The notes below the pieces were generated by a model, which did not search any database, had not been told where the DNA came from, and saw only the letters and a program-made list of their open reading frames with translations. Shown here piece after piece: positions 1 through 64,000 of a stretch of DNA of 64,000 nt. Made by a program: the position numbers and the translations under genes. The stretch is from Amoebidium appalachense (lineage: Eukaryota; Protista; Ichthyosporea), in contig CAVNZM010000006.1 in NCBI GenBank assembly GCA_963693365.1, positions 4,054,267 to 4,118,266 of the forward strand, written 5' to 3'. The first letter of the stretch is position 1; every line of letters begins with the position of its first letter.

Positions 1-388
1 GTCATGCAGAGTCAAACATATTGCTCCCCCCCTCCCCCCCCCCCCCACCACCACCACCACCCTCACCACCACCACCACCCTCCCTCAGCCTCCTTTCGGT
101 TACACCCGACCCCGCCCCCTCCTCTTCCTCCCGTCCACACCATCCCAAACATTTCAAGCACCCCTTTCATCTGGTCATGAAAGAAGAATAGAGAAAATGG
201 TGGAACTTCGGTGGAGCTGTGTATGACTTGAACGTTTTCCAAAAGCGGGCACTGTTCGTTTAGAACACGCTATGAGGTTGTGTCCCTATAAAGTGTTTGT
301 TTCTGGTCAGATTCCCAATTCTTTAAAAGAAAAAAGATAATAATAATAAAAAGAGTTCTCATGCACGTGTATTTTCCCCCCTCTGCAG

Positions 389-655
389 ACGATATCAGCA
401 CCGTATCTTCCAGGCCTCATTCCCTCCACCCTCACAGGTACTGTACGCACTTTTTGGCCCCCAGATTTGGCCCTCTCCACCCACACTGAGTAGCTTTTTT
501 TGGCCACGATGTGATCGCCCTCTCACTAATATTATTGGCCTCCCATCCACCCGCTCATACCCACACCCACACAGCGTTGTCACCAACCAAGTCACCACAC
601 ATGCACCCAAACCACTCTTTTTATCCCCCTTTTCCCCTGCTATTGTTTGTTTCCT

Positions 656-689
<34 letters not shown>

Positions 690-972
690 TTCCCCTCCTG
701 CCTGATCGTGCATACTCTTCCTGCATTATGTTGTCCGCCATGCATCTGCACTCAGTACTCTATAACACATTCTACACCCCCACCCCCACCCCTCCCACCC
801 CACCCCTCCTCCTCCCCCCTACCCCTTCCTCCCTCTTCCCCTCGTCTTCTTTTATTTCGTGCCACTGACAAAATGTCCCTTTTGCAGCTACACCCGAGGT
901 TGAGGAGAACCTTCCACCCACTTCCTCGGTGCCAAATCTCCAGCACTCCCCAGGTGTGCGCACACACCTGCT

Positions 973-1011
<39 letters not shown>

Positions 1012-1059
1012 AACAAAAAAAAACGTGTGCATACACACACATGCACTTACACATACGCG

Positions 1060-1143
<84 letters not shown>

Positions 1144-1280
1144 ACACATACATGCACACATACATGCATACACGCATACACGTTTTTTGCTACCTTTTCA
1201 CAGGCACACAGTACGCTGATTCACAAACACCTAGCAGTATATCGAAGATTAAAAAATACCCTGAAAACACAACTGTCTAG
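389..1280 (+). CDS. 3' part of a spliced gene of unknown function (5' end outside window); exons 389-437, 888-953, 1204-1280
   Basis: Three AG/GT-bounded, phase-consistent exons give TISAPYLPGLIPSTLT-ATPEVEENLPPTSSVPNLQHSP-GTQYADSQTPSSISKIKKYPENTTV*. No recognisable domain. Confidence 0.55.
708..775 (+). mobile_element. Degenerate 3' fragment of the structured dispersed repeat (copy 1)
   Basis: GCATACTCT...CTGCATTATGTTGTCCG...GTACTCTATAACACATTCTA followed by C-rich sequence; aligns by eye with the 3' end of the 49.1 kb copy. Confidence 0.5.
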
Positions 1281-1491
1281 TTGCGCAAACACACCTCTCC
1301 TTTCCCTCCGCACGCGCACAAACACATACACCCTCTCCCCTCTTCTTCTCCACCTGTATGTCGCACACTTGAAGAACTCGCACCGTCATTTATCCCCCAT
1401 TGGGTTCTTTTTGCAAACGTGCAATCAATTATGACACCCGAGTTAGTTAATTTGTAGCGCCAACTACATGAGGTCTAGCTTGGCCAATTAA

Positions 1492-2002
1492 GGAGACTCA
1501 GGGGATGGATTTTAGTTAAAAATTGGGGGTGCGCAACGGATCGAGATCGACCAAATTCCATAATTGATCCAGTCGATCAATTGATGCCGAACTGTCCGAA
1601 AGTTCATTTTGCACCATAAACCCCGCTTAGATCCTGGACGATTGACCACATAAAATTTGGGAGAAAATGAAGTTTCACTTAGAAAGTGGGGGGTAATTAC
1701 CAAGTAAAATGTTTGTCCGGGGGAGTGGTAGGCCTCGGTTGAGGCACCCATCTTATGGAGAGGGTATATTAAGACCTTACGAGGGGCTGTAATTATGTAA
1801 TGACCCCCCACTTTATTAGTAGGATTTTCAAGGCAAATTTATGCGGTCATTCTGTCTGGATCTAGCGTCGAAACTTAGACAGCTTGTAATCAAAAGCCCC
1901 GAAAGTGACAATTTTGGCTAGCTCACACAGACTGGAATTTGATCGATTCCGATCGATCGGATCCCCCGATCACATTGCCGGCAAACCATCCCCTAAGTCT
2001 CC
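1492..2002. mobile_element. Non-autonomous TIR DNA transposon (MITE), Kolobok-like
   Basis: 17-bp TIRs GGAGACTCAGGGGATGG / CCATCCCCTAAGTCTCC (1 mismatch), TTAA on both sides (1488-1491, 2003-2006), extra subterminal and internal inverted repeats, no convincing ORF. Confidence 0.85.
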
Positions 2003-2155
2003 TTAAACTTTAAAGTTCAAGCAACTGACGTGAAATTTTCAATTTTATAAAAATTGCTTATTTACTTATTTTATATTATATTAGGAGCAGATGGGTTGGA
2101 GACGCAGCACTCTGACATAGAGCAGAAGTTCAAGAACCGAAAGAAGAGATCGAGC

Positions 2156-4852
<2,697 letters not shown>

Positions 4853-4899
4853 GATGAAGGGGGGTTTTAAGAGAGTTTTTAAGGTAATATAAATGACCA

Positions 4900-4943
<44 letters not shown>

Positions 4944-6272
4944 TGTCGTGGTGTATGTCACGGCGTGTAAAGTACGTGAAAGCTGCGACAATGCTGATAT
5001 GTACAGTGTGGGTGGTATTGGTCTTCAGATGGTCTTCAGAAGGGGTTAAATCGAGGCTGGGTGGTTGCTCCTCTTGAGTTCCTTTGTATTCCTTTTTCCC
5101 TTGTCTAACGACAACCACAACCACAATTTTTCACACCGCACATGCACAGAAGTCAAAGTCTCTCTAGAATATTTAGATTTTTTTTTCATGTTTCCGATTA
5201 CGGTACGTTTGCGATAGTTATTTCCCTGCATTTATGCTGATTCAGTATGTTCTTTTGTTGTCAAGAACTCACTATTTGTAAGAGCCCATTAGCCTTTTAC
5301 TAAATCTTAATATTTAGCCATATCGGTTTTGGGGGTGTCAAGATAGTGAATCTACCAGTAGCTAGATTAGCATTTATACAAACTTATCCATCGACATGTT
5401 TTCAGTGGCTGAGTGAGCCGATATTTTTTTGTTTGCTTCGGCGTGAATACCTCCCATACTTTGCGGAGTTTGATATATGTACATGACGAGCATTTTTCTT
5501 TTCCTTTCTTTTTTTCCCCTGTTCGTGGGCAATACCGCTTAATAATTCAGGCTTAGCCATATAATTTGAAAAATGTCATCCCCCCTCCCCTCCCCCCCCC
5601 CCCCCCACCCCCCTCCCCCCCACCCCATATCCGGTTGTTTATCAATCTCATATCTAAACTCTTGTTATGAAACATGGGGTGATGTCCTTATATACATATC
5701 ATAGTATGATTGTTATTCACCCTCTATATTCATAGCGGTAGCTCATGCTAGGCTAGCAGCTGGTTATAGAAAGATTAATACTGTTAATTTACGTGGAGTG
5801 TTATTGGATAGACCATAACACTTCAGATATACTCGAGGTATAATGTGTACCACATGAAGAAATATAGATGATTAGATTAACCTATGGAAGTTCATATTAG
5901 ACGCCATGTCATTCTTTCTGTACAACAATACAATAAATGTAATCCAAGGATGTGAAGCAAAGTCGCAGTAACTTTGAGTATTTGTGGGGTGTGTGTGGCA
6001 CGTGTGTGGACCAGGTGCACATAACATGGTGTGTGACACGTCACAGTGATTGTGTGTGTGCGCGTGTGTGTGTGTGTGTGTGTGTGTGCACGGGCGTGAC
6101 ACCGTCAGAACGCCGGTGGTGGTGGTTGGAGGTGTGTGTGTGCACGCCATGGGGGGGAGGGGGGGGAACGGAAGGGGGAAGGAAGGGTGAAAGGGGAAGA
6201 GGGGAGGGGAGAGGTGTGTGTGTGGGGGGGGGGGGGGGGGGTCCGCAATATACTTGGCAACAGAGTGTGATA

Positions 6273-6497
6273 TCAAGCACCAGCCTCGGCCAATTCACAA
6301 CGGGTATTAAAAGCTTTTTTAAAATCAACCAGCCCGCGAGAATGTACTGCATGATACTGAAAATATGCGCAAAGAGTTCTAGTATGTGAGGATTCTGAAG
6401 GGGGGCGAGCCAAACAGATGAGTGGAGAATGATATGTATCCAAGCACCCACCACTTGAATTCACCGTGATAGGTCTAGGCTTAGACTTCAGGTACAT
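6273..6497 (-). pseudogene. Possible decayed non-LTR reverse transcriptase fragment
   Basis: One frame has KPRPITV and LVDFKKAFNT, resembling the LINE RT motifs YRPIsL and FxDFxKAFD in the right order. Spacing is too short and no YADD is seen. Confidence 0.25.
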
Positions 6498-6640
6498 ATG
6501 GATTGATACAGTTGCATACGGCCGCGCACAGGTTCAGAGATGTCATTGAGTGTTTTAGAAACGCGGATCTGTCTTTCAGCCTTCCCAGACAGGGCGGGAC
6601 TTTTCTTTTTTCTTTTTTTTTTTTTTTTTTTTTTTTGTGG

Positions 6641-6683
<43 letters not shown>

Positions 6684-9394
6684 CGGGATGGGGTGGGGGG
6701 GGGGGGGGGGGATAGCTTTTCTCGAATCCCCGTACATTCGTTGCATTTAGCTCTATCAAGGCAAAACTAGGATGCAGTGGTTTGGAATGGATGAGAGGTA
6801 CCGGTGCTGTCTTTCCGATGGTGCACGCAGTGCAGCAGGCCTAACATTGAATCGCTTGCGCACGGCAGGAGATGCACCTGTAAAGATGTTAATGATCATT
6901 TACGCCACTTCGAGGCTGCACGCCACTGAGGATGATTCTGAACTCTTGGAAAATAAAGAGCTACATAATGAGGAGCTCTTCCGTGTTTCTTGTTGTTCAA
7001 AGTCTAACTTTTGAGGCCCTACTGAAAGACAATTGATGCGTGCACTGAACGAGTACAGGTTTGCACAAACTTTTCAATGGACCAATCAAAGCGAAAGCAA
7101 GTATCCCACATTATTTGGAACCCCTTGATGGAAATGGTTTATTGAAGCATGCTATAATGTGTTTTGCTAGCAACAAATACACCTCAAAAAATTTCATTGC
7201 TTGTTCATCTTTTATGTTATGCTTTTAGTAATAAAAAAGCATATTTATTCGTCTATATCTGAGTAGTACTATTGCATGTTGGTGACGCCGCGCAGGGTTA
7301 CAACCGTGGTCCTCCAGAAATCCGTGTTACAACTGTTCTGTGGGGATCAAGTTGATAGCAAGGTATAAGTCGTAAGCCAATGAAATGGCGGTTTCGTACG
7401 TGTGGTCATCGCGGGTAGGTAGAGGCATAAGTCCCAAATATTCTGAAATCGGAAAACTGCACATTTTGGTGTGACGTCCGGACCGTCAGTGGTGTTTTTG
7501 ACGACCGGCCATCAGTGAACTGTCAAATTTTAGAGAACGGAGCTATCATACTGTAAAAGTAATTAGCATATTATAATAACTGCGGGTTTATAAGTATATA
7601 AGTTTATAAGTATAAATATCGCAAAATGTAAACTTCGTGAAACAAGCTGGCGTGATTTGGTAAGTTGGTGTGCTCAGGGCCTTAGACTTAGAGCTAGGCT
7701 CAGGCTGGTCAGTGGCAGCCGCTGTACTGCCTCACATGTCGCAAATTTCTGATTTAGGGGTCACATTGTTATGCATTGTTCAAGGGGGACTACTGGCCGC
7801 CGGCCCGCCACCCGTTTTTCCCACCAGTCACACGACACGTGCACAAACGTTTAGCCACACCGCCACAAAGTGCTTTTTCTATCACTCTGCAACCATTGTA
7901 AATGTTGCTTTCAATGGGCATTTCATAGTGACATTGTGAAGACGATATCGTTCCTTGGTAATCTGTGAAGTTGACTCATCTAAAAGGGGTTAAGAAAAAT
8001 AGCAGTTGCCAAGCATAAAACACGAGAGGGCTGCAGTAGGAAAACAAAGCAGTTATCGGCTTTCTAGTATGTAGCATAGTTGAGACAGCGTGCACGGGTT
8101 CTGTTACTTCGGTATCACAATACGCAAAATGGCAGAGTTATCCAGCCTGAGGATAGCGGCAAAACAGCTCGCACGGTCTACCTCGCCACCTTTGGTGTGC
8201 TCCCCCCCCCCCCCCCCCCCCGCCGCCGCCGCCTTCCCCCAACCCTGCATCCTTCACCTTCATCCCACAACTTGCCCCACGTTCCACTGACTTGAAGGCT
8301 CACGAGATCAAATTATGAACACTGTTATGACCGAGCGTACACGCACGTGAAGGGCGCCTGCACAAGCTTGTACGCCCACACATACACAGGTGCGTAGGGC
8401 ACACTCATGCCGCCTTAGTAGGCATACACCCGTCCCACATTCCGTCAGTACATTCAAAATGGCGGGGAGGTGTCTCTTTCCATCCAATTCTGCTCACTGG
8501 CTGCACTACTGCCTCTCTTTTCAATGCACACCTGCGTCCTCCACACAACAAAACAATTTTAAATGTAGAGATATTTTGAGTGGACATTTGTCCCTGACTT
8601 CCAAACCTTTCCGTTTACACGTTGCACCCAGTTCCTTCACTCAGCCCGCCCCCCTCCCCCCCCCCCCTCCACCCCCCCTCCCGGAGGGCCGCACCACAAG
8701 CAGCCACCCGCTTTCCGGGTCTCATGCCTCCTCTTCGACCATGCCCTTCCCTTTCCCACCTCCCCCCAACCTTTCTCACCCCCCCCCCCCCCCCCCCCCC
8801 TGCCTCTCTTTCTCTCCCCTCCACACCCTCACATGGTGTCGTCTGTAGCGCAACCCTTGTTGCTTGGGAATCCCACCTTCAATTATCTCTCTCCCCCCTC
8901 CCCCCCCCCCCCCCCCCCCTCTTCCCCCCTCCCTTCCCACTTCCACCCTCTCTTGTCCCCTCGTTTCCCCCCCCCCCCCCCCCCCCCTCCACTCGTTTTC
9001 AATCCCCTGTCCTCTGATGCCTACTACCAGTTTGTTCCCGTGCGGCCTCACGTCTTCATTCTCTAGATAATCCCCACTGTCCGGTCAATCTAACCCCCCC
9101 CCCCCCCCCCCCCCGCCCCTCCCCCTCCTCCCCCCCCTCCCCCCCTCCCCGGTGTTCCCCTCTCCCTTTTCTTCCACGCTCCCCCCCTTCCCCCCCCCCC
9201 CCCCCAAAAAAAAAAACTCCCCGATCCCTGCCCCCCCCCTTTCCCTCCTCTCTCTCCCTTTATCCTGCCCTCCCTATCTGCCCCTCCCCCTCCCCCCCCC
9301 CTCCCCCCCCCCCCCCCCCTCTCCCCGCCCCTTCAACATTCCTTCCCTCGTCCGCCGCGTCCCATGCCACATCCCCTTTCAGTTTATTCGGTGT

Positions 9395-16554
<7,160 letters not shown>

Positions 16555-17178
16555 AATCGAACAAAGGTGTTAACCTTTTTTTTTGAAAAAAAAATATATA
16601 TTGCGAATGGGGGATATTTTGGAATACAATAAGTCGTTTACTTCTAATGTTCGGAGGATGGAGGAAGAAACTCTGAGGGGGGGAAGAAGAGGGAAGGAGG
16701 AAGGGAATAGGGGAAAGCTGTGGTGCTGAGGGAGACTTTTCGTTGTTGGGGCACAACTGAGTGTGGGGATTGCTCTTTTTCTCAGCTAAGTTTCTGTATA
16801 ATGTCATGAATGACCAACTATCGTATTGCGAAAGATCTGAAGGCAAGGTTGAACTGTTTGGAAGAGAGGGTGGTTATTATGAATGTAGACGCTATTGCAA
16901 CATGCTGTATAGGCATTTCCTGTCGCACCGACTTTACTGTTGTATTCATTTTCTGTAGTTCGCTATATGTGAGCACATGTAAATATCTGCATTTTGGTTA
17001 TTAGGATTTGAAGCTGATGACAGCGCATTTGAATAAAGCCCTGTCAAGGTGATATCCTCAGCATTTCATAACTCACTTCTCGTCACCTCCCTTGGAAAGA
17101 CTGCGAATTATGCCCATGGGCCACTCTGGTCCGAGTGCACATCTATGGTGCACCTGCACCTCCTGCATGCAGCCTGAT

Positions 17179-17254
<76 letters not shown>

Positions 17255-18283
17255 CCCGGCGCACTCAAGCTGGTGCGTGGCACACCACACAAACAGGCTG
17301 TGGAAAAGTATAATATGCACCTCGTTAGCGGCAGAAAGTGTGCGGGGGAAGTGTCAGTGTATCCGTGCGTACGTCGTACACACACACAGGCATGCTCCGG
17401 TACGCGGGAACACCAGTACAGAACGGCACTGCTGTACATAATTATATGCATGTGCACGGGGATGCGCAAGCCTTGCACGTAGTGTTACAACACACATGTA
17501 CCGACGTCGCGATTAATATTGCAGTGAGTTTTTAAAATATTGCGACTGTGAAAGGCCTCCACAGTTATGTACGAGAAGCCAATACTAGGCAGCTCCGTGG
17601 CCACCCCTGATCGAGCCGGCCCCTGGACAACGTTTTACGCAAATCCGGAAATAGATCTATTTGACCAATCCAATTCTTCTTTGACTTTCCATGATTACGA
17701 TTGGATTAAACGGTACCACATTGGAACGTGACGCCAACCCTTTCCCGGACATTCTTTTCGGAAGGCTTTTCCTGATGTCGCCATCACAGGAGTTGGAGGA
17801 CCCGTTTTACAATCCAACGTTGCTTTACCACTCAAAAAAAAAACCAAATAATGGGTGGTAAAAATGGGAAGAGGAGAAGTTAAATATAGTAATGCTTTAC
17901 CTTTACTAGTTTTTATAGTAGGTTTGAATTCATGGGGGAGAGTGAGGTCTGATACTGTATTTCACAAGTAGCTGTAGCGTTCATGATCATACACATGATA
18001 GCTAAATTTGAGTGTTACATAGCTGGGGATTGATTCAATGGGGCGTATAGGGTACTTCACCCAGGAAGGAAAAGGGAAATTTGTAGTTTTCTATTTAATC
18101 TCACCAAGAAAGAATTGTTTTAGCTGCTGCTTCTACATACACTTCTCGCTCTAGTGAGCCGAAAGTTTGGACAGGAGCCTATCCTCTCGCTTTCCTTGCC
18201 TGCGTTCGAGTCATTTTTTTTTTACAAAACAAAACCACGATTTTAGTTTAATTCTAGAGCTGCCGTAAATACTACACGCGAAA

Positions 18284-25154
<6,871 letters not shown>

Positions 25155-25705
25155 ATGTTTCTGACCTAGACACATACCACACATGATTTCCACATGTGTA
25201 AAACTGATAACGTGCTCAACAAGTATGCATGTGCAAAAAGTAGATACGCCCAAGTACTCGATGCACGATTGTCTACGGGGTTGGTTTGTAGTTTTCTTTA
25301 TCATCGTTACGTTTGCAGAAGAAATATAAGCCGTTCCGGCCATGTTGATTAGTATGTGAAACGAATGACCTCTTTCAATGTACTTTTGTATGAGCAAACC
25401 CATTTTTTTTTGTCAGAGTAGAGATTTTTTCATTAACAATAGCTATCCTGGCATTGGGGCAATAATCAGAGACACAAAGGCAAACGATCAATGGTTGACT
25501 TTTGGTTTTTGTTGGCGCATACACCAGCATCTGTTACTACTATAGAACTGTGATACATGCCACGTATCACCGGAAGTTATAGACGTGCACTTAGACTACT
25601 TCGAAACTACATGTGTGCATGCCGGAGCAAAACGATGTAATCTAATAACAAAAAATGTGTGTGAGTGTGTGTGTCTGTGTCTGCGTGTGTCTATGTGAGA
25701 CACTG

Positions 25706-25741
<36 letters not shown>

Positions 25742-26210
25742 AAACACTCTCTCTGTGTGTGTGTCTATGTCTGTGTAGCTTGTGTGAACGCGCATACAAA
25801 GCGCGCGCAGCTGCTCTAGTGTTGGTAGTGGGAAGCAGGAACAAGTCCACCAAAAAGAAACCCTATTAGTAAAAGCCAAACAGGTATCTTTCCTAGCCGT
25901 GGATCAATCGAAATACTAAGTCGTTATTGTGTTTGATAACAAACATGTTCACGAGGGTGACTTCACAATATTTAGAGTGAGCGACCAACTTTCAAGCTCA
26001 GAATTTGCGTGATGGAGAAAGGCATTCATACATCAAACCTGAAAACTGTAACCACCACACCCAGGATCACACCAACCATTATGTCATATATGACTCGATA
26101 TGTTGCTTGGAAAAAAAGCAGTAGGAATAGAATGAAAGGGAAACACCTCCTCAAAAGGGAGGAACAAAGCTATACAGAGTAGGATAAAAGTGGGCAAAAA
26201 AAAAAAAAAG

Positions 26211-38980
<12,770 letters not shown>

Positions 38981-40753
38981 TTTCAGGTCTTCGACGATCA
39001 ATCTACATGAAGACCTCGCTAATGTGTGAGCCTCACTGGGTCATGGAGCATGTGTTAGATCATTCCTTATTCGCGTGGATTTGGAGCAAGGATCTCAAGC
39101 AAGCGTGTGCACGTGTGTACATGTAGCTATAAAGGGTGGCTTAGAATTCTTCTCCTCCCAAACCACCGATACCCTTGTCACTAAAACGTCAGCTTGACTA
39201 AACCTTTTACAAGGCAGCAAGGTTCACGCTCTGTTGACTACAACCACGGCTTCATGACGGAGACTGTCCGGTGAAATCGCACAGTGGATCGATCGGCCGT
39301 AATCGGGCTAGTTAGCACGGTTTCATTGGTGTAGAGATCTAGACGTTTCATGTTGGAGGCGAAGAAGATCATGAAAAACCAGCAGTGAGCCCAGTCAGGG
39401 CCTACCACCTACTGAGGCGGTGTCTCCTTTCTTTTTTTTTTTTTTTTTTTTTTTTTTTGCCGCCTAAGTAGATGTTAAAACGTCGCACGTGCGGCAACAC
39501 GTCAGTACGTGTTAGAGTCAGGGCCAGTGGAGCACAACAATTTGCATGACGTGAACAGGCGCATCCCGGTTCTCCAACACCACCAGTTCATCCCCTCCGT
39601 CGATGTTATGAAAATTGCAGGAATATTGCCGAGTAGAGCTTGAGCTTGCACAGCGCGTAGAGCTGCGAGCATGCCCATAACAATATCACTGCAAACTAGG
39701 CTTCGCCCTCATGTAAATCATAAGTTGCCATCTAAACCGTTATCTTCTGTACAAACAATATCACTGATCTAAAGCCATGTCTATAACAAACTCGCTTTAT
39801 TCCTTCTAATATCCAGGGCCGAGCTGCATGCAACCCCTCCCCTCGAGGGCCCCTCCCAGCCCTTCCCCTCCCCCCCCCCCTCCTCCTTCCCTCCCTCTCC
39901 CCTCCCCCTCCCCCCCCCCCACTTCAGCATACCTCCTTGCGCTACCTCTGTTTCACTTTCCGCTCCATTACTAAGTTGTTTCACTTTCCGCTCCATTTCT
40001 TACTGTGAAGTGTGTCGTAAATCTGCTGCCCCATATGCTCTGAAAGTGTTCTGCAACCTTTTCTCGCTAGGCCCTACCCACAAATATTGCCGGTTTGTCC
40101 TCAATCGGCTCCTCCTCCGGAACCAACCAACCCTCTCTCTCCCACATTCGATGCCCTTATCAAAGCCAAGCCTGTTCCCTTGTAACCCCACTTCCCTATG
40201 ATCCTCCTACAAGTTCCTGCGGATTTTGCTGGACCTGGTCCGGGCCAGAGGCACGCTTTCCTCGTGAATTCGAGATACTCCTAGAAGCATGAATTCGATT
40301 CTGTTTATTGCGGTAAAGCTAGCGCTTATTATTCTAGGCTTTAGAAGTGTGGGCCAGTTTAACTGTCAGGACCAAGGTCCCGTGGATCCTAGCATGCGGG
40401 TCCAAGACTTTCCGGATGATTGTAAGGAGGTTGTGCACTCATGCCCGGTAATGAGTTGGAAGGAGGCCGGGGGGGGGAGGGGGGGGGGGGGGGGGGGGGG
40501 GAAGTAACACTACAGTTGTTATGTTTTTTATTTTTATTTGTAATAATTCTCATATTTTAGTTGAAGTTGCACGGCCAGCGTGTCTGTTTGTCAGCGATAT
40601 GTGCCCAGCGTAGCCTATTATACAACTATATTACACAGTTTGCCGAGCTATTTTCAGCAAAACACTTTCATTCAATTTATTATGTTTAAATTCTTTCGCG
40701 CATCTTATTTCACTATGATAATATACATAGCCGTATTCATTCACACTATTTGT

Positions 40754-41617
40754 TCAAACTACTGTCTTGCTAGCTCTCCTCTTCCCGCACACTGGCAGCA
40801 AAGAGCTCACAAACTTATGCAGCGATATTCTCCTTCCGAGCTTGTTCTGGCTCGTCGTTTTAGGGGCCAACGCAGGTCCACTGGTCACCTTGACGACGAC
40901 GGTCTTATCACTCTCAGAGGCACGCACGGCAAGATATTGCTTGAATGCAGCCGCAAACCGCACGGCCATGTGGGAGGGCATTGTGCAGATTTCAAGGTCC
41001 CCACGACCCACCCAAAACTGTGCCTCATCTAGCGACCACAAAACATCGCGATCTGGAAGACCCAGAAGGTTTTCCCCGGCGACTTCCACGATAGTATGAC
41101 CTGGAATGAGGCCGGCGGCAGCAGCCTGAGTTCCTGGACGGACTGCAATGATCTCGCTGCTGAAGTATGTTATCTCGGACGAGATGAGCCTGTTGCACCG
41201 TGTGGTGATGCGGTGTGTGAAAGGTGACTGGAGAAACTCCAGGTGCACTCTGCTGCCGACGTCCAGAAGACGTTCAAGGTCACGTGGGTCCTTACCACGG
41301 GCCATAGTTAGGCCAACACTCAAAAGCTCATCCCCCCACTCAAGACCGCACCTAGCACCGGGTGTAAAACGTTTAGCGTTGCATGTGTGGCGGTCCTGGA
41401 CGTGGATAACGAAAAGACGGCCTTCAATTTCGCATAGCTTGACACCAAACCATTCTCCCTCCTCCTTTGTTACGCGTACTTCGCGCTTTAGTGGGCCTGA
41501 AAAGTCGTATTTTGACTCCTCTGGGAGCTCGTATGTGGAACTTCCCTTGCTAAACACTGTTAGAGAAGAGAGTGTCATTGTGGAGGGCTGCGCCCTTAGC
41601 TCGTGTGCGCGCATCAT
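40754..41617 (-). CDS. Syntenin-like tandem-PDZ protein, intronless (287 aa)
   Basis: REVRVTKEEGEWFGVKL...LFVIHV...GLEWGDELLSV...PFTHRIT...IIAVRPGTQAAAAGL...HTIVEVAGENLLGLPD...ICTMP follows the syntenin PDZ1-PDZ2 pattern; long ORF free of low complexity. Confidence 0.88.
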   Translation of the reverse strand: MMRAHELRAQPSTMTLSSLTVFSKGSSTYELPEESKYDFSGPLKREVRVTKEEGEWFGVKLCEIEGRLFVIHVQDRHTCNAKRFTPGARCGLEWGDELLSVGLTMARGKDPRDLERLLDVGSRVHLEFLQSPFTHRITTRCNRLISSEITYFSSEIIAVRPGTQAAAAGLIPGHTIVEVAGENLLGLPDRDVLWSLDEAQFWVGRGDLEICTMPSHMAVRFAAAFKQYLAVRASESDKTVVVKVTSGPALAPKTTSQNKLGRRISLHKFVSSLLPVCGKRRASKTVV

Positions 41618-42687
41618 TTTCTAGTAGTTGTAAGGTGTTGGGATATTATGCGTTTTCTTTCAGACTTCTTTCTTTCTCATAGGCTTGTTTCTTTCTCAAT
41701 ACACACGCGGCTAAAGTTATGAGGGCTGGCTCGTACACCTGATAAAGAAAAAACTTGACGAAACAGACTTGTGACAAAGTTCTGATGAAGAAGAATTGAC
41801 CCTATTCAAGCTTTTAAAGCTTTCGAACAAAGATGGAATGTGCCTCTTCAAGCCCGACCAATCCGCGCTCATTCCAGTGCGAGGCATTCCTCAAATTCCT
41901 TTTTCCCACTTGATTTATTGACAATGATTAGGCCAACAGCATGGTTATGCAGCGGTTGCATTCATTCAGCCATACAGTAATACTTTTCTCATTGCTAATT
42001 TTTTTCCGAAAGTAAATGAAAATGAGTGTTCTGTAAATAAGATAGTAAAGAATTTTGGGGATGCCGTCTCTCCATTTGGCGAAACCGCCATTTCGCCAAG
42101 ACCCAGAAATTGGCGGAAATGGATTATTTATATCTAATTGATCCAATCAGGTACGAGTACATCGGTTCCCTAAACTCCGGCTCGGCTGAGTCGGCTCCAT
42201 GCTTTCTCAAAATTTAATTTGCCGCAGTCATTGCAAGCTTAGTTCTGGCCAAGGGCCCAAGACTCCGCGCAAATATCATTTGAAGTATTCAAATCAACAA
42301 AAAGGGAAATGAAACATGGTTTATGTAAATTGAGTATTCATGTACGGTAATATTCCAAGTTTTGGACCAGCTGTAAGCATTATTATGATTCATGAAACCT
42401 GATAGCATCACATTTCTAAAGTAAAACCCCCATTGAAAACAGTAGATCTGAGCTCGGGGATCTATTATTAGTGACGTTGGATCGATAGTCTAATGGGGGT
42501 TTACGCTGTTTACTCGAGGCAAAGAGAACCAGTCTCAGGTATGGGGGGGGTTTTGCTCGGAATATCCCCTCAGCGGTATATCATGATCACGTACATAGAT
42601 GTCGGGTGGTGACTATATATCAGGGTTTACTTTCTCTACGAGACACCATAAAGACTACAAGGAGAAATCAATTAGTTGGGGTTCCCC

Positions 42688-42727
<40 letters not shown>

Positions 42728-42791
42728 TTTTTTAATTTTAATTTTAATTTTTTTTAAAGGGGCTTCCCTCGGGACACTCGGTATCAGCTGG

Positions 42792-42848
<57 letters not shown>

Positions 42849-43838
42849 TGTGTGTGTGTGCGCTATAATTTTGTAGTGATGTGTTTCTCAAGCCAATCAA
42901 TACATCTAATAAACAGGTCGTAGTTACGCGTGTTTAGTATAAAATCAAGGATGTTGTAATTTACAGGTAGGCTATCTTTCTGGGTGTCTGTTGTGAATGT
43001 GACGTGTGTGTGTTGCGGTATTATGTGGTCTATCAAACTACATTTGGCGATACATGACCGGTTAAACTGGTGTGTGTGATAGTCTAATAGATCTATGCGA
43101 AGGTGAATAACGGCCCGACCTACAAAATGTAAACAACATATTCTAAACTAGCAACGGCAGAATATAGTGGAGTAACATGTAGCGTAGTACAACAGAGTAT
43201 GTAAAATTTTCTATCATTTTTCTTCCCCCTTAAAGCAGCCATAGGGAGACTGGGCAGTGGAATATCGTCGAGAGCTCATCGCCGAGTCTTCAGCCCTCGA
43301 AATTCCTAGCACCAAGCCTTATGTGTACTTAAGAGCCAATCAGATGGTTACTTCTAAATGCGTTGGACTTTTCAACCAATCAACAATTGCTATTAGTCGA
43401 AATTCCGTTTGTTCACCTGGTGCATTCATTCCACACAAAGAGCATAGCGATGAACAAAAACGCTCAAATGCATATAGGCCAACCTTCTTATAGATATCTT
43501 AACAGGCCACATAAACAGTTTTTGTAATGCCTTCAGGTGTTAATATCCGGTGTGAGACAAACATGCTAAGTCTAACCAAACAAATGGGTCCCAAACATGG
43601 CATACCGCGCACCGGCTGACTCTCGACATATGGCGCGCGACTCGTGATCACCGCCATCGTGATCACCGCCATATCCGGGCGTAAACAGCTGGCTGGCACC
43701 ACGCACCATAACCAATTTGATGCAATGCTGGCATATACACAGTGCTCCGGGAGCCTGGGCAACCTGGGCCTGTCAAATTGTCACATTTGCATTTGCCAAT
43801 ATCATACACATACAGCAAGAGCATGAGCAATGAACCCA

Positions 43839-43887
<49 letters not shown>

Positions 43888-44049
43888 AGAAGGGACGTCC
43901 TCTTCTACAGCTTGCACAGTTTTATGTAAATTGAATTTGATTGTTGATGAAAGAGGGGCATACCAGTCAACATGTTAGGTATGTATCAGATTTTTACCTA
44001 TCAAGTATTTGTACAACGTTCGAATTCACTTTCTTTTATAATAAAGACT

Positions 44050-46061
<2,012 letters not shown>

Positions 46062-46137
46062 CTGCAGGGGCACCCACGAAGAATATGCATGATGGATCCG
46101 GAGGGGTGTTGGGGCATTGGTTGTGGTGGTTTTTTTT

Positions 46138-46169
<32 letters not shown>

Positions 46170-46619
46170 GGGGGGGGGGGGGGGGGGGCTGAGGGGGGGA
46201 AAAGAGGGAGCCTCTGAGTGAGGGGGATGCTTTGTAAGGTCAATTAATCGTCAGCACATCTTTTCATCAGGCAGAGTGCAAAGGGCATATATTTATTAGT
46301 GTCACGGTTTATCTTTTTTCACGGGCACAGAAATTTACTTCCGGTAAAGTAAAAAAAAAGCTGCAAGCTGCAAGTTGCGATTCGCAATTCACGAAAACTC
46401 ACAAGTAACCATAGCAAGGGGGAAAAAAAAGGGTAGAACATACTCAATAGCCTCTCTTACCACAACAACAACCGACACAATAATCCAACAGAAACAGAAA
46501 CCACACAACTCCACAAACTAACTTACACTCAGTAACCCTCTACTACGCACACCCTACTGATACACATACACAGACATATCAGATTCTTTATAATAAATAA
46601 AAAAAACACTCAATTCGCA

Positions 46620-47002
46620 TTACGCCGTAGAAACCGCCTCCCCTGATGTTGCAGCCGGAACCTCAGGCACGGCAGGGGTTTTTCCGCGTGCAGTATTGAG
46701 AATCGCCATCGCTCTCTCTTTCATATGCAAACCAGTGTCGGTTGTGCACACACCCTTCTGCCCGGTGGAAGACAGCAAAAAGTGGCAGTCGTGTTTTTTC
46801 AGAGTTTCGATCATTTCTTCTTTGAGTTGCAGGCCTTTCTCTGATGCGAGATTGTCTGGGCGAGTGTAGAGAATGTAGTTGTCGAAACCCTTCATCTTAT
46901 CGATAGTTCGGATGACTTGAGACGTCATGCGCAGGGAGATTTCCCGGTCGAGAATGTCACTGTGTTTGTGTTTTTGGACGTGTGTGTGTGTGTGCGTGTG
47001 TA

Positions 47003-47049
<47 letters not shown>

Positions 47050-47175
47050 ATGTGTGTGTACATGTGTATGTGTGTGTGTACACGTGTGTGTGTGTGTGTG
47101 TGGTGTGTACATGTGTGTGTACATGTGTATGTGTGTACATGTGTATGTGTGTGTACATGTGTATGTGTGTGTGTA

Positions 47176-47272
<97 letters not shown>

Positions 47273-47284
47273 ATGTGTATGTAT

Positions 47285-47362
<78 letters not shown>

Positions 47363-47594
47363 ACGTGCACGGGCACAATATTCAACATATGTGGGTGGGG
47401 GAAGTATAATCGGCCGGGTAAATTGACTTGGATTGTGATTTCTTGAATACAACAGACATGAATTCACTTCGAATCCAATGTGCTCCGGTTACCTTGTTAA
47501 CGACCATGCACGGCAAACACAGAATTGAAAAAGCATTAAAACCAAACATGCGCCTACCAGATGTGCCCACGTATGGAAAACAAGTGAGGACGGG

Positions 47595-47656
<62 letters not shown>

Positions 47657-48027
47657 AAAGGGATTGTATAGATTAGAGGGTTGGAAAGCGGAAGAGACAA
47701 CACATAACAAAATACAAACCGTTCCAAAAATAAAACCCGAAATCGAGCCATAAAAGAGAATAAATAAAAACCGTGAAGACAGGCAGAAAGGACTTCCAAA
47801 GCGGCATCCCGGGAGAGGGAGGAGGAGGAGGGGGAGGGGGGGGGGGGGGGGGGGGGGGAGGGAGGGAATGTATGCCATAGAGCATGGGAAACACTGAAGC
47901 CAACACAATCACAATAGAGGAGACCAGCAGAAAACAACAAATAATCTACACAAATGTGCAGGAGCACAGGAGCAACGGAGGGAGGTGGGGGGAGGGGGGA
48001 GGGGTTGGGAGGATGATCCAGGGGGAA

Positions 48028-48074
<47 letters not shown>

Positions 48075-48092
48075 GGAACAAAGCTTCGGGGA

Positions 48093-48127
<35 letters not shown>

Positions 48128-48202
48128 ATTGAAAATTGGCAGTCAGCATCGGTGGTTTTTTCCCGCAGGGAAGAGCGAAGGGGGAGAGGGGGGGAGGGGG
48201 TA

Positions 48203-48235
<33 letters not shown>

Positions 48236-48389
48236 CGGGGGGAGGAAGACATTTCCAGCACGTGGAAGAGTACCGATGTGTGTACACCTGCAACTAATCC
48301 CAGCAGATAAGCAAGTACTAGTTGCAACATAAGTGCATGCAGTACTTAGGGTGCACAGTCACCATAGCAACCGGGGTCAAGGGCAGGGG

Positions 48390-48427
<38 letters not shown>

Positions 48428-48454
48428 CGTGGTGGTGGTGGTGGTGGTGGTGGT

Positions 48455-48499
<45 letters not shown>

Positions 48500-48731
48500 C
48501 GACCTGAAGTATGTGCCGGAGTGCACGTTGGGGAACCATTTTCTTGGGTTCCTGAGAGGACACACACATCAGCACACCACTCATAAACTAACAAGATTCA
48601 ACAATAAAAATTGAGTAAGCCCCCCTCCCCCTCTCCCTCCCCTAACCCACTCCCCCCAAAAAGGTCACACACAGACGCACAGACACAGAATCACGCACAC
48701 ACACACGCACACATGCACACACGCACACACA

Positions 48732-48762
<31 letters not shown>

Positions 48763-49024
48763 CAAACGCGCATGCACACACATACGCACGCACAAACGCG
48801 CGCGCGCGCACAATCACCACCACCAATTAAGGAGAGATACTCCCCCCCCCCCCCCCCCCCCCAAACATACACTCTCACCAGCTTTCCTATCCATCCCTCC
48901 TCCCCTCCCCCCCCCCCCCCCCTCTCCCCCAACCCCCACTAGCACCAGCACCACCACCACCACCATCACACACACACACACACAAGCACACGCACACGCA
49001 CACGCACACACACGCACACGCACG

Positions 49025-49055
<31 letters not shown>

Positions 49056-50228
49056 TACCCTGATTGAGCCAATCGAGCAATCTACCTACATTCCGCGGGG
49101 GGGGGGGGGGGGGTTTGAATGCGTCAAAAAGTACGAAGTACACAAGAACAAACGGATAACACGATGCAGAATGCAAGCCATACATAAAGAGTATGCATAA
49201 TAAGCAGAGCCCATCCTCAGGGGGGGCCCACGTCATCCACAGTACCCGAGTTTCGACCTATTCCCCTCGTTAACGAAACCCAACTCAGATACTGTTTCAC
49301 TTGAACATGAGTAGGTCACCCGTCTTGATCAGAGACGAGCAGGGTTGCTTATGCAGGGGGGGGGATTCCTGGACGCCCCGGGAAAAATAAATAAAACAAG
49401 ATAAAAATGAACAAATAAACAAGACACGAAAAAAGCAACAGGGAGAAAAAAACAAACAAAAAAAAACAAAACCAAACATGCGCGTGCAGACACAGAAATA
49501 GAGAAAACACACGTACGCAAGAACACACACACACATGCACGCATGCACAAGCACACATACACCACCCGATAACCCTTCCCCACCTCCCATCCTCCCTCCC
49601 TCCCCCCCCCCCCCCCCCCCCCCCCCAACCACCACCAAATCCTTTCAGCCCCACAAATGGAAATCTTTTTCACCCCACCATTCCCTTCCCTCATTGTGAT
49701 GCCCCTGTTTTCTATAACCCCACCCATATGACAACCCACACAAAAAGCAACCCACCTAATCCTACACAGCACACACACAGCTTGTCATCAAGTCCAACAT
49801 GACCGTTCGTATATTGACCCCCCCCCCCCCCCACACGCACTTCTTGTTTAAGAAGCTGAAGACCAACCCCCCCCCCCCCCCCCCCCCCCTGCACAACACA
49901 CCCACCCACCCACCCAGCAAAAAGAAATGAGAGATGTTTTTCCCCTTCAAGTTGTTAGTGGAAATACAAAAGAAAGAGAAGAACGAAAAAACACATTTCT
50001 TGTTAAGAGAGCTGAAGATTAAAACCTCCCCCCTCCCCTCTTCAACCCCCCCGGCACCTTCTCCCCCTATCCCATCCCATTCCCTTATCCCCACGCCCTC
50101 CCCCCCCAAAAGCACACACACAAAAGAGAGAGGCTTTTCCTTTCAAATTGTTCGTGGAAATGCAAAAGGAAAGAAACGAAACATGCACTTCTTGTTTGAG
50201 AAGCTGGATATTATCCCCCCCGTCCCAG

Positions 50229-50262
<34 letters not shown>

Positions 50263-50590
50263 ACCTCCACCACCCTCCCCCGGGCTACTTACCCCCCCCT
50301 CCCCCCCCCCCCCCCCCCCCCCCGCTCACCCCCCCCCCCACAAAAAAAAGAAAGAAAGAAAGAAAGAACGAAACACACACACACACGCACGCAGCACACC
50401 CGAAACAGATATGTTTTTTTCCCATTCAAGTTGTTCGTGGAAATTCAAAAAAAAGAAAAAAGCGCAGCACTTACTTCTTGTTTGAAAAGCTGATGCTGTG
50501 GCCGGACTGAATGCCCTTGCCCCCATACAGCCCCCTCTGCGCACGGTTGGGCTGTGACGCACGGAGGAAAAAGTTGCGCGCACCGAGCAT
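46620..50590 (-). CDS. MRPL28: Mitochondrial ribosomal protein bL28m; exons 50475-50590, 48504-48551, 46620-46959
   Basis: MLGARNFFLRASQPNRAQRGLYGGKGIQSGHSISFSNK-KNPRKWFPNVHSGTYF-SDILDREISLRMTSQVIRTIDKMKGFDNYIL is the L28-family signature with a mitochondrial-type presequence; GT-AG junctions in phase. Confidence 0.93.
49113..49357 (-). mobile_element. Young full-length copy 7 of the structured dispersed repeat, in an MRPL28 intron
   Basis: Differs from 56294-56538 at only three positions. Confidence 0.92.
49835..50495 (-). repeat. Degenerate tandem duplications of the MRPL28 exon end / 5' splice-site region
   Basis: Plus-strand ACTTCTTGTTTGAAAAGCTGA-like motif at ~49839, ~49995, ~50187 and 50473 (the real exon end); TTCAAGTTGTTCGTGGAAAT-like motif at ~49946, ~50141 and ~50425. 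Confidence 0.8.
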
Positions 50591-50727
50591 TTTCCAGAAT
50601 GGTCGGGTATGATGTTGCACTGCGTGTGGGAGGGAATAAGGTTAGTGTGATTGTAATGTGTGTATAAATGTGTGTACGTGTGCATGTAGGAGGGAGTGTG
50701 AGTGAATGTGAGAGGTTGTGTGTGTGT

Positions 50728-50766
<39 letters not shown>

Positions 50767-50774
50767 TGAGTGAG

Positions 50775-50850
<76 letters not shown>

Positions 50851-51424
50851 AACTGTATGCATGCATTGCGAGTGTGAGTGAGTGTACTTTGGGTGTCTGT
50901 GTGTGTGTTGCCAGTGTATGTGTGTATTGTAAGTGTGTGTGAGTGGGTGTGTGTGTGTGTGTGTGTCTGTTGTGCATGTGTGTGTGTGTGCGGGTTGTAT
51001 ATGTCGGTTGAGTGAACATGTGAGTGAGCCAGTGAGTGTTTGTGTGTTAGTGTTAGTGTGTGTTGTGTGTATTGTGAGGGTGTGGATCGGAAATGTCCGT
51101 GTGAATACTTGCGTGTGTGGGGAGGTAGGGAGGGTGGTAGGGAGGTAGGGACGGAGGGAGGGAGGGATGGATTGTGTGAAAATGTGTCTGTTAGCCTTTG
51201 TTCGAGCGTGTGAAAAGCATGACCAGGTGAAGGATGGATCCACAAAGACACTGAACCAGGCAAGAGACCACTTGCTACCGCAAAAACACGGGCATATGCT
51301 CATATATTCACAGCGACAAGGTTGGAGGGAGGAAGGGGGGAGAGGGGGGAGGGGGGGTGAGGAGCGTGAAATTAATCTATTTTGGGGTGTGCATTCGCCG
51401 CCAAGAGAAGAAGGGGGGGAAAGG

Positions 51425-51535
51425 GGTTTAATATGTGTTATTGAGTACGAAGTAAACATTCATAACGGGCAACAAAACGCAGAGTGCAAACCATACAAAA
51501 AGAGCATGCACAATCAGAGGAACCCATGCTCAAGG
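51425..51535 (-). mobile_element. 5'-truncated, diverged copy 8 of the structured dispersed repeat
   Basis: Plus strand AGTACGAAGTA...ACGGGCAACA...GCAGAGTGCAAACCATACAAAAAGAGCATGCA...CCCATGCTCAAGGGG is collinear with 49130-49225. Confidence 0.75.
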
Positions 51536-53039
51536 GGAAGGGGGGAGGGGGGGACGGGGGAGGGAAGGGAAATGCATAGATACCGGGTGTAAGAAAACAA
51601 AATGCACACAAAGATTTCCAAAGCAACAACAATACAGACAAAAAGGACCAAAAACTACAGGAAATAGCAACCAACTGTGCATGGGCAGCCCTTCCTTAAC
51701 CCCCCCCCCCCCCCCCCTGGGTGAAGGAACAACGGGAGCAGGGCAAAACACAAGAAGGAAAAACCAAACAAATAGTATACTGACACCGTGGTGGAGCGAG
51801 AGAGAGAAAGAGGAGGGGAAGGAGGGGGGAAGAGAGAAGGGTGATAGGCATGAACGCCCATCCAGAACCACAGGTGAATGCTACACAGATGTTAATTGCA
51901 ATAAACCAAACACTAGAAGAAAAGAAAGTACAAGCGATAATCCCAAAGTGGGACCCACATCTGCCAGTGGGAAGCGAAAAAAGGGGAGAAGGGAGAGAGA
52001 GGTGAGGGAGTGGAGCTGGACCAAAGAGCTCCTCATCCATTCAAACAGGTCACCAAGCAACCAGAAACGTTAAAACGACGCAGTGATGGGGTTGGCAGGG
52101 GAGGTGTGCAGTGGTAGCAAGGTCGATAGCAGACGAAGAGAGCAGCGATCGATGACTTCAGTGAGCTACAGTTGATAACATCTACCGTTTCCTCAATCCA
52201 AAAGTTGCCACCACAAAACAATGCACAGCCCCATATGCCCCTGCCGAGTATACACGACGACCTATGCGAGAACACATGCACACAGATGAAGAGAGAGAGA
52301 GAGATAGAAAGACAGAAAAGCTCGCATAAACCACTTGCACGCATGCTAACACGCACAACACGCTTACACCACGCTTACACGTGAAACCTTGGTGGGAAGC
52401 CCAACCGAAGTCTTGAAGCTGCTGTTAAGTACAAGAACCATTCTTCCCCAGAAGCCAAAAGCAAGAACCATATCAGGCACAGCCTGGCCACTCCAACAGG
52501 CGTATATACAGGCATGATGTAAAGAGGGTCAAACAAGGATGTTTAAAAGGCATAAAATACACGGCCCGCATAGAGAGAAGAGAGGGGGGAGAGCGTGCGA
52601 GAGAGAGAAAGGGGTGGGGTGGGCGGAGAGGGGAAGCAGGGGCGCGGGGGGGGGTGGGGGGGGGGGGAAGAGGGGGGGAGGGGGGGGGGGGGGGGGGGAG
52701 GGGGGGGAACAGGGGAGAGAGAGAGAAGAGAGGGGGGGGGGGGGGGGAGCCATAGAGAGATAGAACGCACCTGCCAAAGGTTTGGTTTAAGTGTGGCTGA
52801 CAGGTTTCAATACTGGGGCTCTGAGGCACACACCGCCTTGTGCATTGAATGAATGAATGAATTTTCACAGAGTCTGAGGTCTCTAGTTGGTCTTCGAGTT
52901 TTACCTGAGTATTTTCCCGTAACTGCTCGTATGCTTGCACTTTACACCGTGTGTCAAGAAACTATACCAACTGAAAAAGGTAACCTAAATACACACGTAC
53001 ACGTGATCACGTTATCCCTTTCTCAAGTTCCGTGAGACT

Positions 53040-53575
53040 TGGGCCCTCCCTTCTCCGGCTTTGTTTCTGTGTCTGACGTCGACTGGGCCACGTTGGTGGG
53101 TGGGTGGGTGTGGATTAGTCTTCACCTAAACATGTTACCCCACCAATTGTACTTGATGACCGCCACAATTCCTCGAATTGGTCTGTGAATGGTGACGTCA
53201 TTTATGCAGACTATTTGATGGTTCTGGGAAGGCCACCTCAGTACAGGTTCAACTGCAAACACATCAACTTGCAACGCACTAAACAAACATTTCTGGTTTC
53301 ATGATATGGCCACATCTTGGTTTGGTTTCATGATATACGCCACATCTTGATTTGGTTTCATGATATACGCCACATGTTGGTTGCAACTTAACACACACTA
53401 TATACATAGCGTCTGTGCTTTATGAAGCAAGGTTCATCGTTCCTGACGCACACGCACACACTCGAACGACAAGAACTACACACCAAACAACCCTCTAATC
53501 GTAGCGAGTAATCAACCAGAAAAGAGGAAAGGTAAAACATACATAACAATAACCGCCACTCTTCTAATTATAGCC
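53040..53575. promoter_or_regulatory. Probable divergent promoter region between the MRPL28 locus (-) and the Rdx gene (+)
   Basis: Head-to-head gene arrangement; microsatellite-poor; CCAAT (~53143) and TGACGTCA (53193-53200). Confidence 0.4.
53294..53382. repeat. Tandem repeat, 3 x ~30 bp (TGGTTTCATGATATACGCCACATCTTGRTT)
   Basis: Directly visible, with no spacers. Confidence 0.9.
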
Positions 53576-54205
53576 ATGTCTGAACCAGCGCCCGCATCGG
53601 CGGCCACGGTAGCAGCCCCTGTGCAGGCAGGCACTGAGGCTAGTGTGCTTGCAGATGTTAGCCCCAAAATCGTGTTTGAGTACTGCCTGGGCTGCAGATG
53701 GGGTCTGAGGGCAGGATGGCTTGCACAGGTACGTTTGTGTGCTTGCGGTAGACACTATTTTTTCCTGTTTTGGGTGACTGATGCATTAGGTGCCATGGTG
53801 CCCCATGGAGGTTAGAGCACATGACTGTGTCCCTGGTCATCAGGGCTGTTTAGGGCTGTGAAGAGTGGAGCTCCGGTTGGCGTATGGGTGAAAGTGTGTT
53901 TTTTGCTTCCCTCGCATCCCCCACGCCTGTCTGCTAGCTCAGATCTTGTGTCTCTCTCCCCCCTCTGTCTCTCGCTCCCTCCCTTCCTCTCACCCTCCCC
54001 CCGCCCCCTCTTCCTCCCACCCCTCCCTTCCTCCCTCCTCTCCCTCTCCCTCTCCCTCTCCCTCTCTCCCTCCCCGCCCTCCCCCCCCCCCCCCTCTCTC
54101 GTTCCCTCTCTCCCCCCCCCCCTCCCCCCTCCCTCCCTCCCTCCCTCCCTCCCTCCTTCCCTCCCTCTCTCCCTCCCTCCCTCCTTCCGTCCCTGCCACC
54201 CCTCC

Positions 54206-54236
<31 letters not shown>

Positions 54237-54969
54237 TTCTTTCTCTTCTGTGTGTGTGTGTCTCTCTCTTCCGCGCCTTCCACGTCTATCCCACTCTCTC
54301 TCCCCCTCCCACTCCGCCTTCCTCCCCCCTGCCTACGCTCACCTCCCCCTGCCTCCTCCTCCCCCCCCTCTCTCCCCTCCCCTCGTCTCCCAAGCCCCTT
54401 ACTCCCTAACTCCCTCCCCCTCTCACTTTCCCACCTTCCTTTCCACCCGCAACGCCTCTGCCGCCCAGTTCTCCTCCCTCCCTCACTCCCCCCGCTCTCT
54501 CCCTCCCTCCCCCACCACCTCCCCTCCCTCCTTCTGCTACAGCCTGTGCACCCCCCCCTCCCCCCCCCCCCTCCTTTCCCCTCCTCCCTTCCCTTCCTTT
54601 GTGTATTGACGGGCACGGGGACCGGGGCTTTTCTTTCCCTCCCTCCCCTCCCTCCCTCCAACCCCACTTTCCATTTCTAATTTCAGCCGTGTTTCCGCAG
54701 GAGCTTTTAGTCACGTTTGAGGACCAAATCAAAGAGGTTTCCATGCGGCCAATACGCCAGCCTGCCGGCACATTTCGTGTGTGGGTGAACTCTGAGCTGA
54801 TTTTCTGCCGAAAGAAGGAGGGCAGGTTTCCAGAAACAAAGGAGTTGAAACAGGTGGGTTTGATGTGCAACACGTGTGTTTGGTGGGCGTGTGCGTCGTT
54901 GAGTGTGTGTGGGGGGTCGTTTTGCAGGTGTACGTTTGTTTGTGTGTGTGTGAAGGGGTGTGTGTGTGT

Positions 54970-55000
<31 letters not shown>

Positions 55001-55849
55001 ATGTGTGTGTGGGTGTGGGTATTTCGCATTTGGGCTTTTCTGGACAGTAGGGGCAGCTGTTTTTCTTCCCATGAGATATGCAAATTCTTGACGTCGATTT
55101 TGTTTTGTGTAGTCGTCAAAGCTGTGTTGCCCTTTTCCGTTGTTTGTTTTTCCATCTTTATCTGTTCCGTCTGTTTTTTCCGTGAGAGGAGAATGGGGCC
55201 GGGGGGAGGGGGAGGGGGAGGGGAAGGGGGGGGGGGGGGGGGGGGGGGGGATGGGTGGACGGGTGGGAAGGTGTGCCTGTTTATGTGTGTGTGTGCGTTT
55301 TTTTTTGTTTGTTTTTTTTTTTTTGGGGGGGGGGGGAGGGGGGGGGGGGGAGAGAAGGTGGTGTTGGAGTCTCTGCATTTTCCCGAACGAGCACATACAT
55401 GCATGCAGTGTATGCAATGCCATGAAGTACATACCAAGTTCTTATGAAAAATTAAATATGATGTCAAAAAATCTTGGTAAGACATTCAAACATTAACTCG
55501 ATCACTGGTCGGATAGGTAGTTTTTGGGCCTGGGGTGTGAACACGACATTTTTTGATCCGGATTTGACTAGAGGAGTTCTGTATTGCCTTATTTGGTCTG
55601 TCAACACCACGTGTGCACGTGACTTCCTGTGGCGCATATATATGGACCGCTCTTTTAGATTTAGAGCCCTAGCCTTGTATCTAGGTATGGTAATATAATA
55701 AGTTTTGGGCACTATGTATACACGTAATTTTTCGGTAGCAAGAATCCACGAACAAAACAAGATTTGTATCTTGTTAACGCAAGCGAGATCGTGGAGGATA
55801 GGAGATGAGACGGGGGCGGGGGGGAGAGGGGGAGGAGGGGATATGGTGG

Positions 55850-55934
<85 letters not shown>

Positions 55935-56095
55935 CGCGTGCGTGCGTGCGTGCGTGCGTGCACGCGCGGGGTGTGTGTGTGTGTGTCGGGGGGGGGGGGG
56001 GGGGGGGGGGGTAGCTTTGGCTAATATTCTTCTCCTTGCAGATGATCCGAGATAAAATCGATCCTGGCCGATCACTTGGTCATTCAGACAAGTAG
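53576..56095 (+). CDS. Rdx-family (SelW/SelT/SelH-like) thioredoxin-fold protein, Cys-containing form; exons 53576-53728, 54701-54853, 56042-56095
   Basis: [28 protein letters not shown]...GTFRVWVN...[32 protein letters not shown] matches the Rdx family consensus; CxxC, no in-frame TGA. Confidence 0.93.
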
Positions 56096-56251
56096 GATCT
56101 TCGGTGTTTTCGGGGGGGGGGGGGGGGGGGGTCTTGTCTTTTTTTCTTTTCTTTTTCTTTTCTTTACTTTTTCTTTTTTTTTTTTTTTTGTGTGTGTGTG
56201 TGTGTCTATGTGTTTTTGTTGTTCGGTGGTTGTGGATGGGTGTGTGTGTGT

Positions 56252-56293
<42 letters not shown>

Positions 56294-56296
<3 letters not shown>

Positions 56297-56543
56297 TGAA
56301 TGCGTCAAAAAGTACGAAGTACACAAGAACAAACGGATAACACGATGCAGAATGCAAGCCATACGTAAAGAGTATGCATAATAAGCAGAGCCCATCCTCA
56401 GGGGGGGCCCACGTCATCCACAGTACCCGAGTTTCAACCTATTCCCCTCGTTAACGAAACCCAACTCAGATACTGTTTCACTTGAACATGAGTAGGTCAC
56501 CCATCTTGATCAGAGACGAGCAGGGTTGCTTATGCAGGCAAGG
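56294..56543 (-). mobile_element. Young full-length copy 9 of the structured dispersed repeat, downstream of and antisense to the Rdx gene
   Basis: Near-identical to 49113-49357; 5' end CCTTGCCTGCATAAG shared with copy 5. Confidence 0.92.
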
Positions 56544-57210
56544 GCAGTGGGAAAGGCCGGGGGTTAAAGTTGCAGCAGTAAGCAGAAGCAAGAAAAATAT
56601 AGATAGGAACTCAGGAGACGGGGCTTCTAGGAAGCTCCCCCGTCGATACCTAAGTCGATACTTCCCTGGCTAACATACTACACCAGCTGAAAAGAATTAA
56701 GTCCCGAAGGCCGCAGAATTCGCAATCAGAGGGGAAAATATGAGATTTGACCCACGCCGCAGGGTAGTAACACGCTTACTAGGGCGGAACTTTATCGTCT
56801 TCGAACGGAAAGCTATGCCCCCGGATGTCAGCCGGAAATGTGGTATCACCCATTGCTTTGGGCTTGAAAAAAGCCAAACCGATAGTCCGAGTTATGTTAC
56901 GCCGGCGGGTAACATGCCGCATGGGTTCCAAGGGAGCTGTCGCCAACAGAGCGGTGTGTGCATGCGTGCGCGTAACGCAATGTGTGAAGTGTGTCTATAG
57001 CTATGAAAGGGGGTATGCAGAAGTGGACAGATGAAGTGTGTGGAGAGAAAAACAGTAAGAAGAAAAGTAGACACCGGTATGTGCAACCCCGCACAACATA
57101 CACACACACACACACACACACATAAATAAGCGAAGATTACAGGTAATCAACCAGAACAACAAATGACAAGGAAAACAACAAACGCCAAAAAAAAAAAAAA
57201 AAAAAAAAAA

Positions 57211-57264
<54 letters not shown>

Positions 57265-57289
57265 GGGGGGGGGGGGGGGGGGGGAGGGG

Positions 57290-57322
57290 GGTCTTAGGGA
57301 TGCTGCAGAATCGTCAGATATT

Positions 57323-57360
<38 letters not shown>

Positions 57361-57722
57361 GGGGGGGGGGGGGGGGGGAGGGGGTCTTAGGGATGCTGCA
57401 GAATCGTCAGATATTAGACAAATCGTACCAATACGATCATTCTCTCATATATGTGAGAAGATTGTGACTAACGATGTGCAGAGCTGGTTAAGACCTGTTG
57501 AGTGTGCAGAGAAAATGGGAGGGGAAGGAGGGGGGGGGGGGGGGGGGAGGGGGGGGGGGGGGGGGGGGGTGAAGTAAGAGAGGGGAGGGAATGTTAGAGT
57601 GTCAGTAGTCTCAGGGGACCCTGCAGAGTCGTTAGATGTCAGACAAAAACGCACCAACGACCAAGTTCTCCGAGGGGAGAAATGCGTAAAACGTTCTGCA
57701 GAGTGGGTTAGAGACCTGCTGA
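57290..57722. repeat. Second repeat family: ~110-bp fold-back unit in two diverged copies (57383-57495, 57607-57716) plus an exact partial copy (57290-57326)
   Basis: GTCTTAGGGATGCTGCAGAATCGTCAGATATTAGAC occurs twice exactly; GTCTCAGGGGACCCTGCAGAGTCGTTAGATGTCAGAC is the diverged version. Confidence 0.8.
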
Positions 57723-57835
57723 TGAGAAGAGTGTATACAGGGTTTGGCCAGGGGGGGGGGGGGGGGGGGAAGGGGGGGAAAGAAGGTAGAAGGGGAAGGG
57801 GGGGGGGGGGGGAGAGGAGAAGGAAAAAAAAAAAA

Positions 57836-57868
<33 letters not shown>

Positions 57869-57935
57869 AGGGGAGGGGGAGGGAGGGAGGGGGAAAAAAA
57901 AGGGGGGGGGGGGGGGAGGGGGGAGGAGAGAGGGG

Positions 57936-57967
<32 letters not shown>

Positions 57968-58422
57968 CTGTGGTGGACAGATCAGAGACGAGACCTCCAT
58001 TTCAAAACTTACCAGGCAACCCAAAAACCTAGCCGGCTGAGAAAGAAGAACGGCGGGGGAATTGTTTGGGAAAAGGAGCGGGGGGAGAGAGAGGGGGGGG
58101 GGGGGGGGGGGGGGGGGGGGAGAGGGGGAGAGAGAGAGAGAGGGAGGGAGAGAACGAGAGAGAACGAAAGAGAGAGAGAGAGGGAGACAGAGAGAGAGAG
58201 AGGGAGAGAGAGAGGGAGGGGGGGGGGGGGGGAGGTGTAGGGGCTGGTAGGGGGGGAGGGGGGGGGGGAGGGGGGGGGGGGGGGGGGGGGGAAACCGGGA
58301 CAGAGTGGGGGACTAGGGAGTGTTGATCTTTTTAGTGATGATGGAGAGTATGTGAGAGGAGTGAACGCCACGGTATATGTGCGGGTGTGTGGCGAGAAAG
58401 CTGTGCATTTTGTGGTGCAAGA

Positions 58423-58464
<42 letters not shown>

Positions 58465-58864
58465 CATCCCAGCCTTGCCCATTGTTTTCCTTGTATTATG
58501 GTCTCCGTCCCCTTCTCGGTTTCTCACACTCTGCCTTTTGGACAACGCCATTTGGTGGTGCAAGTGTGTTAGATACATAAACTTATGGAAGCGATAGCAA
58601 CGATGTACATAGCTGTAATTACTCGACAATGGTGGTTTGCACATACAGATAGATGAGGTACTCGAGTGTAGCGTTTCGGTGTTTTGCAATTAGCAATACT
58701 GTGACATGTACAGGCAAATGCACAGTCTGCACATGTATGAGAAGCAGCAATATTGAGTTTGCATGAAAATGAATAAACTTGGCAAACAAGATTGGAATGA
58801 ACAAAATGTGTGCGGCTGCTTTCCATGGCCGTGCGTTCATGTGTGGAGGCAGTCCGTGTGTGTT

Positions 58865-58913
<49 letters not shown>

Positions 58914-59120
58914 TTGTGTATGACATTGTGTATGTGTGCTGTGCGTTTTTGTGTGTCTCACAGGTTGGCACTTGCGATTATGAGTGATCTCGCTGAAGCC
59001 AGCGTGGTGTAGTCACAGTGGTGGTAGCCGAATAAAAATTTTAAACACATAACTTTCGGTGGGTGTTGTGCTAGGGGACTCCAATCCTCAGATCGTGCAG
59101 GGAAAAGGCTGGGGGAAGGT

Positions 59121-59170
<50 letters not shown>

Positions 59171-60327
59171 TTCCCGGGGCCCACCAGTGCCACCACACCG
59201 GGCCCACCCACCCGTGCACCCCCCGGGCCCAGATATGCGCATGAACTTTCAGTGCATGCGGCGTCGACTCGAAGCATGAGCCAGCGGGACACTCGACCTA
59301 ATAAGAAATCCATGAAGCTCGAAGCCTATTTTAGCCGGCCGCCGAGTTGGTCACGTGTCGCGATCGACCAGCATGCAGCAGCTCTGATGTTTTATCATCA
59401 TGCCTCACTAGTGCTGAGCTGCAGATTTACAACATGTACAACACTATGTAATATGTATGTAATATGACACCACAGACTCTAGAGCTCTCTCTGTAAATTT
59501 ACTCTGCCACAGTGCCACTTGTGCACAGTGTGATACTGCGCACCGCAAGAAGGCTTAAATCTTTTTTATATGCGGAGCTGCTTCGGGCCGACATCACAGT
59601 GTCACACACAACTTTAGTGTGCGGAATCGAAGAAGAGCTGTGCTGAAGCGCAGCGCTTCCATTTGTGGCTATCCAAGCAAATCTAATAGATCTATTGAAC
59701 CTATTCAAGATATTGATTGGTTGATTTCTAAAGACTTTGAGTTCTCCTGATGTGATTGGTCCCGCATGCACCACACACTGGTGCAAAAGTGACCAATCAC
59801 CGCGGCGGTAGGGATACATTCACATTCACTTGAGTGCACACAAACAGCCCACGTGCACGTGGCTGAGGCCTCGTGAGCTGACTCTCACTGATGGCTGAGC
59901 AGCCAGCGCTGAGAGAAGCTAGAGATGCAGCCCGCTCATTGCAGGATTGGTTTTGGGACTTAACACGTGCACACAACCAGGTATCCAAAAACTGCGTCCG
60001 GCACTATAGCGTCACGCGTAGCTACGCGCAACCATGTGCTCACCTCCCTTCACGGGATCGCGATATGTATGCGCATGCATGCTCACAGTGAGTTAGTGAA
60101 TGAACTTGAGCATGCCTTGTACAATTTGCGTGTTTGAGGCATTATCAGCACCGGTAGATTTAATAATAACCGTTAGTTGCAGCTGAATTTCGAAAGTGCT
60201 GGTGGCGTGTCGTACAATTGTTACTTGCAAACGTGTGTGCAAACCTAAAATTAGACACAGAGCATGTACACATGGAAAATGACTTGCGAGCCGACTGCAC
60301 ATGTATGTAGCAGGGATGCCCCCCCCC

Positions 60328-60361
<34 letters not shown>

Positions 60362-60754
60362 AGAGGGGAAAAAAAAAAAAAAAAAAAAAAAAGAAAAAAA
60401 AAACCCTGGCTGGCGCCTAAATTGGCCTGGGGCTCCATCCAACATTGACCCCACACCGCACGGCCTGCACTACTACATACAACCAGCCACCCCCCCACGC
60501 CCCCATCCACCAATGACATATGTAACTTCAGAGTGCTTGCATTATGCATTGACTGCCTTCGCAGCGCTATATAGTAGCTACCTGTGTCCTGCAATTGATG
60601 ATAGAGCTTCGGCATGTTTCGGATCTGGAATCTTTGAAGAGCCCCATCTAATAACTGACCATGACTTCGAGGTTTTAAAAGCTCCGAGTCGATTTTGGAG
60701 CTCCAAACTCTCCATTCAGCAGACTCCTTGAACAGTCACAAACGATAGCTGGAA

Positions 60755-61892
60755 ATGAAGCCCGCAGCCATCATTGCCCTGTCAGCGGCTGCCACGGTCA
60801 GCGCAGCCCCAATGGCCCCGGGCTGTGCTGTGCCTGGCACACCCAAGAATGCTGTCTACCGTACAGAGCATGCCCGCAGCTCCAAGGGCAACATTGTGGG
60901 TAGAGTGCACCAGCTGCAGTGGACTACCGTTCCTGGGGCAACTTACGTTGAGGTAGGCATAATAATAATTCATGTGCATCTATCGATATGTGGATACAAA
61001 CTTCAGCTAATATAATTTTTTGAGTCCAGTCTGAGATATGTAGCATGCATATGCATATATTGATAGGGCTCACACTCAACACTGGCTATTACTTGATGGT
61101 TTTCTTTCCGGCTTGTTTTTTCAAAATGCTGCTTTGTTTTTTTTGCATCGATGACTTTTTATGTAATCCACTCTCGGGAATGATTGCGGTCCTACCTGCA
61201 TATACTCACAAAACGCACACACACACCTCTACTCGTGCAGGTGTGTTCTGAAAACCATCCCTGCATGACGATTGGGCAATATTTTACCGGCGCCACACAA
61301 ACGTTCCTCTGGTACATCTCGCGGGATGAATCAAAAGACACTCAAAGCTGGGAGTCCTCTTTCCGGAAGCCCAAGATTACCGCCTTCAATGCATCCGGTG
61401 CATGCGGCAATAACAATTCGGAACAGTCGAAAACTGCCCGGGTCGAGAGGGTGGACGGTAGCACACTCTGTAAGGGCAAACCTATGAACTACAAGGTGTT
61501 TACTAACATCGGCGCCAAAGTGGTTGACGGTGCACCAAAGGACACCAAGCGATTCCAGGTGACGTGGAAGAACAACGCCCCAGCAAAGAAAGACACCATT
61601 CTTGTGTGTGTAGCCCCTATGACGCCGCCACCGGGGATGCAGTTCAGCAAGCTGTACCTGCCTGTGTGCGCCAATGTCAAGGGTGACGCAACAACTGCTG
61701 TCGTGGACATGCCCTGGAACAGCGAACTCTCCGGCGGCGAGGTCAATGTTGGGGTGGCCAACTTGCTTGCGTGCAGGTAAATGTTTCTTTTCTACTAGTA
61801 CTTCTCCTCCTCCTGCCCCCCCTTTCCGGCCACTGCCCAGCGCTTCACGCACACACACGCACACACACACGCACACACACACTCACACACAC

Positions 61893-61981
<89 letters not shown>

Positions 61982-62087
61982 GTCACACACACACACACAC
62001 ACACACGTGTACACATACATGCGCACTGTGACACTAAGCACACGGTACACAGACTTCAGGGCTAACAATTCTTTCATCGGCCAGTAG
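60755..62087 (+). CDS. Secreted Cys-containing protein with two FN3-like beta-sandwich modules; exons 60755-60952, 61241-61776 (or stop at 61780), possible last exon 62060-62087
   Basis: Signal peptide MKPAAIIALSAAATVSA; PGTPKN...LQWTTVPGATYVEV...ITAFNASG and FQVTW...VNVGVAN fit FN3 patterns; phase-0 GT-AG intron; C-terminal splice ambiguous. Confidence 0.8.
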
Positions 62088-63016
62088 CTCTTCCTCAGTT
62101 CCCATCCCCCCCCCCCTCCCCCCCCCCCTCCCCCCCCCCCCCTTCGCGCCCTGCACATGGCCACACGCGTACGCCAGACAACAAACTGAGTCCCAAGCTT
62201 ATTATGCATGCATGGAAGCTTCTACAGCTGCTACCCCTGGCACACCACATTGCACATACTGAATACACCGAGGCTGTGTCATGACGATGCACATGTATCA
62301 TGTTTTAATCAACAAGTTGCGCATTGCCTTAAATATGCCATATGAAATGGACTCTTTGAACTATTTTTTGACCTTGCCGCCAAGTCTAGCTGATCACAGT
62401 TAACGATAACGTTGTCCCGCAAATACTGCTGGCCTTGAACCAAAACTAATCAGAGAACTTTCACCACGCAGTGCCACCGGCGCAAACGACAGCTTGACAA
62501 TGAAGGTCTGAGAAAGGCACGTTGCAAAGTTTAACTGCCAACCGGCGGTTGCTCACCGACTGTTACTCACTCTTATCTTATAAATACTTACCAATACCTT
62601 TATATTATGTGGAAATTATGACGAAAAACAAGCGGTGGTGCTTTACAATAGGCTTCCCGAGTAATCAATAAACTATCGTTGCAGTATTTATCCCTGCTGA
62701 AGCCCCTGATAACCGCAGAGGAACGCGGCAGCAAAGCTTGTACTTGATATGCATGGAGGTACGTACAGGCAGCGGTTCGGATGTGAAACGTGAGCCACGT
62801 GTGGGTTTTTTTCACGATTCATAATCATCCTGGTGTGTTTGGTACCGGTGTAATTTTGTTTTTGCCGGAGTTGATACAGGCCGACTCATCATAACATCAC
62901 CGATTTTTGAATTGGTGGTAGCTTAGAATCGATATGACCGGGTATTCTTGTTACCCGTTGGTTATGCCTTCAGAATGCTAGGGGACAGAGAGGGAGGGAG
63001 GGGGGAGGTGGCCATG

Positions 63017-63051
<35 letters not shown>

Positions 63052-63840
63052 GGGGGTGGGGGGAAGGGGGGGGGGGGGGGGGGATCTGATTCGTGCAAAG
63101 AAAGCTGAGCATATCAAGGGCACTGGTATACCTGGATATGCGCATGCGCCAGTCCGACTACTAGTTCTAGGGTACTAAGTTCTCTCACGATGTGACTGGT
63201 AACTCAGGATCGGTCGGTATACAGCTGTTTGATCTTTGCACAAAGTATATCTTCTCGCTGAAACAATGGCATCTCACTTGGCAATAATCATAATGATTAT
63301 TAGCTACTGAATTTAGTGCATGATGTGTGTGTGTGCACGTGTGTGACATGTACATGTCGTAAGTTGCACCGAATGACGGCCTATGGCACACGAAAGCTTT
63401 AATTATCAAAAACAATGTGGAAAAGGCCCATGTACACATGCGAGTTTTGCACAGTGTCACGTGTGTTCTACGTGAACGTGCATTCGAAATCTCTGAAGTA
63501 TTCACTTTCTTTCTTTTATTTTATCCCCTTTTGTTCCCACAGGGACCCCGGGGGCCCTACACATAGGGGGTCCTCGGAGGAAGTACTATCGTTTTCCACA
63601 CAGCACCGACACGGTATCCTAGTTAGGGTGTCAAAGGTCCAATCAGCTACGACCCAGTGGCACCGTTACCACAAACCTAACTTAGTAAACACTTAGCCCA
63701 GGGTTTACATCCCAGCCTCGTATTCTCTGGTGATGATTCGAATCTTTCGGAAGCATTCCAACTTCTCAAATTGGCAACCACCTTACAGACTTCATGACGA
63801 GGTTTATTGTGGCTAAATTAGTAATAGTTCAGTCCACGTC

Positions 63841-63911
<71 letters not shown>

Positions 63912-64000
63912 TTGTGTGTGTGTGTGTGTGACAGTGTGTGTGCGTATGTGCGTTTCCCTACATGTGTGTATGCATGCGTGCGTGTGTGTGCGTGCGTGCG

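What the first reader, a model, noticed from the sequence alone, without database searches (positions are those of the whole stretch)
49113..49357. Structured, C-tailed, sense-biased intronic repeat family: candidate new retroposon or intronic RNA system
Seen: nine homologous segments in 64 kb (708+, 3686+, 15963+, 31772-, 33260-, 33997-, 49113-, 51425-, 56294-). All keep the same 3' end (...ACRCATTCWA-like) running into poly-C or C-rich sequence, and six lack variable amounts of the 5' part. Eight are sense to the surrounding gene: seven in coding-gene introns and one upstream of the MRPL28 ATG exon. I see no tRNA A/B boxes, TIRs, poly-A tail or clear TSD. Known: a fixed 3' end with 5' truncation is the hallmark of target-primed reverse transcription, and intronic retroelements are usually biased antisense, not sense. 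Inference: a non-autonomous RNA-mobilised element that either carries a poly-C tail or targets poly-C/G tracts. It could be seeding the many homopolymers here and may be transcribed passively from host introns.
Basis: partly seen in the sequence, partly recalled or inferred. Interest (0 to 1): 0.85.

Follow-up and report, generated by a model that had tools for sequence, protein, structure and literature searches.

The report
Rewired hammerhead ribozyme in protist retroposon
A very abundant repeat in Amoebidium, a single-celled relative of animals, sits in runs of C inside introns, likely spreads through an RNA copy, and carries a predicted self-cutting RNA whose parts are wired in a scrambled order that, in the papers searched, was known only from environmental RNA.

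Summary
The repeat family is real, but the 245 bp are only its 3' third. The window is from Amoebidium (MRPL28 identical to a named EukProt protein). The element is at least 780 bp (56295-57074, minus strand), non-coding, very high copy, 5'-truncated with a fixed 3' end. C-runs often lie on both sides, so (C)n is more likely the target than a tail. The sense bias is explained by C-runs lying mostly on the sense strand (86 of 115). This behaviour matches Chlamys Penelope-like elements; no autonomous partner could be searched for. It is kept in two subfamilies about 70-80% alike. A k-turn, a 13-bp stem III and a 6-bp stem II with compensatory changes point to a 'split-core' wiring, in which stem II comes from an upstream strand. 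Cleavage is predicted at 49282|49281 and is untested. Covariation rests on two or three sequences. Unchecked notes from this scan report similar designs in animal HERO and Naiad elements. Verdict: new variant of a known kind.

The parts
56295..57074 (-). Longest copy (780 bp) of the young subfamily; followed by C43 and then (AC)n; not in an identified gene
   Evidence: A 783-nt contig lies on 56304-57057 with 4 differences; high summed depth up to 57063; two contigs leave the window sequence at 57074
49114..49357 (-). Young 5'-truncated copy (3' 244 bp) in MRPL28 intron 1, between a C9 and a C17 run
   Evidence: 3 differences from the 56294 copy, all CpG transitions
49318..49340 (-). Hairpin Pa (8 bp, 7-nt loop), directly 5' of the stem II strand
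   Evidence: same pairing in the 33260 copy
49312..49317 (-). Predicted stem II, 5' strand in the split-core model (G10.1 = 49317); pairs with 49255-49260
   Evidence: 6 of 6 Watson-Crick pairs; A-U to G-C change in the 33260 copy; variants at 49313 and 49259 both about 4% in two runs
49295..49311 (-). Helix P0 and k-turn, bulged strand (3-bp C-stem, 3-nt bulge, G.A, A.G, A.G); pairs with 49227-49239
   Evidence: the 33260 copy has the same pattern with another bulge and U.U; k-turn consensus recalled
49279..49295 (-). Block S: stem III 5' strand, U16.1 (49283), H17 = U (49282), predicted cut at 49282|49281, stem I strand 49281-49279
49267..49276 (-). 10-nt perfect palindrome in the linker between blocks S and G
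   Evidence: different palindromes at the same place in 33260 (8 nt) and 2878 (6 nt) and in 15963 (10 nt, read by eye)
49239..49260 (-). Block G: stem II 3' strand, GAAA (49254-49251), stem III 3' strand (13 bp)
   Evidence: pair probabilities 0.87-1.0; hairpin z -3.7
49214..49223 (-). Block C: stem I strand (49223-49221) and the CUGAGGA core (49220-49214)
   Evidence: core intact in 49113, 56294, 33260, 15963 and 31772
33260..33546 (-). Copy of a second subfamily with the complete predicted ribozyme (core at 33388, GAAA at 33422, predicted cut after 33454)
   Evidence: the subfamily is seen as loose ends and contigs in runs X1, X9, X17, X20
15946..16126 (+). Truncated copy that begins within 1 nt of the predicted cut site; poly-G upstream; in a putative hydrolase gene intron
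   Evidence: reference span starts at 78; the predicted 3' product starts at 77
31773..31925 (-). Truncated copy with a short tandem duplication at its 5' junction; C-runs on both sides
33993..34106 (-). Truncated copy directly after a C33 run
51424..51537 (-). Truncated copy upstream of the MRPL28 ATG, starting at the internal C-run
701..785 (+). Short old 3' fragment, C-rich on both sides
3679..3760 (+). Short old 3' fragment
2873..2947 (+).

Best explanation
This is a very high-copy, non-coding Amoebidium repeat of at least 780 bp with a fixed 3' end, variable 5' truncation and C-runs at its flanks; it is likely a retroposon copied from RNA by a partner's reverse transcriptase into (C)n runs, and its 3' part is predicted to fold into a self-cleaving hammerhead ribozyme of non-circularly permuted, split-core wiring. 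Steps. (1) Inferred: an endonuclease of an autonomous partner, most likely a Naiad/Chlamys-type Penelope-like element, nicks a (C)n/(G)n run. (2) Inferred: reverse transcription starts at a fixed point about 170 nt downstream of the predicted cut site and usually stops early; second-strand joining often uses C microhomology, so any target duplication is hidden in the C-run. (3) Shown: C-runs lie mostly on the sense strand of these genes, which accounts for sense-oriented intronic copies. (4) Predicted: stem III, a k-turn and helix P0 fold back and bring CUGAGGA to the cleavage site and GAAA; stem II is supplied by an upstream strand, so A9 is not linked to G10.1; the RNA would cut after GUU at 49282|49281. 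(5) Speculative: the cut trims element RNA out of read-through or intronic transcripts, or allows circularisation.
For: High copy: 6,979 and 4,414 contigs laid in two DNA runs; summed depth 0.37-1.35 million on the element against 14-20 on the unique flank (the tool warns this is no copy number). Length and truncation: depth in X1 is 0.70-1.26 million over the 3' 270 bp, then 0.66, 0.49, 0.31, and 0.20-0.28 million up to 57063. 13 of the 15 joints shown link 13 different internal positions to a G-run, i.e. truncated 5' ends preceded by poly-C (65 more not shown). Non-coding: no Pfam hit in six frames apart from one at E 0.89; no homologues; two hits that are repeat-summing artefacts. Precedent: Chlamys elements target (C)n and (CA)n, hide TSDs, are 5'-truncated, have non-autonomous members and lack canonical hammerheads, and some Naiads carry a 'half core' with the second half 35-50 nt away on either side; here the distance is 34 nt. 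New Chlamys insertions had a median of 128 bp and were all intronic. Ribozyme: all core nucleotides are present in the order S-G-C in 3 of 3 copies that span the region, and these are the only 3 hits in the 64 kb on both strands. 0 of 3,000 shuffles per copy gave such a hit with stem III of 8 bp or more; with the cores fixed, 12 of 5,000 and 9 of 5,000 did. Split-core model: 95.8% of 72 cells paired and 4 two-sided changes, against 24-46% paired for slid controls. None of the 15 variant sites listed falls in the core or stem III.
Against: No autonomous partner was seen: no genome is held. Self-cleavage is untested. Covariation rests on 2-3 sequences; 18 of 500 shuffles reach the observed score, and the structure was derived from these same sequences. 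The k-turn and split-core checks were made after reading other agents' notes, so they are post hoc. Stem I is only 3 bp in the young subfamily (4 bp in 33260). Nested folding gives P0 and the k-turn C-stem low probability (0.02-0.09), and a competing hairpin sequesters the core at 0.13-0.21; ViennaRNA does not model k-turns or pseudoknots. The whole 245 nt and the whole 780 nt fold no better than shuffles (z -0.39 and +0.75). Depth shows no step at the predicted cut site, and only 1 of 9 copies starts there. The joints are visible only when the other side matches a G-run in the laid stretch, so they give no fraction. The 56294 copy has a private C11.1-to-U change and no C-run at its 5' end.
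Confidence: 0.6

Rival explanations
1. Same retroposon and same rewired ribozyme, but the element is the 3' UTR, or a non-autonomous derivative, of a restriction-like-endonuclease LINE (HERO-like), not of a Penelope-like element.
For: A fixed 3' end and 5' truncation fit any target-primed element. The 5' end of the master is not pinned, because 57087-57390 was skipped as repeat. Unchecked AI notes describe a permuted hammerhead with a k-turn scaffold in HERO 3' UTRs.
Against: The (C)n preference with hidden TSDs is documented for Chlamys. One X1 contig shows a copy's 3' end directly upstream of a truncated copy, like a partial tandem (table 5c). The paper search for HERO with hammerhead gave 0 papers.
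Confidence: 0.22
2. A plain type-SGC hammerhead: stem II is formed by the GG that follows CUGAGGA-U, and GGGC/GCUC is the helix joining stems I and II as in HRIMA-1.
For: The block order is S-G-C. One extra U after A9 also occurs in the validated SGC-3 (read from its oligos). G10.1-C11.1 is kept, and a 4-5 bp 'I' helix can be drawn in 4 copies. An ATG sits at this position, as the ORF start does in the Penelope-like element PAc.
Against: This stem II has only 2 bp before a G.G mismatch, against 6 Watson-Crick pairs with compensatory changes for the upstream strand. The 'I' helix competes with P0, which the k-turn needs.
Confidence: 0.1
3. A (C)n-targeting retroposon whose 3' structure is only a protein-binding signal for the partner RT, or a decayed ribozyme; it does not cleave.
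For: Weak stem I, competing folds and no depth step at the cut site. In PAc the hammerhead was not needed for insertion in vitro and cleaved only with protein.
Against: The 13 core nucleotides are kept across subfamilies that differ by 20-30%, with correctly placed partners for all three stems.
Confidence: 0.25
4. Not RNA-mobilised: a non-autonomous DNA element (MITE or Helitron/Helentron type), or a host intronic small RNA gene family.
For: An internal inverted repeat closes the first 165 nt of the 245-bp part, and a box C/D-like k-turn is present.
Against: The ends of the 780-bp copy are not complementary. Truncation is one-sided. No Rfam family. Thousands of variant contigs do not fit a snoRNA gene family.
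Confidence: 0.05

Closest known systems
Chlamys/Naiad Penelope-like elements and their non-autonomous members (MRC1, Chlamys-N4_cRei); PMC8557442, PMC9977147
   Same: (C)n and (CA)n targets, no discernible TSD, strong 5' truncation giving short intronic insertions, no canonical hammerhead, split 'half core' noted in some Naiads
   Different: Reported from green algae, spike mosses, slime moulds and animals; Amoebidium and Ichthyosporea have 0 hits in the supplement. No ORF or partner is shown here. A complete permuted ribozyme fold was not described there.
Type-SGC non-circularly permuted hammerhead ribozymes (HRIMA-1 and variants); PMC10085705
   Same: Order cleavage site, GAAA, CUGAnGA; all core nucleotides; pseudoknotted core
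   Different: Found there in metatranscriptomes and none in genomes of known organisms. S-G linker typically 3 nt, here 18-22 nt with a palindrome. HRIMA-1 stem I has 5 bp, here 3-4. That paper assumes CUGAnGA is contiguous with both stems; here stem II is better formed by an upstream strand, and a k-turn scaffold is predicted.
Type I hammerheads in PLE pseudo-LTRs and non-LTR retrozymes; PMC4209133, PMC11167929, bioRxiv 10.64898/2026.07.22.740005
   Same: Hammerhead near the 3' end of a retroelement; extra nucleotide after A9; palindromic segment; RT start about 100 nt beyond the core
   Different: No canonical-order hammerhead in the monomer; dispersed, truncated intronic copies rather than tandem arrays
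tRNA-, 5S- or 7SL-derived SINEs (recalled)
   Same: Non-coding, high copy, fixed 3' end
   Different: No Pol III RNA head, no poly-A tail, heavy 5' truncation, C-run target

Membership tests
Non-autonomous Naiad/Chlamys Penelope-like element | Insertion bias for (C)n or (CA)n with no discernible TSD | tested here: met
   C-rich 3' flank in 9 of 9, C-rich or C-run 5' flank in 5 of 9; joints to G-runs. No empty site was seen.
Non-autonomous Naiad/Chlamys Penelope-like element | Frequent 5' truncation with a fixed 3' end | tested here: met
Non-autonomous Naiad/Chlamys Penelope-like element | Partial tandem insertions (pLTR), inverted 5' copies, 30-40 bp tail | tested here: inconclusive
   One contig with a head-to-tail junction (table 5c) and a short 5' tandem duplication at 31772; none in the 780-bp copy
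Non-autonomous Naiad/Chlamys Penelope-like element | No canonical (type I-III) hammerhead | tested here: met
   0 canonical-order hits in 5 copies, both strands; Rfam Hammerhead_1 only 14.2 bits against a cut-off of 34
Non-autonomous Naiad/Chlamys Penelope-like element | Shares its 3' end with an autonomous element encoding an N-terminal GIY-YIG, CxC and RT | not testable with these tools
   No genome held; collection scans found no true copy
Type-SGC hammerhead ribozyme | Block order S, G, C with all conserved core nucleotides | tested here: met
   definition
Type-SGC hammerhead ribozyme | CUGAnGA contiguous (0-2 nt) with its stem II strand | tested here: inconclusive
   The contiguous stem II has 2 bp; the non-contiguous strand gives 6 bp with compensatory changes, which argues against strict membership
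Type-SGC hammerhead ribozyme | Helix joining the distal sides of stems I and II | tested here: inconclusive
   A 4-5 bp helix can be drawn but competes with P0
Type-SGC hammerhead ribozyme | Statistically supported covariation | tested here: inconclusive
   4 two-sided changes, 18 of 500 shuffles, only 2-3 sequences per pair
Type-SGC hammerhead ribozyme | Site-specific self-cleavage lost in a core mutant | not testable with these tools
   Needs an in vitro assay
HERO-like RLE LINE or derivative | RT plus restriction-like endonuclease ORF upstream, or a 3' end shared with such an element | not testable with these tools
   No ORF similarity within the 780 bp; sequence beyond 57074 in other copies was not retrievable
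Pol III SINE | tRNA-, 5S- or 7SL-derived head | tested here: not met
Non-LTR retrozyme | Tandem units each with a type I hammerhead | tested here: not met
   Dispersed copies; no type I fold in the monomer
MITE or DNA transposon | Terminal inverted repeats | tested here: not met
   Ends of the 780-bp copy read directly

The most novel reading that the evidence does not exclude
An active hammerhead ribozyme of a wiring not in print (S-G-C order, backbone broken between A9 and G10.1, k-turn scaffold) is the 'missing' ribozyme of Naiad/Chlamys-type retroelements. It is carried by tens of thousands of sense-oriented intronic copies in a unicellular relative of animals, so it predates animals or moved between lineages, and intact young copies could cut host pre-mRNA inside introns.
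Probability: 0.4. Interest if true: 0.85.

Novelty: new variant of a known kind. Interest (0 to 1): 0.68.

Why it matters
Non-circularly permuted hammerheads were reported from environmental RNA and metagenomes, with no type-SGC example in a known organism's genome, and Naiad/Chlamys elements were said to lack canonical hammerheads. A split-core, k-turn-scaffolded version in a culturable protist, with thousands of natural variants, would make both questions directly testable: deep covariation from one genome and a short in vitro assay. It would widen the rules used to search for hammerheads, give the first such element in Ichthyosporea in the papers searched, and raise the question of how sense-oriented self-cleaving RNAs are tolerated in introns. 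The retroposon behaviour itself (C-run targeting, intronic, truncated) is already known from Chlamys.

Tried and rejected
No whole genome is held. Rfam: 153 matches in the window at E up to 5, none at gathering score; those listed are driven by simple repeats. Local scans gave Hammerhead_1 at 14.2 bits and CPEB3 at 13.6 bits, E 1.8, at 56712-56800; by eye the HDV-like fold lacks proper P1.1 and P2 and was rejected. Collection scans: viral contigs 0, 0 and 5 loci, the 5 being chance matches; metagenomes 71 loci, none matching beyond about the pattern; prokaryote genomes 0. Coding tests: six-frame Pfam, the 71-aa sense ORF, the 34-codon frame from the ATG in the core and the 99-aa antisense ORF gave nothing real. 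A Pfam scan of the window's intergenic blocks for RT or endonuclease remnants was not completed; I saw none by eye in the translations printed, which is weak. Expression: no holder is on record as RNA; run X20 is only guessed to be RNA and is contigs, so its cover (174 and 1,201 contigs) is not used as evidence. No empty insertion site was seen. Three weak extra copies (30038-30131, 4291-4420, 15706-15750; E 0.01, 0.045, 0.61) score below the best hit of the reversed-window control (E 0.0033) and were left out of all counts. The first pair count used a mis-registered 5' hairpin and misaligned stem I columns; it gave 78.5% paired and 84 of 500 shuffles, and was replaced, which counts only one stem I pair. 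A canonical-order hammerhead can be drawn in a head-to-tail dimer of the short copies but uses the same weak 2-bp stem II. Look-ups of earlier findings by sequence, by place and by four other word sets returned nothing.

Full report
Source. No genome is held for the window. The last MRPL28 exon is identical to a protein named by EukProt as Amoebidium parasiticum, so the window is from Amoebidium (Ichthyosporea). That protein fixes MRPL28 intron 1 at 50474..48552. The window holds 85 C-runs and 117 G-runs of 9 or more bases. The genome paper says about half the genome is transposable elements; its main text has 0 hits for 'Penelope' and 'SINE', and so do its 2 supplementary text files (PMC11244446; passages and supplement search only). 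Its repeat library was not available to me and may hold this family unclassified.

Observation. BLASTN with the 245 bp finds 6 of the other 8 named copies and a new internal fragment at 2873-2947. The copies at 708 and 3686 are supported by their match to each other and by local alignment. A profile search ranks ten copies at E 5.7e-9 or better, nine of which were its own seeds; the best hit in a reversed-window control is E 0.0033, and three weaker candidates were dropped.

True extent. Laying public contigs shows a very large family: 6,979 contigs in X15 and 4,414 in X1 fit the 49113 region, with summed depth of 0.37-1.35 million against 14-20 on the unique flank. The tool warns that this is no copy number. 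Ten copies per 64 kb over an assembly of about 170 Mb would be roughly 25,000, a rough extrapolation. A 783-nt contig in run X17 matches 49097-49357 with 0 differences and 56304-57057 with 4. Depth in X1 falls stepwise from the 3' end and stays at 0.20-0.28 million up to 57063; two contigs leave the window sequence at 57074. The element is therefore at least 780 bp. The master may be longer, as 57087-57390 was skipped as repeat. A second subfamily (33260 type) has its own 5' extension. The three differences between the two young copies are all CpG transitions, in keeping with the methylation of young TEs reported.

Tail or target. All nine named copies have C-rich 3' flanks. Four have at least 75% C in the 20 nt upstream and a fifth begins in a C9 run; background is 7-9% of windows at 60% C or more. 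Thirteen of 15 joints shown connect different internal positions to a G-run, and 70 contigs in X15 have poly-G loose ends at the internal C7 run. This fits insertion into existing C-runs with C microhomology at the 5' junction. The joints are pre-selected by what was laid, and no empty site was seen, so a templated C tail is not excluded. Most C-runs are not tied to this family: 14 of 159 clusters passed a loose motif test, and by eye only 4 of them are real 3' ends.

Sense bias. Eight of 8 intronic copies are sense (p 0.004 at 50:50). But 86 of 115 C/G-runs in six gene spans have C on the sense strand, and against that rate p is 0.098. The copies also lie in only four genes. Gene spans other than MRPL28 are my reading of splice-like motifs. 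In the MRPL28 span itself the skew is reversed (6 C against 9 G).

Coding. Six-frame Pfam and three protein searches found nothing real.

The RNA. A weak Rfam Hammerhead_1 match covered only stem II, GAAA and stem III. A descriptor search then found no hammerhead in canonical order, but all core nucleotides in the order cleavage site, GAAA, CUGAnGA in 49113, 56294 and 33260. These three are the only hits in the window with stem III of 5 bp or more. Shuffles gave 0 of 3,000 per copy with stem III of 8 bp or more, and 12 of 5,000 and 9 of 5,000 with the cores held in place. This order is type SGC, validated in vitro by Eckert et al., who found none in genomes of known organisms (PMC10085705; abstract, parts 3-4 of 8, discussion part 1 of 2, passages, supplement search). 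Stem III has 13 bp in 49113 and 8 plus 4 bp with different letters in 33260. Stem I changes from GGG/CCC to GGAG/CUCC. The S-G linker holds a perfect palindrome of different sequence in four copies (10, 8, 6 nt; 10 nt in 15963 by eye), against background rates of 2.3%, 9% and 29%.

Refinement. Unchecked notes by other agents mention a k-turn scaffold and a split core in animal HERO and Naiad elements. I then tested both here. [quoted passage not shown] Beyond it a 6-bp helix P0 returns the strand to the core. An upstream strand (49317-49312) gives stem II six Watson-Crick pairs (chance 0.017 in shuffled upstream sequence; the 4-bp equivalent in 33260 has chance 0.29), against two pairs for the strand that follows the core. 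Two variants that would convert one of these pairs from U-A to C-G occur at matching 4.1-4.4% in X1 and X15; their linkage is not shown. On alignment A1 the split model has 95.8% of 72 cells paired and 4 two-sided changes; 18 of 500 shuffles reach this, and slid controls give 24-46%. Against it: few sequences, a post hoc model, short stem I, low nested-fold probability for P0, a competing hairpin, no overall folding signal and no depth step at the cut site. One copy (15963) starts within 1 nt of the predicted cut, which is anecdotal.

Which partner. Craig et al. describe Chlamys elements that target (C)n and (CA)n, hide TSDs, are 5'-truncated and have non-autonomous members, and Naiads with half cores 35-50 nt apart; Amoebidium, Sphaeroforma and 'Ichthyo' have 0 hits in the supplement (PMC8557442; abstract, passages, sections 6, 9, 10, 15, supplement searches). 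New Chlamys insertions in Chlamydomonas were short and all intronic, following their (C)n target (PMC9977147; passages). In the Penelope-like element PAc, RT starts 111-118 nt into an ORF that begins at hammerhead stem II, and the ribozyme needs protein (PMC11167929; passages); here the 3' end lies about 100 nt after an ATG at the end of the core, a hint only. PLE hammerheads are type I, often with an extra base after A9 (PMC4209133; passages), and vertebrate retrozymes are tandem type I arrays (bioRxiv 10.64898/2026.07.22.740005; part 1 of 5). I put Naiad/Chlamys ahead of a HERO-like LINE, but could not test it, so the element is filed as working like a non-autonomous Chlamys element, not as a member.

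Novelty. Searches for 'type-SGC' (1 paper), non-circular permutation with retrotransposon (3 papers, two seen only as listings), permuted hammerhead with Penelope (5 papers), kink-turn with hammerhead and retrotransposon (1 unrelated paper), HERO with hammerhead (0), Amoebidium with Penelope (0) and Ichthyosporea with hammerhead and Penelope-like (0) showed no description of this family or this wiring. The library lacks most subscription papers. The retroposon behaviour is known; the ribozyme wiring and its host lineage are what is new. Similar designs were already noted, unchecked, in other windows of this scan.

Noticed in passing
window 57575-57775, 57385-57510, 57287-57326 (-): A second repeat family flanked by C-runs: two copies about 70% alike and an exact 40-bp duplicate of one 3' end; summed depth 2,000-12,000 in X1.
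   Followed up: partly
window 50139-50206, 49941-50015, 49839-49859 (-): MRPL28 intron 1 holds three decayed repeats of the exon 1 end and donor region, 76-90% alike.
   Followed up: no
window 56712-56800 (-): Weak CPEB3/HDV-like Rfam match (13.6 bits, E 1.8) inside the 5' part of the element; stems poor by eye.
   Followed up: partly
window 56995-57074 (-): The first 7 nt of the 780-bp copy pair with a strand about 75 nt downstream, closing a long pyrimidine-rich loop.
   Followed up: no
window 57980-57992 (-): Exact 13-nt match to hairpin Pa of the element; may be chance or a remnant.
   Followed up: no
whole window: 202 C- or G-runs of 9 or more bases against 44 A- or T-runs; C-runs are skewed to the sense strand, 86 of 115 in six gene spans.
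   Followed up: partly
window 32060 and about 30790 (-): Two putative introns of the minus-strand gene seem to begin with GC rather than GT, read by eye.
   Followed up: no
window 44250-44557: Tandem repeat with a unit of about 115 bp, 86-89% alike.
   Followed up: no
window 40754-41620 (-): Intronless open frame of 288 codons in an intron-rich neighbourhood; not searched.
   Followed up: no
window 53600-54900 (+): Two-exon Rdx-family (SelW-like) gene with a CxxC motif.
   Followed up: no
contig of run X1 joined at window 49253: Letters inserted at the joint look like short telomere-type repeats (table 5c).
   Followed up: no
runs X5-X24: The young subfamily is held with all or most sampled words in 20 runs under 8 organism codes and 7 studies, including tiny assemblies; 16 may be sources of this DNA.
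   Followed up: partly
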